The notes below the pieces were generated by a model that was not told the origin of the DNA, did not search any database, and worked only from the letters and a program-made list of their open reading frames with translations. A stretch of DNA of 64,000 nucleotides from assembly GCA_023663235.1 (NCBI GenBank), contig JAMPHW010000002.1:146608-210607 (forward strand), written 5' to 3'. How positions within the stretch are numbered: position 1 is the stretch's first letter; each line of letters begins with the position of its first letter. Source of the DNA: Ruminococcus sp. GTDB taxonomy: Bacteria > Bacillota_I > Bacilli_A > RF39 > UBA660. This document shows positions 1 through 64,000 of the stretch, in pieces. Position numbers and translations under genes: made by a program.

Positions 1-474
1 ATTCTTTACTAAAATAATAATGTTTACCCATTTCCTATTTTTAGATAAAAATATTAAATTTAACTGTCTAATAGCTTCTTTTATACTTAGTTTACTATGA
101 CTTATATCAAGTATAAAATTATTAGATTGATTTCTTTTTTTCTTTATTGAAGTATCTAAAGTATGTTTCCCATTACCATATATTTCTTTTAAATCCCAAT
201 ATTCATTATTCCATAAGTAATCAGGAGTGACTATATTTTCTGGAACATTAATTCTAGGTAACATATATATTTTCCCACCAAAAGTACTCTCCAACCATAA
301 AGCTATTTCTTTTTCTTCTAAAGAATAATCTAATATTACATTTTTTCCATCCACAAAATATCTTTTATTTTCGTATTCAAAATATAATCTATCCTTTACG
401 ATATGATTATTTGGTATAGCTTTTTCTATCATATCATTAGTTACATCTATAAACGCTTTTACATTACATACCAT
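1..474 (-). CDS. Hypothetical protein; start lies in the window and the 3' end runs off the left edge; possible small nuclease/toxin-type module
   Basis: Absent from the ORF track because no stop lies in the window. ATG at 474-472, frame open to base 1 (158 codons): MVCNVKAFIDVTNDMIEKAIPNNHIVKDRLYFEYENKRYFVDGKNVILDYSLEEKEIALWLESTFGGKIYMLPRINVPENIVTPDYLWNNEYWDLKEIYGNGKHTLDTSIKK... The A.WL..FGG.I.MLPRI....TPDYLW....WDLKE block recalls CdiA-CT/tRNase-like toxin modules of polymorphic-toxin and phage/plasmid proteins. That family call is from memory only. Confidence 0.45.
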   Translation of the reverse strand, partial: MVCNVKAFIDVTNDMIEKAIPNNHIVKDRLYFEYENKRYFVDGKNVILDYSLEEKEIALWLESTFGGKIYMLPRINVPENIVTPDYLWNNEYWDLKEIYGNGKHTLDTSIKKKRNQSNNFILDISHSKLSIKEAIRQLNLIFLSKNRKWVNIIILVKN

Positions 475-622
475 AACTCCTCTTTCTACTACTTTTCCTA
501 ACACACTTTTTCTATTTTAAATAAAAATCCAATAATTGTAAAGAAAAAGTGTTCGACAAATTTTGCACTCCCGAATAGTTTAATTTTTAATCTTTTTTTG
601 TTATACTTATAAAGGTGATATT

Positions 623-1732
623 ATGGAAGCTGTAGGCATTATTTGTGAATATAACCCTTTACATAAAGGACATATTTATCATATTGAAGAAACCAAAAAA
701 TTATTTCCAGGAAGAGCTATTATTCTTGTTTTAAATGGCTATTTTTTAGAACGTGGTGAAGTTAGTATATTATCTAAAGAAAATAAAACTAAATTAGCTT
801 TAATCTATGGCGTTGATTTAGTAGTAGAGCTTCCCTTTATCTTTGGCAGCCAAAGTGCTGATATCTTCGCTGATGCTTCCTTAAAAATATTAAATTATCT
901 GCATTGTAATTATCTTGTCTTTGGTAGCGAATGTAACAACATATCTTTACTTGAAAAAGTTGCTGATATCGAAAATACCCAAGAATACAATGATAAAGTT
1001 AAAGAATATTTAAGTACTGGTATAAACTACCCTACTGCCCTTGCTAAAGCTTTAAATATATCTGAAAATGTATTTAATCCTAATGATTTACTTGGTATAT
1101 CTTATTTAAAAGCTATCAAGAAAAACAATTATAATATTAAAGCTTATACTATTAAAAGAACATCTAATTATCATGATTTAGATGAAAATAATGAAATAAT
1201 AAGTGCTAGTAATATACGTAATAAAATAAAACTTAAAGAAGACATCTCTCTTTATGTACCTAGAAAGACTATTAATTGTCTTGAAAATATCACTTCAAAT
1301 AATTTCTTTCCTCTATTAAAGTATAAAATCCTAACAGATAATGATTTAAGCAAATATCTCACCGTCGATGAAGGTATAGAAAATCGTTTAAAAGAAAAAA
1401 TAAGACTAGTAAATAATATTGAAGAACTTATTAAAGAAGTTAAAACTAAACGTTATACTTATAATAAAATAAGTAGAATGCTAATTCATATCTTAATTGG
1501 TGTTCCAAAAGATATTAATAAACTAGCTAGTATTGAATATATAAGAGTTTTAGGTTTTAACAAAAAAGGTCGTGATTATCTTCATAATTTAGATAATCTA
1601 GATATATCATTAATACCTATTCCTAATACTAATACTTATAAGTTTGAACTATTAGCCGCTGAAGTTTATCAATTAATAAGTCAAAATAAAATATTAGAAT
1701 TTGAAAAAAGTAATAAACCTATCTTCTTTTAG
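623..1732 (+). CDS. tmcAL: tRNA(Met) cytidine acetate ligase (YlbM/UPF0348 nucleotidyltransferase family)
   Basis: 369 aa. The N-terminal GIICEYNPLHKGHIYHI (HxGH nucleotidyltransferase motif) and overall length match the TmcAL/YlbM family. GGTGA lies upstream of the ATG. Confidence 0.85.
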   Translation: MEAVGIICEYNPLHKGHIYHIEETKKLFPGRAIILVLNGYFLERGEVSILSKENKTKLALIYGVDLVVELPFIFGSQSADIFADASLKILNYLHCNYLVFGSECNNISLLEKVADIENTQEYNDKVKEYLSTGINYPTALAKALNISENVFNPNDLLGISYLKAIKKNNYNIKAYTIKRTSNYHDLDENNEIISASNIRNKIKLKEDISLYVPRKTINCLENITSNNFFPLLKYKILTDNDLSKYLTVDEGIENRLKEKIRLVNNIEELIKEVKTKRYTYNKISRMLIHILIGVPKDINKLASIEYIRVLGFNKKGRDYLHNLDNLDISLIPIPNTNTYKFELLAAEVYQLISQNKILEFEKSNKPIFF

Positions 1733-2100
1733 TTTATTACTTTTTATTTTATAAAAAAATATGATTAATTTGATATTCTCTTATAAATACTTAAAAATGC
1801 CATAACCTTTATTTATAAGTATTTACGATATTTTTATTTTCGTAAAATAATCACATATATTTTCATATTTCTTATATTTTCGCTTTCAAAAGTAGTAAAT
1901 TTCAACAATTGTTTTATAACATTAGTTCTTAAATACTATATTTAAAAATACTATGGCATTCATAGTATTAGAATATAACCTTCATGAACGAAACTGTGTT
2001 GTATAACCACTAAAGTCTTCGCTATAATAAGAGATAGTATTACCACTTATTATGTAGCATGAAGCATATAGCGTTTAAAATAAAATTGTTATGTAATAAT

Positions 2101-2589
2101 TTAAAAATTCTTATTCAATAAGGAACATATTATATTAAAATGTTGAATAATTTCACTATCTGATAAAGATGAGCAATCAATGGATATTCCAAATTTATTA
2201 TCAAAACTGTTATCAATCTTATTTAATACATCATACTTATTATCACCAATTCTATATATATCAATAGTACAATCTTTATATTCATATATATTTAACTCTT
2301 TTTTATAATTACGTATTAAAGTTTCTAAATCAATATTAGTCATTTGACTTTTTGTAACATAGAATTCAAATTCAATTGAATTAATATTGAAACATATATC
2401 TCCTTTGTTCTCCACTGATATTACTGGCATATAGTATTTTTGTTTATAATAATTATTATTTATACTTATAAAATGATTATTATATGATTGAAGAGATGTT
2501 TTGTAGTGCAAATCATTAATTTTTTTGTTAAGTTCTTCAGCTTTGTTATATATATTATTTAAAATATTATGCATTTCTAAAATATCCAT
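2101..2589 (-). CDS. Hypothetical protein (162 aa), no recognisable motif
   Basis: Clean ATG-to-stop ORF with AGGAG-like RBS (ggagattaaatATG). Asn/Ile/Lys-rich, no TM segment. Confidence 0.5.
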   Translation of the reverse strand: MDILEMHNILNNIYNKAEELNKKINDLHYKTSLQSYNNHFISINNNYYKQKYYMPVISVENKGDICFNINSIEFEFYVTKSQMTNIDLETLIRNYKKELNIYEYKDCTIDIYRIGDNKYDVLNKIDNSFDNKFGISIDCSSLSDSEIIQHFNIICSLLNKNF

Positions 2590-2738
2590 ATTTAATCTCC
2601 TATAAATTTATCTATATTCATTTTATCATAAATATCTTTAATACTAAAGTATACATCTAATTTAAAGTAAATTTTAAAGAAGTAAAAAGTAATGAATTAA
2701 ACTTAAAATTTTATATAAAAAACTAAAAAAGAAAGCTA

Positions 2739-5700
2739 CTATTCTTCACTTTCTAATTCATTATCATCATTTATAATATCTTCCGCTACTTCTTCAGTAG
2801 TTTCTTCATTATCTTCAATATCTGGCATATTTTCTGCCACTTCTTCATCATCAGCAAGTAATTTATCTTCTAAGAATTCACTAGGTTCATCATCCATAAA
2901 TTCTTTTTCTAAGAAAATATCAATATCACTGTAATCTTTAATACCAGTTCCAGCTGGAATTAATTTACCAATAATAACGTTTTCTTTTAGACCTCTTAGA
3001 TAATCCACTTTACCTTTTATCGCAGCTTCTGTTAAAACTCTTGTAGTCTCTTGGAAAGATGCTGCTGATAAATAACTATCAGTTTCAAGTGATGATTTTG
3101 TTATACCAAGCATAATAGGTCTACCAGTCGCAGGTATTCCACCTCTTAAAATAACTGGTTTATTACCCTCTGTAAAGTCATGTAATGATACTGTTAAACC
3201 TTCAACAAATTCTGTATCCCCAGCATCAACAATTCTAACTTTATTAATCATACGTTTAACAATTATTTCAACGTGTTTATCATTAATATCAACACCTTGT
3301 AATTTATAAACTGCTTGGATTTCCTTTAAGATATATTCTTGAGCAGTAAGTGGATCAGTAACCGCAAGTAACTCTTTCGGAGCAATAGAACCTTCTGTTA
3401 ACTTTTCACCTGCTACAACAGTATCTCCTACTTCAACACGAAGTTTAGTATTATAATTGGTAATATGTTCACGAACTCCAGCTTCATTTTCCACAACAAC
3501 TTTATGTTTTCCGCCTTGATCTTCAATATGAATTACTTTACCGTTAATTTCAGATACAGTTGCTTTAAATTTAGGAGTACGAGCTTCAAATAACTCTTCA
3601 ACTCTTGGAAGACCTTGTGTAATATCATCTCCACCAGCAACACCACCTGTATGGAATGTACGCATAGTAAGCTGAGTACCAGGTTCACCAATTGATTGAG
3701 CAGCCATAATACCTACTGCTTCTCCAGTTTCTACTAAATTACCAGTCGCTAAGTTTCTACCATAACATTTTTGACAAACGCCATTTTTCGTTTTACAAGT
3801 AAGAACACTTCTAATTTCTACTTTCTTAACACCAGCTTTAATAATTTTAGCAGCTATATTTTCATTTATTAATTCATCTTTATCAACGATAACTTCTTTA
3901 GTTTCTGGATTTAAAACTTTTTTAGAAGTATAGCGTCCAATAATTCTTTCACTTAATGATTCAATAACTGAGCCATCTTTATCATTTAATAAGTCATAAA
4001 CTTCAACACCAGCGATAGAACCACAATCTTCTTCTTTAACAATTATATCTTGAGCTACATCAACTAAACGACGAGTTAAGTAACCAGAGTCGGCTGTACG
4101 TAACGCTGTATCAGCTGAACCTTTACGAGAACCGTGAGTTGATAAGAAGAATTCTGATACATTTAATCCTTCAATAAAACATGAAGTAATTGGGATTTCA
4201 ACAGTTGAACCATCAGGTTTGGCCATTAAACCACGCATACCAGCAAGTTGTGTAAAGTTTGAAATAGATCCACGAGCATTTGAGTTCATCATCATGAATA
4301 TTGGATTATCAAAATTATTAGCTGATATCTCTTGTAATTCTTTTTTAACTTCATCATTAGCTTCTGTCCATATTTCAATAACACTATTATAACGCTCTTG
4401 TTCAGTTATTAAACCACGTTTAAATTGTTTATTAACTTTTTCAACTTTCTCTTGAGCACTTTCAATAATCTTACCTTTATTTTCACTTCTTACAATATCC
4501 GATACAGACACTGTAATACCAGCAACAGTTGAATATTTAAAACCTAAATCCTTTAGTTTATCTAACATTATAGATGTTTCAGTTGTTTTATATCTTTTAA
4601 ATACTTGAGCAATAATCCACTCTAAATTCTTTTTAACAAATGGTTTACTAATTTCCATTTTAGCAATTTCTTCAGGAATATTTTTACCCATTTCAATAAA
4701 GAATTTACTAGGAGTTATACCTTCAATATTTTCTTTAGTTCCTTCATTTATATAAGGGAAAGAATCAGGTAATATCTCATTAAATATTATTTTACCAGCC
4801 GTAGTAACTAAATATTTATTAGTTTGTTCTTCTGTAAATAATTTATATTTAAATGATTTAACTGGTAAAGCTACTCTTGTATGTAATGTAATTTCTCTAC
4901 GCTCATAAGCCATTAATACTTCATTTGTATTTTTATATACTTTACCTTCATTAGGTTCTCCTGCTTTTTCAATTGTTAAATAACAGTTACCTAATACCAT
5001 ATCTTGTGAAGGTGTAACAATTGGTTTACCATCTTTTGGATTTAAAATATTACTTGCTGAAAGCATTAATATACGAGCTTCTGCTTTTGCTTCTTCAGAA
5101 AGCGGTATATGAACAGCCATTTGATCTCCATCGAAATCGGCATTAAATCCTGTACAAACAAGTGGATGTAGTCTTATTGCTTTACCACCAACTAATTTTG
5201 GTTCAAATGCTTGAATACCAAGTCTATGTAATGTTGGTGCTCTATTAAGTAATACTGGATGTTCTGTAATAACATCTTCTACAATGTCCCATACACATTC
5301 ATCTCTAGAATCAATTAATTTTTTAGCTCCCTTAATATTATGAGCAAGACCTCTTTCAACTAGTCCATGAATTACATGCGGTTTAAATAACTCTAAAGCC
5401 ATTTCTTTAGGAAGTCCGCATTGATACATTTTTAAGTTTGGTCCAACAACAATAACTGAACGACCTGAATAGTCAACACGTTTTCCAAGTAAATTTTGAC
5501 GGAAACGACCTTGTTTACCTTTTAACATACTAGATAAACTCTTAAGCGGACGATTTCCAGCCGCAGTTATACTTCTACCACGTCTACCATTATCAAATAA
5601 ACTATCTACAGCTTCTTGAAGCATTCTTTTTTCATTTTGAACGATAATTGTAGGAGCTCCAAGTTCTAATAGCTTTCTTAAACGATTGTTACGATTAATA

Positions 5701-6482
5701 ATACGACGATATAAATCATTTAAGTCACTTGTCGCAAATCTACCACCATCAAGTTGTATCATCGGTCTTAGTTCTGGTGGAATAACGGGTAATACATCTA
5801 AAATCATCCATTCAGGTCTATTGCCACTTTCCTCAAATGCTACTAAACAATCAAGTCTTTTTACTAAACGAATACGTTTTTGACCTGTTGCATTTTCAAG
5901 TTCTTTTCTTAAATCTTCTATTTCTTTAGTTAAATCAACTTGGCTTAATAATTCCTTAATCGCTTCTGCACCCATTCCAACTTTAAAACTATCACCATAT
6001 TTTTCATAATATGCACGATATTCTTTGTCAGATAAAGTTTGTTTTTTCTCTAACGGAGCAGTTCCTGGATCTATTACCACATAACTAACAAAATATAGTA
6101 CTTCTTCTAAATCTCTAGGTGACATATCTAAAACAAGACCCATTTTAGATGGTACACCTTTAAAGAACCATATATGGGAACAAGGAGCAGCAAGTTCAAT
6201 ATGCCCCATTCTTTCCCTACGAACACGTGATTTTGTTACTTCAACACCACATCTGTCACATATTACATTACGATATCTAAGTCTTTTGTATTTACCACAT
6301 GAACATTCATAATCTTTAGTTGGACCAAAGATTTTTTCACAGAATAAGCCGCCTCTTTCAGGTTTTAAAGTACGATAGTTGATAGTCTCAGGCTTTTCTA
6401 CCTCACCATAAGACCAGCTACGTATTTTCTCAGGTGATGCTATTCCTATTTTAATACCTTTAAAATTATTAACGTCTATCAT
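2739..6482 (-). CDS. rpoC: DNA-directed RNA polymerase subunit beta' with acidic C-terminal tail
   Basis: 1247 aa. Zinc-binding CSCGKY..C..CGVEV N-terminus and catalytic [12 protein letters not shown] motif. Starts 3 nt after the rpoB stop. Confidence 0.98.
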
Positions 6483-6485
6483 AAT

Positions 6486-9400
6486 CTACACCTCTTCCCC
6501 AAAGCTTTCGTCTTCTTCTAAATCTTCTATTTCTTCCTCATCAGGTTCTTCATCGAAGTCCTCTTCAAATTCATCTTCTTCGTCATCATAGTCTTCATCA
6601 GGCATAAGTGGCATATCAGATTTAACTTCAATTTCGCCTTCTCTAATACTAGCTTCTGTATCAATTTCATCAATCTTTAAAGCATTATCCTCTTTATCCT
6701 CTTCTTCTTCAAGTTCTTTAAATTCGATTACTTCGTCATTATTATCAATTATTTGCATATCTAAACCTAAAGCTTGGAATTCTTTAATTAATACTCTAAA
6801 TGATTCTGGAACACCAGCTTGATTAACAGTTTTACCTTTAACTAAAGCTTCATAAACTTTAACACGTCCTATTATATCATCAGCTTTAACTGTTAAAATT
6901 TCTTGTAAAACATGCGCAGCTCCATAAGCATATAATGCCCAAACTTCCATTTCTCCAAAACGTTGTCCACCAAATTGTGCTTTACCACCTAATGGTTGTT
7001 GTGTAACTAGTGAATAAGGACCTGTTGCACGAGCATGTAATTTATCATCTACCATGTGATGTAATTTTAACATATACATAACACCAACACTTATACGATG
7101 ATCAAATGGTTCTCCAGTACGTCCATTATAAAGAACTGTTTTTCCATCATCAGCCATATTAGCTGTTTTCATTTCTTCTTGAATATCTTCCCAAGTTGCA
7201 CTATCAAATACTGGGGTTGCATAATGTACACCTTGAATTTTACCAGCCATACCTAAATGTAATTCTAAAATTTGACCGATGTTCATACGAGATGGAACAC
7301 CAAGTGGATTAAGCATTACATCAACTGGACGACCATCAGGCATATAAGGCATATCTTCTTCAGGTAATACTAAAGATATAACTCCTTTATTACCATAACG
7401 TCCAGACATTTTATCTCCAACTTGAATTTTACGTTTTTGAATAATATATACTCTTATTACTTTAGAAACACCTGCAGGAAGTTCATCACTATTTTCTTTA
7501 GTATAAATCTTAACATCATGAACAATACCAGCTGCACCATGTTCTACTCTAAGAGATGTATCTCTAACTTCACGCGTTTTTTCACCAAATATCGCATGTA
7601 ATAATTTTTCTTCGCTTGTAAGCTCTTGTACACCTTTAGGAGTTACTTTACCAACTAAAATATCTCCTTCTTTTACCTCTGTGCCGATTCTTACAATACC
7701 ACTTGAATCTAGATTTTTACGAGCTTCCTCTCCAACATTTGGAATATCTCTTGTAATTTCTTCTGGTCCAAGCTTTGTATCACGACAATCAATGTCATAA
7801 TGTTCTAAGTGAAGTGATGTATAAACATCATCTTTAACTAATTTTTCATTAAGAATAACTGCATCTTCATAGTTATAACCATTAAATGTCATGAATGCTA
7901 CAGTCATATTTTTACCTAAAGCAAGTTCACCTTTTTCAGTAGATGGTCCATCAGCGATTACTTCGCCTCTATGAACTGCATCACCTTTTTTAACTAATGG
8001 ATGATGATTTAGGGCTGTTGAAGCATTTGTTCTTTCAAAATCTGCTAAATAATAAGTATCTTTTCCTTTAGCATTTTTAACAATTATCTTTTTACCATCA
8101 GCATATTCTACTACACCATCAGCTTTACATACAATAGTAGAGCCTGAATCACGAGCAGCAATATATTCAACACCTGTACCAACAATTGGAGCTTCACTTG
8201 TAAGAAGTGGCACTGCTTGACGTTGCATGTTTGCACCCATTAATGTACGGTTAGCATCGTTATATTCTAGGAATGGAATACAACTTGTCGTAATTGAAAC
8301 GATTTGACTTGGAGCAACATCGACATAGTTAACATTTTCTCTTTTAACCATAACGTTATCGCCATTTAAACGACATAATATTTCTTCATTAACAATTTTA
8401 TTTTTGTCATCTAATTTAACAGTTGCCTGACTAATATAGTAATCAGTCTCTTCATCAGCTGTCATATAAACTATTTCATCAGTTACTACTGCATCTTTAA
8501 CTTTACGATATGGAGTCATTACAAAACCATATTCATTAATTTTAGCATAACCAGCTAAAGATGTAATAAGACCGATATTTTGACCTTCTGGAGATTCAAT
8601 CGGACAAATTCTACCATAGTGAGAAGCATTAACGTCACGAACATCCATACCAGCTCTGTCTCTTGATAATCCTCCAGGTCCAAGGCTTGATAAACGTCTC
8701 TTATCTGTAAGTTCGGCAATTGGATTGATTTGATCCATAAATTTAGATAATTGAGATGAACCAAAGAACTCTTTTAACGCTGCTGTAACAGGTCTAATAT
8801 TAATTAATGTTTTAGGTGTTACACTATCAATTTCTTGAGTTGTCATACGTTCTCTGATAACTCTTTCCATACGAGACATGCCAGTTCTAAAAACATTTTG
8901 AATTAATTCGCCAACTTGACGAACACGTCTATTTCCTAAATTATCAATTTCATCAGTATTACCAATATTATCATGTAAATTTAAATAATATGATACAGAT
9001 GCATAAATATCAGGTATTGTAAGTCTTCTAACATCAATACTTTGATCATTACCTATTATTTTAACTACCTTTTCCGTATTTTCTTTATCATATACTAAAA
9101 CTTCTTGAATTTTATCATACTCATCAAGTTCTTCATTAATTATTGTTTTTTTAACATTAAATCCATTTGCAAAAATAGGTTTAATTTCATCTAAAACTTC
9201 TTTAGTAACAACTGTACCTTTTTCTACTATAACTTTTTTACCATCTTTAATATCTTCTGCTAAAGTACATCCAAGTAAACGGTCTAATACATTTAATTTC
9301 TTATTAAATTTATAACGTCCAACTTTAGCTAAATCATAACGGAATCTATCAAAGAATCTCGTTACTAATTGGTTTTTACTACTATCAAGTGTTGCAGGTT

Positions 9401-10130
9401 CACCTGGACGTAATTTCTCATAAATTTCAATTAAAGCTTCATCAGTATTTCTTGTACTATCTTTTTCAATTGTATTGCTTAAATAATCATTTTCACCAAA
9501 TACTGCATAAATATCTTCATCACTTGATAGGCCTAAAGCTCTTAAGAATGTTGTAACTGGTACTTTTCTTGTTCTATCAATTCTTACATACATTATATTA
9601 CGAGCATCAACTTCATACTCTAACCAAGTTCCTTTATTAGGTATTACTTCTCCACTAATAATACGACGACCATTTTTATCTATTTCTCTTTTGAAATAAA
9701 TAGATGGACTTCTAACTAATTGGGAAACAATAACTCTCTCAGCACCATTAATAATAAATGTTCCTGAATCAGTCATTAAAGGCATATCGCCTAAGAATAT
9801 TTCTTGTTCTTTAACTTCACCAGTTTCGTGAATAAAAACTCTTGCTTGAACTTTTAATGGCGCAGCATAATTCACCATACGTTCTTTAGCTTCTTTAATA
9901 GAATATCTAGGTGTGTCAAAAGAATATTCCCCAAACTCCAAGGAAATATTACCAGTAAAACTTTCTACTGGAAACAAATCTTCAAAGACTTCTTTAATCC
10001 CCACTTCTAAGAATTCTTGATAACTCTTTTTTTGAATTTCAAGTAAATCTTGTAACTCCATTGTGTTTCGACTCTTAGAGAAAGTTCTTCTCTCTCTATG
10101 GTCTCCAAATTTTTTAACTTTATAAGCCAC
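6486..10130 (-). CDS. rpoB: DNA-directed RNA polymerase subunit beta with long acidic C-terminal tail
   Basis: 1214 aa. Conserved blocks [24 protein letters not shown] and [18 protein letters not shown] start at 10130-10128 preceded by GGGGTGA. Confidence 0.98.
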
Positions 10131-10199
10131 GATTTCACCCCAATATCTAAATTATTTGTGCTTAATTTTTTGCAAAAAACAATACGTCACCAATTTAAA

Positions 10200-10228
10200 A
10201 TTATAGCAACGTTTTATTTTTATGTCAA
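10200..10228 (-). promoter_or_regulatory. Consensus sigma-A type promoter for rpoBC
   Basis: Minus strand reads TTGACA-17 nt (TAAAAATAAAACGTTGC)-TATAAT, including a TGC extended -10. The -35 overlaps the stop of the upstream methyltransferase gene. It lies about 70 nt upstream of the rpoB start. Confidence 0.6.
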
Positions 10229-10821
10229 TTCCTTTTTGCTAGGAAAATCCCAAAACCTTTCTTTTTTTCTATAACTTCTATATTATATATATCCTTTAAA
10301 GCTTTCACAATACTATCCGATCCTTGATTTTTTCTTATTACAAACCATAATTCACCTTCGGGACTTAAATAATCTTTAGCCTCTTTTAAAATCGCTAAAA
10401 CAACACTTTTACCCGCTCTAATGGGTGGATTAGTTATAATTAAATCAAATCTATCATTAACATTTTCATAAATATTACTTTCCTTAAATGTTACTTTAAC
10501 TTTATTTTTACGAGCATTCTCTCCTGCTAGTTTTAAAGCTCTGTTATTAATATCTATCCCCATACCTTCAATATTTAATGCTCCTGCTATAATAATGCTT
10601 ATAAAACCATACCCACATCCAACATCTAAAAAATTATTTATTTTCTTATTATTAAAGTTATTTAAAAAAGTTTCTACTAAAAGCTTACTGCCATAATCTA
10701 TTTTATCTTTACTAAATACTCCATTATCACTTAAAAACTCATAAGAAGAATTACCATAAGTATATTTTATGATACGAAGCTCACTTTTTAAATTGGAGTT
10801 ATTTGTGAAATAGTGGTCCAA
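10225..10821 (-). CDS. Class I SAM-dependent methyltransferase, RsmC/YbxB-like (small-domain rRNA N2-G methyltransferase type)
   Basis: 198 aa. SAM motif I DVGCGYGFISI and motif IV ITNPPIRAG. Its position directly upstream of rpoB matches Bacillus ybxB. TTG start preceded by AAGGGGA. Confidence 0.8.
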   Translation of the reverse strand: MDHYFTNNSNLKSELRIIKYTYGNSSYEFLSDNGVFSKDKIDYGSKLLVETFLNNFNNKKINNFLDVGCGYGFISIIIAGALNIEGMGIDINNRALKLAGENARKNKVKVTFKESNIYENVNDRFDLIITNPPIRAGKSVVLAILKEAKDYLSPEGELWFVIRKNQGSDSIVKALKDIYNIEVIEKKKGFGIFLAKRN

Positions 10822-10979
10822 GGCTATGTCCCCTTTTTTGTAATGTACTTTTAGTATAACAAAAATTTCGGATTAGTCAAGTTATATAAATACTTTTATG
10901 TAAAGAAAAAATTATCTTTTAATATAAAATTTGTTAAAAATTTACAAACAAAAAGCAAGTACCAAAGCACTTACCTTAA

Positions 10980-11402
10980 TTAATTATCATTCTTTAAAGC
11001 GTTTTCTAACCCTCTAAATGGTAGAGTAGCACAAGTTTTCCTATTACCTTGTTTATATATATCACTATAAGCTATACCTTCATTTAAAATATCTTCATTA
11101 TAATCTTTACCATCAGCCATTTGATAAAAGTTATTTATATAATCAAGTGCTTCTTCTTTAGTTTTACCAATTAAATTATTAATCATTACTGAAGTCGCTG
11201 ATATACTTATCGCACAAGCCTCTCCTTCAAAAGCAATATCTTCTATTACATCATTATTAAGTTTAATATATATATCTAGGTTATCAATACAAGAAGCATT
11301 ACGAGTATTAATTTTAATATAACTATCATCATCTATTCTTTTACGATTAGTTGGATGTATATAATTTTCCATAATTATTTCTCTTTTTGTTTCACTATCC
11401 AT
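10980..11402 (-). CDS. sufU: Fe-S cluster assembly sulfur-transfer/scaffold protein SufU (IscU/NifU N-terminal fold)
   Basis: 140 aa with three Cys in the expected contexts (NASCID, GEACAIS, KTCATLP). Abuts the sufS stop. Confidence 0.8.
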   Translation of the reverse strand: MDSETKREIIMENYIHPTNRKRIDDDSYIKINTRNASCIDNLDIYIKLNNDVIEDIAFEGEACAISISATSVMINNLIGKTKEEALDYINNFYQMADGKDYNEDILNEGIAYSDIYKQGNRKTCATLPFRGLENALKNDN

Positions 11403-12599
11403 TTAAATCATCTCTTTTACTATTTTGTTATAATCACTAAGTAATTCTATTAAATTATCTATTTCTTCATAGGTATTATAAAAATATAAACTTACTCTAA
11501 CCGTATTTGTTACTCCAACACTTGATTTTAATATTTTCGCACAATGGTCACCTGCTCTAACGCATATATTATATTTGTTTAAATAATAAGCAACATCTTG
11601 GCTAAATATTTTATTTACATTAAACGCCACAATTCCACTATCTGATTCAATATTTATAATATCAATATGTTTTATTGGTAATAATTTGTCTATTAAATAC
11701 TTACGAAGTTTATGTTCTTGTTCTTCTATTTTATCATAACCAATACTTTCTAAGTAAGTAATCGCTGCTCCTAAACCAATAACCCCTGCAATATTTTGAG
11801 TACCTGCTTCTAATCTTGTTGGTAAAGGTTTTAAATACATACTATCAGGATTATCGAAAGACTCATTCATACCCCCACCTAAATTTACTGGTTCTAATTC
11901 TTCTAATAATTCTTTTTTACCATAAAGGACACCCACGCCTGTTGGTCCACACATTTTATGACCTGAGAATGCTAGAAAATCAATATCCGAATCTGTCACA
12001 TCTATCTTTACATGAGGTAACATTTGTGCCCCATCTATAACTACAAAAATATTATTTTCATGGGCAAGTTTAGTTATTTCTTTAATCGGTCTAATATCTC
12101 CAATAACATTGGTTATACCTGCTATACTTATAACTTTAGTGTTTTCATTTATCGCTTTTTTTACATTTTCAATTGTAACGTAATGATTCTCATCTAATGA
12201 AATATAATTAACTGTAATTCCTAATTTTTCTACTAATCTAAACCAAGGCATAACGTTTGATGCATGTTCACTCCTAGTAATTAACACTTCATCTCCTGGC
12301 TCTAAAAGATTTGCAAAAAAACCATTAACTATAATATTTAAACTATCTGTTGCTCCACTTGTAAATATTATTTCTTCTAAATTCTGAGCATTAAGAAAAT
12401 CTCTAACTATTTCACGTGTCTGTTCATATTCTTGATCTACTCTAAAAGATAAATCATAATCACCTCTATGAGCATTAGCAGAATAATTACTGTAATAATC
12501 ATTCATTTTATCAATAACTACTTGTGGTTTTAAACTTGTAGCACTATTATCAAAATATATAATATCTTGTTTTAAAAGAGGAAAATCTTCTCTATTCAT
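11403..12599 (-). CDS. sufS: Cysteine desulfurase SufS (class V aminotransferase, group II)
   Basis: 398 aa. PLP-lysine context FSGHKMCGPTGVG and catalytic Cys in RAGDHCA. Sits in the suf operon. Confidence 0.9.
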   Translation of the reverse strand: MNREDFPLLKQDIIYFDNSATSLKPQVVIDKMNDYYSNYSANAHRGDYDLSFRVDQEYEQTREIVRDFLNAQNLEEIIFTSGATDSLNIIVNGFFANLLEPGDEVLITRSEHASNVMPWFRLVEKLGITVNYISLDENHYVTIENVKKAINENTKVISIAGITNVIGDIRPIKEITKLAHENNIFVVIDGAQMLPHVKIDVTDSDIDFLAFSGHKMCGPTGVGVLYGKKELLEELEPVNLGGGMNESFDNPDSMYLKPLPTRLEAGTQNIAGVIGLGAAITYLESIGYDKIEEQEHKLRKYLIDKLLPIKHIDIINIESDSGIVAFNVNKIFSQDVAYYLNKYNICVRAGDHCAKILKSSVGVTNTVRVSLYFYNTYEEIDNLIELLSDYNKIVKEMI

Positions 12600-13257
12600 T
12601 AGTAATCACCTCCATCTTTATTAATTCTTTATAACTAGTTAAACTCGTAATAAAACTTATTTTAATTAATTTTTCAGCTTCTTTTTTAGATAAGCCCAGG
12701 CTTTCTAAATAAAATAATTCTTGTTTTTCAAAAGAACCTATCGTTACTAAATGATTTGCTATTACTTCATTAGTTAAAACTTTCATATTAGGACTTATCT
12801 TAATTGTATCTTTTTTGGTTATTAACCCTTTTAAATCTTCAACTAAAATATTATCAATTGTTTCTTTATCTATATTACCATCACATATTAAATCAACATT
12901 ATCATTATCATTTTTATTAATAATCCTAACATGAGCTTCTACTTTGCTATTATTACCCTTCATATTAAGTGTTAAATGAACTTTATTTTGTCCACTATTA
13001 ATAATAATCCAATTTAAATTTACTATATCATCATTTAAAACATTAATAACTAGATGTGTATCTTTATTTAAAATATTTACCTTATCAAAATTAAGAATAG
13101 ATTTATCTTCTAAATTTAATTCTAAAGAATTGTTCAAATTATCATAATTATTTAAGCTAACTTTACCTTTTATATCTAATTTTAAATCTTTATTATAGGT
13201 TATCTCATAAGTATCATTCGTTAACTTTCTATCCTCTACCAATAATAATTTATTCAT
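12592..13257 (-). CDS. sufD: Short SufB/SufD-family protein (beta-helix core only, about 221 aa)
   Basis: C-terminal ANHLVTIGSFEKQELFYLESLGLSKKEAEKLI matches the SufBD signature (H..tiG.ld.e.lFYL.sRGl). I trimmed the start to ATG 13257, which overlaps the sufC stop (AAAATGAATAA), rather than the track start at 13290. Confidence 0.65.
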   Translation of the reverse strand: MNKLLLVEDRKLTNDTYEITYNKDLKLDIKGKVSLNNYDNLNNSLELNLEDKSILNFDKVNILNKDTHLVINVLNDDIVNLNWIIINSGQNKVHLTLNMKGNNSKVEAHVRIINKNDNDNVDLICDGNIDKETIDNILVEDLKGLITKKDTIKISPNMKVLTNEVIANHLVTIGSFEKQELFYLESLGLSKKEAEKLIKISFITSLTSYKELIKMEVITNE

Positions 13258-14002
13258 TTTTATCAGTCCCATTAATAACATTTGCCTCAAATCCTAAAGT
13301 TTCTATTTCTGTTACTAAAGATTTAGGACCACTTTTTATAATTTTACCATCCTTTAAAACTGAAACCGTATAATCATCAAAATATTTTAAAATATCTGCA
13401 TGATGAGTTACAATTAAAATAGAAGGCTTAAACATCTCATAATACTTGCGTAATGATACTCCTACTGTTTTTAATGCATCAACATCAAGTCCACTATCTA
13501 TTTCATCTAATATAATAAACTTTGGTTCTAACATGAATAAATGTAAAAGTTCATTTTTCTTTCTTTCACCACCACTCATATTAAAATTAACATCTCTATG
13601 CACAAAATTTTTAGGCAAGTTTATAATCTCACATACTTCATTTAATCTTTTATTAAATTTAAAAATATCAACTTTTTCTCCTGTTTTTTCGCCTAATGCC
13701 GTTCTTATTAATTCAGCATTAGTAATACCTTCTATTTCAATAGGATTCTGACTTAATAAAAAAAATCCTAATTTACTTATTTCATTTGTTGGCATATTAG
13801 TAATTTCTTGTTCGTTATATTTTATTGAACCACTCATGACCTCATAATCAGGATGATGCATTAAAACTTTACAAATAGTACTTTTACCCGTTCCATTAGG
13901 TCCCATTAAAACATGAATTTCTCCATCATTTATTGTTAAATTTAAATTATTTAATATTTCTTTGTCAGATGCTTTAACTGTTAAATCTTTTATTTCAAGC
14001 AT
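13250..14002 (-). CDS. sufC: Fe-S cluster assembly ATPase SufC
   Basis: Walker A GPNGTGKST, signature MSGGERKK, Walker B ILDEIDSGLD. Start trimmed to ATG 14002 (GGTGG RBS). The track start is an upstream TTG. Confidence 0.9.
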   Translation of the reverse strand: MLEIKDLTVKASDKEILNNLNLTINDGEIHVLMGPNGTGKSTICKVLMHHPDYEVMSGSIKYNEQEITNMPTNEISKLGFFLLSQNPIEIEGITNAELIRTALGEKTGEKVDIFKFNKRLNEVCEIINLPKNFVHRDVNFNMSGGERKKNELLHLFMLEPKFIILDEIDSGLDVDALKTVGVSLRKYYEMFKPSILIVTHHADILKYFDDYTVSVLKDGKIIKSGPKSLVTEIETLGFEANVINGTDKNE

Positions 14003-14044
14003 TTTTACCACCAAAATAATTATAGCATAACTTAATAACTATTT

Positions 14045-14890
14045 CTAGCCTTGCGGTTTTAATAGACGAAGAAACGGTTTTTCATGAAATGTAGTACATT
14101 TTTCTTGTAATCTATTAATCATCGAATTAACATCTACTTTTGGATCTTGTGCTTTATAATTAAATGTCAATTGATAATCATCAGAAGCACTTTCTTTTAA
14201 TAAAGTTAAATTTAAATTATCTCTTAACTCACTAATTTGATAAGATGCCTCAGTACCATTTTTAATACTTAAAACTTCAACTGTTTCAATACTATCAGAA
14301 ATACTATCACATATTTCTAAAACAGTTTCTTCTTTTATATCATACGTTTTTTGATCAGGATAAAAATATTTAAAATATAATTGTTCTAAATCTCTTAAAC
14401 TACTTCCTTCATGTAAAGAACTTAATATATCACTAGAAATAGTTCTTGTAACATCAATTGGAATTTTTAATGTAAACTTTTTATCACCACAAATTTTTGT
14501 TAAAGTTATTCTATGTTTTTGAAACTCCTGATATATATTTTCGCTATTTAAAGTCATACTTGTAAGAGTTAAAGTTATCTCATCAAAAAGATCATAAAGA
14601 AAAGTATAGATATCACAAGTATCTTTATATTTCTTATAAAGAATAATTTTATCATCATTTATTTCAAAAGTTAAAAGTATTTTGCCATAGCAATTTAAAT
14701 TGACTATAGCTTTTTCTTCAAAAATAGTTGATTCTACTTTAAAATTAGAGTAATTTGTAAAATAACTTGCAATATTAAGACACGCTATAAAGGCATATTT
14801 ATAACGTTTTATAACATTTATACTAGCTTTATCTAAATAAGTAATATTAAAATTTTTAAAGTTTCTCTCAAAAGAAAAATATATATGCAT
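14045..14890 (-). CDS. Hypothetical protein (281 aa), no recognisable domain
   Basis: Clean ORF with AGGAG RBS and its own near-consensus promoter. No TM or signal peptide. Confidence 0.55.
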   Translation of the reverse strand: MHIYFSFERNFKNFNITYLDKASINVIKRYKYAFIACLNIASYFTNYSNFKVESTIFEEKAIVNLNCYGKILLTFEINDDKIILYKKYKDTCDIYTFLYDLFDEITLTLTSMTLNSENIYQEFQKHRITLTKICGDKKFTLKIPIDVTRTISSDILSSLHEGSSLRDLEQLYFKYFYPDQKTYDIKEETVLEICDSISDSIETVEVLSIKNGTEASYQISELRDNLNLTLLKESASDDYQLTFNYKAQDPKVDVNSMINRLQEKCTTFHEKPFLRLLKPQG

Positions 14891-14913
14891 AAAAAGCTCC
14901 TAATCAAATATAG

Positions 14914-14942
14914 ATTATATGTATAATTATTTAAAAAGTCAA
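14914..14942 (-). promoter_or_regulatory. Near-consensus sigma-A promoter for the 281-aa orphan gene
   Basis: Minus strand reads TTGACT-17 nt (TTTTAAATAATTATACA)-TATAAT, followed by TTAGGAGC RBS and ATG at 14890. Confidence 0.55.
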
Positions 14943-14953
14943 GAAAAAATATG

Positions 14954-15376
14954 TTACTTATTATCTTGTAACATATTTAATAAATCAATTTTAAATTTAT
15001 CTTTAGAAGCATTAGCTTTTGATATCATAATACCTTTATAAGTAGTAAGTTCACTCTTGTGTCCTTCAAGTAGGATTTCTGTAGGCGTTATAGTATCAAG
15101 CATTACAGTCCCCTCTTTTTTATATACAGTATAATATAATTTAACTTTACCATGAACTTGAGCAAACATTTTATCGCTAGGTAATTTAAGTTCGTATTTT
15201 TCAGTACCTTCTTTTTTATTAGTACTAATTAATTCACCAATAAATTTACCATTTCTTAAAGCTGGATAATAATCAAAATTAAGCTTTTTAAAAGCTAACA
15301 TATTATATTTCTTTAAAGCTCTTTCTAATTTTTTAAACTCATTTTCATTAATATAATCTAAAACATATCCCTTCAT
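14954..15376 (-). CDS. Hypothetical protein (140 aa)
   Basis: Clean ORF, AGGGGG RBS, own consensus promoter. No confident family. Confidence 0.55.
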   Translation of the reverse strand: MKGYVLDYINENEFKKLERALKKYNMLAFKKLNFDYYPALRNGKFIGELISTNKKEGTEKYELKLPSDKMFAQVHGKVKLYYTVYKKEGTVMLDTITPTEILLEGHKSELTTYKGIMISKANASKDKFKIDLLNMLQDNK

Positions 15377-15407
15377 AATTCTAACCCCCTATTTGAATTA
15401 CGTATAC

Positions 15408-15436
15408 ATTATAGCATATTTTAATAAATTTGTCAA
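15408..15436 (-). promoter_or_regulatory. Consensus sigma-A promoter for the 140-aa orphan gene
   Basis: Minus strand reads TTGACA-17 nt (AATTTATTAAAATATGC)-TATAAT with a TGC extended -10. Confidence 0.6.
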
Positions 15437-15482
15437 ATCGGCGTTAAATTTTAAAGAAATTATCATTTTTTGTTGCATATTT

Positions 15483-16781
15483 TTAAGTTGTTGTTCTCCT
15501 TAGATTTAAGACTTCTATATTAGAATTATAAGTATTCAAATTTGCAATATAGGACTCCACTTTAAATTTAAGACCATAAACATCCCCTAATATTTGTAAA
15601 GCTATTCTAGTATTCAAATCTAAACATTCAAATTCATTTCTCTCTTCTAAAAAATAAGTATTATCCAAAAGAGAAGAATAAGCTTTATTTAAAATATCTA
15701 GCAAAGAAGTTAAAACTTCTTTCTTTATTTCTAATACTAAGATTGGATTATTTAACAATTTTAATAGTTCTTTAGTAGCAATACTAATAACATTTAAAGT
15801 AGAATTTGCCTCACCATTTTGGGCAATAATATTCTTAGCAACGCTTATATCTTCTAATAAATTTTTTTTACCCATTACATTTGGAACAAGAAGCGCTAAA
15901 TCTTTTAAAATAAAATCTAATTCATTTCTAAAAGCTAGTTCAAAATCAACACTTAAATCTAAAACCTTAATTTTATTTTGATATTTAGCAATTAGTTCTT
16001 TTAATCTTTTATTATAAATATTCTTATTATTAGTATCTAATGCATTAATTATAATTTTTAAAGTAGATATATCTTGCGAAAGACTATAACCAGTTTCACA
16101 ATTCAAAGTCAAATAAAAAACATAAACATATAAGACAGTTTCATAAAATTCATGTATTTTAGTTGTTAATTCTTTTTCTATCTTAGTAATACTATTTAAA
16201 GATAGTATTTCATTATTAGGAATAATTAATTTAGCTTCAATCCCCGCTAACATTTCCATAAACTTGGCAATAAAATTATTACCAGATATAAAATCCGCTA
16301 TCTTTTTTATTTCTACTATATCAGTAGGCATATTATTAATTAATTCACCATTTAAATAACTTTTATAAGTGCTTATTTTTTGTTTTAATTCTAAAAGCAT
16401 ATCTAAATTATAAAAACTATTATCAAGTTTTATTAAGTCACTTAAAAGCTTAGCTCTTAAAGATGCTGGAGTATCATATAAAGTTAAAGATAAACTGTCA
16501 TTATCAAAAATTGGTTTTAACTTTTTTAAACCCATCTCATAATTAGCCAGTAAAGTATCAAGTTCTTTTAATGTTAAATCCTTTGTAGTCCCTTCTAAAA
16601 GAGAACATTTTTCTTTAATTCTAACAACTAATTCATTAATTTCGTTATCAATTATTTTTTCACTTATATTCTCTTCTTTATTCATTAATCTTAAAAATTC
16701 TGGATTAGTAATCTCCTTAGTTCCTGTAACAGAACAACCAGTAGAATATCTTAAATCTATTTTTAAAACCATTTCAAGCAT
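15483..16781 (-). CDS. Helical-domain segment of a split LRR-helical paralog (frame stays open upstream to 16979)
   Basis: The 432 aa are colinear with the C-terminal about 430 aa of the 17656-19596 protein: DTPASLRAKLLSDL vs DTPATLKAKLLSEL, INALDTNNKNIYNKR vs IKSLDTNNCNIYKER, LVPNVMGKKNLLEDI vs LVPNIVNKTELLSDL. The same frame continues upstream of the annotated ATG (..FFSNAYSINLLYFLGSHNRTTVTICIEDNFDFKKALRLIK..) and still aligns to the paralog. Confidence 0.6.
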   Translation of the reverse strand: MLEMVLKIDLRYSTGCSVTGTKEITNPEFLRLMNKEENISEKIIDNEINELVVRIKEKCSLLEGTTKDLTLKELDTLLANYEMGLKKLKPIFDNDSLSLTLYDTPASLRAKLLSDLIKLDNSFYNLDMLLELKQKISTYKSYLNGELINNMPTDIVEIKKIADFISGNNFIAKFMEMLAGIEAKLIIPNNEILSLNSITKIEKELTTKIHEFYETVLYVYVFYLTLNCETGYSLSQDISTLKIIINALDTNNKNIYNKRLKELIAKYQNKIKVLDLSVDFELAFRNELDFILKDLALLVPNVMGKKNLLEDISVAKNIIAQNGEANSTLNVISIATKELLKLLNNPILVLEIKKEVLTSLLDILNKAYSSLLDNTYFLEERNEFECLDLNTRIALQILGDVYGLKFKVESYIANLNTYNSNIEVLNLRRTTT

Positions 16782-16921
16782 TTTTAAAACTAATTTATTA
16801 TTATATCCTTGAAAAACAAAATTTGATACACAACCATCACAACTTTTAATAAGCCTTAAAGCTTTTTTAAAGTCAAAATTATCTTCAATACATATTGTAA
16901 CAGTTGTTCTATTATGGCTTC

Positions 16922-17602
16922 CTAAAAAATATAAAAGATTAATACTATAAGCATTACTAAAAAAGATATTAAGATGTTTTTAGAATCATCATCCAAAACA
17001 AAAAGATAAGTAATCTTTTTTAAACTAGGAGGAAGTGTAATTTCCTTAATATTAGTATGACCGAAAGCATATTCTCTAATTATTTCAATCCCTATATTAA
17101 GACTTAATTTTTCTAGATTATGACATTTATAAAAGGCATTATAACCTATTTCCTTTAATGTACTTGGCATTATAACCTCCACTAAAGCAGTATTAGAAAA
17201 AGCATATTTACCTATTCTTTCTAATCCTTCATTCAATGTAACTTTTTCTAAACTAGAGCAATTATCAAAAGCACCATAACTTATCTCTTTTAAGGTATTT
17301 GGCATTATAACCTCAGTTAAAGCAGTATTAGAAAAAGCACACTCACCTATTTTTTCTATTCCTTCTTTTAAAGTTACTTTAGTTAAGCTTATTTGATTAT
17401 TCATAAGAGCATAAAGAATTTCCTTTAATGATCCTGGTATAATTAAAGATTTAACAGTTATACTAGAAAACGGATTACTATCATCTTTTCTTCTTAAAAT
17501 ATCTGTTACCCCATCAGGAATAACAATATCTTCGCTAATTCCACGATATTCTAAAATGCACCCATCTACAATTAACCATTCATCATTATCTATAGTTAAC
17601 AT
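16922..17602 (-). CDS. BspA-type leucine-rich-repeat (LRR_5) segment of the split paralog
   Basis: Repeats such as IGECAFSNTALTEVIMPNTLKEISYGAFDNCSSLEKVTL and IGKYAFSNTALVEVIMPSTLKEIGYNAFYKCHNLEKLSL. Start trimmed to ATG 17602 (AGGTGA RBS). It ends in an out-of-register hydrophobic tail after a T6 tract. No signal peptide. Confidence 0.65.
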   Translation of the reverse strand: MLTIDNDEWLIVDGCILEYRGISEDIVIPDGVTDILRRKDDSNPFSSITVKSLIIPGSLKEILYALMNNQISLTKVTLKEGIEKIGECAFSNTALTEVIMPNTLKEISYGAFDNCSSLEKVTLNEGLERIGKYAFSNTALVEVIMPSTLKEIGYNAFYKCHNLEKLSLNIGIEIIREYAFGHTNIKEITLPPSLKKITYLFVLDDDSKNILISFLVMLIVLIFYIF

Positions 17603-17655
17603 AAGTATCACCTTTTAAGTTGTTATTTTACCATAAAAAAAGCTAAAAAACAATT

Positions 17656-19596
17656 TTATAACTTATAGTTTATAGCTTCATTATAACTTCTTAATTCATT
17701 AAGATACTTTTCTAGATTAAATTTAATATCATACAAGCCTTTTAAAATCTGAATAGATACTTGCTGGTTCCAACTTAAACTACTGGTTATCTCATTTTCA
17801 TGTAATATAAAACTATCTTGCATAATGCTTTGATAAGAACTATCTAAAAGACTAGAAATAGATGTAATAATATCCTTTTTTAAATCTTCATTAACTAAAC
17901 TATTACTAAGTACTTCCATTATATCTTTAACTGTACCACTAATAGCACCTAGGGGTTTATTATTATCACTAGTTAATAGTGATTTTGCTTCACACAAATC
18001 ACTTAACAATTCAGTTTTGTTTACAATATTTGGAACTAAAGTAGATAATTCTTCAATTAAAGGTTGCAATTCTTCTCTTAAATTTCTTTCAGTATTATTA
18101 TCTACTTTGAGTCTCATCGCTTTATATGTATACCCATTTATAATACTATAAAACCTTTCTTTATAGATATTACAGTTATTAGTATCTAAAGATTTAATTA
18201 TAGCTTCTAAAGAAACTAAATCTTGACCTAAGTTTGTAGATGCATCTCTACTTAAAGCTTTAAAAAAATTATTAGCTAATATTGCTTTACCACACACTTC
18301 ATTTATTTTATTTTCTAATATTGTATCATAATCTATTGTAATAGCAAAATTAAATGCTAAGTTAAAGACATCGCTAGAACTTCGCATTATTTCTACTTCT
18401 ATTTCATCCAATATTTCTATTAGTATTTCATTTAAATAAGGAATATTATCTTTATAAGTCATTACTTCACTTATTTTTTTAGATATATTATCAAAGTTAA
18501 AAGTTTCATTATTATTTATTATCTCGCGATATTTAATTATTTTTTCTTTTAAAGAAGTATAGCTTTCTATTCTAGTAAAATTTAAAAGCATAACATTTAA
18601 TTCTGATAATAACTTAGCTTTTAAAGTTGCTGGTGTATCTGCTATCGTAAGCTTTATGTCGTTAGAAGATAAAGATTGGTAACTAGGTTCTAAAGCCTTT
18701 AAATCTTTTAAATATTTATTGATTAAACTATCTAATTTAGTTAAAATAGCTTGCTTATCTTTTTCTTCAAATACATTAGTTTTTTCTCTTATTTCATTTA
18801 CTAAACTAGATATTTCAGCATCTACTATTAATGGCTCTTTTCTAGTTATTACTTTATCATCGACTAGATAATTATCTTCTTCCATATTAACAAAATCACT
18901 AATTTTTCTTAATTTTTTTAACTCTCTTTTATTATAGTAATTATAAAAAGTAACATGTAAATTAGAATTGTCTAACATTTCTTTAACTTCATCTATATCA
19001 AAATCATTATCAACAATTACTTTGCAATAAATATTTTTCTTTTTATTAATACTATCCTTTAATAATAAGAAAGTCTTAAAATGACATATTAAAGTAGTAT
19101 TAGGATTAAAAGCATCATTACCAATATCGTTAAGTGATGTAGGTAAGTATACTTCTTTTAAATTAGTATCATAAAAAGCTAAATCCCCAATTTTTTCTAA
19201 ACCATCATTTAAAATAACTTTTTTTAAATTGTGATTAAAAGTAAAGGCTGAATAACCAACACTTCTTAAAGAACTAGGCATAATAATCTCACTAATATTA
19301 GTATTTTTAAAAGCATTACCTCCTATAACACTTATTCCTTCTTCTAAAGTAACTTTGGTTAAAAGTTCATAATTAACTACAAAGTTTTTAGGAATTGTAC
19401 CAACAGAGCCAGGTATAGTTAAAGATTTTATACCCACTCCTTTATTAAAATAAGTATAAGTATAAGAAAGTTTAAATGAAAAATTTTCATCAAAGCTAAT
19501 TACGCCATCAGGAATGACAACATCTTCAGAGGTTCCAAAATGTTCTTTAACACATCCATCCACAATTAGCCACTCATTATTATTTATATTTAACAT
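17656..19596 (-). CDS. Fusion of an N-terminal BspA-type LRR domain and a about 430-aa helical domain of unknown function
   Basis: N-terminus MLNINNNEWLIVDGCVKEHFGTSEDVVIPDGV followed by LRR_5 repeats, then a long predicted helical region. Start trimmed to ATG 19596 (GGTGA RBS) by analogy with the paralog's N-terminus MLTIDNDEWLIVDGC. No signal peptide or TM. Confidence 0.7.
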   Translation of the reverse strand: MLNINNNEWLIVDGCVKEHFGTSEDVVIPDGVISFDENFSFKLSYTYTYFNKGVGIKSLTIPGSVGTIPKNFVVNYELLTKVTLEEGISVIGGNAFKNTNISEIIMPSSLRSVGYSAFTFNHNLKKVILNDGLEKIGDLAFYDTNLKEVYLPTSLNDIGNDAFNPNTTLICHFKTFLLLKDSINKKKNIYCKVIVDNDFDIDEVKEMLDNSNLHVTFYNYYNKRELKKLRKISDFVNMEEDNYLVDDKVITRKEPLIVDAEISSLVNEIREKTNVFEEKDKQAILTKLDSLINKYLKDLKALEPSYQSLSSNDIKLTIADTPATLKAKLLSELNVMLLNFTRIESYTSLKEKIIKYREIINNNETFNFDNISKKISEVMTYKDNIPYLNEILIEILDEIEVEIMRSSSDVFNLAFNFAITIDYDTILENKINEVCGKAILANNFFKALSRDASTNLGQDLVSLEAIIKSLDTNNCNIYKERFYSIINGYTYKAMRLKVDNNTERNLREELQPLIEELSTLVPNIVNKTELLSDLCEAKSLLTSDNNKPLGAISGTVKDIMEVLSNSLVNEDLKKDIITSISSLLDSSYQSIMQDSFILHENEITSSLSWNQQVSIQILKGLYDIKFNLEKYLNELRSYNEAINYKL

Positions 19597-19644
19597 GATA
19601 TCACCATCTATTATAATTTTATCATAAAAAAAGATAGATAACAA

Positions 19645-19896
19645 TTATTTGACATCTAACTTGACAACAGTTACCCCCGGATTAAATATGTCCACATAAA
19701 AAGACTCAACGTTTTTATTTCTCTTTAAAAGTTCATGAACCCTTATTTTTAAAATATCTGAACTTCTCCCATGAATAATAGCAACTTCTCTATTTTGAAG
19801 CTTTATATTATCTCTTAAAAAATCCTCTACTAAAAAAACACAGGTATCTCTTGTTTCACCGTGTAAATTTAGCGTAGGCGTTTTACTTACTAGCAT
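19645..19896 (-). CDS. Stand-alone Smr (small MutS-related) domain protein
   Basis: 83 aa. LNLHGETRDTCVFLVEDFL...VAIIHGRSS fits the Smr LDLHG...E...iiHGkG pattern. Its start overlaps the upstream kinase stop by 14 nt. Confidence 0.75.
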   Translation of the reverse strand: MLVSKTPTLNLHGETRDTCVFLVEDFLRDNIKLQNREVAIIHGRSSDILKIRVHELLKRNKNVESFYVDIFNPGVTVVKLDVK

Positions 19897-20971
19897 TTTC
19901 TACAGGAGAAACTGCCCCTCCAAAGCCAAACATATCTGCCAGTCCAGCTTGATTAATCGTGCTTGGGTCAGGTATTTTAAATGTTGCAGCATCAGGAATA
20001 TCAGGAAGACTATCTTCTGGTTTAATCTCCTCTTGTTTTGGTGCCTCTTCAACTGGTGCCTGTATATTAAATTTTTGATTATAATAGTTGATGACTTCTT
20101 TTAAACTAGGAATTGATGGTCTACCACCCATTTTACCAACTGATAAACCTGCCGCAATATTAGAATAAGTAACAGCCTTTTCTATATCAAAATTATTAGC
20201 CATACAATAAGCAAAAGCACCATGAAAAACGTCTCCTGCTGAACTCGGATCAACAACCGTAGTTTTAATTCCTGGCATAACTTTAATCTCTCCATTAACG
20301 CAATATAAAGCTCCCATATTTTCTAAAGTTACTACAATATTACTGTTTGGATAACGTTCTCTAAGTCTTTTATAAACATTTACTAAACTAATAGAATTAT
20401 TAAAATCTATTTTCATACCACTAACATTTTCTGCAAAACCCTTAGAACAAACAATATATTTAACATATTTACATAATTCTAATAAATCTCTATCTACTCT
20501 ACCAGCATCAACAATACTAATCGCATTTGGAAACTTATTTAAAGCATTAATTGTTGCAGCATACTCTTTACCATCAGAAAATACAACATTAGGACTTATC
20601 GAATATTCATATTTTTTTAAAGGGGGTTGTAAATCTCCTACAACATCAAAACGTGTTCTAGTTCCAGCTTTTTTATTAACAAGTATAACTGAAAGAGATG
20701 TACCAACTTCATAAGAGGTTTCCATAAGTTCAGTTTTAACCATAGCTTGTTCTAATTCAGCTCTAATTTTAGTACCATAATCATCAGAGCCAACAACACC
20801 AGCATAATAAGAAGTTTCTCCCCACTTGCCTAATAAAAAAGCAACATTTGCGGCACTTCCTCCACCTGATTCAATTTTCTCATTTAATAAATATTTAGTG
20901 CCTTCAACAGGATAATCTTCTACAGGGCAAGTTATATCATAACTACTTCTACCAATGCTTAGTATTGTCAT
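19883..20971 (-). CDS. PfkB-family carbohydrate/nucleoside kinase (ribokinase-like) with a about 60-aa low-complexity C-terminal tail
   Basis: GGSAANVAFLL near the N-terminus and DPSSAGDVFHGAFAY (the DTxGAGD catalytic region). The tail APVEEAPKQEEIKPEDSLPDIPDAATFKIPDPSTINQAGLADMFGFGGAVSPVENASK lies outside the fold. Confidence 0.8.
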   Translation of the reverse strand: MTILSIGRSSYDITCPVEDYPVEGTKYLLNEKIESGGGSAANVAFLLGKWGETSYYAGVVGSDDYGTKIRAELEQAMVKTELMETSYEVGTSLSVILVNKKAGTRTRFDVVGDLQPPLKKYEYSISPNVVFSDGKEYAATINALNKFPNAISIVDAGRVDRDLLELCKYVKYIVCSKGFAENVSGMKIDFNNSISLVNVYKRLRERYPNSNIVVTLENMGALYCVNGEIKVMPGIKTTVVDPSSAGDVFHGAFAYCMANNFDIEKAVTYSNIAAGLSVGKMGGRPSIPSLKEVINYYNQKFNIQAPVEEAPKQEEIKPEDSLPDIPDAATFKIPDPSTINQAGLADMFGFGGAVSPVENASK

Positions 20972-21030
20972 AGCCTTCCCTCTTTCTTTTCTTTTATATC
21001 ATATCATATTTTTAAATAAAAATAAAGTCT

Positions 21031-21060
21031 AAAAAAGCAAGCGCCTTTTTAAACGCTCAC
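21031..21060 (-). terminator. Rho-independent terminator closing the bacteriocin-like operon
   Basis: Minus strand, directly after the pepC stop: GTGAGCG-TTTAAAAAGG-CGCTTGC (7-bp stem with two G-U pairs) followed by TTTTTT. Confidence 0.6.
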
Positions 21061-21065
21061 CTTTT

Positions 21066-21218
21066 TTAGCAGTAATTTTTAGTAATTCCTCGGCGAATAG
21101 TAGAACCTACCATCTTTCCAAAATCCATAACAGTGGAAAAAAGTCTAACTACAGAAGTTATTAAGCTTGAAGATATGCCTCCTGTAACACATATTAATTC
21201 TCTATTTTCTATTCTCAT
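21066..21218 (-). CDS. Double-glycine-leader peptide C (50 aa), bacteriocin-like precursor
   Basis: Not in the ORF track. MRIENRELICVTGG|ISSSLITSVVRLFSTVMDFGKMVGSTIRRGITKNYC. Starts 2 nt after the pepB stop. GG leader, GxxxG (GKMVG), cationic mature part. Confidence 0.7.
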   Translation of the reverse strand: MRIENRELICVTGGISSSLITSVVRLFSTVMDFGKMVGSTIRRGITKNYC

Positions 21219-21220
21219 AA

Positions 21221-21358
21221 TTAGCACTTGTTTGGATGAATATAGCCATATATTACAGAAGCTATAAACACTACTCCTAAAACAATTCCTCCTATTACTG
21301 TTTTACTCATTCCACCATTAATATTAGTTAATTCTTTGTTATTAATTTGCTCTACCAT
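21221..21358 (-). CDS. Double-glycine-leader peptide B (45 aa), bacteriocin-like precursor
   Basis: Not in the ORF track. MVEQINNKELTNINGG|MSKTVIGGIVLGVVFIASVIYGYIHPNKC. AGGAG lies 9 nt upstream. The ATG overlaps the pepA stop (TCATGGTAG). Classic ELxxIxGG leader, hydrophobic mature part with GxxxG. Confidence 0.8.
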   Translation of the reverse strand: MVEQINNKELTNINGGMSKTVIGGIVLGVVFIASVIYGYIHPNKC

Positions 21359-21489
21359 GAATACTTACTCCTTACATTTTTTACTGCTTTTATAACATTT
21401 ATAAAACTTATTACAAAACTTTTAATATAGTTAATAGTAGCACTACCGCCTATACAGTTTACTAAGTTTTCTCTACATAATTTTTCCAT
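21352..21489 (-). CDS. Double-glycine-leader peptide A (45 aa), bacteriocin-like precursor
   Basis: Not in the ORF track. MEKLCRENLVNCIGG|SATINYIKSFVISFINVIKAVKNVRSKYSW. GGAAG lies 8 nt upstream. The predicted 30-aa mature peptide is amphipathic with net charge about +5. Confidence 0.75.
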   Translation of the reverse strand: MEKLCRENLVNCIGGSATINYIKSFVISFINVIKAVKNVRSKYSW

Positions 21490-21506
21490 TACATATACTT
21501 CCTTTC

Positions 21507-21908
21507 TTAAAATATCTTTTCTTTAATTTTTTTAATTATTCTTTGTTTATTATAATAAAAATTCAAATTTATAATTTCCTTATCATTTAAAACTAAATTT
21601 GTTTTAATCGTTAAATCAAAATAACTTATTAAATTTTCTTCATCTAATTTTAATTCTTTTTTTAAAACTATATATTCCATATTTTTACTATTAATACTTA
21701 TTTTATCAAAAGTTATATTACTAGGTATCATAACATTTATAAAACAATCACTATTGCAAGTAACATACCCTTTTGTTTGATAGTTGTCATAAATTCTTAA
21801 TCTAATCATAATATAGACTAATAATGTGATTACTACTGTTATTAATAAAACTAACAACCATAATTTATGAGGTTTCTTTAATAAAAAAGCTTGTTTATTA
21901 TTATACAT
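21507..21908 (-). CDS. Small N-terminally membrane-anchored accessory protein of the exporter operon (133 aa)
   Basis: One TM (LWLLVLLITVVITLLVYIMI) followed by a about 95-aa beta-rich region containing CNSDC. Overlaps the ABC gene stop by 8 nt. Much shorter than HlyD/LcnD-type accessory proteins. No family assigned. Confidence 0.6.
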   Translation of the reverse strand: MYNNKQAFLLKKPHKLWLLVLLITVVITLLVYIMIRLRIYDNYQTKGYVTCNSDCFINVMIPSNITFDKISINSKNMEYIVLKKELKLDEENLISYFDLTIKTNLVLNDKEIINLNFYYNKQRIIKKIKEKIF

Positions 21909-23973
21909 ATCTAATATTTAAGTCCTCAATATTAATAATTTTAGAAAAACAATCATCAACATTTTTGTGGGTTACATATATTAAAGTCTCGTTTTTATAA
22001 TATTCGAAAATACTCCATAAAATTTCTTTTTCTAAATCTACATTTACTTCACTTAAAGCTTCATCTAAAATCATAATTTTTACTTTTTTAAGTAGTCCTC
22101 TAGCTAAAATTATTCTTTGCTTTTCTCCACCACTTAAATTATTTAATGAAGCATTAATATAAGAATTGTAACGATGTGGTCTTTTCTTTACAACATTTTC
22201 CAATTTACAAATATTAACTACTTTTAGAAATTCTTCTTCAGATACATTTCGATAGCAAATTATATTATCGCGTATTGTCCCTGTAAATAAACTTTCATTT
22301 TGTCCAATATATAATATTCCTCTTCGAATAGCATCCAAACTATAATCAGATTCACTCATAACATTTATTTTCAAATTTCCAGTATATTCATTATAATAAC
22401 GGGTAATCAGTTTACAAATTGTACTCTTTCCGCAACCGCTAGATCCGCTTAATAATACTTTTTCTCCTGCTTCTATCTGAAAATTTATATCAGTTAGAAT
22501 ATTAGAAAACTTATTATATGAATAATCAAGATGTTCAACTGTAATACTACCATTATTAATAACTTTTAAGCCCTTTTCTTTTTGGCTTAATTCCTCAGGA
22601 ATATTTAAGAATTCACTTAACTTATTAAAAGATGCTTTTAAATAATTATATTTAGGTAAAATACTTACTAAGTCTTTAATCGGATCAAATAAATATAATA
22701 AAACACTATTAAACGTTATAAGACTTAAAATATCAAAAGAACCTTTATAAACAAAGTATATTCCTAAAGATAAGATTGTAAAAATACCTATTTCATAAAT
22801 AAAGCTTTTAATAAACTCCAAATTATTTAAGAAATTTTGCAGATTTAAATTACTTTTTAGCATTAAAACTAATTTATCTTCTAGTTTATAATAAAACTGT
22901 TTAATTAAATTTAAATTTTTAATACTAGTATTCATTTCAATATTTTCTACTAAAGTAGAATTAAATTCTGTTTCCATCTCAATATTAGTTTTAATCTTTT
23001 CATAAATTAACTTATTAAAAATTAAACTAACTATTAAATAAAGGCTAATTACTAAACAAAGAATCAAAAATAGTTTAGCATTTATAAGAAACAGGACAAC
23101 TATCGTGCCCATAACCAAAACAATATTTAGAAGAACATTAGTAAATATTTCTGCAAGAAGACTTTTTATTTCACTAAGTTCTCCTATACGACTTGTAATT
23201 TCTCCTGTTGTACGGTTTTGGATAAAGCTTAAAGGAAGATTAAAAATATGAGCTATAAATGAAGTAAAAATAGAAACATCAATGTTTTTATTAAGATAGT
23301 TCAGATAATAATTCTTAAGATAATTTAAGACAACTTTAAAAAGAGTAATCAGTAAAAATAGGAGTGTTATGAATTTTAAAAAATTATAATCTGTTCCATC
23401 ATTAATACTAGACATGGCTATTTGAAAATAAAAATTACCTATTATCGTCATAAACGTTAATAAAAAAGCTATGATTAAAATTAGTATAAAAAGTGTTTTA
23501 TTAGCTTTCAGTAGATTAAAGAAAATATTGGAAATAGTTATATTTTTATCATAACTAACGATATTACTTATAGGTGTCATTAAAATCAAAATATTATCCC
23601 ATATACTATTAAATTCTTTAATAGGCATTTTTACCTTACCACGAGCTGGATCCATTAAATAAACTATATCGCTTTTTATTTTATATAAAACGGCGAAATG
23701 CTGTAACCCATTTTTTAAATTTAAATGAACTATCGCTGGCAAGTAAATATTTTTATCATGAATATCTGATGCTCTAATCCCTATCGTTTCAAAACCATAT
23801 AAATTAGCAGCTTTAATTAAGTGATAGGCTGTTGTTCCATTAAAATTAGTACAAGTATCTTCGCGTATTTTCTCAATCGGAACATAACCATTATAGTATC
23901 TAATAATACATGATAAGGAGCATGCGCCACAATCTTTTAAATCATGTTGTTTTACTACTTCAATCTTACTCAT
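21901..23973 (-). CDS. Peptidase C39-domain ABC transporter (bacteriocin/competence-peptide cleavage-export type)
   Basis: N-terminal C39 motif QHDLKDCGACSLSCIIRYYNG plus HFAVLY. Six-TM region. Walker A GSSGCGKST, signature LSGGEKQR, Walker B ILDEALS. Start trimmed to ATG 23973 (AGGGAG RBS) from the track's 24048. Confidence 0.9.
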   Translation of the reverse strand: MSKIEVVKQHDLKDCGACSLSCIIRYYNGYVPIEKIREDTCTNFNGTTAYHLIKAANLYGFETIGIRASDIHDKNIYLPAIVHLNLKNGLQHFAVLYKIKSDIVYLMDPARGKVKMPIKEFNSIWDNILILMTPISNIVSYDKNITISNIFFNLLKANKTLFILILIIAFLLTFMTIIGNFYFQIAMSSINDGTDYNFLKFITLLFLLITLFKVVLNYLKNYYLNYLNKNIDVSIFTSFIAHIFNLPLSFIQNRTTGEITSRIGELSEIKSLLAEIFTNVLLNIVLVMGTIVVLFLINAKLFLILCLVISLYLIVSLIFNKLIYEKIKTNIEMETEFNSTLVENIEMNTSIKNLNLIKQFYYKLEDKLVLMLKSNLNLQNFLNNLEFIKSFIYEIGIFTILSLGIYFVYKGSFDILSLITFNSVLLYLFDPIKDLVSILPKYNYLKASFNKLSEFLNIPEELSQKEKGLKVINNGSITVEHLDYSYNKFSNILTDINFQIEAGEKVLLSGSSGCGKSTICKLITRYYNEYTGNLKINVMSESDYSLDAIRRGILYIGQNESLFTGTIRDNIICYRNVSEEEFLKVVNICKLENVVKKRPHRYNSYINASLNNLSGGEKQRIILARGLLKKVKIMILDEALSEVNVDLEKEILWSIFEYYKNETLIYVTHKNVDDCFSKIINIEDLNIRYV

Positions 23974-24130
23974 AAAATTTCTCCCTTCACCTATATTTAT
24001 TACCACTATATCTTTTATTTCCTTTTTTTTATTACTAAAAGTATACATTTTGGTGAATTCATCCTATCATTCGACATAATTCGATAGTCTTATATGTTAT
24101 ACTAGCAAACTTAAGAAAGGAGGAAAATTT

Positions 24131-24583
24131 ATGCAAGATGGGGTTTTGATTGCTAAATTAAGATGTAAAAAAAATATTACTCAAAACGAGATGGCTAAAC
24201 TCCTAAAAATAAGTTTACCAGCATATAAGTTATACGAAACTAATCTTAGAGTTATGAAAATATCTGAATTAAATGTTTTAAGTAATTATTTTAATATTTC
24301 ATTAAATACTTTATTAGGACTTTCAAAAGATTTTTCTTCAACTACAGAACAAAAGGCTGTTAATTATAAAATTTTAAAATATAATATAAAAATACTAAGA
24401 AGAAAAGCTAAATTAACTCAAGCTAGTTTAGCTAAAGAATTTGATATGTCTACCAATACTATTTCAAGATTTGAAAGTGAAACTAGACGTGTTGACGCAG
24501 TTTTTCTCTATAAATTAGCAAAAAAATTTAATATATCAGTTGATTTTATGTGTGGAAAAACTTTAGATAAAAATATTGCTTAA
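24131..24583 (+). CDS. XRE-family regulator with two tandem HTH domains (150 aa)
   Basis: Two HTH_3-like units (ITQNEMAKLLKISLPAYKLYE... and LTQASLAKEFDMSTNTISRFE...). AAGGAGG RBS. Divergent from the exporter operon. Confidence 0.8.
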   Translation: MQDGVLIAKLRCKKNITQNEMAKLLKISLPAYKLYETNLRVMKISELNVLSNYFNISLNTLLGLSKDFSSTTEQKAVNYKILKYNIKILRRKAKLTQASLAKEFDMSTNTISRFESETRRVDAVFLYKLAKKFNISVDFMCGKTLDKNIA

Positions 24584-24673
24584 CAAGTTAATACCCTATA
24601 TATAATTATCTTAGGTAATATATATTTTTATATTACTTTTTAATTACAAAAAAAGAAACTAAATTAATAGCTT

Positions 24674-25831
24674 CTATTTATCTGATAAAACTTCATTTAA
24701 TAATACTTCATCATCTTTAAATAAATCATATTTTTTAACTATAAATCTAAAGATTACTTTTAAAAGTGCTATACATGGAGTTGCAATTATCATACCAATT
24801 ATACCAAAATAATGAGCAAATATTAATAAACCAATGATAATGGTTACTGGATGTAAATTAGTCGTTTTACTCATAACAACAGGTTGTAAAATATAGTTTT
24901 CTACTAATTGAACAACTACGCAAACAATTAAAACGGCAATTCCAGTTATAGAACCTTGAGAAAAGCCAACTATAACAGCCGCTGCTCCTCCAATATAAGG
25001 ACCAATATAAGGAATTAAATCTGTTAAACCACAAAATAATCCAAATAACAATGATGCTTTTAAACCTATTATAGAAAATCCAATTGTATCACAAACAAAT
25101 ACCATTAAAGCTACTAATAAGGTTCCACTTATCGTTTTTCTTACTTCTTTTCCAATATCAGTCAATAATACTTCTATTTCATATTTATTTTTATTAGGCA
25201 CTAACTTTAAGAAATGTTTTGCAATTGCATCAAAATCAAATAACATATATAACCCTACAACTAAACTTATTAAAATAGTTCCCAAACCAGAAAATAAGTT
25301 TCCTAATATATTCATAATAGAATTAGGTAAAGAATTAGTGAATTTAACTAAGTAATCCCCTACACTACTAAATAAATTATCTTTTAAATTAGTTAAATCT
25401 ACTCCACTTATAGATATTTGATCAAAGAAGTTATTGGTAAACTCTTTAAATTTATCTAATATTGATGGCAAAGTACCAATAAAATCATTTATTTGCGTAT
25501 ATAAAGTTGGAATTAGTATTCGTAAAAATATATACATAAATAATAAAAATATAGAATAAACAATTAAACTTCCGACTATTCTTGGTATACCTTTTTTATT
25601 CATTTTGGTTACTATCGGATTTAGTAGCCAAGCAATAACAAAGCCAATAAATAAAGGAGAAATAACCGAAATTAAATTAAATAATAAATGCCAAACATTT
25701 AAATTTTTTAAAATTACTGTACCACACAAAATAATCGCTACAATCATCACAATATATAATAATTTCAAGATTTTTTTAGCTAAAGATACAACCTCATTTA
25801 TTTCTTCATTATCTATTTCTTTTCTTTTCAT
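24674..25831 (-). CDS. AI-2E family transporter (PerM/YhhT-like permease)
   Basis: 385 aa, about 8 TM. Signature-like SPLFIGFVIAWLLNPIV and C-terminal LIPYIGPYIGG. Confidence 0.8.
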   Translation of the reverse strand: MKRKEIDNEEINEVVSLAKKILKLLYIVMIVAIILCGTVILKNLNVWHLLFNLISVISPLFIGFVIAWLLNPIVTKMNKKGIPRIVGSLIVYSIFLLFMYIFLRILIPTLYTQINDFIGTLPSILDKFKEFTNNFFDQISISGVDLTNLKDNLFSSVGDYLVKFTNSLPNSIMNILGNLFSGLGTILISLVVGLYMLFDFDAIAKHFLKLVPNKNKYEIEVLLTDIGKEVRKTISGTLLVALMVFVCDTIGFSIIGLKASLLFGLFCGLTDLIPYIGPYIGGAAAVIVGFSQGSITGIAVLIVCVVVQLVENYILQPVVMSKTTNLHPVTIIIGLLIFAHYFGIIGMIIATPCIALLKVIFRFIVKKYDLFKDDEVLLNEVLSDK

Positions 25832-25832
25832 A

Positions 25833-26360
25833 TTATATCCTCATTAATTCAGTTTCTTTATCTTTAAAAATATCTTCCACTTTTTTATTATATGTATTTA
25901 CAAGCTCTTGTATTTCTTCCATTTGTCTTTTTTCTTCATCTTCTGGTAATTCTTGATTCTTAATATCGTTATTAGCATCTTGACGAATATTTCTTAAAGC
26001 TATTTTAGCTTCTTCACAAATCATTTTAGCTTGTTTAACATAATCTTTTCTTTTTTCTTCTGTAAGTTCTGGAACTGTTAAAATAATTACTTCACCATTA
26101 TTAACTGGTGTAATCCCTATATTAGCTTCATTTATTGCTCTTTCAATGTCTTTTAACGCTCCTTTATCAAAAGGTTTTATCATTAAACTACGAGCCTCAG
26201 GCACTGTTATATTAGCTAAAGACACTATTGGTGTTGGAACTCCATAATAACTAGCATTAATCCCATTTAACATTGTAGGATTTGCTCTACCTGCTCTAAT
26301 ATTTAATAATTTACTTTCTAAACTTTCTATTGTTTTTAAAAATTTTGTTTCTATATTCAT
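25833..26360 (-). CDS. frr: Ribosome recycling factor
   Basis: 175 aa. AGRANPTMLNGINASYYGVPTPIVSLANITVPEARSLMIKPFDKG matches the RRF core. Confidence 0.93.
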   Translation of the reverse strand: MNIETKFLKTIESLESKLLNIRAGRANPTMLNGINASYYGVPTPIVSLANITVPEARSLMIKPFDKGALKDIERAINEANIGITPVNNGEVIILTVPELTEEKRKDYVKQAKMICEEAKIALRNIRQDANNDIKNQELPEDEEKRQMEEIQELVNTYNKKVEDIFKDKETELMRI

Positions 26361-26371
26361 ATTATTCCTCC

Positions 26372-27145
26372 TTAATTAAATATTATAACATCATTATAAT
26401 CATTTTTTGTGCTTTTTACAAGATAACTTAAAGTTAAATATCCACTTTTATTAATATATATGGCATAATTATCAGAATTATCTAAATTATTTAAAGTATT
26501 AGCTATATCTATTTCTTCATCTTCTTTTTTAGCTAATTTTTCTTGAACTTCCATTTTAATTTTTGTCATATTAGTACTATAAATATCTAGTATTTCATCA
26601 TTAGTTATTATTTTACCTGTAGATGTATCAAAGGTATAAGAACTACTTGTTAAATATTTAGAACCTGAAAAACAATCAAAACTATATTTATCTATTAGTA
26701 TAGAAGCATAATCTTTATAAAAATATCGCGTATAATTTATGTATTCAGCACTATAAATATCATCTTCTTTATAAACGATTTCTTCTTGTTCCCCATCTTC
26801 TATTTCCATATCACTAATCTTTTTTAAATTTTCTTCTAAAGTATCCATTTCATCATTTAGTTTAGTCTCAATTCCACCTGCTTCTTTACTATTAATATTT
26901 ATTTTAATTTTTTTAAATGAAATATCTAAACTCTCACTTTTTATTTCTTCATCTTCGAAATAAATATATTCTTCATTATCTAATATTTTTAAACTTTTTT
27001 CTTCAGGAACCTTTTCTTCTATATTACTATCTTTATCTTTTGAAGATTTAGTTAAATAATTAGTTAAAAAGAAACCACCTAAAGCTAGAAAAATAATAAA
27101 AAGCACAAATATTAAAGCGTATATTTTCCCTCTTCTAATATCCAT
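26372..27145 (-). CDS. Membrane-anchored hypothetical protein (257 aa); possibly DUF4163/DUF3298-like extracytoplasmic domain
   Basis: N-terminal TM (IYALIFVLFIIFLALGGFFL), acidic linker, then a beta-rich domain. The domain guess is weak. Confidence 0.5.
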   Translation of the reverse strand: MDIRRGKIYALIFVLFIIFLALGGFFLTNYLTKSSKDKDSNIEEKVPEEKSLKILDNEEYIYFEDEEIKSESLDISFKKIKININSKEAGGIETKLNDEMDTLEENLKKISDMEIEDGEQEEIVYKEDDIYSAEYINYTRYFYKDYASILIDKYSFDCFSGSKYLTSSSYTFDTSTGKIITNDEILDIYSTNMTKIKMEVQEKLAKKEDEEIDIANTLNNLDNSDNYAIYINKSGYLTLSYLVKSTKNDYNDVIIFN

Positions 27146-27155
27146 AATAACTCCT

Positions 27156-27743
27156 TTATTCTGTTAAATAATCTATAAACATTGTTTTTAAACTATTAGT
27201 TTTAAGACCCACTTTTAAGTCTGTCCAATATTCTTCTGGTTTAGTACTACCTAATGTAAGTGCAGTTTCATTATCAAAATAAACAATATTACCATTTTTT
27301 ATAACAATTAAAGTTGGTGAATAAATATTTTTAGTACCATCATCTAAAGTTAAAACATAATTACTAAGCTTAGCTACAATACTTTGATAAGTAGCGTTTT
27401 TATTATTTCTATCCTCATAAAAATCATAATATAGTATTTCTTTTATATTTGAACTCTTAGCAGCTTCATTTAAAATATTGGCATAATAACCTGTCCATTT
27501 ATTATTTGGAAAACCCATGAAAATTATAGCATTTCCTCTTAAAGCACTATAAACATCTCTAGCACTCGCATAAACAAAAACATTATCACTGCTTACCATT
27601 TCATATTCTTGATCAAATTTTTCATTATCAATAACTTCTTTTGGTGAAAAATCAAGTGTACCTACATAAATGAAAGCGATTATTATTGAAATAAAAGCTA
27701 TACCTTGGAATATTTTAATTAATTTCTTTTTCATATAAATCAC
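27156..27743 (-). CDS. Membrane-anchored thioredoxin-fold-like protein lacking the CxxC motif (195 aa)
   Basis: N-terminal TM. IIFMGFPNNKWTGYYANILNEAA...ILYYDF...TLIVIKNGNIVYF follows thioredoxin-like topology but has NNKW where CxxC is expected. An alternative ATG at 27734 is possible. Confidence 0.5.
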   Translation of the reverse strand: MIYMKKKLIKIFQGIAFISIIIAFIYVGTLDFSPKEVIDNEKFDQEYEMVSSDNVFVYASARDVYSALRGNAIIFMGFPNNKWTGYYANILNEAAKSSNIKEILYYDFYEDRNNKNATYQSIVAKLSNYVLTLDDGTKNIYSPTLIVIKNGNIVYFDNETALTLGSTKPEEYWTDLKVGLKTNSLKTMFIDYLTE

Positions 27744-27851
27744 TAATATTATTATAACATTTATCCTTAATTTAACTAAAGAAAAATCAACTTAATGTGT
27801 TAAGTTGATGTATATACTTATCATATATTTATCTAGGAGCAAATATTAAAT

Positions 27852-28706
27852 TTAAATACTGTCTTTAGGATTTAACTCTCTTTTTAAAGTTACTTCTTTT
27901 GAACTTTTACCTAAACTTTCTGGCTCTACTAAATTATCACTGTATCCTAATCCCATTGTTTCCGCATTAGCTTGAGCTATAGCATCTCTATGTGATTGTT
28001 TGATCTCATTAATAGTTGGTAAGAGTCCTTCCTCATAAGATGAAATTAAAATATATCCATATACAGTAAAAACTTTACCCTTACTTTCTTCCTCTGTTAT
28101 ATCTTCATAAAGATGTATAGTTCTATAATTCTCACTTTCAAATCTAATTTGGTTAATTTCAAACATAAAACTAGGAATTCCAATAATAGCAACATATTCA
28201 CCATCAATTTTTCCGATTCTATATTGATAAGAAGTAAACTCATTAAGTCTTTTTACTTCTTCAAAGCTACAATCATGTAATAATAATTTATCATCTAATA
28301 GATTAATTGAATCATGATCAGGCATAATTTTCTTTTTAAAATTAACTACAGCAAATCTTTCTCTTTCTTTATCTGTTCTTAATTTAGAATAATTTTCCTT
28401 TTCTTTGTCTGTCATTGGAATTAAAGCATCATTCTCTTCAAAATATCTAAACATTCTTTTTTGATCTAAAATCCCTTTAATTTCAGCACTAATTAAGTTA
28501 ACGCCTGGAAACAATTTTAAAAACATTCTTAATACAGTTTTAATAACAGAAGCCCTTTTTTCTATTAATTCAATCCAAACTTCCTCATTAATTCTATAGC
28601 CTTTTTCAATAATCTCTGGTATTGCTTTTAATACATGTTTTACATAAATAGATTCCGAATACATAATAGTTACTAACTCTAAGAAAACTCCTAAAAATAT
28701 ATTCAT
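27852..28706 (-). CDS. Hypothetical protein (284 aa)
   Basis: Strong GAGGAGGAG RBS and a plausible own promoter. No recognisable motif. Confidence 0.55.
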   Translation of the reverse strand: MNIFLGVFLELVTIMYSESIYVKHVLKAIPEIIEKGYRINEEVWIELIEKRASVIKTVLRMFLKLFPGVNLISAEIKGILDQKRMFRYFEENDALIPMTDKEKENYSKLRTDKERERFAVVNFKKKIMPDHDSINLLDDKLLLHDCSFEEVKRLNEFTSYQYRIGKIDGEYVAIIGIPSFMFEINQIRFESENYRTIHLYEDITEEESKGKVFTVYGYILISSYEEGLLPTINEIKQSHRDAIAQANAETMGLGYSDNLVEPESLGKSSKEVTLKRELNPKDSI

Positions 28707-28737
28707 ATCTATCTCCTCCTCTTCACAATTAACGAAT

Positions 28738-28765
28738 ATTATAGCATAAATTTCTAATATATCAA
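28738..28765 (-). promoter_or_regulatory. Candidate sigma-A promoter for the 284-aa gene
   Basis: Minus strand reads TTGATA-16 nt-TATAAT, about 30 nt upstream of the ATG. Confidence 0.4.
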
Positions 28766-28825
28766 TACTTTTAATAATTTTTCATAAAAAAAGCAATAAC
28801 CTTAGCTATCACTTTTATTTAAAAT

Positions 28826-29704
28826 TTAGTTTCCTTTAATTTGATTCATTACTTCTTCAGCAAAGTTTTCACTTCTTTTTTCCATACCTTCGCCTACTTC
28901 AAAACGAACCATAGTAACTATCTCACTATTATTATTTTTAACATAAGTATTAACACTTATATCTCCATCTTTAATAAATGATTGTTCAGCAAGACAAATT
29001 TCTTTAAAGTATTTCTTAATACGTCCTTCAACCATTTTTTCAGCAATTTCTGCAGGTTTACCCTCAGACATAGCAATTTCTTTTTGAACTTCTCTTTCAC
29101 GATTTACTACATCTTCTGGAACATCACTTTCAAATACATAAAGAGGCTTCATTGCTGCAGCTTGCATTGCAACATCTTTTGCAACTTCTTCATTATTACC
29201 TTTTAAAACAGTTAAAACAGCAATTCTTCCACCTAAATGAAGATATGAACCAAATACTTCATTATCATTTTTTTCAAGAACTTCAATTCTTCTTAATGAT
29301 AATTTCTCTCCTATTTTAGCAGTTTTTGCAACTATTAAATCATTAATAGTTCCCTCATCACAAGATAATTTTAAAGCATCTTCTAAAGTACTTACTGTAC
29401 TACCTAAAATAGTATTTCCAATAGTATCTATCATACTTGTAAATTCTTCATTTTTACTAACAAAGTCTGTTTCACTATTAACTTCTAGAATAACAGCACG
29501 ATTACCATTAACATAAATATTGGCTAAACCTTCAGCGGCAATACGAGATTCTTTTTTAGCACTTTTTGCAATTCCTTTTTCTCTTAGCCAATCAATACTA
29601 GCTTCCATATCACCATTACATTCAGCTAAAGCCTTTTTGCAATCCATCATACCTGCGCCAGTTTTTTCACGCAAGTCTTTTACCATACTCGCTGTAACTT
29701 CCAT
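28826..29704 (-). CDS. tsf: Translation elongation factor Ts
   Basis: 292 aa. N-terminal UBA-like VKDLREKTGAGMMDCKKALAECNGDMEASIDWLREKG. Directly downstream of rpsB. Confidence 0.95.
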   Translation of the reverse strand: MEVTASMVKDLREKTGAGMMDCKKALAECNGDMEASIDWLREKGIAKSAKKESRIAAEGLANIYVNGNRAVILEVNSETDFVSKNEEFTSMIDTIGNTILGSTVSTLEDALKLSCDEGTINDLIVAKTAKIGEKLSLRRIEVLEKNDNEVFGSYLHLGGRIAVLTVLKGNNEEVAKDVAMQAAAMKPLYVFESDVPEDVVNREREVQKEIAMSEGKPAEIAEKMVEGRIKKYFKEICLAEQSFIKDGDISVNTYVKNNNSEIVTMVRFEVGEGMEKRSENFAEEVMNQIKGN

Positions 29705-29717
29705 TATAAATTCCTCC

Positions 29718-30701
29718 TTATTTTAAATTTTCTATTAATTCTTCTTTTTTCATAGTAGAATAGCCTTTTAAGCCTTGTTCTTTAGCTATATTTTTTAATT
29801 CTGCTAAAGTAAGAGAACCATAATCTTTTGCTTCTTCTTTTATAGAAGCTTTTTCAACTTTTTCTGGCTTTCTATCTTTCTTTTCTACTTTTCTATCTTT
29901 ATAACCATTAAACTTATCATCTTTTGTAATTTCAGCTTTAGGTTCTTCTTTAATTAGTTCATCCATTGTCTTTGTTTCTTTAGATTTCTTATCTTCTTCA
30001 GTAACATAATCAACCATTTCTAAATTACGAGCTTCACAAATAGCATTTGCTAAAACTCCTAAAATAACTTTAACGCTTCTTACAGCATCATCATTACCTG
30101 GAATTACAAAATCAACATCATCAGGATCACAGTTAGTATCTACAATACCAAATACTGGAATTTTAAGTTTTCTAGCTTCTCTTATCGCATTAATTTCCTT
30201 TTTAGGATCTACGATAATCAACGCATTAGGAAGTTTATCCATAGCTCTAATACCTGATAAAATTTTATTTAATTTTTCATATTCTTTTTTAAGTCCTATA
30301 ACTTCTTTTTTAGGTAACACTTCGAAACGTCCATCTTTTTCCATTGCTTCAATTTCTTCTAGACGTCTAACTCTTCTTCTAATTGTTCTAAAATTAGTTA
30401 AAGTACCACCTAACCAACGCTCAGTTACATAATAAGAATTACTTCTTAAAGCTTCTTCTTTAGCAACTTCTTGAGCTTGTTTTTTTGTACCTACAAATAG
30501 GAATGTTCCACCATTATCAGCGATTGCTTTAATTTCAGTATAAGCTTCTTCCATTAATTTTGTAGTTTTTTCAAGGTCTATTATATAAATATCCTCTCTT
30601 GTACCAAAGATATATTCTTTCATCTTTGGGTTCCATCTTTTTGTTTGATGTCCAAAATGAACACCAGCTTCTAATAAATAACTCATAGAAACTACGGCCA
30701 T
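29718..30701 (-). CDS. rpsB: 30S ribosomal protein S2 with a about 95-aa C-terminal extension ending in a Rho_N/HeH-like motif
   Basis: S2 core ([19 protein letters not shown]..., IVDTNCDPD). 327 aa, whereas I recall typical S2 at about 240-260 aa. The tail ends [31 protein letters not shown]. Confidence 0.93.
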
Positions 30702-30890
30702 AAATTAACACCTGTCCTTTCGTTTTTACCTCTTAATACTTCAACATAAACCACCACTACTTTTAGGTAGCACTAGGAAATTTACTCAGTATTAATGTGT
30801 ATTTGCAATTTATTTGCCACAAACATTGTACTATATATTATATAAAAATACAAGTTAAAAATGCTTTAAATGCTCATAATTTCTAAGAAA

Positions 30891-33185
30891 CTAGCAATTT
30901 TGCAACTTATTTTGTTCTTTCATGATAAGGACTAATTCACTTATAAATGGACTTCTTTTATTCTCATCTTCATTATATAATAAATACACATAATTTTTAG
31001 TTCGAGTTAGAGCAACATAAAATAGTCTTCGCTCTTCAGCAAAAGGAATACTTTCCTCTTCTAATCTTTCCTTAAATAGGGCTTTTAACCAAAATGGATC
31101 TTTTATATTACTCGGGAAAGTATTATTTAAACCAATTAATATTACTTCATCACAAGTAAGACCTTTAGATTTATGAATAGTCATACCATCAATATCTATA
31201 TCTTCATAACCTATAAAAGTTATTTTAGTATCAATTTCATCCCTAAAATCATTGTCTTTAAATAAATTATTTATCATGTCATTAGTTCTTGCTAAAACCA
31301 TTATTTTATGAGTTGGATTTTCTTGATGAATTTTAATTATTAATTTTTTTAAAGTTTCTTTTTCTTCTTTATCTTTAAATTTAATAAATCTAATAGGATT
31401 TCTAATGATTTTATCAGAAACTAATTCTTTTTTTATTTGATCATCATTTTTCATAACAAAACTACCTGAATATTTTATAAGTTCCTCACTATTACGATAA
31501 GTTTTAGTAATTTTTAATAATTTAGCTCCATTAAAATATTTTTCAAAATTATATATATATTTAATCTTAGAGCCAGTAAAAGCAAATATCGATTGCCAAT
31601 CATCACCTACTGCAACCACCTTAGAACTATTTATATCTGATATCTTTTTAGCAAATAAATATCTTTCTTTAGATATATCCTGATATTCATCAATAATTAT
31701 ATAATCAAATTGTAAATTATTACTATGCCCTATACTTTCCATGTATTTTAAAGCATAATAGAATAAATCACTAAAATCAAAACCATATTTCTCAGAATCA
31801 TTAAATAATTTATCCTGATAATATATATAAAACTCATTAAAATAGCTAAACTCTTTATACATTAAAGTTTGAACTTCGCTAGGGCTTTTAGATATAAAAT
31901 CATTTATTATATCTATATAATCACTTCTTCTTTCATGAGCTTTTAAAGTATCCACAAGATTATATAAAAAATCTTTAAAAGGATAAATTGTAGAAGCTGG
32001 ATTATTGCTTAATATTCTATCATATATTTCTTCATAAGTTTTAGGTTTTAAAACAAAACCCATCTTTAAAAGTTCTCTTTTTAAAGTTTCTTCTAAATTT
32101 TCGCCTGGAATACGATCAAGCGCAATAAATCTCGTATTATGTTCTTTATGATATTGTTCTTTTTGTTTTCTATTTTTTTCATAACGAGCAAGCTCGTTAT
32201 ATGAAGAAGAATCATAATTAGATAAACCAAAATATTCTAAATATACAGGAAATCCTCCTAGTTCAAGCGTAAAATCTGGCTTATATGATTTATTATCACT
32301 AATTAATTCAGGATATATTTTTTCATATTCGTATTCTATTCCGTTTCGATATAAGAAATTAGCAATTATTGCTTCCCCTTTTGATTTTACTATTTCACCA
32401 GTTATCGTTTTAATATACTCATCATTATTTATATTAGCCTCAATTAAATCTTCAACAAATCTAGGTAAATCTTTTACTTCTAATATTTTATTTTTCTTAT
32501 AATCTTTAAAATAATCATCAAAAGTAGCATATTTCTCATAATTATCTTTAAAATATTTGCCAAAAAGCCAAGGGTAACCTGTCTTATCTCGACTAAATAT
32601 CTCCATTATTTCTTTTAGCTTCTCTTTGTAAGGAAAAATTTTTTCTTTAAAGAAATCAATAAATATTTTATTTCTTAATTCATAATCTATAACATAACAC
32701 TTATGCGTTTTAAATATTTCTCTTATATAAGAAAATCCTAAAGAATGAAATGTCGTTATATTAGCAGATATTCCAAAATCAACTTTAATTCTTGCTTCTA
32801 ATTCTTCTGTAGCTTTTTTAGTAAAACTCATAACGGCTATTTTAGAAGGATTTACCCCTTTTATATCAACTAAATATTTTACTTTAGAAACCATAGTAGT
32901 AGTTTTCCCTGTACCAGCTCCTGCAATTATCAAGGAATAATCTTCATCTGTTAATATTGCTTTTATTTGCTCTTTATCTAAATGAATATTATCATCTATT
33001 CCTTTATACATATTAAGAAAATAGTCTTTATATTTAATATAATCGTTTTCAACCACATTATCATTATATTTATTTAAATCGAAATTATTAGGTATTAAAT
33101 TAGGATTTTCTGTCTTTATTTTATTATAAAGATTCGCACTAATATATTCATAATTACTTAACTTTCTATTAAACTCTTCAATCAT
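30891..33185 (-). CDS. UvrD/Rep-superfamily helicase, DNA helicase IV-like, with an embedded restriction-endonuclease-like module
   Basis: 764 aa. Walker A IIAGAGTGKTTTM. Insert KSKGEAIIANFLYRNGIEYEYEKIY...YKPDFTL...YLEYFG is typical of helicase IV-type proteins. C-terminal FYVALTRTKN motif. Confidence 0.8.
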   Translation of the reverse strand: MIEEFNRKLSNYEYISANLYNKIKTENPNLIPNNFDLNKYNDNVVENDYIKYKDYFLNMYKGIDDNIHLDKEQIKAILTDEDYSLIIAGAGTGKTTTMVSKVKYLVDIKGVNPSKIAVMSFTKKATEELEARIKVDFGISANITTFHSLGFSYIREIFKTHKCYVIDYELRNKIFIDFFKEKIFPYKEKLKEIMEIFSRDKTGYPWLFGKYFKDNYEKYATFDDYFKDYKKNKILEVKDLPRFVEDLIEANINNDEYIKTITGEIVKSKGEAIIANFLYRNGIEYEYEKIYPELISDNKSYKPDFTLELGGFPVYLEYFGLSNYDSSSYNELARYEKNRKQKEQYHKEHNTRFIALDRIPGENLEETLKRELLKMGFVLKPKTYEEIYDRILSNNPASTIYPFKDFLYNLVDTLKAHERRSDYIDIINDFISKSPSEVQTLMYKEFSYFNEFYIYYQDKLFNDSEKYGFDFSDLFYYALKYMESIGHSNNLQFDYIIIDEYQDISKERYLFAKKISDINSSKVVAVGDDWQSIFAFTGSKIKYIYNFEKYFNGAKLLKITKTYRNSEELIKYSGSFVMKNDDQIKKELVSDKIIRNPIRFIKFKDKEEKETLKKLIIKIHQENPTHKIMVLARTNDMINNLFKDNDFRDEIDTKITFIGYEDIDIDGMTIHKSKGLTCDEVILIGLNNTFPSNIKDPFWLKALFKERLEEESIPFAEERRLFYVALTRTKNYVYLLYNEDENKRSPFISELVLIMKEQNKLQNC

Positions 33186-33255
33186 AATATCACTTTCTTA
33201 TTATAATAAGTATATCATAAATATATTTTTTTATCAGTAAAAAATTTATAATACT

Positions 33256-33283
33256 AAAAAAATGTAGTTACCCTACATTTTTA
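33256..33283 (-). terminator. Rho-independent terminator after the zinc-ribbon gene
   Basis: Minus strand: AAAATGTAG-GGTAA-CTACATTTT followed by a T-run, 3 nt after the stop. An A-run on the other side makes it potentially bidirectional. Confidence 0.6.
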
Positions 33284-33285
33284 TT

Positions 33286-33501
33286 TTAAATTTTATCTCT
33301 CTTATCTTTTTTAGTTTCCAATTTTCTAGGATTTTTAACAAAAGATCTCACTACAGTACCACAATCTAAACATATTATATGATATAACTTTTGCTCTTTG
33401 GTTGTAATTCTTTTGCTAGCAGGATAAACGTTCCCATATCCATTATGTTTAGCTTTAACAAATTCTTTTCCACCACAATATGGACATATTTCCTTATTCA
33501 T
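33286..33501 (-). CDS. Small zinc-ribbon protein (71 aa)
   Basis: CPYCGG ... CLDCG pair of CxxC knuckles. Basic C-terminal tail. GGAAGTGA RBS. Confidence 0.5.
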   Translation of the reverse strand: MNKEICPYCGGKEFVKAKHNGYGNVYPASKRITTKEQKLYHIICLDCGTVVRSFVKNPRKLETKKDKRDKI

Positions 33502-33554
33502 TCTATCACTTCCTATTATAGTATAACACTAATTAAATTATTATTAAATAAAAC

Positions 33555-35372
33555 TTAAGCTAAAAGATTACTAACATATTTAATATATTCATTAATTACA
33601 TTACTCGTTTTACTACTCATTATTATATCTTTAGTAAGAGTTATATCATCGGTTATAATATTATCAACATTATAGTCAAGCATCTTTTTAATAGTTTCCT
33701 CATTATTAATCGTCCAAACATATAACTCTTTACCTGCATTATGAATTTCGCTTACTAATTTCTTTGTAACATTTGTGGCTTCAATACTAAAATGATCAGC
33801 TTTATCAAACTCCAAAATATTTCCATAAGCAAGACTCATAACATAAACAGTTTTAATATTTTTATCATAAGCTTTAACATTTTCAATAACACTATAAATT
33901 TGTGAAGCAATTATTGAGTCTTCTTCAAAATTTAGTTCTTTAATAAGATCTATAACATTTTTTTCAAAATCATTTTCTTTACCAGTTGGCTTTAGTTCAA
34001 TATTTAGCTTCATATTATTAGCTTTTGCCCATACTATAACATCTTTTAAAAGTGGTATTCTTTCGCTATTAAACTTACTATCTAAAAAACTACCATTATC
34101 TAGATTTTTTATTTCCTCATAAGTTACTTCCCAAGTGTTTTTATTTAAATTCGCAGTTCTTTTTAAATTTGTATCATGCATAACAATAAGACTTCCATCT
34201 TTTATTTGTTGGACATCAAGTTCAATCCATTCTGCTCCTTTTTCTTTAGCGCCCTTAAACGCTGACATCGTGTTTTCTGGATAATCCAGTGAAGAGCCTC
34301 GATGTGCTGTAACTTCAACTTGTCTTAAATATTCAATATTAAGATTATAATCACCTTTATAAACACCATAAGTAAATAATATACCAATTAAAAAGGCAAT
34401 TAAAGCTATACCTACTACACATTTCTTTAAAATGGTATCTATTCTTTTATGCTCTTTACTAGGAGTCACTTTTATATGATTAATCTTTTCTTGATTTTTG
34501 TTTTTACGAAAATAATATAGCGAACTAATCCCTGCATAACTTATAGGTGTTGCAAGAAGTCCAAAAACCACAAAAGATAAAGCAATAAAAAACCATATTA
34601 TAGTTGTTAAAATACTTTTTAAAAGTAAAACTTTTAAAGCTTTATCAATCAAAATTATAATTAAAATACCTAATACAATAAAAACAATATAAAAAACAGA
34701 ATAAACTACTTGAATAATAATTAAAGTTATCAAATCCATAATGTTATTGCCTAAGTTAATACTTTTTTTACGAGCTTCTCTAAAACTTACATCTTCTAAA
34801 ACATAATAATGAAGCGAGTATAACCATCGCAAAAGTACTATTACTAAAAATATTATTATTAAGGCAAAAATAATAATGAAGGTTATATTTTGCATAATAT
34901 AATCATTTATAAATTCAGGTATATTAATAGCACTAATAAAGCTAGAACCAATTCCAATATGTAAAAATGGAATAATAAATAAAACCATGATAGCTAATGG
35001 TATATTTTTATAATTAAACACTTTCTTACATTTGATTATAGATAATCTAATAGCATCAATTACTTTAATTTTCTTTTTATGATAAGAGCTATCTAATATA
35101 ATTATAATATTAGTAATATCAAACATTGAATAGACAGTCATAATTAATATTAAAATTACGATTAAAATCACAGTTAAAGGATTAGATAAAAAGGCCCATA
35201 CATTTTCAAGTGTTAAATATTTATATCCCGTTAATCTCATAATTAAATCAAAAGAATTCACAAATAATGGCACAAAAACAAGTAAAGATAATACCTTAAA
35301 AATCAACTCAAATAACACTAGACTTTTAAAATTATAACTAACCATACGCCAAATATCTTTAACTGTTTTCAT
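33555..35372 (-). CDS. Membrane-bound glycerophosphodiester phosphodiesterase (GDPD with N-terminal multi-TM domain)
   Basis: About 330-aa polytopic N-terminus, then the GDPD catalytic core VTAHRGSSLDYPENTMSAFKGAKEKGAEWIELDVQQIKDGSLIVMHDTNLKRT. Confidence 0.85.
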   Translation of the reverse strand: MKTVKDIWRMVSYNFKSLVLFELIFKVLSLLVFVPLFVNSFDLIMRLTGYKYLTLENVWAFLSNPLTVILIVILILIMTVYSMFDITNIIIILDSSYHKKKIKVIDAIRLSIIKCKKVFNYKNIPLAIMVLFIIPFLHIGIGSSFISAINIPEFINDYIMQNITFIIIFALIIIFLVIVLLRWLYSLHYYVLEDVSFREARKKSINLGNNIMDLITLIIIQVVYSVFYIVFIVLGILIIILIDKALKVLLLKSILTTIIWFFIALSFVVFGLLATPISYAGISSLYYFRKNKNQEKINHIKVTPSKEHKRIDTILKKCVVGIALIAFLIGILFTYGVYKGDYNLNIEYLRQVEVTAHRGSSLDYPENTMSAFKGAKEKGAEWIELDVQQIKDGSLIVMHDTNLKRTANLNKNTWEVTYEEIKNLDNGSFLDSKFNSERIPLLKDVIVWAKANNMKLNIELKPTGKENDFEKNVIDLIKELNFEEDSIIASQIYSVIENVKAYDKNIKTVYVMSLAYGNILEFDKADHFSIEATNVTKKLVSEIHNAGKELYVWTINNEETIKKMLDYNVDNIITDDITLTKDIIMSSKTSNVINEYIKYVSNLLA

Positions 35373-35392
35373 ATCATCAACACCAACACTTT

Positions 35393-35950
35393 TTAATATA
35401 TATAATCTAACAATTCAGAAAATTCTATATAACCACTTTCTGAATTTAAATGACCTCCACCAGAAATCATAACTTGTTTAAGAGTTATAGTATCTGCAAA
35501 TCCCTTTTCTACTTCATATTTTACATATGGATCATTATCAGAGTATAAACATACAATATCATCACAATAATTCTTAATATCTTCTAAATTATCACAATAC
35601 ATACTTTCGTTTACAGTATCATATTCATCATTTATCCCCAAATAATTGTTAAAACCGCAAACAAGTACTAATCTTTTAACTTTAATTTTATTCTCTATTA
35701 AAAACTTACAAATAAATATAGGAGCTATAGAATGTGCAAAAATAATTGTATTTTCATTAACTATTTTAGCATTAACATAAGTTTTTAAAAGATTAGACCA
35801 GTTCTCATAATTTTGAAAACCAACCCCAATTGGAAAATCTGGAGTGTACACTTCTAAATTTCTATTTTCAATTTCTCTTCTCAAGTATGGAAACCAATTG
35901 GAAAAAGGTGTTCCAAAACTACCATGAACTATTAAATAATTATTTTTCAT
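35393..35950 (-). CDS. Alpha/beta hydrolase, RBBP9/YdeN-like serine hydrolase family
   Basis: 185 aa. YLIVHGSFGTPFSNWFPYL N-terminus and nucleophile-elbow-like FAHSIAP. Confidence 0.6.
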   Translation of the reverse strand: MKNNYLIVHGSFGTPFSNWFPYLRREIENRNLEVYTPDFPIGVGFQNYENWSNLLKTYVNAKIVNENTIIFAHSIAPIFICKFLIENKIKVKRLVLVCGFNNYLGINDEYDTVNESMYCDNLEDIKNYCDDIVCLYSDNDPYVKYEVEKGFADTITLKQVMISGGGHLNSESGYIEFSELLDYIY

Positions 35951-35952
35951 TT

Positions 35953-36816
35953 TTATGTCTCCTTTTTTTCTATTTGCTTATTTTTATCTATATATTTATA
36001 TGGAAGTGAGTTTTCATTACTAATTACCGATTTTCCTAGATTCTTTTCAATATCTTCTTTAGCAACTTTCGCAGCATGGCCACCCATTTTAGCTATTTTT
36101 TTATTTTGTTCTAAACCTATTGGCTTATGAGCTTTAGCAAGTTCTCGGGTAGCAATTTCACCTAAGTCAGTTAGGGCAATTTCAATATCAGACATGTTGT
36201 CTCTTAGAGATTCTTTTCTAATACCTTTAAATGCTTTATATTCACTAGCTTTCATTCCAGACCATTCTTTATATATTTCATTAGTAAGTATTCCATATTC
36301 AAAACTATTTGAAATGCCATTTTCTTTCCATACATCAGTCAGTTTATTTCTATCTAATATTCCTTTTAATCTAGATTCAATCCATTTGTCAGAATATCCT
36401 CTTTTACGATAATAATCAATAGCTCTTTTAATAGCAATTTCAGGGTCAAAAACTTCATCAATCCTTTCACTTCCTAAAGACGCAAGCCAAATTTTAAAAG
36501 GTTCAGCATTAGGACTTGGTACAGATTCTATAAGCCTTAAAATACCTTTAGTATCCAATGTGTCTGTTTTATAAAGCTTCCCATCAGAAGATTTCATTTT
36601 CAGTTGTCGACATTTTGTCGATAACTCACTTTTTTCTTCTTCAGTCATTCTTTTTTTTAATTTGTACCAATAGTCATTAGGGTTTTTGCTCTCGGTTAGA
36701 GTACTAATAACATCAACTACACTAAAATAGTAATCTTCTTTTTCACTATCCCAGATACTTCTTATTTCACTACCCTCAAATAAATTGGTAATTGTTTCTA
36801 ATTTTTTTTCATTCAT
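35953..36816 (-). CDS. Bro-N domain protein, DinD (DNA-damage-inducible protein D)-like
   Basis: IRSIWDSEKEDYYFSVVDVISTLTESKNPNDYWYKLKKRM and RLIESVPSPNAEPFKIWLASLGSERIDE resemble the Bro-N/DinD family. Confidence 0.6.
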   Translation of the reverse strand: MNEKKLETITNLFEGSEIRSIWDSEKEDYYFSVVDVISTLTESKNPNDYWYKLKKRMTEEEKSELSTKCRQLKMKSSDGKLYKTDTLDTKGILRLIESVPSPNAEPFKIWLASLGSERIDEVFDPEIAIKRAIDYYRKRGYSDKWIESRLKGILDRNKLTDVWKENGISNSFEYGILTNEIYKEWSGMKASEYKAFKGIRKESLRDNMSDIEIALTDLGEIATRELAKAHKPIGLEQNKKIAKMGGHAAKVAKEDIEKNLGKSVISNENSLPYKYIDKNKQIEKKET

Positions 36817-37007
36817 TTTTTCTTTCCTTTCTTTTAGTCTTCTTAAATTTCTCTAATCTATATCTCAAATATATCAATATTTTATTTTAGTGTCAAGGAA
36901 AAGAAATTCTGAATAAAAAAGCTAGAAAAAACATACAATTTACTAATTAATTTATACTTATAATTTCTAATTCTTCTTTTAGAAATTATCTTTATTTTTT
37001 AACTATT

Positions 37008-37733
37008 TTACAATCTTCCACCATTTATCCAAATATTTTCACCAGTAATAAAACTTGCATCATCAGATAATAAAAATAAACAAAGCTTAGCTGTATCTTC
37101 TGGAGTAGCAAATCTCCCTAATGGTGTTTCTTTTAATTTTTGTTGTATTTCCTCTTCTTTCCAGCCTTTTAATGATAATGGAGTAGGAGTAAATGCAGGA
37201 CATATAGAATTTGCTCTAATATTTTTATCAGCATATTCTAAAGCTGTTGCCTTAGTAAAATTTATAATACCAGCCGCAGCCACACAATAAGCAGGTGACT
37301 CAGTACAAGGAACAACTCCTAAATGAGAAGAAATATTAACAATTGACCCTCCATTATTCATAAATTCATAAGCGTATTTAGTACAAATTACCTTTCCTAA
37401 TAAATTAATATCTAAAACCTTTTTAAATTCTTCAATATTAAAATCTTTAATTAAATTATCTATAAAAGTACCAGCATTATTAACTAAATAATCTATTTTA
37501 CCAAACCGTTCTTTTATTGTCTTAAACATTTTAATAACTTGATCTTCCTTGCTTACGTCACATTTGATTATTAATAAATTTTTATTATTTATCTCTTTCT
37601 CTAACTCTTTAGCGTTATTTTCATTATTACTATAACAAGTAACTACCTTTATTCCACTATCTAATAATACTTTAACAATCCCTTTTCCTATTCCAGAAGT
37701 TCCTCCAGTAACTAAAGCTATTTTGTTTTTCAT
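37008..37733 (-). CDS. Short-chain dehydrogenase/reductase family protein (FabG-like fold) with a non-canonical active-site motif
   Basis: VTGGTSGIGKG cofactor motif and NNAG. The expected YxxxK reads YCVAA (Lys replaced by Ala). Start trimmed to ATG 37733 (AGGAGG RBS). Confidence 0.8.
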   Translation of the reverse strand: MKNKIALVTGGTSGIGKGIVKVLLDSGIKVVTCYSNNENNAKELEKEINNKNLLIIKCDVSKEDQVIKMFKTIKERFGKIDYLVNNAGTFIDNLIKDFNIEEFKKVLDINLLGKVICTKYAYEFMNNGGSIVNISSHLGVVPCTESPAYCVAAAGIINFTKATALEYADKNIRANSICPAFTPTPLSLKGWKEEEIQQKLKETPLGRFATPEDTAKLCLFLLSDDASFITGENIWINGGRL

Positions 37734-37848
37734 TTTTCCTCCTAATCTATAACTATTTATACTATAACACATAATAAATTTAATTTCGAGAAAAATTAAT
37801 GATTAATTTTAAAAGATAAAAAATAAACCCTATAAAAGGATTTATTAA

Positions 37849-38769
37849 TTACCCCATTACTTCGCCACCATTATTATGAATTACTTGACCTGTAACATAA
37901 CTAGAATCATCAGAAGCTAAAAAAATAAAAGTTGGCCCAAGTTCATAAGGCATAGCACCTCTACCCATCGCTGCGTTTGCTCCTAAAGATGGAATTTTTT
38001 CTTTTACCCAACAAGCAGGCTGCAAAGGCGTCCAAAAGAATCCTGGAGCTATCGCATTTACTCTAATCTTTTTTAAAGCTAAATTTCTAGCTAAAGCTCT
38101 TGTAAAGCCAACAATCGCACCTTTGGTTGTCACATAATCAATCAATTGGGGATCCCCATAAAAAGCTGTAATTGATGATAAATTAATAATTGAAGCCCCT
38201 TCTTTTAAATAAGGCAAAACTTCTTTTGTTAAATAAAACATTCCATAAACATTAACTTTCATTGTTTTATCAAATTGTTGAGTAGAAATATCCTCTAGAC
38301 TATCTTGCTGATATTGTACTCCTGCGTTGTTAACTAAAATATCTATTTTGCCAAATTTTTTTAATGTATTTTCTACTATTTGTTTACAAAAATCTTTATC
38401 ACTTATATCTCCTGATAATAATAGACATTCTCCTCCTAATTTTTTTATATAATCTTTTGTATCACATGCATCTTTATGTTCATTATAATATGGAATTACT
38501 ACTTTAGCACCTTCTTTAACCATATAAATAGCTGCACTTCTTCCAAGACCACTATCTCCTCCTGTTATAATAGCAACTTTCCCTTTTAGCTTTCCGCTTC
38601 CCTTATATTCTGGATTATCAAAAATAGGACTAGGATACATTAAATACTCCATTCCTGGTTGTTCACTTTGAGATTGCTCTGGTGCTAATATCTTATACTT
38701 AGTGCTTTTAATACCTACATCATTAAAATAGGTATAATAATCATTTCCAAAATGATAGTCATAATTCAT
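37849..38769 (-). CDS. SDR-family oxidoreductase (YhdF/YghA-like, with N-terminal extension)
   Basis: ITGGDSGLGRS, NNAG, catalytic YVTTKGA (YxxxK). Confidence 0.85.
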   Translation of the reverse strand: MNYDYHFGNDYYTYFNDVGIKSTKYKILAPEQSQSEQPGMEYLMYPSPIFDNPEYKGSGKLKGKVAIITGGDSGLGRSAAIYMVKEGAKVVIPYYNEHKDACDTKDYIKKLGGECLLLSGDISDKDFCKQIVENTLKKFGKIDILVNNAGVQYQQDSLEDISTQQFDKTMKVNVYGMFYLTKEVLPYLKEGASIINLSSITAFYGDPQLIDYVTTKGAIVGFTRALARNLALKKIRVNAIAPGFFWTPLQPACWVKEKIPSLGANAAMGRGAMPYELGPTFIFLASDDSSYVTGQVIHNNGGEVMG

Positions 38770-38818
38770 TTTTATTCCTCCACTATACTATATGAAGAAA
38801 TTGTTAAAATGCCTATTT

Positions 38819-39967
38819 TTAAGATATTTTTCTTTTATTCTTAGAAATTATATTAGTTATCACAATAAATATAATAGCAAATATTCCTAAAATAATCATA
38901 TTTAAAATAATTGGCTTTAAACTTTCTAAATTTATCTTTTCTAAGTTTACTAATATTTCGTTACTTTTAATAAAGTAATATGTAGGAAAAATATGACCTA
39001 CAATTAATACAGAATTTGGTAACCACTCCATAGGAACAAACGCCCCACATAAAAAACTTGAACCTAAAGCAATAACATTTACAATTCCATTAATAGCATT
39101 TTTATTTTTTACAACACTACCAATTAAAAAGGATATTGCAAGCGCTACTATTGTAAATATAAATAAATTAATTATATATATAATCCCTCTAATACTAAAC
39201 ATAATATTTCCAACTAAAATAAAACTAATAACAACATAGATAAACCATAATAATAAACCAAATAAACTATTTGATAATAATAAATATCGATTTATTTTTT
39301 TATAACTAGTACTACTAATATTAGTTCTTTTAAGAATTTTTTCATCTTTAAAACTAGATAAAATTATCGCAATAACATAAACTAAGCCAGCTAGCAAACT
39401 ATAACTAGTAAAATTATAATATCTACTCGCATTTGTAAGTCCTTCATTATCTAAATTACTAGTTAATTTTACTTCTATTTCCTTATCTAATGTTTTATTT
39501 ATATTTTCAATTATTAACCTTTCATTATCTAAAGTTTCATTATAAACATTTGCAATATTAAGATACTTTTCTAAAATCATTTCGGCAAGCGAGGCATTAT
39601 AATCACCTGTACTTTTTACTTCAATCTGCGGATTCTTTTTATTTAAAAAATCTATTCTAAAATCATCAGGAATATAAATAATATAATTTACATCCCGATA
39701 AAATAAAGCATCATTTATTTTCGTATCTTCTAAAACAATATCTTTTATTACACATTTATCTTCTAAATATTGAATTAAATTTTTAGTAATACCTAAGTTA
39801 CTATCATTATTTATAATTAAAATATCTGGTTTATCAGCAACAAAACTACTATTTATATCATTATTCTTAAAATTAATACTAGCAAAAGAAACTAAAATAA
39901 CAGTATACATAATCACAATAAACTTATTCTTATTTAATACTTTTAAAAATGTTTTAAATACTGTCAT
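38819..39967 (-). CDS. ABC-2 type transporter permease
   Basis: 382 aa. N-terminal TM, large extracytoplasmic loop, then 5 C-terminal TMs. In an operon with the ATPase. Confidence 0.75.
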   Translation of the reverse strand: MTVFKTFLKVLNKNKFIVIMYTVILVSFASINFKNNDINSSFVADKPDILIINNDSNLGITKNLIQYLEDKCVIKDIVLEDTKINDALFYRDVNYIIYIPDDFRIDFLNKKNPQIEVKSTGDYNASLAEMILEKYLNIANVYNETLDNERLIIENINKTLDKEIEVKLTSNLDNEGLTNASRYYNFTSYSLLAGLVYVIAIILSSFKDEKILKRTNISSTSYKKINRYLLLSNSLFGLLLWFIYVVISFILVGNIMFSIRGIIYIINLFIFTIVALAISFLIGSVVKNKNAINGIVNVIALGSSFLCGAFVPMEWLPNSVLIVGHIFPTYYFIKSNEILVNLEKINLESLKPIILNMIILGIFAIIFIVITNIISKNKRKIS

Positions 39968-41135
39968 ATTTTTGCCTCCTTAAACTAATTAATGATAATA
40001 TTATCATAACACCAGAAAAAACTAATAAGCTTAAAATATTAAAATAAAATCTATCCAACGTATCATAATAATATAGAGAATAAAAAGCATCTGTTATCAT
40101 ACTAGCAGGGTTTATCTTATTTATTAAAGGCATACTTTTATCTATCATATATTTTATTTGAGGACCCATCATACCTGTAAAAAAACTTCCAAGCATTGTA
40201 AGAGCAATAATTATACCAACTTTAATTCCCTCATTCTTTTTTATTAAAGAAGCAACTGCAAGCCCTAAAGTTAAACCTGCTAAAGATCCTACTAAAACAT
40301 TTAAGATAATTAATGGTAAATTATTTCCAAAATCTATTTTTAAAATAAATAACATAAATAGAAATAAAATAGTTACACCAATTAATTGAACAATAAAACT
40401 AGCTCCCAAACTGCTTAAAATTAAATTTCCTTTAGGTGTTGGAGCAATACTTACTCTTTTGCCCTTTTCACTCATATTAGCAAGCTTAGAGTTAATCGCC
40501 GTCACTCCAAGAATACCTCCATAAAGACAAGTCATTGCCATTAAAGTATAATATTCAATCATTGTATAACTAAGATTATTTACAGATATATCTTTTATAT
40601 TAGAGGTACTATTTTCTTTTAAACTTAAAATTTCACTATAAACGTTATTATAAAAATTATCTAAATCTATATTATTAAAAGATACATCCATTTTACTATT
40701 TATAATATTACTTATCATATCTTCATTTTGAATAATTTCTTCAGTTACATATTTTATAATAGTGGCCTTTATTCCTTCTTTTTTAGTTACTATGGTAGGT
40801 GTATTTTCATTAAATACTATGTATCCGTCAATTTCATCTTTCTCTAACATTGGTTTTGTAATATCTTCAGTAATATATAAAGTATTAAATAGTCTATTCT
40901 CATCATCAACATCACTTAATTTTTCTATTACTTTTATAAATGATTTATTTAAATGATAATAATCATTTCTAACTACAACTAGATTAATAATATCTAGCCT
41001 TTCATTCGCTTCTATATTAGAAAAAGCCATATTAAAGAAAACACTCATAATAACGGGAAAAAGAAACGTCCAAAAAATAAGCATTTTATCTTTAAATAGA
41101 GTTTTCAAAGTATATTTAAAATTATGAATAAACAT
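39954..41135 (-). CDS. ABC-2 type transporter permease
   Basis: 393 aa with the same topology as the neighbour. Overlaps both flanking genes. Confidence 0.75.
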   Translation of the reverse strand: MFIHNFKYTLKTLFKDKMLIFWTFLFPVIMSVFFNMAFSNIEANERLDIINLVVVRNDYYHLNKSFIKVIEKLSDVDDENRLFNTLYITEDITKPMLEKDEIDGYIVFNENTPTIVTKKEGIKATIIKYVTEEIIQNEDMISNIINSKMDVSFNNIDLDNFYNNVYSEILSLKENSTSNIKDISVNNLSYTMIEYYTLMAMTCLYGGILGVTAINSKLANMSEKGKRVSIAPTPKGNLILSSLGASFIVQLIGVTILFLFMLFILKIDFGNNLPLIILNVLVGSLAGLTLGLAVASLIKKNEGIKVGIIIALTMLGSFFTGMMGPQIKYMIDKSMPLINKINPASMITDAFYSLYYYDTLDRFYFNILSLLVFSGVMIILSLISLRRQKYDSI

Positions 41136-42073
41136 TAGTCTCGAAGCTCCTTACCTGTTAGTTCTAAGAAGACATCATTAAGGGTTGGACGTTCAGAAAA
41201 TATCTTATTAAAAATAATTCCTTCTTTTCTTAAATAATCCATAAATTTAATTAAATTATTTTGTCCCTTTTTATATGTTACTTGCAATATATTATTTTCA
41301 TATTTTACTTCATCAACATTAGGTAACATTCTAATATTATCAAGATATCTACTATCTAAATAATTTATTTCTACACTTACTTTTTCTTCAATATTAACCA
41401 AACTCTTTAATTCTGTTGGAGTACCACTAGCAATTATCCTTCCTTTATCTAAAATAATTACTCTATCACATAGTATTTCTACTTCTTCCATATAATGAGT
41501 AGTATATATAATTGTAGCCCCTTCTTCTCTAAGCTTTTTTATTCCATCTAAAATATTATTTCTGCTTTGAGGATCTACTGCTACAGTAGGTTCATCTAAA
41601 AAGATTAATTTAGGCTTATGAGCTATACCACAAGCAATATTTAAGCGTCTTAATAATCCTCCTGATAATTGTTTCGGTAAAAATTTTTGAAATTCTTCTA
41701 GACCAACCAATTTTATCGCATCCAAAATATAATCTTTTCTAATATTTTTATCACTAATATATAACCCACAAAAATAATCAATATTATCATAAACTGATAA
41801 TTCATCAAAAACTGCCACATCTTGAAACACTACTCCTATTTGTCTTTTTATATCATAAGCATCAGGGTTCATCTCTTTACCAAAGATTTTTATACTACCA
41901 TCTTGAACTTTTAATAAAGATAATATAGAATTTATCGCTGTTGATTTACCACTTCCATTAGGACCTAATAAACCTAATATTTCTCCTTCATATACTTCGA
42001 AAGATAAGTTATCAATCGCTTTTAAATTCTTATATTCTTTAGTTAAGTTTTTTACTTCAATAATATTTTTCAT
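41135..42073 (-). CDS. ABC transporter ATP-binding protein (DrrA/CcmA-like exporter class)
   Basis: Walker A GPNGSGKST, signature LSGGLLRRL, Walker B FLDEPT. Confidence 0.9.
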   Translation of the reverse strand: MKNIIEVKNLTKEYKNLKAIDNLSFEVYEGEILGLLGPNGSGKSTAINSILSLLKVQDGSIKIFGKEMNPDAYDIKRQIGVVFQDVAVFDELSVYDNIDYFCGLYISDKNIRKDYILDAIKLVGLEEFQKFLPKQLSGGLLRRLNIACGIAHKPKLIFLDEPTVAVDPQSRNNILDGIKKLREEGATIIYTTHYMEEVEILCDRVIILDKGRIIASGTPTELKSLVNIEEKVSVEINYLDSRYLDNIRMLPNVDEVKYENNILQVTYKKGQNNLIKFMDYLRKEGIIFNKIFSERPTLNDVFLELTGKELRD

Positions 42074-42636
42074 TTATTATTCTCCTTATAACCATTTAAC
42101 ATTTCTAAAACTGTAGTTTCCAGTAACTTTTCTATCTCTTCATCACTTATATTAATTGTTTTCGTAGCAACTAAACAAGCTATACCATGCGTAAAAATCC
42201 AAACTTTAATATGAAATTTCTTTTGTTCTTCATATGATAAATTAGAAAGCATTTGTCCCTTTTTTATAACATCATTTCCTAAATCATCAAGCATAATAAA
42301 TTTTTCAGCATTAAAATTAGTTTCTTGCATAAATATCATTTTAAAGAATTCAGGATAATCTTTAGCAAACCTAATATAAGATAAACCCATTTCTTTATAT
42401 GGCTTTTCTTTATTAATGCCACTTAACATATATTCCTGATACTTTTCATATATCTTTTTAAAAGCTTCATTTATTAACTCTTCCATTGAAGCAAAATTAT
42501 GAAATATTGGTTGAACTGATGAACCTAAAAAACTAGCGATCCTTCTTGCATTAACATTCCTTAACCCTTCTTCTTCAATTATTTTACAAGTTATATCTAT
42601 AATATCATCTTTTTGAAATTTTTTTATTGGTGGCAT
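42070..42636 (-). CDS. TetR/AcrR-family transcriptional regulator
   Basis: 188 aa. N-terminal HTH (VNARRIASFLGSSVQPIFHNFASMEEL). First gene of the exporter operon. Confidence 0.75.
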   Translation of the reverse strand: MPPIKKFQKDDIIDITCKIIEEEGLRNVNARRIASFLGSSVQPIFHNFASMEELINEAFKKIYEKYQEYMLSGINKEKPYKEMGLSYIRFAKDYPEFFKMIFMQETNFNAEKFIMLDDLGNDVIKKGQMLSNLSYEEQKKFHIKVWIFTHGIACLVATKTINISDEEIEKLLETTVLEMLNGYKENNK

Positions 42637-42647
42637 ATTTCCTCCTT

Positions 42648-42669
42648 ATACATAACGAGCGTTATATAA
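42648..42669. promoter_or_regulatory. Candidate TetR operator palindrome
   Basis: ACATAACG-AG-CGTTATAT (ATAACG/CGTTAT perfect arms) lies immediately upstream of the tetR RBS. Confidence 0.35.
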
Positions 42670-42689
42670 CTGTTGTTATCATAACATAT

Positions 42690-42721
42690 AAAAAGAAACT
42701 TGTAAATAAAATACAAGTCTT
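42690..42721 (-). terminator. Rho-independent terminator of the 440-aa surface-protein gene
   Basis: Minus strand: AGACTTGTA-TTTTATT-TACAAGTTT followed by CTTTTTATAT, directly after the stop at 42725. Confidence 0.6.
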
Positions 42722-42724
42722 TAA

Positions 42725-44047
42725 TTAAGAAATTACTTTATAGGGAGAGACTATAGTTCCATCGCCTGTAAAAGTAACATCAGAACGTAAATTAATTACA
42801 GGTCTTACTCCAAGAGAATTTCTAACTTCCCAAGCACCAAGATAATTATCTCTAATCGCAAAATTCCTAGCAGCAGTAATATTACTACTTGATGTATTAT
42901 ATCTTCCAGGAGATATAGTCCAATAGGCTAAACCATTGTTTAAATAATTCATAGAGGCTGCTGTATACGAAAATCCAGCAAAAATTGCTTCATCGCCAGT
43001 TATTAAACCGATTGGATAAGTCATTTTTCTATTTCCACGAACTGCACTAGTAACAGTAAATAAGTCTTCATATCTATTACACGTATAACTTGGATTTCCA
43101 TAACGTATTCTAATATATGCTGAATAACGTGTTTCAGGTACATTTCCATAACCATTACCTGAAGCTAAACTTTTATCAACACAGAAACCCGCATTTTTAT
43201 CAATATATTCTTCATAGTCTTTTAAAGTATTATTCTCATACCAATTATATAAATATTGTTTTATGGTACTATCATTTATATTTTCGTGGGTAGCTTCATA
43301 TGTTATACTTCCAGCAGCTCCATACATGAAACCTACATAAGCATTATCATCACGATTTACATTAAAAGAACTAGTTCCTATTTGAGTACCTTCTCCTGTT
43401 GCATTAGATTCTGTTCCCTGATATATCATTCTAATTGTTCCATCACCGTTTATTCTGATTATTCTCCAGTAATATCCGCCAAATTCTACCCAGTTATCTG
43501 TTGGATTTCCTGCATAATAATATGTTACTCCATCATCATCTCTATCTGCATATATCTTTCCAGTTGTTTCTCCTTCTATTACTTGATTGAATGTTCCTTT
43601 TTTTCTATGTGTCATCTCTGTTATATGACTTAATATATAGCTTGCTGCACTTGTTGTTGCTTCTCTTCTTTTAAAATATAATATACATTTTGATGATTTA
43701 CTTAATTCGGATATGATATGTTCTCCATATTTATTTGTTTCCAATATAACACTTGTATCTTTATTATTTTTATCAGACCCTTTATAACAATAACTATCAC
43801 TTGTTAAGACATATCCTTTTCCTGGCATTGTAGTTTCTTTAGATTGTTCTATTCCATCTATATACATTGCCACTATATTAAAATCATATGGACTAGATAT
43901 TACTTTACCTTCTGTTAGTGGAATGGATGCAGTCATTCTATAGTTTGCTTTACTAGTTATAAAAGTTACTGTAATAGTAAGTACCACTGCACTTATTAAA
44001 CCACACAAAAAATATCTCTTGCTATTTCTATTTCTTTCAAATTTCAT
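42725..44047 (-). CDS. Membrane-anchored secreted protein of a paralogous family (440 aa)
   Basis: N-terminal signal anchor (YFLCGLISAVVLTITVTFI). Motifs YYWRIIRINGDGTIRMIY and C-terminal YWTISP...LGVRPVINLRSDVTFTGDGT..PYKV. Paralog at 63497-64000+. Confidence 0.65.
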   Translation of the reverse strand: MKFERNRNSKRYFLCGLISAVVLTITVTFITSKANYRMTASIPLTEGKVISSPYDFNIVAMYIDGIEQSKETTMPGKGYVLTSDSYCYKGSDKNNKDTSVILETNKYGEHIISELSKSSKCILYFKRREATTSAASYILSHITEMTHRKKGTFNQVIEGETTGKIYADRDDDGVTYYYAGNPTDNWVEFGGYYWRIIRINGDGTIRMIYQGTESNATGEGTQIGTSSFNVNRDDNAYVGFMYGAAGSITYEATHENINDSTIKQYLYNWYENNTLKDYEEYIDKNAGFCVDKSLASGNGYGNVPETRYSAYIRIRYGNPSYTCNRYEDLFTVTSAVRGNRKMTYPIGLITGDEAIFAGFSYTAASMNYLNNGLAYWTISPGRYNTSSSNITAARNFAIRDNYLGAWEVRNSLGVRPVINLRSDVTFTGDGTIVSPYKVIS

Positions 44048-44214
44048 TTTTTATTTGCTCCTTATAATAAGCAAATCCGGATTATTTTAGAAATTTCTAG
44101 CTTATACACTTATTATAATATCCACTATAATAAAAGTCAAGAAAAATATACCTATTTCCGAATTAAGTTTTATATATTTTTGATATCATGAGACAATTTT
44201 ATTGGTGATAAACA

Positions 44215-44676
44215 ATGATTTATAAAGAAACACTTAAAAATTTAAGAGAAAAAAATAACCTAATGCAAAAAGAAGTCGCAAAAATAGTTGAACTATCTAA
44301 TACACAATATTGTTACTATGAAAACGAAACAGAATTAATGCCTATAAAACATTTAAATACATTATGCAATTATTTTAACGTATCTTTCGATTATCTATTT
44401 AATTTTAACAATGAATTAAATTATAAAAACAGCACAAAAGATATAAATTTCATACTAGCTGGAACTAGATTAAAAGAAATTCGAAAAGAAAATAAACTTA
44501 CCCAAGCAAAACTAGCTACAATACTCAATACAGTTCAGCCTGTTATAGCTAAATATGAAAAAGGAATAAACCTCATAGCAACTCCTTTTCTTTATACAAT
44601 TTGCTATAAATATCATATATCCGCTGATTATCTTCTTGGAAAGATAGATACTCTTAAATATTTAAAAGAACAATAA
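44215..44676 (+). CDS. XRE-family regulator with two tandem HTH domains (153 aa)
   Basis: Same two-HTH layout as 24131-24583 (LMQKEVAKIVELSNTQYCYYE... and LTQAKLATILNTVQPVIAKYE...). Divergent from the 440-aa gene. Confidence 0.8.
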   Translation: MIYKETLKNLREKNNLMQKEVAKIVELSNTQYCYYENETELMPIKHLNTLCNYFNVSFDYLFNFNNELNYKNSTKDINFILAGTRLKEIRKENKLTQAKLATILNTVQPVIAKYEKGINLIATPFLYTICYKYHISADYLLGKIDTLKYLKEQ

Positions 44677-44698
44677 ACTCATTGGTTCATTGTTCTTT
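44665..44698. terminator. Bidirectional hairpin between the convergent regulator and ppa genes
   Basis: AAAGAACAAT ... ATTGTTCTTT 10-bp inverted repeat spanning both stop codons. Confidence 0.45.
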
Positions 44699-45188
44699 AA
44701 GCTCTCTTACTTTTATATCTTTTCTTACATTCTTCTATCAACTCTAAAGCTTCTTCTTTAGAATGATAATTACCCACTTCAACATCTATCTTTTGAAGCT
44801 TTTTATAGTTTTCGAAAAAGTTTTTTATTTCCTCTAATATAAATGATGAAATATCTTCTAAACTATTTATATTATCATATCTTGGGTCGCATGCTACAAC
44901 TGATATTAATTTGTAATCTTCATGTCCATTATCAAGCATAGCTAAATAACCTACTACTCTTGCAGGCACAACACATCCAGGATATGTAGGTTCTGTTCCA
45001 ATTACTAAAATATCTAATGGATCTCCATCATTAGCAAGTGTTTCATCTAAAGAACCATATTCTGCGGGATAACCCATCGCTGAATATAATACCCTATCTA
45101 ATTTTATTCTTCCTGTTTCCTTTTCTATTTCATATTTATTCCTTGAGCGATATGGAATTTCAATTATCGCCTCAACTATATCATTCAT
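44697..45188 (-). CDS. ppa: Inorganic pyrophosphatase, family I
   Basis: 163 aa. NKYEIEKETGRIKLDRVLYS and DGDPLDILV signature. Confidence 0.92.
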   Translation of the reverse strand: MNDIVEAIIEIPYRSRNKYEIEKETGRIKLDRVLYSAMGYPAEYGSLDETLANDGDPLDILVIGTEPTYPGCVVPARVVGYLAMLDNGHEDYKLISVVACDPRYDNINSLEDISSFILEEIKNFFENYKKLQKIDVEVGNYHSKEEALELIEECKKRYKSKRA

Positions 45189-45234
45189 ATATACCTCCTA
45201 ATTATATTTTAACATTATCTAAAGAAAAAATCCT

Positions 45235-48200
45235 CTATTTTGAGGAAATTTCTTTTTCGTATTGCATTTGTTCTACAATAAAATATATAAACATAGCACT
45301 TAAGAATAAATCAATAACGAATATTATCATATATAAGAACATATAATTATTGCTTTCTTCTTCTATCACATTTGTGTGGAGAGCTAAAGAACTAAGTGTA
45401 CCATTTTTATTATTTAAAGAATTATTAGTATCGTTAACCCTATCATTATGATTATTAACATAACTTAAACTTACTGTCTCTTTTTCGTCTTCTACTATAG
45501 CATCATTATCTATCCAATCAACTTTAGCTTCCGCTATTGATATATTACCAGCAATATCCTGATACATAAATTTAAATGTACCATTTTTACTAAATGTATA
45601 AGTATTATTACCATTATTATTTAAAATAACAATACTATCAGAACTCTTTAAAGTTGCCACTACAGACTTATTAGTTTTACTATTAATATCATAAGTTATA
45701 TCTCCTATAGAAGGCTCTTTTTCAATCCAATTAACATAAGCTCTTGCCGTTCCAATATTTCCTGCTTTATCCTTAAATCTAAATGTGAACTCTCCATTAG
45801 CAGTAAAAGTATATATATCACTACCATTTTCTAAATTGCCTTCTTCAGCATAATTATTTAAAATTGTTATATCTTCACTAAAATTTGTTAACCTAGCCAC
45901 AACTTCATTAGATGTTAAAGAATTAACTGAATATTCTATTTCGGCAGTTGGAACAGTTTTATCAATCCAATTAACTGTTGCCGTTGTACTTCCTTTTACA
46001 CCATTTTCATCTGTAAATTCAAAAGTAAATTCACCATTTTTATTAAATGTATAAGTATCACTACCATTATTATTAGTAATTGTTATATTAGTACTAGGAT
46101 TAACTAGTCTTACAATAACATTTTCATTAATAAGTTCTGTTCTATTATAATAAATTGAAGCTTTAGGAGCTTTATCATTTGAAGCATCACGATATAAATT
46201 AAACATCGCTGCTGTAATAAAATTTCTACCATCACCATAATTAGATGTTGCCTCTATTTTAACATATAAAGCTTCTGTTGGTGTAAATTGTTCTTTCTTT
46301 AAATTAGCATCATCACTCCAAGAAACATTTTTGAGTTCTCGATAATTAGTACCATCTGTACTAACTGATATAATACCTGTTTTAATGCGGCCATTATTAC
46401 TGTCTTGACTAGGAACATACTCTAAAGCACTTAAAGCAACTGGTTCTGATAACTTAATAATAATAAAACGATTAGTATCTTGACCATTTAAATTACTATG
46501 CCAAATAGTATTAATATTACCATCTATAGCATTTTTGGCATAACCGTTATTACTAGTAGCTTCACTTGATACGCTTTCAATAGCTAAATTAGATATAGAT
46601 ATATATTTTTCATTTATATTATTAGCTTCTTCAGTAAAGGTATATGTTAATGCTGGACTAGCTAAATTATCACCTGTAGCTTTTAATCTTACTTCTAAAG
46701 TCTTTTCACCATTTAAATCAGGTGAAGCATCTGTATAGCTTATCCAATCTGTAGTATCTTGATATCGCCATTCCATTAAAGAATTAACTCCAATTACTGT
46801 ATTTTCTAAATCATTAGCATATAATCCTTGAGGTTTTTCTGAATCTTTAAGTTCTATAGTATAAATATTTTCCTTAGAATAATCGGTTTCTGTCAAATGA
46901 ATTCTTATACCATTTTCACTTGTTAGACTAGCTATTTCATTATTATCTAACTTCTTTTTATTTTCACTTACTGAAATCCATGTATTACCACCATCTAAAC
47001 TATACTCCCAATTTGGAATTTCATTAAAACGATTAGATAAAAGAATTGTATTAGCATTCACACCATCAAAATTGAATATAGCTATTTTCTTAACATAAAC
47101 TTCTAAAAGAGATTCTGCTACATCTCTTACTTCTTCTTTATTACTACTAACAGCTTCTCTTAAAGCTTTCTCATGTAAATTACTAAATTTTAAAATATAT
47201 TCTAAAGAAGTCATCTCATCACTTATTTGTCTTAATAAATCATGCATTGGAAGTGGATAATTTTTATAATTTTCTGTTATTTTTAAAGCTAAATCATACC
47301 AATTACTTTCTGTCTCATTATTTTCGCGATATAAATTAATTAAATTATACCAAGCATTAAAATTGATATTTTCAAGATTAATAACATCTTCATATATTTC
47401 TTTTAAAGTTTCTTTATCATCTTTAAATACATCAGCTAAACACATTAATTCTTGTGCTTTTTCATATTTATCATACTCATTTAAAGCATCTTGAGCTAAA
47501 ATAATATAACTAAGAGGTCTAACATCATTAGTATAAGTAGCATAATCATATTCACCCCAAGAATTAAGCATACGACTAGCTATTTTATCAGTTCTACCTA
47601 CTTTACTCCAATTAGAAACATCATTTTCTATTTTCCAATAACCAGCTCCATCATTATTTAAATTATAAGATAAATAAGAAGTATGTCCAGGTTCGCTAAC
47701 TACAACTGAAGGTATACCAATAGAACCATTAATATTAGCTCCTACTTTTGATATAGAACCAGTTGTTCCGCCTTCTTCTAAGACAATCCAAAGTTTAGGA
47801 TAAAGACCTTGGTTTTCAATTTTATAAGCACTTAAACTATATTTATCATCCCATTTTTTATATTCTGAAGATGAAGTATTATAATATTTCTTATCATAAT
47901 AATTATAATTATTTTTATATTCTAAAAATTGATACGTTTCATTAATATTAGATTTAGTATAATTATTTAACCATTCTATTTCTTCATCGCTAATTAAATT
48001 ATTCATTACTAAACGCATTTCTTCAACTGTTAAAGATTCAAATATTTTATTATCTAAACTATTACTTAAATATAACTTTTTATATACTTCATATCTACTA
48101 ACGGCATCTGAGATTATTCCCTCATCTAACCAAGAATAAACATCTTCAGCATGTGTTAAAGATAAACTTAACATCATTGTTCGATATAAATCACCATAAG

Positions 48201-49158
48201 TTTTATTAAAATAAGTAGTATTTAAGTAAGTAACAGTATCTTTATTAGCGTTATAATAAGTTGTAGGAGTATAATCATTTAAATCACTTTTATACTTAGT
48301 ATATATTTTGCTTAATATTTCTAAAGAATTAGCCATTTTAATATTGTCTTTATAAAGTCCTCCAGCAATATACATTCTAAGTGATTTTAAATCATTCATA
48401 ATCCAATTAACTGTTTTTTCAATGTCTCTATCATAATTCATCATATATTCTAAATTATGATAACCAATACTTTTAATAAACTCTCTTTGTAATAAAGAAA
48501 TCTCATACTCTTCTGACATGTTAACTTTGTTAGCTTCGTAATTATCTTTTAAATAAGTATCGTATTGTAGAACTGTTCTTAAATTACTCGTATATTCTTG
48601 ATAACTATCTGATACCAATTTAGCATCACCATATATAACATCGATATTCCCATTATCATTTAATGCTTCTAACTTTAAATATTTAGCATCTTTAATATTT
48701 ATTTTCACCTTTATAGCATCATTATTAACTGTTAAAGATTTTGAATCTTCATCATTTCTTAAAGTCCAATTACTCTTATCATTTGAAGTATATATATTAA
48801 ATTTAACTTTATTAAGTTTACTATTACCACCTAAATAAGCCATAAAATAAGTGTAATTATAACCAGTTAAATCATATATAATAGAAGAATTAGCATCTGT
48901 AAATATTCCTTTTCTAAAAGAAATTTCTTCATCACCAATATTTAATACTAAATTATTATTATTAAGCGTTTTATCATAAGCAATAGCACTTTTACTATCA
49001 TCTTCATATTTCATATCCGATAAATATAAATATTCACTTTTATCATAAGGTGTCTCTTTAACTGATGGCGTATCAGCAGAAGATATAGCAAAATAAAGAG
49101 GCATAAAAGCATTTAATATTAAGACAATAATCAAAAAAACATAAGTGCTCTTTTTCAT
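45235..49158 (-). CDS. Large surface protein: signal peptide, NPCBM-like module, unknown central domain, F5/8 type C (discoidin) domain, three Ig-like repeats, C-terminal TM anchor
   Basis: N-terminal signal (YVFLIIVLILNAFMPLYFAISSA). YLYLSDMKYE...RKGIFTDANSSIIYDL...YFMAYLGG is NPCBM-like. NAIDGNINTIWHSN...LEYVPSQDSNNGRI is discoidin-like. C-terminal FLYMIIFVIDLFLSAMFIYFIV is a TM segment. Confidence 0.75.
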   Translation of the reverse strand: MKKSTYVFLIIVLILNAFMPLYFAISSADTPSVKETPYDKSEYLYLSDMKYEDDSKSAIAYDKTLNNNNLVLNIGDEEISFRKGIFTDANSSIIYDLTGYNYTYFMAYLGGNSKLNKVKFNIYTSNDKSNWTLRNDEDSKSLTVNNDAIKVKINIKDAKYLKLEALNDNGNIDVIYGDAKLVSDSYQEYTSNLRTVLQYDTYLKDNYEANKVNMSEEYEISLLQREFIKSIGYHNLEYMMNYDRDIEKTVNWIMNDLKSLRMYIAGGLYKDNIKMANSLEILSKIYTKYKSDLNDYTPTTYYNANKDTVTYLNTTYFNKTYGDLYRTMMLSLSLTHAEDVYSWLDEGIISDAVSRYEVYKKLYLSNSLDNKIFESLTVEEMRLVMNNLISDEEIEWLNNYTKSNINETYQFLEYKNNYNYYDKKYYNTSSSEYKKWDDKYSLSAYKIENQGLYPKLWIVLEEGGTTGSISKVGANINGSIGIPSVVVSEPGHTSYLSYNLNNDGAGYWKIENDVSNWSKVGRTDKIASRMLNSWGEYDYATYTNDVRPLSYIILAQDALNEYDKYEKAQELMCLADVFKDDKETLKEIYEDVINLENINFNAWYNLINLYRENNETESNWYDLALKITENYKNYPLPMHDLLRQISDEMTSLEYILKFSNLHEKALREAVSSNKEEVRDVAESLLEVYVKKIAIFNFDGVNANTILLSNRFNEIPNWEYSLDGGNTWISVSENKKKLDNNEIASLTSENGIRIHLTETDYSKENIYTIELKDSEKPQGLYANDLENTVIGVNSLMEWRYQDTTDWISYTDASPDLNGEKTLEVRLKATGDNLASPALTYTFTEEANNINEKYISISNLAIESVSSEATSNNGYAKNAIDGNINTIWHSNLNGQDTNRFIIIKLSEPVALSALEYVPSQDSNNGRIKTGIISVSTDGTNYRELKNVSWSDDANLKKEQFTPTEALYVKIEATSNYGDGRNFITAAMFNLYRDASNDKAPKASIYYNRTELINENVIVRLVNPSTNITITNNNGSDTYTFNKNGEFTFEFTDENGVKGSTTATVNWIDKTVPTAEIEYSVNSLTSNEVVARLTNFSEDITILNNYAEEGNLENGSDIYTFTANGEFTFRFKDKAGNIGTARAYVNWIEKEPSIGDITYDINSKTNKSVVATLKSSDSIVILNNNGNNTYTFSKNGTFKFMYQDIAGNISIAEAKVDWIDNDAIVEDEKETVSLSYVNNHNDRVNDTNNSLNNKNGTLSSLALHTNVIEEESNNYMFLYMIIFVIDLFLSAMFIYFIVEQMQYEKEISSK
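45499..46164 (-). repeat. Three tandem about 75-aa Ig-like coding repeats inside the 1307-aa gene
   Basis: ITITNNNGSDTYTFNKNGEFTFEFTDENGVKGSTTATVNWIDK / ITILNN...GSDIYTFTANGEFTFRFKDKAGNIGTARAYVNWIEK / IVILNNNGNNTYTFSKNGTFKFMYQDIAGNISIAEAKVDWID. Confidence 0.7.
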
Positions 49159-49233
49159 TCTACGCCACCCATTCCTCTATCTTAATATAATTATAATGTA
49201 TTTTTACAATTTAATCAACTTAATAACTTAAAT

Positions 49234-49770
49234 TTAATTAATATATTCTAAATATCTAAGTAAATAATCCCAACAACCAATTTTAGTTGTTAAATCTTGA
49301 TAGTTATTATTAATTCTAGATATTATATCTTCTTTAGAAAACCACTTTATATCTTGCACTTCCTCATCTTGTAATTTAATATCTTTAATATCTATATTTT
49401 TTTCTAAAATATAATATTCATTATAATGTCTATCAATTATCTTGCCTTTATTAATTTTTGATGTTGTCGCTCCGATAAAAGTTAAATCTTCTTTTTTTAT
49501 ATCAATACCTATTTCTTCTTTAGCCTCTCTAATTGCAGCTTGGAAACCAAATTCACCTGTTAAAACATGCCCTCCAGCCGTTATATCCCATAAATTAGGC
49601 CATAGTTTTTTATTTGCACTTCTTTTTTGTAATAAGATTTGACCTTGGGAATTAATTACAAAAACTACAACAGCTTTATGCCATAACCCTTCTTCATGAC
49701 AAATATCTCTACTAGCAACCCTATCTATATATTCTCCGTATTCATTTAAAACATCAAAATTTTCTTCCAT
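49234..49770 (-). CDS. NUDIX hydrolase
   Basis: Nudix box GGHVLTGEFGFQAAIREAKEEIGI. Start trimmed to ATG 49770 (GAAGG RBS). The track start at 49791 has no RBS. Confidence 0.85.
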   Translation of the reverse strand: MEENFDVLNEYGEYIDRVASRDICHEEGLWHKAVVVFVINSQGQILLQKRSANKKLWPNLWDITAGGHVLTGEFGFQAAIREAKEEIGIDIKKEDLTFIGATTSKINKGKIIDRHYNEYYILEKNIDIKDIKLQDEEVQDIKWFSKEDIISRINNNYQDLTTKIGCWDYLLRYLEYIN

Positions 49771-49829
49771 TTTTATACCTTCTTTTATCATATTATATCA
49801 TATTTTTATTTTTATACATACTTATAAGT

Positions 49830-50642
49830 TTAATTTTTTAATGAAGTATATCTACTTTTATCAAACATTTGCCAAGGCATAAAATCTTTGCCTTCTGTAT
49901 GACCTGATATCGCAAAATTTGTAAAACCTAAGTTTACCAAAATATCTTCACTCTTTTCTAGCTCTTTAAGTAGATTTCTAATAACACTTAACCAAATAAA
50001 ATCTGGAATTTTTTGATATTTTAAAGGAATATATTTGCGAAATATTCTAGGGTTTAAACCAATAGATTTTAAAAACTTTATTCTTTCATTTCTTGATATT
50101 TTATAATTTATATCACTAATTTGATAAGTTTGATAATCTTTAAAGTTTTCAATACTAATTTTTCTTAAATCATACCAAGGAATATAATATCTTTCATGAG
50201 TACAAATACTTTTAGATACTTCTCTTCCATCAAAACCTTTTGATACTGCATCTATTATAACTGACTCTCCAATATTAACTCCAACGGAAATTCCTGCATA
50301 GCGTTCATACCTTTCTGATGATTTAGTATTTATATTAAATAAAACTAATACACCTTTATCATCTTTTTCTTTAACTTTTACTAAAGCATCATAAAAATTA
50401 TTACTATTCCCAGCATTTTCAATTCCTAAAATAGGTTTTCTCCCTTTTAAAGTATCTACCCTATTTTGATCAAACTTATTTAAAAACTCTTTATTATTTA
50501 AATAATCTTCTTTGTTTTCTACAATGACTAATTCTTTAACTGGACTTAACTTAGGGAAAAAATATATTAGATTTAACATATCACTAGTTCGATAATATTG
50601 CATCATTTTTACTTTATCTTGAATATTATTCATATTTAACAT
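49830..50642 (-). CDS. Hypothetical protein (270 aa)
   Basis: Clean ORF with AGGAG RBS. No recognised motif. Confidence 0.5.
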   Translation of the reverse strand: MLNMNNIQDKVKMMQYYRTSDMLNLIYFFPKLSPVKELVIVENKEDYLNNKEFLNKFDQNRVDTLKGRKPILGIENAGNSNNFYDALVKVKEKDDKGVLVLFNINTKSSERYERYAGISVGVNIGESVIIDAVSKGFDGREVSKSICTHERYYIPWYDLRKISIENFKDYQTYQISDINYKISRNERIKFLKSIGLNPRIFRKYIPLKYQKIPDFIWLSVIRNLLKELEKSEDILVNLGFTNFAISGHTEGKDFMPWQMFDKSRYTSLKN

Positions 50643-50710
50643 AAGTATTACTCCTTATAAATACTACTTTTAATTATAGCATCAAAAAAACAAATTATAA
50701 ATAGATTTGC

Positions 50711-51223
50711 TTAACTTGTTGCTTTAACATAGACAAATAATAAAAATAAACATACCATCATTGAAACAATACTAATAATTAAATTACCTTTATTTTTATC
50801 TAACTTATATTTATAAAAAAATTTAAAAGCATTAAACCCACACAAAATACTTACAATATCAAAAAAACATATATTTTTCTCTACTTTATAAATTAATATA
50901 ATAACATATATAAATAGCATTCCATAAATTCCAAAAGATTTAGATTTTATTTTCTCTAACTTAAGCAAATTATCAATTGTCTCATCATATTTTTCTTGAT
51001 ATACTTCAGAATCTACTTTTTCACCAGCTAGTATATCTATAATTTTAACATCTAATATTTCACTTAAAGGTTTTAAAAGGGACATATCCATTAAGCATAT
51101 ACCACGTTCCCATTTACTAACTGCATTTATACTAACACCTAATTTTAGCGCTATATTCTCTTGAGTTAAATTTTTCTTTTTTCTTGACTCAGCTATAAAC
51201 TTACCAATCTTTTCTTGATCCAT
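50711..51223 (-). CDS. XRE-family HTH protein with a C-terminal membrane domain
   Basis: LTQENIALKLGVSINAVSKWERG HTH followed by 3 predicted TMs. Start trimmed to ATG 51223 (AGAGGA RBS). Confidence 0.75.
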   Translation of the reverse strand: MDQEKIGKFIAESRKKKNLTQENIALKLGVSINAVSKWERGICLMDMSLLKPLSEILDVKIIDILAGEKVDSEVYQEKYDETIDNLLKLEKIKSKSFGIYGMLFIYVIILIYKVEKNICFFDIVSILCGFNAFKFFYKYKLDKNKGNLIISIVSMMVCLFLLFVYVKATS

Positions 51224-51313
51224 AATCATTCCTCTTTTCATGAATAATATTATCACTTTTAAGCATAAAATTACACATACTAGAGGTTTAATTATATATT
51301 ATCAAAAAATTTT

Positions 51314-52213
51314 CTACTTCAAACGAAACCTAGGCGCTTCATTTAAAAATTCTTTTACTTCACTACTAGGATTTGGTTCTAATCTTAATATTCGTCCCTT
51401 ATCCACTACTTCATCTATATATATTGTATCATGAATTCTTACTAAAATTGGAATTTCCTCTCCACACCTAGTAATAGCTTTTCCTCTTTCAGAGTGATTT
51501 AAAACATGGCACAATAAACAATTATAATATTGGGCTCTTTCAATTTTTCCTGGTATATTAGCAAGATTTATTAAACATTGATTTAAAAAAAGCATTTTCA
51601 TTTTATAAAGAGTTTTTCTATCAAATTTTTCTAAATTTTGATGTAAATAGTTTCCTAAATATATATAAGCTTTATTAGTAGTAAGTTCCAAATGTAATTT
51701 TTCTAAATATTCATTTAGTAAATTATTTGGATATAATCCTAAGAATTGATCCATTTCATTTCTATATTCTAGCGGAAGTTCCATTAAACAAGGATTATTT
51801 CGCAACAAATTAGACTTTTGACGTTTAGGTATTATACCATAATACTCAGTTCGTAAGCCAGCTTGATTATTCATCAAATCTTTTAGTGGATCTATCAAAT
51901 ACTGCCCACTATCCCCTTCAACAATTAAAGCATAATGTGGAACAAGCTTTTGATTAGTAGGAACAACTTTACTATTTATATCAAACATTTCAAAAACATC
52001 TTGATAAAATTGACATAATGAAAGACATATAACTTTCCTATCAACAGTGCGTGATAATGTTCTTACATATTCTAATTGAGCTTGGTCATCTGAAAAAAAG
52101 AATTTCAAATCACGTTCAAAAAACGGAGCAAGTCTAACATAAAGTGCTCTAATAATTAAGTCCTTAGGCCAAGCGTGATTAATATTATCTATTACTTGTT
52201 GTCTATCTTCCAT
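51314..52213 (-). CDS. Hypothetical protein, possible transglutaminase-like (Cys-His-Asp) fold
   Basis: Ordered C...H...D pattern (VICLSLCQFY ... PHYALIVEGDSGQYLIDP). Start trimmed to ATG 52213 (AAGGAG RBS). The fold guess is weak. Confidence 0.45.
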   Translation of the reverse strand: MEDRQQVIDNINHAWPKDLIIRALYVRLAPFFERDLKFFFSDDQAQLEYVRTLSRTVDRKVICLSLCQFYQDVFEMFDINSKVVPTNQKLVPHYALIVEGDSGQYLIDPLKDLMNNQAGLRTEYYGIIPKRQKSNLLRNNPCLMELPLEYRNEMDQFLGLYPNNLLNEYLEKLHLELTTNKAYIYLGNYLHQNLEKFDRKTLYKMKMLFLNQCLINLANIPGKIERAQYYNCLLCHVLNHSERGKAITRCGEEIPILVRIHDTIYIDEVVDKGRILRLEPNPSSEVKEFLNEAPRFRLK

Positions 52214-52325
52214 ATGTATTTCTCCTTTAAAGCTAATATATAATAACACAAAATCCATTAAATTAAAATAAAAAGCTTTAAATCAACACAGAGATTTTAA
52301 TTATTATCTTTTAAACGAACTTAAG

Positions 52326-52832
52326 TTATATCCAATCCTCTACTTGCTTTTTTGAAAAATTTACTTGTGTACCTTTAATAGCTAACCCATCTTTAATTTC
52401 TGCTCCTACACATAAACTTTTTAATTCTTTAGGAATACTACCTAAACCAGATCCTTCATGCGTTGTAAAAGGCCTTACAATTTTACCATTCCAATTTAAT
52501 TTTTCAAGCTGTGTTACCATAGGTTTAGGAAGATAATCCCAATATACTGGACTACCAATATAAATTACTTCATAATTATCAATACTACTTAAAGTATTAA
52601 CAATTTCTGGTCTCAAATTATTTTCTATTTCTTCTTTAGCCTCTTTAATACAAGTATCGTAGTCTTTAGCATAAGGCTCTTTTTTTTCAACTTTAAAAAG
52701 ATCTGCTCCAGTGAATTCTTGAATGTATTGAGCGACTACCTCTGTATTTCCCTTTTCAATATAGCCAACACCATAATTTTCATCAGCTCTACTAAAATAT
52801 ATAATCAAACTTTTTTTATCCTTATAATTCAT
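52326..52832 (-). CDS. Flavodoxin-family protein (cytoplasmic, 168 aa)
   Basis: SLIIYFSRADENYG...GNTEVVAQYI N-terminus and IGSPVYWDY flavodoxin-like loops. Confidence 0.7.
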   Translation of the reverse strand: MNYKDKKSLIIYFSRADENYGVGYIEKGNTEVVAQYIQEFTGADLFKVEKKEPYAKDYDTCIKEAKEEIENNLRPEIVNTLSSIDNYEVIYIGSPVYWDYLPKPMVTQLEKLNWNGKIVRPFTTHEGSGLGSIPKELKSLCVGAEIKDGLAIKGTQVNFSKKQVEDWI

Positions 52833-52854
52833 TATTAATAGTCCTCCAAATTAT

Positions 52855-53544
52855 TTACTTAACACTATCTGTAAATGTTTTAATGTCCGTTTCGGATGGT
52901 CTTGAAGAGAATCTATGTCCTTCTAACCATTTACCACCATTTGAAATACTCTCTAAAAGTTTGCCACTTTGTCCTAAACCACTTGATGCTGATGTACAAA
53001 ATGGTATGACTATTTTTCCATTAAAATTATTAGCTTTTACAAATGTATCTACAGGCCATGCTGCTACTTGCCACCAAATTGGATAACCAATTAAGATTGT
53101 GTCATAACTATCCCAATTATCAACTTTTGTTGTTTTTAATTTAACATTTCGCAAGCGTTCATCATCATGTTCTTTTGATACTCTTGAATTACTATTTCCA
53201 TAGTTTAAATCTTCAGAAGTATATTCATTTTCAGGCACAATTTCAAAAAGGTCACCATTTAAGTTTTTAGCAATTTTTTCTGCTACACTTTTAGTATTAT
53301 TTGTTGCTGAGAAATAAACTACTAATACTTTTTCTGTTTTATCAGATGTTATATTATTATTTTCATTTTCTTCTACATTCGTTTCATTATCTTGTTGTTC
53401 ATTATTGATATTTTCATTCATACTACTATTATCATTAGTATTTTCATTATTGTTAGATTTATTATTGAATAGGAAAAATGCTCCTATTCCAACTACACAT
53501 ATAACTACTAATGCTATTATAATTCCTATAATTTTCTTATTCAT
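52855..53544 (-). CDS. Flavodoxin-family protein with N-terminal TM anchor and Asn/Glu-rich linker
   Basis: MNKKIIGIIIALVVICVVGIGAFFLF, then N/E-rich low complexity, then VLVVYFSATNNTKSVAEKIA...IGYPIWWQVAAWP. Start trimmed to ATG 53544 (GGAGGA RBS). Confidence 0.7.
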   Translation of the reverse strand: MNKKIIGIIIALVVICVVGIGAFFLFNNKSNNNENTNDNSSMNENINNEQQDNETNVEENENNNITSDKTEKVLVVYFSATNNTKSVAEKIAKNLNGDLFEIVPENEYTSEDLNYGNSNSRVSKEHDDERLRNVKLKTTKVDNWDSYDTILIGYPIWWQVAAWPVDTFVKANNFNGKIVIPFCTSASSGLGQSGKLLESISNGGKWLEGHRFSSRPSETDIKTFTDSVK

Positions 53545-53558
53545 TATTTTTCCTCCTA

Positions 53559-53790
53559 CTACCAATTCTTATTGTCTTTGCGACAATCTTCGTTTTGTCT
53601 TCTAGCTTTTACAGTATTATCAAACCATTCTACCATTGATGGATCTCAATGATTAAAGAATAAACTATCATTTGAATCTAATTTTTTAATTTCTTTCATA
53701 TCTTCATCTGTTAGTTTAAAATCAAATACATTGAAGTTTTGTTCCATCTTTCAATATGCGTAGATTTACAAGCAATGATAACTCCCCTCT
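53559..53790 (-). pseudogene. C-terminal remnant of an aldo/keto reductase (frameshifted, with an in-frame TGA)
   Basis: My translation: ..GVIIACKSTHIER(frameshift)MEQNFNVFDFKLTDEDMKEIKKLDSNDSLFFNH*DPSMVEWF... The FDF.LT.EdM..I..Ld and H(R)DP blocks are AKR C-terminal signatures. TGA at 53646-53648. One A is missing at ATTGAAAGATGG. Confidence 0.6.
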
Positions 53791-53797
53791 CTATTAT

Positions 53798-53938
53798 TCA
53801 TCTAAGAATAATAATTCTATCAATGCTCCAATAAACATAAAATATCGATTTGTTTATTTCTGTTGTTAAATTAGATTTTGCTTGATTGACTAAATTAGTT
53901 ATTTCTTCAATCATTTTATTATTAACTTTTTCTAACAT
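53798..53938 (-). pseudogene. 46-codon N-terminal remnant of a DUF1016/YhcG-like (PDDEXK nuclease family) gene
   Basis: MLEKVNNKMIEEITNLVNQAKSNLTTEINKSIFYVYWSIDRIIILR*. The pattern ..I..ar..a...iN..li..YW.IG..I resembles YhcG N-termini. It stops after 46 codons. Confidence 0.4.
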
Positions 53939-53955
53939 AATTTTTATCCTTTTCA

Positions 53956-53981
53956 AATTAGTCAGACGTGTCTGACTAATT
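53956..53981. terminator. Perfect 12-bp palindrome hairpin downstream of the HD-domain gene
   Basis: AATTAGTCAGAC-gt-GTCTGACTAATT. Unusually GC-balanced for this window. A T-rich run follows on the plus strand. Confidence 0.45.
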
Positions 53982-54008
53982 CTTTTCTTTAAGTTCTTTA
54001 TATTCTAA

Positions 54009-54791
54009 TTACTTAGTCTTGCAATCAATAAAACTATTCATTATAAGTCTTATATCTTCCATCTTGCTTCTTGTTTCTAAATCATTATAATTAAATCTAT
54101 CAATTAAAATATTTATATAATTATGATTTTTAACTATTTCATAAGACTCTTTAAAATTTAAATCAAATATAAAAGCCAATACACAAACCCAATAATCAAG
54201 CAAGGTCACTCTGTCATGTATATCTACACATTTCTTTTCTTTTACAGTATTATAAACTTTATAAGATAATTTAGAATCTTCCATATCCCGCATATTTCTA
54301 ACTTTCCCTGGAAATATTGCTTCAATTTTTTCTTCTTTTTTTACCCTAAAATTATCTAATTTATCAGCATCTCTTATTATTTTTGAATGTAATAAAGCTC
54401 TTTCATCCAAACCATCTTGGATAGTTAATCTACTATGATTATCAATAGCTATTTTTATTATTTCATCATAACTTTCATCTTTGATAAAATTTCTAATTAA
54501 ATTATCTTCAAATAACATTTTAACCCCATATGAAGCATGATCAAATTTAACACTATCAAACTGTTTTAAAAACGTTATTTCTTCAAATCTCCCTATATCG
54601 TGTAACAAGGCAATTAATTCTGCTAAATAAACATCATCTTCTGATAAATTTAATTTTGTAGCTATTGTTCTAGCATTATCAACTACATGATATGTATGAA
54701 CTACCTTCAAATTAAAACCTAGTGTATCTTTATCTTCATATCTATTTAAAAAATCTTTAAACGCAATTCTAGCCTTTTGAATATCTATCAT
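54009..54791 (-). CDS. HD-domain metal-dependent phosphohydrolase
   Basis: 260 aa. VHTYHV...LHDIGRFE...DHASYG...RDADKLDN (H..HD..D pattern). Confidence 0.8.
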   Translation of the reverse strand: MIDIQKARIAFKDFLNRYEDKDTLGFNLKVVHTYHVVDNARTIATKLNLSEDDVYLAELIALLHDIGRFEEITFLKQFDSVKFDHASYGVKMLFEDNLIRNFIKDESYDEIIKIAIDNHSRLTIQDGLDERALLHSKIIRDADKLDNFRVKKEEKIEAIFPGKVRNMRDMEDSKLSYKVYNTVKEKKCVDIHDRVTLLDYWVCVLAFIFDLNFKESYEIVKNHNYINILIDRFNYNDLETRSKMEDIRLIMNSFIDCKTK

Positions 54792-55004
54792 TTCTTATCA
54801 CCTCATAAACATTTCATAATAATTATATCATAATTCCCACTTATTCTTTCTTAGTTTCAATAAAAATTCATTTAAAATTTCTTCAACAGGATATTAGAAA
54901 ACACCACGAAATCAAGAAATCCTTAGAAATAAAGACTTTCAGAGCGATTTTCGTGCACCAAAACCTATTTCGCACATGTAAAATGTATGTACAAAATTAT
55001 AAAA

Positions 55005-55358
55005 CTACACTAATGCACCATCCCCATCACTAAATGGTTGATGTAATAATACTAAATCAATATAATCTGTTTTTAGTTTCTTTAAAGATTCCATAACTGA
55101 TTCTTTGCATTTTTCATAACCATAATTATCAATCCAAACCTTTGTTGTAATAAATAATTCCTTTCTTGAAATACCACATTCAACTATTGCTTCTCCAACT
55201 TCGCTTTCATTAAAGTAACTTTGTGCTGTATCAATACTTCTAAACCCAACCTTAATAGCATCTAATACACATTTTTTGGTTTCTTCCTTAGGTATTTGAT
55301 ATACTCCAAATCCTAAGATTGGCATTTCTACACCATTATTTAATTTAACATATTCCAT
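55005..55358 (-). pseudogene. N-terminal fragment of an aldo/keto reductase (truncated after about 117 aa)
   Basis: MEYVKLNNGVEMPILGFGVYQI...IDTAQSYFNE...FITTKVW...DLVLLHQPF carries the AKR Asp-Tyr-Lys-His residues, then diverges (SDGDGALV*) and stops. About 100 central residues are absent from the locus. Confidence 0.65.
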
Positions 55359-55402
55359 TGTTTCATCCTTTCCAAATTGACTTTTTTTCAATTTATACTA
55401 TA

Positions 55403-55433
55403 ATTATAAATGCCGTGGGTTACACACGGTCAA
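55403..55433 (-). promoter_or_regulatory. MerR-type promoter (19-nt spacer) driving the AKR remnant
   Basis: Minus strand: TTGACC-GTGTGTAACCCACGGCATT(19 nt)-TATAAT. Confidence 0.6.
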
Positions 55434-55471
55434 GTGCTTTTTTAAAAAATATAAAATTTTTTAACTTTTTA

Positions 55472-55502
55472 TTGACTGTGTGTTACACCCATGTTTTAAA
55501 AT
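55472..55502 (+). promoter_or_regulatory. MerR-type promoter (19-nt spacer) driving the merR-like gene
   Basis: Plus strand: TTGACT-GTGTGTTACACCCATGTTT(19 nt)-TAAAAT. It shares the GTGTGT(T)AAC(A)CCCA box with the divergent promoter. Confidence 0.6.
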
Positions 55503-55531
55503 TATTAATTAGAGGTGAAAAAATAACTAAT

Positions 55532-55945
55532 ATGAAAAATGTATATTCAATGAAAGAAACTTGTAATAAAACAGGACTTACCTATGACACTTTAAAATTT
55601 TACTGTAACGAAGGTTTAATTCCAAATGTAAAAAGAGATAAAAATAACTATCGTATTTTTGATGACAACGACATAGCTTGGATTAACAGTTTATCGTGTT
55701 TAAAGAATTGTGGGATGAGCATTATCGAAATGAAAGAATATCTTAATTTATGTCTTAAAGGAGAAAAAACTATTCCTGAACGAAAAGAAATATTAGATAT
55801 AAAATTAAAAGAATTACAATATAAAATCGAGGAAATACAAGAAAGTATTAATTATATAAATTGGAAACAAAATTTTTACGATGATGTATTATCAGGTAAA
55901 ACAAAATATTATAGTAATTTAATAGCAACCAAAAAAGATGACTAA
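55532..55945 (+). CDS. MerR-family transcriptional regulator
   Basis: YSMKETCNKTGLTYDTLKFYCNEGLIPNVKRDKNNYRIFDDNDIAWINSLSCLKNCGMSIIEMKEYL is a MerR HTH plus coiled coil. The track ORF (from 55358) over-extends upstream through the promoter region. An ATG at 55550 is an alternative start. Confidence 0.8.
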   Translation: MKNVYSMKETCNKTGLTYDTLKFYCNEGLIPNVKRDKNNYRIFDDNDIAWINSLSCLKNCGMSIIEMKEYLNLCLKGEKTIPERKEILDIKLKELQYKIEEIQESINYINWKQNFYDDVLSGKTKYYSNLIATKKDD

Positions 55946-55964
55946 TATTATTTTAGCCGTCTTT

Positions 55965-56927
55965 TTAAAATTCTACAAACTCTAAATCTTTTTTAATATG
56001 CCATGATAACCCACTTACATACGATTTATCTTTTAACACCTTCTTATAATCTTCTTCTTTTATCTTATTATTTATATATTTATAAGTCGCTTCAAATAGT
56101 TCAATACCTATTTTTAAAGCTTTATCATATAATTCAAAAAAAGATTCATTACTTTTGATATTATTATCCCAAGGATTATACCAAGTTTTATGTTCCAAAT
56201 TAAAAATTTTTTCATCAACTTTTGTTACATGCTGACTTAAATTCTCTAAAACTAAACTTTTATTAGGTGTTAGTTTATCAATCTGTCTAAATAATTTCTT
56301 TTTAAGTCCTAATTTATCTTCAAGTACATATTTATAACCATTATGAACTAGAAATAGACTTTTCTGATATTTTAAGCCGCCTTTTTCTATGTGAAAAACT
56401 TCTTTATAATTTCGGTTTAAAACCAGCATTAAACTATAATCGAATTTTATCTTCGGTATTAAATTATGAATTTTAAAATTCTTATATTTTTTATGTTCTC
56501 TATTTTCATACATATAAACATCTATTTGGGTCTCCATTTTATGATGTAACCCTGCATATTTTCTTGTTTCTGGCTTCCTTTTGTCATATTCACCAGATTT
56601 ATACATTACAAAAGGATGAAATACACTATCTAATACATAATGAGTTAAATGACCATATAAAGCTGCTAGTACTGATTCTTCTTTCTCTAAGTGTTCTTCT
56701 TTTATTATTTTTATATAGTTTAAGAAATATATATCTGTATAATTTTGATGACATAAATCACCCATTTTTTCATGAAATGGTAATCTTTCAGAAGTAAAAA
56801 AAGGATCAAAACCTATAGTAAATAATTCATAAATATCAAGTTTGTTTTTAAAACTATTAGTTATGTTTTTTCTAACACCTTTTAATATATCTTTAGCAAA
56901 ATAATTATGCGTTACTGACGTTGGCAT
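55965..56927 (-). CDS. Zinc-dependent phospholipase C-like family protein
   Basis: N-terminal MPTSVTHNYFAKDI and later HLTHYVLDSVFHPFV His-rich motifs resemble the PLC/P1-nuclease-like zinc hydrolase fold. Assignment tentative. Confidence 0.5.
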   Translation of the reverse strand: MPTSVTHNYFAKDILKGVRKNITNSFKNKLDIYELFTIGFDPFFTSERLPFHEKMGDLCHQNYTDIYFLNYIKIIKEEHLEKEESVLAALYGHLTHYVLDSVFHPFVMYKSGEYDKRKPETRKYAGLHHKMETQIDVYMYENREHKKYKNFKIHNLIPKIKFDYSLMLVLNRNYKEVFHIEKGGLKYQKSLFLVHNGYKYVLEDKLGLKKKLFRQIDKLTPNKSLVLENLSQHVTKVDEKIFNLEHKTWYNPWDNNIKSNESFFELYDKALKIGIELFEATYKYINNKIKEEDYKKVLKDKSYVSGLSWHIKKDLEFVEF

Positions 56928-57086
56928 AAACTTCTCTCTTTCTATTCCACTATTTTAAATAAGCAATAAACATTATACTATAATTTAAATATTTTTCTAC
57001 TATTTTTTAGTTTTTAATAAAAAAAGTCTCAACTTTATTAAAATATGAATTTTAAAAAACCCTTATTAAAGGGTTTAAGTCAATTA

Positions 57087-57163
57087 TGGTGTCCGCGATG
57101 CGATTCGAACGCACGACCTATCGCTTAGGAGGCGATTGCTCTATCCAGCTGAGCTACGCAGAC
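57087..57163 (-). tRNA. tRNA-Arg (anticodon CCT), CCA encoded
   Basis: GTCTGCGTAGCTCAGCTGGATAGAGCAATCGCCTCCTAAGCGATAGGTCGTGCGTTCGAATCGCATCGCGGACACCA. 7-bp acceptor stem, D loop AGCTGGATA, anticodon loop CT-CCT-AA, T loop TTCGAAT. Confidence 0.93.
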
Positions 57164-57228
57164 ATATTTTTATTTTACTACAAATTAAAAAATAAATCTA
57201 TATTAACAATAAATAAAACACATTATTT

Positions 57229-58089
57229 CTAATGTGTTTTAACTCTTACTCTTATTAATGGTTGATAATCATTTGTTACTCTATTTTTATAGAATAATCT
57301 ATTAGTTCTTATTTCTACTAATAGCTCTTTTATTCTTAAAGTTTTATTAGATGATTTTTCTACTTGCTTTAATATTCTGTCCCCTAAATCCATATCACCT
57401 TTAGCATAGCTTTCTTTAGCAATAAAAAGCATTATTAATATTTTATCTTCTGCGCTTACATTAAGAGCAGAACAAGCTTCATCAATCGTCATATTATGTA
57501 AATTAATTAACATGGCAACATCTTTAATTTTTTCTACACCATAGTAATTATCTAAATCATATTGAAAATCAGATTCACTCATATTAATATTATTTTTCAT
57601 CTCTTCAGGATTTTCTTCTTTCCTCTTTAAAAGATTATTAATTAAATCAGTAAAATCATATTTACCTTTTTTTCTTTTTTTACTAAGCTCAGTTGCGATA
57701 GTAAGATAATCTATAGCTTTATAAAGATTACCTAAATAAAGATAAGAAAGTCCAATTCTCGCATATAAATGAGGCTTTACTTGACCTATATTTAAAAAGG
57801 CTGAATAATATTCTATAGCTTTCTCATATTTATGAGTATAAAAAGCTCTATCTCCTTCTTTTTTACATTCTCTATAGTTAAAATTAGGAATAAAAGTTTT
57901 ATATTGCATAACTATTCTTCTATTTTCATCCTCACCAATATAAAAGAACTTGGTGTCTTTAAAATTCCTTCCAGCTTCCCTTAAATCGGGTATTCTAGCT
58001 GTATGCTTAGCTTTTAATATTAAAATATTACCATTAGCTATTAATTCTTCATGTTTTCTAGTTAAAAATTCAATATCTAAATTATCCAA
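57229..58089 (-). CDS. Hypothetical protein with TPR-like helical repeats (286 aa)
   Basis: GDRAFYTHKYEKAIEYYSAFLNIG...ARIGLSYLYLGNLYKAIDYLTIA resembles TPR units. Confidence 0.5.
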   Translation of the reverse strand: MDNLDIEFLTRKHEELIANGNILILKAKHTARIPDLREAGRNFKDTKFFYIGEDENRRIVMQYKTFIPNFNYRECKKEGDRAFYTHKYEKAIEYYSAFLNIGQVKPHLYARIGLSYLYLGNLYKAIDYLTIATELSKKRKKGKYDFTDLINNLLKRKEENPEEMKNNINMSESDFQYDLDNYYGVEKIKDVAMLINLHNMTIDEACSALNVSAEDKILIMLFIAKESYAKGDMDLGDRILKQVEKSSNKTLRIKELLVEIRTNRLFYKNRVTNDYQPLIRVRVKTH

Positions 58090-58114
58090 TCAAAATCCCT
58101 CTTTCTATATATAT

Positions 58115-58459
58115 TTAAGAAACTATCTTATGTTGATTAGGGTTCCATGCAGGTGTACAAGTTAAAGATAATACACAATAATCTGTTTCATAATAATATT
58201 TATCATTCGGATTTATTAATATTGCATCTCCAACTTGAAATTCTATTTTTTCATTTTCAAAATGTAATACACCTTCACCTTCAAGTACATAAACTAATTC
58301 TTTACTAACTAAATTTAGAGCATAACCTTTATCAGGAAAACGTCCTTTAATAGTCGCAATTCCTAAATCAATATCACTATCACTAAAAGAATATTCTAAT
58401 GTTTTACAAACTTCACTATTTTGGCCTTTTAAAGCTTCATTTTTATTTATATATTTCAT
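58115..58459 (-). CDS. Cupin-fold protein (114 aa)
   Basis: Size and LVYVLEGEGVLHFENEKIEFQVGDAILINPNDKYYYE fit the cupin beta-barrel pattern. Confidence 0.55.
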   Translation of the reverse strand: MKYINKNEALKGQNSEVCKTLEYSFSDSDIDLGIATIKGRFPDKGYALNLVSKELVYVLEGEGVLHFENEKIEFQVGDAILINPNDKYYYETDYCVLSLTCTPAWNPNQHKIVS

Positions 58460-58468
58460 TATAACTCC

Positions 58469-60994
58469 TTATAAATTATTAATTAAACTATTTAACTTAT
58501 TTTCTTCTAAAGCTAATTTTTCTTTTTCTTGTTCTACCAAATTAGCAGGTGCTCGAGATACAAAGTTTTCATTACTAAGTAGTGTTTTTCGCTTATTAAT
58601 AGATGCCTTTAAATCGTTTATTTCACGCTCTAAAGCTAACTTATCTTCTTCAGTGATAACTTTTTCATAATATATAGTTAAATCATAATCTTTATAATTA
58701 ATATTATAAGCTTTAATACTTAATTCATCATTTGTCGTTTCATTTATTTTTAAGATTTTAGCCACTAAACTATAGTCTTTAGCATTATTATATTTTATAA
58801 TAACACTCTTATCCATATGGTTTTCTTGATATGTTTTACGATATAATTTAACGAATTCTATCATATTGCTAATCTCTTCCATATCACTTAAATAAACTTC
58901 TTTTTTATTATATTTAGGATAATCACTTATCATAATACTATCCTCTACATTAGGTAACATACTATATATTTCATCAGTTACATAAGGCATAAAAGGATGT
59001 AACATTTTTAAAATGCCACTTAAAACTTTTTTTAGAACACTCTTAGTTGATATAGCATCAATATTAAATTTAGCAAATTCAATATAATTATCACAAAAAT
59101 CATTATAAATAAAATTATATATTTCACTGCCAGCATTATTAAGTTCAAATCTATCCATATATTTAGTAACACTTTTAATAGTATTATTATATTTACTTAA
59201 TATCCATTTGTCTACTTCTTGTAAATTATCAAAGACATCACTCTTTAAATCCTCAATATTCATTAAAACAAAACGAGAAGCATTCCATAGCTTATTTATA
59301 AAATTCCAAGTTGATTTTAAGTTTTCTTCATCAAATTTTAAATCCATGCCATTAGAAACTGCTGTAGTTAAATAATATCTTAAAGCATCAGCCCCATATT
59401 TTTCAATCATATCCATAGGATCAATTCCATTACCTAGACTCTTAGACATTTTTCTTCCCTCTTTATCACGAATTAAACCGTGAATTAAACAATACTCAAA
59501 AGGTCTCTTATCTAAGAATTCTAAACCTTGGAAAGTCATTCTATTAACCCAAAAAGGTATAATATCATAGCCAGTTACTAAAACATTATTAGGATAATAC
59601 ATTTTTAAATCTTCGGTATTATCAGGCCAGCCTAAAGTCGAAAATGGCCATAAAGCACTTGAAAACCATGTATCTAATACATCTTCATCTTGAACCCAAC
59701 CATCTTCAATAGGTGCTTCCATACCAACATAAACTTCACCGTTTTTATACCAAGCAGGAATTCTATGTCCCCACCAAAGCTGTCTTGATATACACCAATC
59801 ATAAGTTATTTCCATCCAATGATTCATAATTTTTTCAAATCTTTTAGGAACAAAATTAACTTTATTATTCTTATCTTGTTGATTAGAGAGCACTCTATCA
59901 GCTAAAGGTCTCATTTTAACAAACCATTGTTTAGATATAATTGGTTCAACTAAAACTCCACTTCTTTCACTAAAAGGAGCATTATGAGTAATATTTTCAA
60001 TTTCTAAAAGTAAATCTTGCTCTTTTAAATCAGTTATTAATTTTTCACGAGCAATAAAACGGTCTAATCCTTTATAATCCCCTGCATTCTCATTCATTGT
60101 ACCATCAAGATTTATACATTGTATTGATTCTAAATTATGTCTTAAACCTACTTCATAATCATTAGGATCATGAAAAGGTGTAATTTTAACACAACCAGTT
60201 CCTTTTTCCATATCAGCGTGTTCATCAGCGATGATCGGGATTAAACGATTAACAATAGGTAGTATTACATTTTTACCAATATATTTTTGATAGCGCTCAT
60301 CATTCGGATTAACAGCAACTGCGGTATCACCAAAAAGCGTTTCTGGTCTTGTTGTTGCAACATCTAAATATTCTTCAGTTCCTTCTATTTTATATTTTAA
60401 ATGATAAAAAGCTCCTGGAATATCTTTATAAATAACTTCTTCATTTGATAAAGCTGTCATTGCTGCTGGATCCCAATTAATTATTCTTTCTCCTTGATAA
60501 ATAAGACCTTTATTATATAAATCAACAAAGACTTTACGAACTGCCTTAGATAAACCATCATCCAAAGTAAAACGTTCTTTAGAATATGCAAGAGATAAGC
60601 CCATTTTAGCCCATTGTTCATGAATATTATTTGCATATTCATCTTTCCAGTTCCAAGCATGTTTTAACCATTCTTCTCTCGTTAATTCTCTAGGATTAAT
60701 TCCTTGTTCTTTTAGTCTTTTATCAACTTTAGCTTGAGTTGCAATACCTGCATGATCCATACCTGGAAGCCATAAAGTCTTAAAGCCTTGCATTCTTTTA
60801 TATCTAATAATAGCATCTTGTATAGATGTATCCCACGCATGACCTATGTGAAGCTTTCCTGTAACATTAGGTGGCGGTATCACTATACAAAATGGTTCTA
60901 TCGCATCTTTACTAGGTTCGAAATAACCTAAATCTTTCCAAGTATCATATTTGTTTTTTTCAACATCTAAATGATTATACTTTTTTTCTAACAT
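58469..60994 (-). CDS. valS: Valine--tRNA ligase
   Basis: HIGH motif ([14 protein letters not shown]), KMSKS ([10 protein letters not shown]), C-terminal coiled coil. True start is ATG 60994 behind a GGAGGA RBS. The track's extra 43 N-terminal codons lie in the T-box leader. Confidence 0.95.
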
Positions 60995-61009
60995 AATAAT
61001 TCCTCCTAA

Positions 61010-61203
61010 TATAAAAAAGGTAATACCAAAGGGCGAAAATCCGCGGTACCACCTTTTATTTAACTTAAATTTATAACGCAAAATATTTTGCGGGGAAAAA
61101 CCCAACTCCCAAGCAACCTTCAATTTTTCTCTTTACTCAATTTCCAACATCATGAGCTTTCTATTAAAGTTCCAAATTTACTCCTCTTGTTCTTCGTTTT
61201 TAT
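61010..61203 (-). promoter_or_regulatory. T-box leader (tRNA-Val-responsive riboswitch) of valS
   Basis: Conserved T-box sequence AAAAGGTGGTACCGCGG (plus-strand 61041-61057). Terminator helix GGTGGTACC...GGTATTACC followed by TTTTTT just before the RBS. Upstream stem I-like AGAGGAG/AGAAAG elements. Candidate specifier GUA followed by A (GAGTAAAG, tac at 61134-61136). Confidence 0.8.
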
Positions 61204-61209
61204 GAATTA

Positions 61210-61238
61210 ATTTTAACAAATAATATAATTTTTCGCAA
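61210..61238 (-). promoter_or_regulatory. Candidate promoter of the valS T-box leader
   Basis: Minus strand: TTGCGA-17 nt-TAAAAT, immediately after the upstream gene's stop. Confidence 0.5.
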
Positions 61239-61241
61239 GTA

Positions 61242-63383
61242 TTAATTGTTATTTACTTCTAATTCACTACCATAATTATCAATTTTATAAGTCTTTTTAG
61301 CACTCTTAATTGTTACAATATAACCACTAGAATTCTTACTTACTTCATAATCATTCTTATAGTTATTTACATCAACACTTATTGGATTATATAGTTCAAA
61401 GCTTGGATCATCATACTTATGAATATTTAATCGATATGTTGCATCAATAACCACATAATAGTCATTTTCTAAAGTTATTGCTAAATATGCTGTATTATCA
61501 ATTTTCTCATCATCATAGTCACTTAAATAATATTTACCATCATGATAAACTGTTAAATATCTACTGTTATAGCCTGTTATTTTATAAGTACTTGTAGCTA
61601 CACTTGTTCCCGAATTATCTAACATAACATAGTTATTATTAGCATCTTTACCTGTAAAATAATCTCCAAGCTTAGAAAGTTCACTATAATTAAATGGAAT
61701 AGCACTCTTAACATCTTTAGAAAGTCTAATTACACCATATTTATTGCTTTTATTTTTAGCCATAATATATGTATTATCTGCTTCTTTTTGAGTTAATTTA
61801 GATTCTTTTGTGTACACCCCAGCATCCACTTCTGCATACTTACTTAATGTCTTATTAGACTTTAAATCATATAGAATAATCGTTGGATTATTTGAATCTA
61901 TTGAATCTTTTACAAAGACATATTGTTCATTAAAGACTGGTAATAATCCTAAATTTTCACTATTATCTTTTTCTATATCATTTTTACTAAAGAATGATTC
62001 AGTTGCAATCATACAATTAGTTAAAGAAGTAGTATCTTTAGTAACATTATTTTTGTTAGAACACATATATTTACCAATTAACTCTTTTTCTTCTTCATCT
62101 TTATAGAAATATAAAGCTCCATCAAAATAATTAAATCCTACTAAATTTTTACTCAAATTACCTTCATTAATACTAATAACTTGATTTCTCTCTAAATTCT
62201 TTTTCATATAATTAATACTTAAATTCTCACTTTCGAATTTAATATCAAAAGCTTTTTTAGTTGATAAGAGTTTTTTATCTTCATCATAAATATTGGTTGG
62301 AACATAAGACTCACTATCAAGCTCTATTCCTTCCTCATTAAATTTGTGATTTTCATAATCTTTAATATATAATTTATTATCATTTATAACCGCTACATAA
62401 TCATCTAATAATTGAATAAAATTATTTTCACCATCAATAACTATTTCGCCATTATAATCATATACATTGTAATTATCGCTTATAACCATATATTTATCAT
62501 TATAACTTTTAATCTCTAAATCTGATGCTTTACTCTCTACTTTACCATCTTTAGAATATATATAATATTTATTACCTGTTTTCGCAACTAATTTAGCATC
62601 TTTACTTATTTGTCCTAAATAATCAAAAGTAAAATCTACTTTATTAGAAATACCACTATCATTTATTGTTATTGCTCCATATTTGTTATGTTCATCTTTT
62701 ACTATAACATAATCAGAATTACTAAAGCCTTTTACTAAAGTATAGCTAGCTTCTACCTTTTCTTCTAAAATATTATAAAGAGTAATTATTCCATCATTTT
62801 GTTCTTTATTATCATAGATAAAAACATATTTAGAAGCATATATTGGTGTTCTTCTATCTAAATTTTCACCATCTTCATAAACATACTTTTCTTTATCAAA
62901 TTTATCTTCATTACTAAAAGTAGCTACATAACATAAATTCTCATTTTTATTTTCACATGTATAACTACCAAGTTCTTTCTCATCCTTATCTAAGAAAGTT
63001 AAAGTACCATTTTTATAAATATAATTATCTTTTTCAATAATTACTAAAGGTTTATCTTCTTCTACTGGTTCTTTATTATCTTTTTTTAAAACTATTACTA
63101 AAACTACAATAATAATTATTAATAATAAAGCTCCCCCTACTCCCATAATTATCTTTTGCTTTTTAGTTAAAGGTTTACGTGGTTTCTTTTCCTTTTTTTC
63201 TTTTTTCTTCTTAGATTTTGTTTCTTCTTCTGGTTTTTCTTCACTAATTATAGGAGTTATAGGAACTTTAGGTAAAGTTATAGTATTTTTATTTACCCCT
63301 TCCATTTCAATATTTTCAATAGGACTTGGAATATCATTAATATCAAATAAATCCATTGTTTTCTCTAAATCATCATACTTCAT
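61242..63383 (-). CDS. Membrane-anchored protein with a Lys-rich cytoplasmic N-terminus and a large extracytoplasmic beta-repeat region (possibly WG/KWG-like repeats)
   Basis: 713 aa. KKKKEKKEKKPRKPLTKKQK then TM (IIMGVGGALLLIIIIVVLVIVL). Recurrent ..NKYG(A/V)I.. units (HNKYGAITINDSG, SNKYGVIRLSKD). The repeat family call is weak. Confidence 0.55.
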   Translation of the reverse strand: MKYDDLEKTMDLFDINDIPSPIENIEMEGVNKNTITLPKVPITPIISEEKPEEETKSKKKKEKKEKKPRKPLTKKQKIIMGVGGALLLIIIIVVLVIVLKKDNKEPVEEDKPLVIIEKDNYIYKNGTLTFLDKDEKELGSYTCENKNENLCYVATFSNEDKFDKEKYVYEDGENLDRRTPIYASKYVFIYDNKEQNDGIITLYNILEEKVEASYTLVKGFSNSDYVIVKDEHNKYGAITINDSGISNKVDFTFDYLGQISKDAKLVAKTGNKYYIYSKDGKVESKASDLEIKSYNDKYMVISDNYNVYDYNGEIVIDGENNFIQLLDDYVAVINDNKLYIKDYENHKFNEEGIELDSESYVPTNIYDEDKKLLSTKKAFDIKFESENLSINYMKKNLERNQVISINEGNLSKNLVGFNYFDGALYFYKDEEEKELIGKYMCSNKNNVTKDTTSLTNCMIATESFFSKNDIEKDNSENLGLLPVFNEQYVFVKDSIDSNNPTIILYDLKSNKTLSKYAEVDAGVYTKESKLTQKEADNTYIMAKNKSNKYGVIRLSKDVKSAIPFNYSELSKLGDYFTGKDANNNYVMLDNSGTSVATSTYKITGYNSRYLTVYHDGKYYLSDYDDEKIDNTAYLAITLENDYYVVIDATYRLNIHKYDDPSFELYNPISVDVNNYKNDYEVSKNSSGYIVTIKSAKKTYKIDNYGSELEVNNN

Positions 63384-63496
63384 TAAAGACTCTCCTTTAT
63401 TATTAACAGTAGTATATCATAAATTTAAAGAAGTTTCTACCCGATTTATAATAAAAATGTTTCTTTATAGTAGCTATTTAATATATTATTTTTAAA

Positions 63497-64000
63497 TTAT
63501 GAAGTGACTACTTTATAGGGATTAAACTTAGTACCCTCACCTGTAAATTCTGTATCTGAACGAATATTAATTACAGGCCTTATACCATACGCGTTTGGCA
63601 CGCTGTTGCTCTGAAGAAAGCCAGAACCGTACACAATGAACACGTTAGCACCAACATCGTTATACCAAAATGGAGATATTGTCCAGTAGTGCTGGTCTGT
63701 ATCTAAGAAATTTCCAATCGATGATGCTCCGAATACCATTCCTGCGCATGCTACTTCGTCTGCTGTTATCATTCCGACTGGATTGGCTAACTTTTTATTA
63801 CCCTTGTTAGATTCTAAGTACGTATATAAATCTGAATTATTTGAACAACTTAATATTGGTGTTACTACAGCTGAACTAACCGTTGGATTGTTTCCTCCTG
63901 GTCTTAATCTTAGATGCGCACCATAATATGTTGTCACAGTTCCTATTCCGCCGCTACCATTTCCTATATTTAATCCATTTATTAATGTTGGAATATCTGT
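63497..64000 (-). CDS. C-terminal part of a second member of the 42725-44047 surface-protein family (5' end beyond the window)
   Basis: The frame is open from 64000 (TDIPTLINGLNIGNGSGGIGTVTTYYG...), so the GTG start in the track is an artefact. Shared blocks: GMITADEVACAG vs GLITGDEAIFAG, YWTISP, YGIRPVINIRSDTEFTGEGT..PYKV. Confidence 0.7.
   Translation of the reverse strand, partial: TDIPTLINGLNIGNGSGGIGTVTTYYGAHLRLRPGGNNPTVSSAVVTPILSCSNNSDLYTYLESNKGNKKLANPVGMITADEVACAGMVFGASSIGNFLDTDQHYWTISPFWYNDVGANVFIVYGSGFLQSNSVPNAYGIRPVINIRSDTEFTGEGTKFNPYKVVTS

What the first reader, a model, noticed from the sequence alone, without database searches (positions are those of the whole stretch)
16922..16982. 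LRR-helical paralog is split exactly at an in-frame T_TTT_TTA heptamer / T6 tract: indel pseudogene, phase switch or -1 frameshifting
The 226-aa LRR ORF (17602-16922) and the 432-aa helical ORF (16781-15483) are together colinear with the single 646-aa protein encoded just upstream (19596-17656). The helical frame is already open from 16979 and overlaps the LRR frame by about 55 nt.

In the LRR frame the coding strand reads ...AAC ATC TTA ATA TCT TTT TTA GTA... (plus-strand A6 at 16959-16964). A -1 shift here, or one extra T in the run, gives ...I-S-F-(F/L)-S-N-A-Y-S-I-N-L-L-Y-F-L-G-S-H-N-R-T-T-V-T-I-C-I-E-D-N-F-D-F... This restores the LRR motif AFSN and aligns with DAFNPNTTLICHF...NIYCKVIVDNDFDI of the paralog.

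T_TTT_TTA in the zero frame is a canonical X_XXY_YYZ -1 slippery heptamer. The LRR-frame continuation (ILISFLVMLIVLIFYIF*) looks like out-of-frame read-through.
Basis: seen in the sequence. Interest (0 to 1): 0.6.

Follow-up and report, generated by a model that had tools for sequence, protein, structure and literature searches.

The report
Frameshift-broken copy of an LRR-helical gene
One of two neighbouring copies of an uncharacterised gene is cut in two by the loss of a single T in a run of T's; this looks like ordinary gene decay, not a programmed reading-frame trick.

Summary
On the minus strand, the 226-aa LRR ORF (17602-16922) and the 498-codon open frame ending at 15483 are the two halves of one gene. 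Together they are colinear with the intact 646-aa neighbour (19596-17656). The second frame is -1 relative to the first, and the frames overlap at 16979-16922. Family-profile scoring and a DNA alignment with the paralog place the lesion at the T6 run (16959-16964).

T_TTT_TTA is not distinctive: it occurs in frame 324 times in this genome. No stimulatory structure follows it. It is not conserved in homologues, and it is not among the efficient bacterial -1 motifs.

The downstream half has no start codon for 66 codons, and its annotated ATG has no Shine-Dalgarno sequence. The cut lies inside a folded domain. Family members found in other genomes are mostly single ORFs. Two are broken in other ways: a +1 insertion seen in three samples, and a nonsense codon. 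A related strain lacks the whole two-gene cassette.

Best reading: a recent, real 1-nt deletion that made a pseudogene (about 0.65). Programmed frameshifting is about 0.03. Interest is low.

The parts
17656..19596 (-). Intact paralog, 646 aa. It has a BspA-type LRR domain (about residues 1-172), a small alpha/beta subdomain (about 168-240) and a helical domain (about 260-645). It has its own SD (GGTGAT).
   Evidence: LRR_5, E 3.4e-24. (AlphaFold2, mean pLDDT 79). (the LRR part matches PcpA, TpLRR and Bacteroides LRR structures; the helical part has no match). (SD -6.4 kcal/mol).
16922..17602 (-). 5' half of the broken gene: a 226-aa LRR ORF with its own SD. Its last 12 codons (16925-16960, LVMLIVLIFYIF), followed by the TAG stop (16922-16924), are out-of-frame read-through.
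   Evidence: LRR_5, E 6.7e-62. (42% identity to the paralog N-terminus). (SD -6.9 kcal/mol). (keeping this frame past the T run lowers the family-profile score).
16958..16964 (-). T_TTT_TTA on the coding strand, with the T6 run at 16959-16964. This is the inferred site of a 1-nt deletion (T7 to T6) that shifts the rest of the gene into the -1 frame.
   Evidence: (the best-scoring homopolymer site). (DNA alignment with the paralog). (the homologue reads C-F-F-S-N-A here, matching S-F-F-S-N-A of the read-through).
16782..16979 (-). 66 codons of the -1 frame upstream of the annotated ATG. They hold no ATG, GTG or TTG. They encode the end of the last LRR and most of the alpha/beta subdomain (FFSNAYS...ICIEDNFDF...FVFQGYNNK).
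   Evidence: aligns with the paralog and with P0003-P0007. (corresponds to strands and helices 168-232 of the paralog model).
15483..16781 (-). Annotated 432-aa (429-aa in the public record) 'helical' ORF. This is the 3' half of the broken gene. Its ATG has no SD and falls inside a helix of the alpha/beta subdomain.
   Evidence: P0001, 429 aa. (SD +0.8 kcal/mol, against a genome median of -7 to -8)..
16980..16982 (-). TAA stop in the -1 frame. It sets the upstream limit of where the frame change can lie.

Best explanation
The second copy of a tandem pair of LRR_5 + alpha/beta + helical-domain genes lost one T from a T7 run (now T6, 16959-16964). Ribosomes that start at 17602 therefore run into 12 out-of-frame codons and stop at 16922-16924. 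The remaining 498 codons are left without a start codon or a ribosome-binding site of their own.

This is a recent, unprogrammed frameshift mutation, that is, a young pseudogene. It sits in a dispensable accessory gene family that is also decaying or missing in relatives.

- **Shown:** the two halves form one gene; the frame relation; where the lesion is bracketed; the lack of recoding signals; the lack of an independent start; breakage of other family members; absence of the cassette in a relative.
- **Inferred:** the lesion is real in the organism and is not an assembly artefact; it is not used as a switch.
For: 1. **One gene in two frames.** The read-through aligns end to end with three intact family members in single segments. 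The pieces are 42% and 32% identical to the neighbouring paralog.
2. **Lesion bracketed to the T run.** The profile score is highest among homopolymer sites. The paralog DNA alignment holds the LRR frame up to TCT. FFSNA follows in the -1 frame, as in homologue L016.
3. **The 3' half cannot stand alone.** It has 66 codons without any start codon. The first ATG has an SD energy of +0.8 kcal/mol, against -6.4 and -6.9 for the two true starts and a genome median of about -7. That ATG lies inside a helix of a folded alpha/beta subdomain, and the frame change lies at strand 168-172 of the model. The split therefore cuts a domain, not a linker.
4. **Most members found elsewhere are single ORFs.** Six in four genomes of the genus are 636-1288 aa with no internal stops. 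L016 is 659 aa. P0004, P0005 and P0186-P0191 are 668-765 aa.
5. **Independent decay in the family.** The P0006 gene is split by a 1-nt insertion into a 141-aa LRR ORF and a 546-aa ORF. It is identical in three assemblies. The P0009 gene carries an in-frame TAA where relatives have GAA.
6. **The cassette is dispensable.** A contig from a related strain (85-92% identity) joins the kinase-Smr genes directly to the 140-aa gene. Only about 30 nt of the helical gene's 3' end remain.
7. **The event is recent.** 5.4-6.0% of possible substitutions in the two halves would create a stop, yet 724 codons (226 + 498) are still open.
8. **The assembly is not riddled with frameshifts.** A genome-wide scan for split ORFs found only this case and one AbiEii-like gene. 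The 3400 N's indicate a scaffolded assembly.
Against: - No reads could be examined, so the T6 length rests on one MAG consensus.
- No close orthologue or second strain of this gene exists in any collection searched. Neither fixation nor tract-length stability could be checked.
- Apart from the frameshift, both halves are undamaged. That also fits an assembly error or an 'off' phase allele.
- Earlier, unchecked notes on this genome report other frameshifted genes, one of them at a homopolymer. These could reflect either decay or some consensus error.
Confidence: 0.65

Rival explanations
1. Assembly or sequencing artefact: the organism really has T7 and one intact 706-aa gene, and the MAG consensus dropped one T in the homopolymer.
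For: - The lesion sits in a homopolymer, and both halves are otherwise perfect.
- The genome is a 53-contig MAG at 93.7% completeness.
- Unchecked earlier notes list other frameshifts in this genome.
Against: - The assembly carries N gaps typical of scaffolded assemblies (inferred to be short-read), where T6/T7 errors are rare.
- Of about 5900 A/T runs of 6 or more, only this one splits two long ORFs in my scan. The other real split, in an AbiEii-like gene, has no homopolymer.
- An analogous split in a family member is reproduced in three independent assemblies. Real frameshifts therefore do occur in this family.
Confidence: 0.15
2. Reversible phase variation: slipped-strand mispairing at the T6/T7 run switches the gene between OFF (T6, as assembled) and ON (T7). 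The population would carry both forms, as in BspA-like genes of Candidatus Mycoplasma girerdii.
For: - The frame change is at a mononucleotide run.
- The gene belongs to a tandem, variable BspA-type LRR family.
- BspA-like genes are phase-variable through simple repeats in Ca. M. girerdii (PMC5476646).
- Both halves are intact, as expected of an OFF allele.
Against: - T6/T7 is short for a contingency tract. In PMC5476646 the variable tracts were dinucleotide repeats of 5 or more units and a G8 run.
- The genome has 1881 A/T runs of 7 or more, so this tract is not special.
- The tract is absent at the same site in the paralog and in L016.
- The protein has no signal peptide and is not evidently a surface antigen.
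- Other family members are broken by non-reversible or different lesions.
Confidence: 0.12
3. Programmed -1 ribosomal frameshifting on T_TTT_TTA produces both a 226-aa LRR protein and a roughly 706-aa fusion from the T6 template.
For: The heptamer is in the correct X_XXY_YYZ phase. The downstream frame is -1 and open right through the site.
Against: - There are 324 in-frame copies of this heptamer and 6388 X_XXY_YYZ sites in the genome's long ORFs.
- The 111 nt spanning the heptamer and the following ~100 nt fold no better than shuffles (-11 kcal/mol, z = +0.93; 173 of 200 shuffles fold at least as well).
- There is no SD-like stimulator upstream.
- The heptamer is not conserved in any homologue examined.
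- In E. coli the efficient U-type motifs are H_HH.U_UU.Y. U_UU.U_UU.A is not in the list of motifs above 0.1% without stimulators (PMC4066793).
- The other split family member needs a +1 change at a different site, so there is no family-wide recoding signal.
Confidence: 0.03

Closest known systems
Homopolymer-indel pseudogenes in small, AT-rich bacterial genomes
   Same: - A single-base loss in an A/T run.
- The two halves are colinear with intact paralogs and homologues.
- The downstream half has no start of its own.
- The gene family is dispensable and is lost or broken in relatives.
   Different: Nothing essential differs. The case is young (no further lesions) and rests on one MAG consensus.
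Phase-variable BspA-like LRR genes of Candidatus Mycoplasma girerdii (PMC5476646)
   Same: - A BspA-type LRR_5 domain.
- A multi-copy variable family.
- A truncated 'off' form caused by a frameshift in a simple repeat.
   Different: - In that organism the tracts are dinucleotide repeats of 5 or more units or a G8 run, with measured length heterogeneity. Here the tract is an ordinary T6/T7 with no heterogeneity data.
- This protein has no signal peptide and carries a C-terminal helical domain.
Programmed -1 frameshift sites (dnaX A_AAA_AAG; IS3-family transposases; HIV-1 gag-pol U_UUU_UUA)
   Same: - An X_XXY_YYZ heptamer in the zero frame. It is the same heptamer as in HIV-1 (from my own knowledge).
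- A downstream -1 ORF overlaps the upstream one.
   Different: - There is no stimulatory stem-loop, pseudoknot or upstream SD.
- The heptamer is not conserved in homologues.
- The motif is weak in bacteria (PMC4066793).
- The zero-frame product ends in 12 out-of-frame codons with no match in the family.

Membership tests
Programmed -1 ribosomal frameshift site | Slippery X_XXY_YYZ heptamer in the zero frame at the overlap of the two ORFs | tested here: met
   TCT TTT TTA gives T_TTT_TTA in phase. The same motif occurs in frame 324 times in the genome, so meeting this feature carries little weight.
Programmed -1 ribosomal frameshift site | Stimulatory element: a downstream stem-loop or pseudoknot 5-9 nt after the heptamer, or an upstream SD-like sequence | tested here: not met
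   The minimum free energy is -11 kcal/mol against a shuffle mean of -13.8, z = +0.93. No GGAGG- or GGTG-like element lies in the 25 nt upstream.
Programmed -1 ribosomal frameshift site | Conservation of the heptamer and of the two-frame arrangement among homologues | tested here: not met
   Most homologues are single ORFs. The site reads CAT TTT AAG in the paralog and TTC TTT TCA in L016.
Programmed -1 ribosomal frameshift site | Fusion protein actually made from the unedited template | not testable with these tools
   This needs a reporter assay or proteomics.
Phase-variable contingency locus (slipped-strand mispairing) | Tract-length heterogeneity within a population or between close strains | not testable with these tools
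No second strain with this gene was found in any collection.
Phase-variable contingency locus (slipped-strand mispairing) | Repeat tract unusually long for the genome and conserved as a tract in homologues | tested here: not met
   T6 is one of 5926 A/T runs of 6 or more. The tract is absent at the homologous site in the paralog and in L016.
Frameshift pseudogene | The two ORFs are colinear with one intact homologue across the frame change | tested here: met
Frameshift pseudogene | The downstream part lacks its own translation start, and the split cuts a folded domain | tested here: met
   66 start-less codons, and an SD energy of +0.8 kcal/mol at the first ATG. The cut lies at strand 168-172, and the annotated ATG lies in helix 223-232 of the paralog model.
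Frameshift pseudogene | The lesion is real in the organism's DNA (not a consensus error) and is fixed | not testable with these tools
   Reads were unavailable. Indirect evidence: the split-ORF count is low genome-wide.
BspA-type LRR proteins (Pfam LRR_5, PF13306) | Match to the LRR_5 profile above the gathering score, and a TpLRR/BspA-like fold | tested here: met
   LRR_5 scores 207.5 bits for the broken copy and 85.6 bits for the paralog, against a cut-off of 27.7. Foldseek matches PcpA 4cp6, 4fdw and TpLRR 6mlx.

The most novel reading that the evidence does not exclude
The T6 template is decoded in two ways. Most ribosomes would make a 226-aa LRR protein ending in a hydrophobic tail (ILISFLVMLIVLIFYIF). 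A minority would slip -1 on T_TTT_TTA and make the full LRR-helical protein. Alternatively, the T6/T7 run is a true on/off switch for this family in an uncultured gut bacterium.
Probability: 0.1. Interest if true: 0.4.

Novelty: new member of a known kind. Interest (0 to 1): 0.12.

Why it matters
The main value is for annotation. The public record's separate 226-aa and 429-aa proteins are two halves of one disrupted gene and should be flagged as a pseudogene or frameshifted. The 429-aa 'protein' should not be taken as a stand-alone helical-domain family member.

The case also shows that in a 26% GC genome a 'canonical slippery heptamer' is no evidence of recoding, because there are thousands.

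The gene family itself remains uncharacterised. It combines a cytoplasmic-looking BspA-type LRR, a small alpha/beta subdomain and a roughly 390-aa helical domain with no sequence or fold relative. It appears dispensable: it is broken or absent in several lineages.

Tried and rejected
- **Close orthologues or second strains:**
  - The search for homologous proteins with the 498-aa half returned only the record's own 429-aa protein.
  - The genome contigs and metagenome-contig scans with the gene found nothing.
  - An exact-pattern scan that allowed any run length found nothing.
  - All neighbouring proteins are singleton clusters except the 140-aa one.
- **Profile search with full-length members:** this was swamped by generic LRR_5 proteins and was not used.
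- **Function of the helical domain:** Pfam, NCBIfam, PADLOC, PDB sequence search and PDB fold search gave nothing.
- **Alternative lesion sites:** the second T6, the T4 run and the A5 run score 5-10 bits lower than the first T6. The paralog DNA alignment argues against the A5 run.
- **Transcriptional slippage:** I rejected this from general knowledge, because it needs runs of about 9 or more A/T. It was not tested.
- **Promoter and terminator scan of the locus:** it showed nothing between the two halves and fewer promoter-like sites than shuffles.

Full report
**What is in the sequence**

The window is part of a 1.5-Mb, 53-contig, 27% GC assembly that is 93.7% complete and reads well under table 11.

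Three features lie on the minus strand:
- an intact 646-aa gene at 19596-17656;
- a 226-aa ORF at 17602-16922;
- an ORF annotated from ATG 16781 to 15483, whose frame is already open from 16979 (498 codons).

Pfam finds BspA-type LRR_5 in the 646-aa protein (E 3.4e-24) and in the 226-aa ORF (E 6.7e-62). It finds nothing in the 498-codon frame.

The 226-aa ORF matches the first 207 residues of the 646-aa protein (42% identity, E 2e-42). The 498-codon frame matches residues 257-642 (32% identity, E 5e-50). The 498-codon frame is -1 relative to the LRR frame.

The two frames overlap between TAA 16980-16982, which closes the -1 frame upstream, and TAG 16922-16924, which closes the LRR frame. The LRR frame there reads TCT TTT TTA. 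The coding-strand T6 (16959-16964) followed by A forms T_TTT_TTA in X_XXY_YYZ phase.

**Where the frame change lies**

The 58-nt overlap holds an A5 run, two T6 runs and a T4 run. I restored one base at every position. Each read-through was scored against a profile of six family members that excluded the broken gene.
- Anywhere in the first T6 run: 515.2 bits.
- One or two bases upstream of the run: 517.2 bits.
- A5 run: 510.2 bits.
- Second T6 run: 510.1 bits.
- T4 run: 504.7 bits.

The DNA alignment with the neighbouring paralog keeps the LRR frame through TTA ATA TCT, against TTA ATA TGT (L-I-C) in the paralog. Directly after the run, the -1 frame reads F-F-S-N-A. The closest intact homologue reads C-F-F-S-N-A at the same place (P0003 / L016).

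The virtual read-through (706 aa) aligns in single BLASTP segments with P0002 (1-696 vs 1-642), P0003 (1-699 vs 1-651) and P0004. The simplest history is a T7 run that lost one T. The support is a margin of about 5 bits plus the two alignments. That makes it well bracketed but not proven to the base.

**Is the heptamer meaningful?**

No. In 1160 ORFs of 150 aa or more, this genome has 324 in-frame T_TTT_TTA and 6388 in-frame X_XXY_YYZ sites. Of 673 coding T6 runs, 343 lie in this very phase. The genome holds 5926 A/T runs of 6 or more.

The 111 nt spanning the heptamer and the following ~100 nt fold at -11 kcal/mol. That is weaker than the shuffle mean of -13.8 (z = +0.93). No SD-like sequence lies upstream. 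The site is CAT TTT AAG in the paralog and TTC TTT TCA in L016.

Sharma et al. 2014 (PMC4066793) list the efficient bacterial motifs as V_VV.A_AA.R, H_HH.U_UU.Y, U_UU.A_AA.G and a few others. U_UU.U_UU.A is not among them. [quoted passage not shown] With a pseudoknot, the U_UUA tetramer was only 1.8- to 3.6-fold above background.

**Is the downstream half a gene of its own?**

No, for three reasons.
- There is no ATG, GTG or TTG in the first 66 codons of its frame.
- The first ATG (16781) has no Shine-Dalgarno pairing (+0.8 kcal/mol). The two true starts score -6.4 and -6.9, and the genome median is -7 to -8. Between 88% and 93% of long ORFs have a start at -4 to -5 or better.
- The split cuts a fold, not a linker. 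An AlphaFold2 model of the intact paralog (mean pLDDT 79) shows the LRR up to about residue 172. An alpha/beta subdomain follows (strands 168-172, 189-194, 213-218 and 236-239, with helices between), and then the helical domain runs from 260 to 645. The frame change corresponds to strand 168-172. The annotated ATG corresponds to the middle of helix 223-232.

**The family elsewhere**

A full HMMER scan of 1.8 billion representatives with the helical part found only 61 proteins.

In the same genus, four of 43 other species genomes carry six distant members. All are single open frames of 636-1288 aa, and they include a tandem pair like the one here. The closer subfamily is also fused: P0003/L016 at 659 aa, and P0004, P0005 and P0186-P0191 at 668-765 aa.

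Two shorter members turned out to be broken genes.
- P0006 (546 aa) is preceded by a 141-aa LRR_5 ORF that overlaps it in another frame. The cause is a 1-nt insertion at an A6/GGG stretch, so it needs a +1 change, not -1. The allele is identical in three assemblies that are 99.98% identical overall.
- P0009 (395 aa) follows an in-frame TAA where relatives have GAA.

There is also a presence/absence difference. A 2-kb contig from another sample is 85-92% identical to this locus. It joins the PfkB kinase-Smr genes directly to the 140-aa gene. The whole two-gene cassette (about 15508-19656) is absent there, apart from roughly 30 nt that match the 3' end of the helical gene. The family is thus dispensable and repeatedly decaying. 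The lesions differ in kind and position, which speaks against a conserved recoding or switching device.

**Real mutation or artefact?**

This could not be settled.

Indirect evidence favours a real mutation.
- The assembly has 3400 N's, which points to a scaffolded assembly, probably from short reads.
- A genome-wide scan for same-strand ORF pairs with overlapping open frames gave only two genuine splits. One is this gene. The other is an AbiEii-like gene whose overlap has no homopolymer.

The event must be young if it is real. Between 5.4% and 6.0% of possible substitutions in the two halves would create a stop, yet 724 codons (226 + 498) are still open. I estimate this bounds the age at roughly 2% neutral divergence or less (the bound is my own calculation from that fraction).

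Earlier, unchecked notes on this genome mention other frameshifted genes. I did not test them.

**Phase variation**

BspA-like genes of Candidatus Mycoplasma girerdii are switched by simple repeats. There the variable tracts were dinucleotide repeats of 5 or more units and a G8 run, with measured heterogeneity (PMC5476646).

Here the tract is an ordinary T6/T7 that is not conserved in homologues. The protein has no signal peptide. Reversion by slippage is possible in principle, but nothing marks this as a contingency locus.

**Verdict**

This is a frameshift-disrupted tandem paralog.
- Most likely a recent genuine 1-nt deletion in a T run: 0.65.
- An assembly error: 0.15.
- A reversible switch: 0.12.
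- Programmed -1 frameshifting: 0.03.

The finding is ordinary. Its practical use is to correct the annotation of the 226-aa and 429-aa 'proteins'.

The helical domain has no match in Pfam, NCBIfam, PADLOC or the PDB, by sequence or by fold. It remains unexplained, and that is the subject of a separate note on this window.

Noticed in passing
window 15508-19656; L017 950-1000: A contig from a related strain (85-92% identity) lacks the whole tandem LRR-helical cassette. The PfkB-Smr genes abut the 140-aa gene, and about 30 nt resembling the 3' end of the helical gene are left behind. This is a presence/absence polymorphism, probably a deletion in that lineage.
   Followed up: partly
L019 2613-4641 (also L020, L021): Another family member (P0006) is split into a 141-aa LRR_5 ORF and a 546-aa ORF by a 1-nt insertion at AAAAAAGATTGGG. 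The same allele appears in three assemblies of one strain.
   Followed up: partly
L022 2-1453: Family member P0009 is the tail of a gene interrupted by an in-frame TAA (GAA in relatives). The upstream part also looks degraded.
   Followed up: partly
own genome, contig C51 about 30507-31360 (minus strand): An AbiEii-like nucleotidyltransferase toxin gene appears split into 150-aa and 166-aa frames, with no homopolymer in the overlap. It is a second candidate pseudogene in this genome. The family assignment is from reading the sequence and was not tested.
   Followed up: no
window 17656-19596 (model of the paralog): A small alpha/beta subdomain (about residues 168-240, conserved motifs VIVDDDF and ITFIGY) lies between the LRR and the helical domain. 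The helical domain (260-645) has no PDB fold match. The family has only about 61 representatives among 1.8 billion proteins.
   Followed up: partly
window 16925-16975: The truncated LRR product would end in a 17-residue all-hydrophobic stretch (ILISFLVMLIVLIFYIF). This is most likely an accident of reading T-rich DNA out of frame, but it resembles a tail anchor.
   Followed up: no
window 15862-15869: A coding-strand A8 run (GGT AAA AAA AAT) is the longest homopolymer in the broken gene, and it is still in frame.
   Followed up: no
window 19616-19632 and 17625-17641 (approx.): Both paralogs are preceded by the same CTTTTTTTATG(A/G)TAAAAT element (an extended -10-like sequence) and a GGTGAT SD. 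The duplication therefore included the expression signals.
   Followed up: no

What the first reader, a model, noticed from the sequence alone, without database searches (positions are those of the whole stretch)
21066..21489. Three unannotated double-glycine-leader peptides behind a C39 ABC exporter: candidate new multi-peptide class II bacteriocin
The minus strand carries three back-to-back short ORFs between the stop of the 133-aa gene (21507) and a hairpin+T-run terminator (21031-21060). All three fall below the ORF-track size cutoff.
- pepA (21489-21352): MEKLCRENLVNCIGG|SATINYIKSFVISFINVIKAVKNVRSKYSW.
- pepB (21358-21221): MVEQINNKELTNINGG|MSKTVIGGIVLGVVFIASVIYGYIHPNKC. Its ATG overlaps the pepA stop.
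- pepC (21218-21066): MRIENRELICVTGG|ISSSLITSVVRLFSTVMDFGKMVGSTIRRGITKNYC. It starts 2 nt after the pepB stop.

Each has a 14-16-aa leader ending in GG with the E-L-x-x-(I/V)-x-G-G-like pattern that C39 peptidase domains process. The adjacent exporter keeps an intact C39 Cys/His. The predicted mature peptides (30, 29 and 36 aa) are cationic and/or hydrophobic. pepB and pepC carry GxxxG motifs (GIVLG, GKMVG), which are characteristic of two-peptide (class IIb) bacteriocins. I do not recognise the mature sequences as any named bacteriocin.
Basis: partly seen in the sequence, partly recalled or inferred. Interest (0 to 1): 0.85.

Follow-up and report, generated by a model that had tools for sequence, protein, structure and literature searches.

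The report
Conserved three-peptide bacteriocin-like export operon
Three real small genes behind a peptide-cleaving ABC exporter encode secreted peptides, two of which look like a new family of two-peptide bacteriocins, and the whole operon is conserved in a lineage of uncultured gut bacteria, though no antimicrobial activity has been tested.

Summary
Three minus-strand ORFs (pepA 21352-21489, pepB 21221-21358, pepC 21066-21218) lie behind a C39-ABC exporter and a 133-aa membrane protein, ahead of a terminator. All have canonical double-glycine leaders and are under purifying selection (dN/dS 0.28, 0.08, 0.12).

"Unannotated" is wrong for the public record. All three are GenBank CDSs, and pepB is auto-named "class IIb bacteriocin, lactobin A/cerein 7B family". 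That name rests on the leader: no mature peptide hits any curated family.

Comparative genomics adds most. The same operon sits at one syntenic site in about 20 species of uncultured low-GC gut Bacilli. More distant genomes keep only the pepB/pepC pair, so pepA is a later addition. pepC has an invariant GxxxG. The C-terminal Cys of pepB and pepC are both present (21 loci) or both absent (9), never discordant.

Best reading (about 0.6): a class IIb-like two-peptide bacteriocin of a new sequence family plus a third cationic amphipathic peptide.

Weaknesses:
- No immunity gene is evident in this operon.
- The 133-aa protein's role is unknown.
- Activity is untested.

Verdict: new variant of a known kind, moderate interest.

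The parts
24131..24583 (+). Divergently transcribed regulator, 150 aa, with two tandem HTH_3 (Xre-type) domains
   Evidence: Pfam HTH_3 hits twice (E 1e-20). It is conserved in the same divergent position in all core loci.
24066..24085 (-). Candidate operator: direct repeat aTCGAAttat/GTCGAAtgat with a 10-bp period, containing the conserved GTCGAA box
   Evidence: Alignment of 23 intergenic regions shows TTTGTCGAA essentially invariant, with GTC[GA] 10 bp downstream in 10/23 loci. Coordinates were read. Binding by the regulator is inferred, not shown.
21901..23973 (-). Peptidase-containing ABC exporter (PCAT), 690 aa from ATG 23973 (the longest ORF reaches 24048)
   Evidence: Peptidase_C39 6e-32, ABC_membrane 3e-33, ABC_tran 2e-26. 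Scores are below the curated cut-offs for TIGR01193 (389 vs 524) and NF045998 (320 vs 500). Catalytic and ATPase motifs are conserved in 23 orthologues. The RBS GTGAAGGGAG is invariant.
21507..21908 (-). 133-aa single-pass membrane protein of an unannotated family. It overlaps the exporter stop by 8 nt. Role unknown: accessory and/or immunity candidate.
   Evidence: 37 relatives besides the self-hit, 36-60% identical; 36 of them are strong matches at 41-60% identity (121-138 aa, mostly ~136), and none has a Pfam domain. The AF2 model has pLDDT 83.7, with a TM helix at 16-36, a six-strand beta domain and a C-terminal helix. No significant PDB fold match; only weak CusB hits at E 0.3-0.5. dN/dS 0.21.
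21352..21489 (-). pepA precursor, 45 aa: 15-aa GG leader plus a 30-aa cationic amphipathic mature peptide (net +5, 3477 Da)
   Evidence: Orthologues in 25/25 core loci, two of them with GTG or TTG starts. Absent from 5 distant loci. dN/dS 0.28. No family hit. RBS GAAAGGAAG lies upstream.
21221..21358 (-). pepB precursor, 45 aa: 16-aa GG leader plus a 29-aa hydrophobic TM-like mature peptide (GRAVY 1.16, 3080 Da) with G24xxxG28, S34xxxG38 and a C-terminal Cys
   Evidence: TIGR03949 24.5 bits vs 21.5 cut-off and TIGR01847 17.2 vs 15.7. The mature part alone gives no hit. dN/dS 0.075.
21066..21218 (-). pepC precursor, 50 aa: 14-aa GG leader plus a 36-aa cationic amphipathic mature peptide (net +4, 3969 Da) with invariant GxxxG (GKMVG), an RR motif and a C-terminal Cys
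   Evidence: Exhaustive HMMER finds 25 representative relatives, all 49-75 aa and unnamed, with the signature G-x3-G-S-x-I-R-R-x(4,5)-N-Y-C. dN/dS 0.116.
21031..21066 (-). Intrinsic terminator ending the operon
   Evidence: Terminator scan. Fold dG -17.4 kcal/mol, z -2.9. An equivalent hairpin follows pepC in L015.

Best explanation
This is one operon: PCAT exporter, 133-aa membrane protein, pepA, pepB, pepC, terminator. It is probably controlled from a divergent promoter region by the adjacent tandem-HTH Xre-type regulator.

Proposed mechanism, step by step:
- The three precursors carry 14-16-residue double-glycine leaders.
- The exporter's C39 domain recognises them through hydrophobic residues at -4, -7 and -12, cleaves after Gly-Gly, and the ABC core exports the mature peptides.
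- pepB (a hydrophobic, TM-like helix) and pepC (a cationic amphipathic helix) are an ancestral, co-inherited pair. They most likely act together as a class IIb-type two-peptide membrane-permeabilising bacteriocin, packing through GxxxG-type motifs.
- pepA is a later, lineage-specific third peptide: a cationic amphipathic heptad-like helix. It most likely acts as an additional or enhancing membrane-active component.

Shown here:
- The genes are real and conserved.
- Leader and peptidase features are present.
- Operon structure.
- pepB/pepC co-occurrence.

Inferred:
- Cleavage and export.
- Antimicrobial activity and B+C synergy.
- Regulator binding.
- The source of immunity.
For: Operon structure:
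- Coordinates, RBSs, gene overlaps and the terminator.
- Intact C39/ABC domains and motifs in 23 orthologues.

Leaders:
- They match the -4/-7/-12 rule and the GG cleavage site described for PCAT1 (PMC6959990).
- pepB passes the TIGR01847 leader model.

Selection and conservation:
- Purifying selection on all three peptides.
- The cassette is conserved and syntenic in 19 GTDB species plus metagenome loci.

The pepB/pepC pair:
- pepC is always directly preceded by a pepB-type peptide, including in 5 distant loci that lack pepA.
- pepC has an invariant GxxxG, and pepB has a conserved SxxxG plus G/A-xxx-G/A. These match the class IIb hallmark (PMC2850506).
- The C-terminal Cys of pepB and pepC are both present in 21 loci, both absent in 9, and never discordant.
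- Physicochemistry is typical of class II peptides.
Against: - No experiment exists; activity, cleavage and transcription are all unverified.
- No dedicated immunity gene is recognisable in the window's operon, although class IIb operons characteristically include one (PMC2850506). ORF4, the small TM gene downstream of pepC in most relatives, is absent from the 64-kb window. It has its own promoter-like site after a terminator, and it is missing in several distant loci.
- The locus is vertically inherited at one syntenic core-genome site across species whose exporters are only 57-66% identical. This is less typical of bacteriocin loci, which are often strain-variable, and it leaves room for a non-antagonistic function.
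- Mature peptides show no homology to any characterised bacteriocin.
- The coupled Cys loss reflects only one or a few evolutionary events.
Confidence: 0.6

Rival explanations
1. The peptides, or at least pepA, are secreted signalling pheromones rather than toxins. Under this reading pepA is a GG-leader induction factor that autoregulates the operon, as PlnA, ComC and BlpC-type peptides do. pepB and pepC are then either the effectors or further signals.
For: PCATs export GG peptides for both communication and competition (abstract of PMC7018657). pepA is the fastest-evolving peptide (dN/dS 0.28; mean column identity 43%), as pheromone/receptor pairs often are. A few family members give weak hits to ComC and EntF induction-factor models. 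A regulator is always adjacent.
Against: No histidine kinase/response regulator pair or RRNPP-type peptide receptor is linked to the locus. The regulator is only 150 aa, made of two HTH domains with no room for a peptide-binding domain. pepB is essentially a TM helix (GRAVY 1.16), which makes it unlikely as a diffusible signal. The ComC/EntF hits are leader-level and far below cut-offs, and they vanish for the mature peptides.
Confidence: 0.12
2. The exported peptides serve a conserved non-antagonistic or host-directed role. Examples would be cytolysin-like action on host cells, envelope or membrane function in the producer, or a developmental role such as cannibalism or fratricide. This would explain why the locus behaves as a vertically inherited core locus without a recognisable immunity gene.
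For: The operon sits at one syntenic position (frr, AI-2E transporter, regulator, exporter ... rpsU-yqeY) across about 20 species with 57-66% exporter identity. There is no immunity gene in the window operon. The hosts are uncultured, low-GC, gut-associated Bacilli. The pepA mature region statistically resembles designed pore-forming alpha-helical barrels.
Against: Every individual feature is what class IIb bacteriocins show: GG leader, dedicated PCAT, an adjacent peptide pair with GxxxG motifs, and cationic/hydrophobic 29-36-aa products (PMC2850506). Species-wide conserved bacteriocin loci are also known (from my own knowledge, for example the pneumococcal blp and cib loci). Immunity could come from the 133-aa protein, from the exporter, or from lack of the receptor.
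Confidence: 0.2
3. The small ORFs are chance open frames or decayed remnants, and only the exporter is functional.
For: They are very short. pepA and pepC have no hits in Pfam or NCBIfam or in the word-indexed protein search.
Against: dN/dS is 0.08-0.28 against a diverged strain. Orthologues with conserved motifs occur in 25 core and 5 distant loci. RBSs and translational coupling are present. Chance expectation for such leaders is about 0.
Confidence: 0.02

Closest known systems
Class IIb (two-peptide, unmodified) bacteriocins, e.g. lactococcin G, plantaricin EF/JK, enterocin 1071 (review PMC2850506)
   Same: Two different small peptides are encoded side by side in one operon. They have double-glycine leaders removed by a dedicated C39 ABC transporter. 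Both peptides carry GxxxG or GxxxG-like motifs. The mature products are 29-36 aa, cationic and/or hydrophobic, and helix-prone. [quoted passage not shown]
   Different: No sequence similarity in the mature regions to any characterised member. A third conserved GG peptide (pepA) lies in the same operon. No recognisable immunity gene is in the operon. The accessory is a 133-aa protein of a new family; from my own knowledge, LcnD/HlyD-type accessories are about 450 aa. The two peptides carry a conserved, co-varying single C-terminal Cys. The locus is vertically inherited across many species. Activity is untested.
NCBIfam TIGR03949, lactobin A/cerein 7B family (the name GenBank gives pepB)
   Same: pepB scores 24.5 bits against a 21.5 cut-off, and 19 of 21 pepB orthologues match at E<1.
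   Different: The match covers residues 5-34, that is the leader plus the Gly-rich N-terminus. The mature peptide alone gives no hit at E<=10. The conserved C-terminal ASVIYG[YF]xxPN[KR]C signature lies outside the match.
PCAT1/CtA of Clostridium thermocellum and LahT (structurally characterised peptidase-containing ABC transporters; PMC6959990)
   Same: Same domain architecture, with the catalytic Cys/His and leader recognition by hydrophobic residues at -4, -7 and -12. The pepA family leader weakly matches the CtA leader in the PDB (7s5j_B, E 0.44).
   Different: This exporter serves three short substrates and is translationally coupled to a small membrane protein. Its scores fall below the curated cut-offs of the bacteriocin_ABC, NHLP and Mbov_0121 subfamilies.
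Multi-peptide bacteriocins such as garvicin KS (three peptides)
   Same: Three small co-encoded peptides.
   Different: Garvicin KS peptides are leaderless and related to one another (papers listed). Here the peptides have GG leaders, are dissimilar beyond the leader, and only two of the three are ancestral.

Membership tests
Class IIb two-peptide bacteriocin | [quoted passage not shown] | tested here: met
   pepB and pepC are 2 nt apart. The pair is adjacent in all 30 loci examined.
Class IIb two-peptide bacteriocin | [quoted passage not shown] | tested here: met
   pepB has a 16-aa leader and pepC a 14-aa leader, one residue short of the quoted range. Both end in GG with hydrophobic residues at -4, -7 and -12. 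pepB passes TIGR01847.
Class IIb two-peptide bacteriocin | Dedicated ABC transporter with a C39 peptidase domain | tested here: met
   Peptidase_C39, ABC_membrane and ABC_tran in the same operon. Catalytic motifs are conserved.
Class IIb two-peptide bacteriocin | GxxxG or GxxxG-like motifs in both peptides | tested here: met
   pepC G34xxxG38 is invariant in 21 sequences. pepB has G24xxxG28 in the window and a conserved S34xxxG38.
Class IIb two-peptide bacteriocin | Immunity gene in the same operon as the two peptides | tested here: inconclusive
   No gene lies between pepC and the terminator. ORF4 of relatives is absent from the window. The 133-aa single-TM protein is the only in-operon candidate. 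Single-TMD immunity proteins are known (PMC6957408), but nothing links this protein to immunity.
Class IIb two-peptide bacteriocin | [quoted passage not shown] | not testable with these tools
   Needs synthetic or expressed peptides and activity assays.
NCBIfam TIGR03949 (lactobin A/cerein 7B family) | Whole-protein HMM score above the curated cut-off | tested here: met
   pepB scores 24.5 vs 21.5. pepA and pepC do not pass.
NCBIfam TIGR03949 (lactobin A/cerein 7B family) | Homology in the mature bacteriocin region | tested here: not met
   Mature pepB and two orthologues give no hit at E<=10. The match spans residues 5-34 only.
Pfam PF10439 Bacteriocin_IIc | Score above the gathering threshold | tested here: not met
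   pepB scores 15 bits vs 27.1. pepA and pepC give no hit.
HlyD/LcnD-type bacteriocin accessory (membrane-fusion) protein, considered for the 133-aa protein | Sequence or fold similarity to HlyD-family adaptors | tested here: not met
   None of the 36 family members hits a HlyD-type Pfam model. Foldseek against the PDB gives no hit at E<=1e-3, only weak CusB beta-barrel matches (E 0.3-0.5, TM about 0.3).
Peptidase-containing ABC transporter (PCAT) | N-terminal C39 domain with oxyanion Gln and catalytic Cys, His and Asp, plus a six-TM ABC core with intact ATPase motifs | tested here: met
   Q..DCG, HF[AV]V, DP, Walker A, LSGGE, ILDEA and the H-loop are conserved in 23 orthologues.

The most novel reading that the evidence does not exclude
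pepB and pepC form a covalent heterodimer through their co-varying C-terminal cysteines. To my knowledge no class IIb bacteriocin is known to be disulfide-linked. pepA would act as a third, helper or pore-forming component, and the 133-aa beta-domain protein would be a new minimal accessory or immunity partner of PCATs. The whole system would be an ancient, vertically inherited core trait of an uncultured order of gut Bacilli rather than a strain-variable weapon.
Probability: 0.15. Interest if true: 0.65.

Novelty: new variant of a known kind. Interest (0 to 1): 0.45.

Why it matters
If active, this would be the first bacteriocin system described from a widespread but uncultured lineage of low-GC gut Bacilli. 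These organisms are labelled Bacilli bacterium, Mycoplasma sp. CAG:776 or Tenericutes in MAG catalogues from human, mouse and rabbit gut.

It would add to class II bacteriocin biology:
- a new sequence family, pepB/pepC, with the G-x3-G-S-x-I-R-R...N-Y-C signature
- a new small partner protein of PCAT exporters
- a tandem-HTH regulator with a conserved GTCGAA box

The long-term syntenic retention of the operon suggests a strong fitness role and gives a handle on how these unculturable organisms compete or persist. The peptides are short, apparently unmodified and easy to synthesise, so the hypothesis is cheap to test.

Tried and rejected
1. Word-indexed homology searches with pepA and pepC returned only themselves. 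The family was reached instead through the neighbouring 133-aa protein and exhaustive HMMER.

2. The 133-aa protein as a miniature HlyD/LcnD adaptor. No Pfam relation and no significant fold match, only weak CusB hits. Not supported.

3. The near-invariant CxxxC of the 133-aa protein as a thiol-disulfide partner for the peptide cysteines. It is retained in both Cys-bearing and Cys-less clades, so there is no co-variation. Rejected.

4. The Cys at leader position -4 of pepA as a functionally special residue. It is common but replaced by Y, I or T in 6 loci. It simply fills the hydrophobic -4 position.

5. ORF4 of relatives as the immunity gene of this operon. It is absent from the window, separated by a terminator with its own promoter-like site, absent in distant loci, and has no Pfam match. 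Left open.

6. A second cysteine in the pepC of L034 as a test of pairing. Its partner has only one Cys, so this was uninformative.

7. PDB profile searches for the three families gave no bacteriocin structure. pepA hit only designed coiled-coil barrels and the CtA leader.

8. Literature searches for three-peptide bacteriocins, RF39 plus bacteriocin, disulfide-linked two-peptide bacteriocins, and the IIBacFinder gut survey gave nothing on this family.

9. Taxonomy and paper lookups for "CAG:776" failed on tool syntax or found no entry.

Full report
**1. Observation**

- The pepA and pepB frames overlap (ATGGTAG).
- pepC starts 2 nt after the pepB stop.
- A hairpin plus T-run follows at 21066-21031, folding at -17.4 kcal/mol with z = -2.9.
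- pepA and pepB have clear Shine-Dalgarno sequences (GAAAGGAAG, AAGGAG). pepC appears translationally coupled.

Upstream lie a 133-aa ORF (21507-21908) and a C39-ABC exporter. The exporter's stop overlaps the 133-aa start by 8 nt. It has full-length Peptidase_C39, ABC_membrane and ABC_tran matches. Its real start is probably ATG 23973 (690 aa), for three reasons:
- The longest-ORF product is not in the public collection.
- Most gene calls for the orthologues are 685-689 aa (range 678-711).
- An invariant GTGAAGGGAG RBS precedes that ATG.

A strict GG-leader pattern matches only these ORFs in the entire window, and matched none in 30 composition-matched random sequences.

**2. Are they genes, and are they unannotated?**

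They are annotated CDSs in GenBank, in a MAG labelled Ruminococcus sp. (MCM1052850-52). pepB is already named "class IIb bacteriocin, lactobin A/cerein 7B family"; pepA and pepC are "hypothetical".

Three metagenome contigs from a strain about 85% identical in DNA keep all three frames. dN/dS is 0.075 (pepB), 0.116 (pepC) and 0.28 (pepA), compared with 0.04-0.07 for the flanking pfkB kinase and 0.21 for the 133-aa gene. They are real, selected genes.

**3. Family assignment**

- pepB passes NCBIfam TIGR03949 (24.5 vs 21.5 bits) and the leader model TIGR01847 (17.2 vs 15.7). It fails Pfam PF10439 (15 vs 27.1).
- pepA and pepC hit nothing.
- Scanning whole orthologue sets gives scattered sub-threshold hits to lactococcin G alpha/beta, ComC and EntF models.
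- Mature peptides without leaders hit no bacteriocin family even at E<=10.
- So all database similarity, including pepB's curated name, comes from the leader plus a few N-terminal glycines.
- Profile searches of the PDB find no bacteriocin structure. pepA's mature region resembles designed alpha-helical-barrel coiled coils (E 1.6e-8), and its leader weakly matches the PCAT1 substrate CtA. pepB and pepC give nothing meaningful.
- Profile-profile comparison shows the three families are alike essentially only in the leader.

**4. Comparative genomics**

Direct searches with pepA and pepC found only themselves. The 133-aa protein, however, has 37 relatives besides its self-hit (36-60% identity, all without Pfam domains); the 36 strong matches are 41-60% identical and 121-138 aa (mostly ~136).

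Their contigs, and 19 species-level GTDB genomes found with the family alignment, are all uncultured gut MAGs labelled Bacilli bacterium, Mycoplasma sp. CAG:776 or Tenericutes. They share one syntenic arrangement:
- frr
- AI-2E transporter
- divergent 2xHTH regulator
- C39-ABC
- 136-aa gene
- pepA-type, pepB-type and pepC-type peptides
- in most loci, a small TM ORF ("ORF4")
- rpsU-yqeY

pepA is present in all 25 core loci, including two with GTG or TTG starts and one with a Gly-Ser cleavage site. Exporter identity to the window is 57-66% across species. The locus is therefore old and vertically inherited.

The window and its sister strain are exceptions downstream: pfkB replaces ORF4-rpsU, and no ORF4 or rpsU homologue exists in the 64 kb.

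Exhaustive HMMER with pepC against 1.84 billion representatives gave 25 relatives. All are 49-75 aa and unnamed, with the signature G-x3-G-S-x-I-R-R-x(4,5)-N-Y-C.

Five of their loci were read (L031-L035). In each, pepC is directly preceded by a pepB-type peptide. pepA is absent, and the 136-aa gene is present in two and absent in three. The ancestral unit is therefore exporter + pepB + pepC. pepA, and perhaps the 136-aa gene, are additions.

**5. Features bearing on mechanism**

*Leaders.* The positions PCAT1 uses to grip its substrate are hydrophobic in all three families: the -7/-12 "hydrophobic knot" and the specificity position -4 (PMC6959990). The exporter's Q..DCG, HF[AV]V and DP motifs, Walker A, LSGGE, Walker B and H-loop are conserved in 23 orthologues.

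*Mature peptides.*
- pepB is a TM-like hydrophobic helix (GRAVY 1.16, net +2).
- pepC is amphipathic and cationic (net +4, hydrophobic moment 0.61).
- pepA is amphipathic and cationic (net +5).

*GxxxG motifs.* pepC's G34xxxG38 is invariant. pepB has a conserved S34xxxG38 and a G/A-xxx-G/A motif. The review of class IIb bacteriocins states that GxxxG or GxxxG-like motifs occur in all characterised members and are proposed to mediate helix-helix pairing (PMC2850506).

*Paired cysteines.* A single C-terminal Cys is present in both pepB and pepC in 21 loci, absent from both in 9, and never in only one. The Cys-less loci form essentially one clade. This is one or a few events, so it is suggestive of a functional or physical link, possibly an interchain disulfide, but not proof.

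*The 133-aa protein.* AF2 (pLDDT 83.7) gives an N-terminal TM helix, a six-stranded beta domain with a near-invariant CxxxC, and a basic C-terminal helix. There is no significant fold or Pfam match. Its role (secretion helper, immunity, or both) is unknown. The same uncertainty is stated for classical accessory proteins (PMC2850506).

*Regulation.* The divergent intergenic region contains an essentially invariant TTTGTCGAA box, with GTC[GA] one helical turn downstream in 10/23 loci. In the window this is aTCGAAttatGTCGAAtgat at 24085-24066. A direct repeat with 10-bp spacing is what a single-chain tandem-HTH protein would be expected to bind. This is inference only.

*Operon end.* In relatives a terminator-like hairpin follows pepC, and ORF4 has its own extended -10 promoter-like site. 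The peptide operon therefore ends at pepC there too.

**6. Interpretation**

The best-supported reading (about 0.6) is a class IIb-like two-peptide bacteriocin (pepB+pepC) of a new sequence family. It is processed and exported by its own PCAT, with a third membrane-active peptide (pepA) added in this lineage.

The main weaknesses are:
- the lack of any experiment
- the absence of a recognisable immunity gene in the operon
- the core-genome, vertically inherited behaviour of the locus

These keep two alternatives alive: a non-antagonistic or host-directed function (about 0.2) and a signalling role, especially for pepA (about 0.12). Chance ORFs are excluded.

**7. Novelty and score**

I found no description of these peptides, of the 136-aa family or of the locus in the searchable literature. 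All relatives are unnamed.

The general kind, GG-leader peptides behind a C39 ABC exporter, is textbook, and one of the three peptides is already auto-annotated as a class IIb bacteriocin.

The combination that makes it a new variant of a known kind rather than merely another member is:
- a new mature-peptide family
- a conserved third peptide
- a novel small partner protein (classical accessory proteins are, from my own knowledge, much larger HlyD-type proteins)
- paired C-terminal cysteines
- a tandem-HTH regulator with a conserved box
- lineage-wide synteny

Interest is moderate (0.45). It is readily testable and ecologically interesting for an uncultured gut lineage, but it would not overturn anything.

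Noticed in passing
L004 5897-6106; L015 4394-4603; equivalent positions in 22 related loci (absent from the window): ORF4 is a highly conserved 54-75-aa single-TM protein (MxKKGFAAMYMVYSLFLIF...VNNYKxxFLNxLKNDIKEEL plus an acidic tail). It lies between pepC and rpsU and has its own extended -10 promoter-like site. It has no Pfam match. Its N-terminus is pseudopilin-like, and in L034 the same position holds TadE-like genes. It could be an immunity protein or something unrelated.
   Followed up: partly
window 24066-24085 and 23974-24000; L001-L030 intergenic regions: There are strongly conserved non-coding elements between the regulator and the exporter. The TTTGTCGAA box is essentially invariant in 23 species and strains. 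A 10-nt GTGAAGGGAG is invariant before the exporter start. AAAGGAAA and GTAATAAATA blocks are also conserved.
   Followed up: partly
window 1-64000 (whole window): GenBank labels the source MAG Ruminococcus sp. However, the window is 26% G+C, and every relative of this locus is from MAGs labelled Bacilli, Mycoplasma or Tenericutes. The taxonomic label is probably wrong.
   Followed up: partly
window 19645-20971 versus L004-L030 downstream regions: There is a synteny break immediately after the terminator. The window and its sister strain have pfkB-family kinase and Smr genes where all other core loci have ORF4-rpsU-yqeY.
   Followed up: partly
L002 1608-1772: In one metagenome contig of the sister strain, the 133-aa gene carries an in-frame stop (ESD*). 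L001 from a related sample is intact. This is either a natural knockout or an assembly error.
   Followed up: no
window 16922-19644 (minus strand): Two adjacent paralogous BspA-type leucine-rich-repeat proteins (229 aa and 662 aa; LRR_5 E 6e-62 and 4e-24) share an N-terminal NNEWLIVDGC...IPDGV segment. The longer one has a long non-repeat C-terminal region without Pfam hits.
   Followed up: partly
L031 5225-7673: In one distant locus the pepB/pepC pair is followed by two roughly 95-aa WXG100-like proteins (weak hits) and a 597-aa CHAP-domain protein. This suggests a neighbouring type VII-like or cell-wall-hydrolase antagonism module.
   Followed up: no
window 21352-21444 (mature pepA) and alignment A2: The pepA family's mature region matches de novo designed alpha-helical-barrel coiled coils (sc-apCC-6, E 1.6e-8; CC-Hex2). 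This reflects a heptad-like amphipathic Ile/Leu/Ser/Lys pattern compatible with self-assembling helical bundles.
   Followed up: no
window 26372-27743 (minus strand): Two conserved-looking membrane-anchored proteins (257 aa and 195 aa) upstream of frr have no Pfam match.
   Followed up: no
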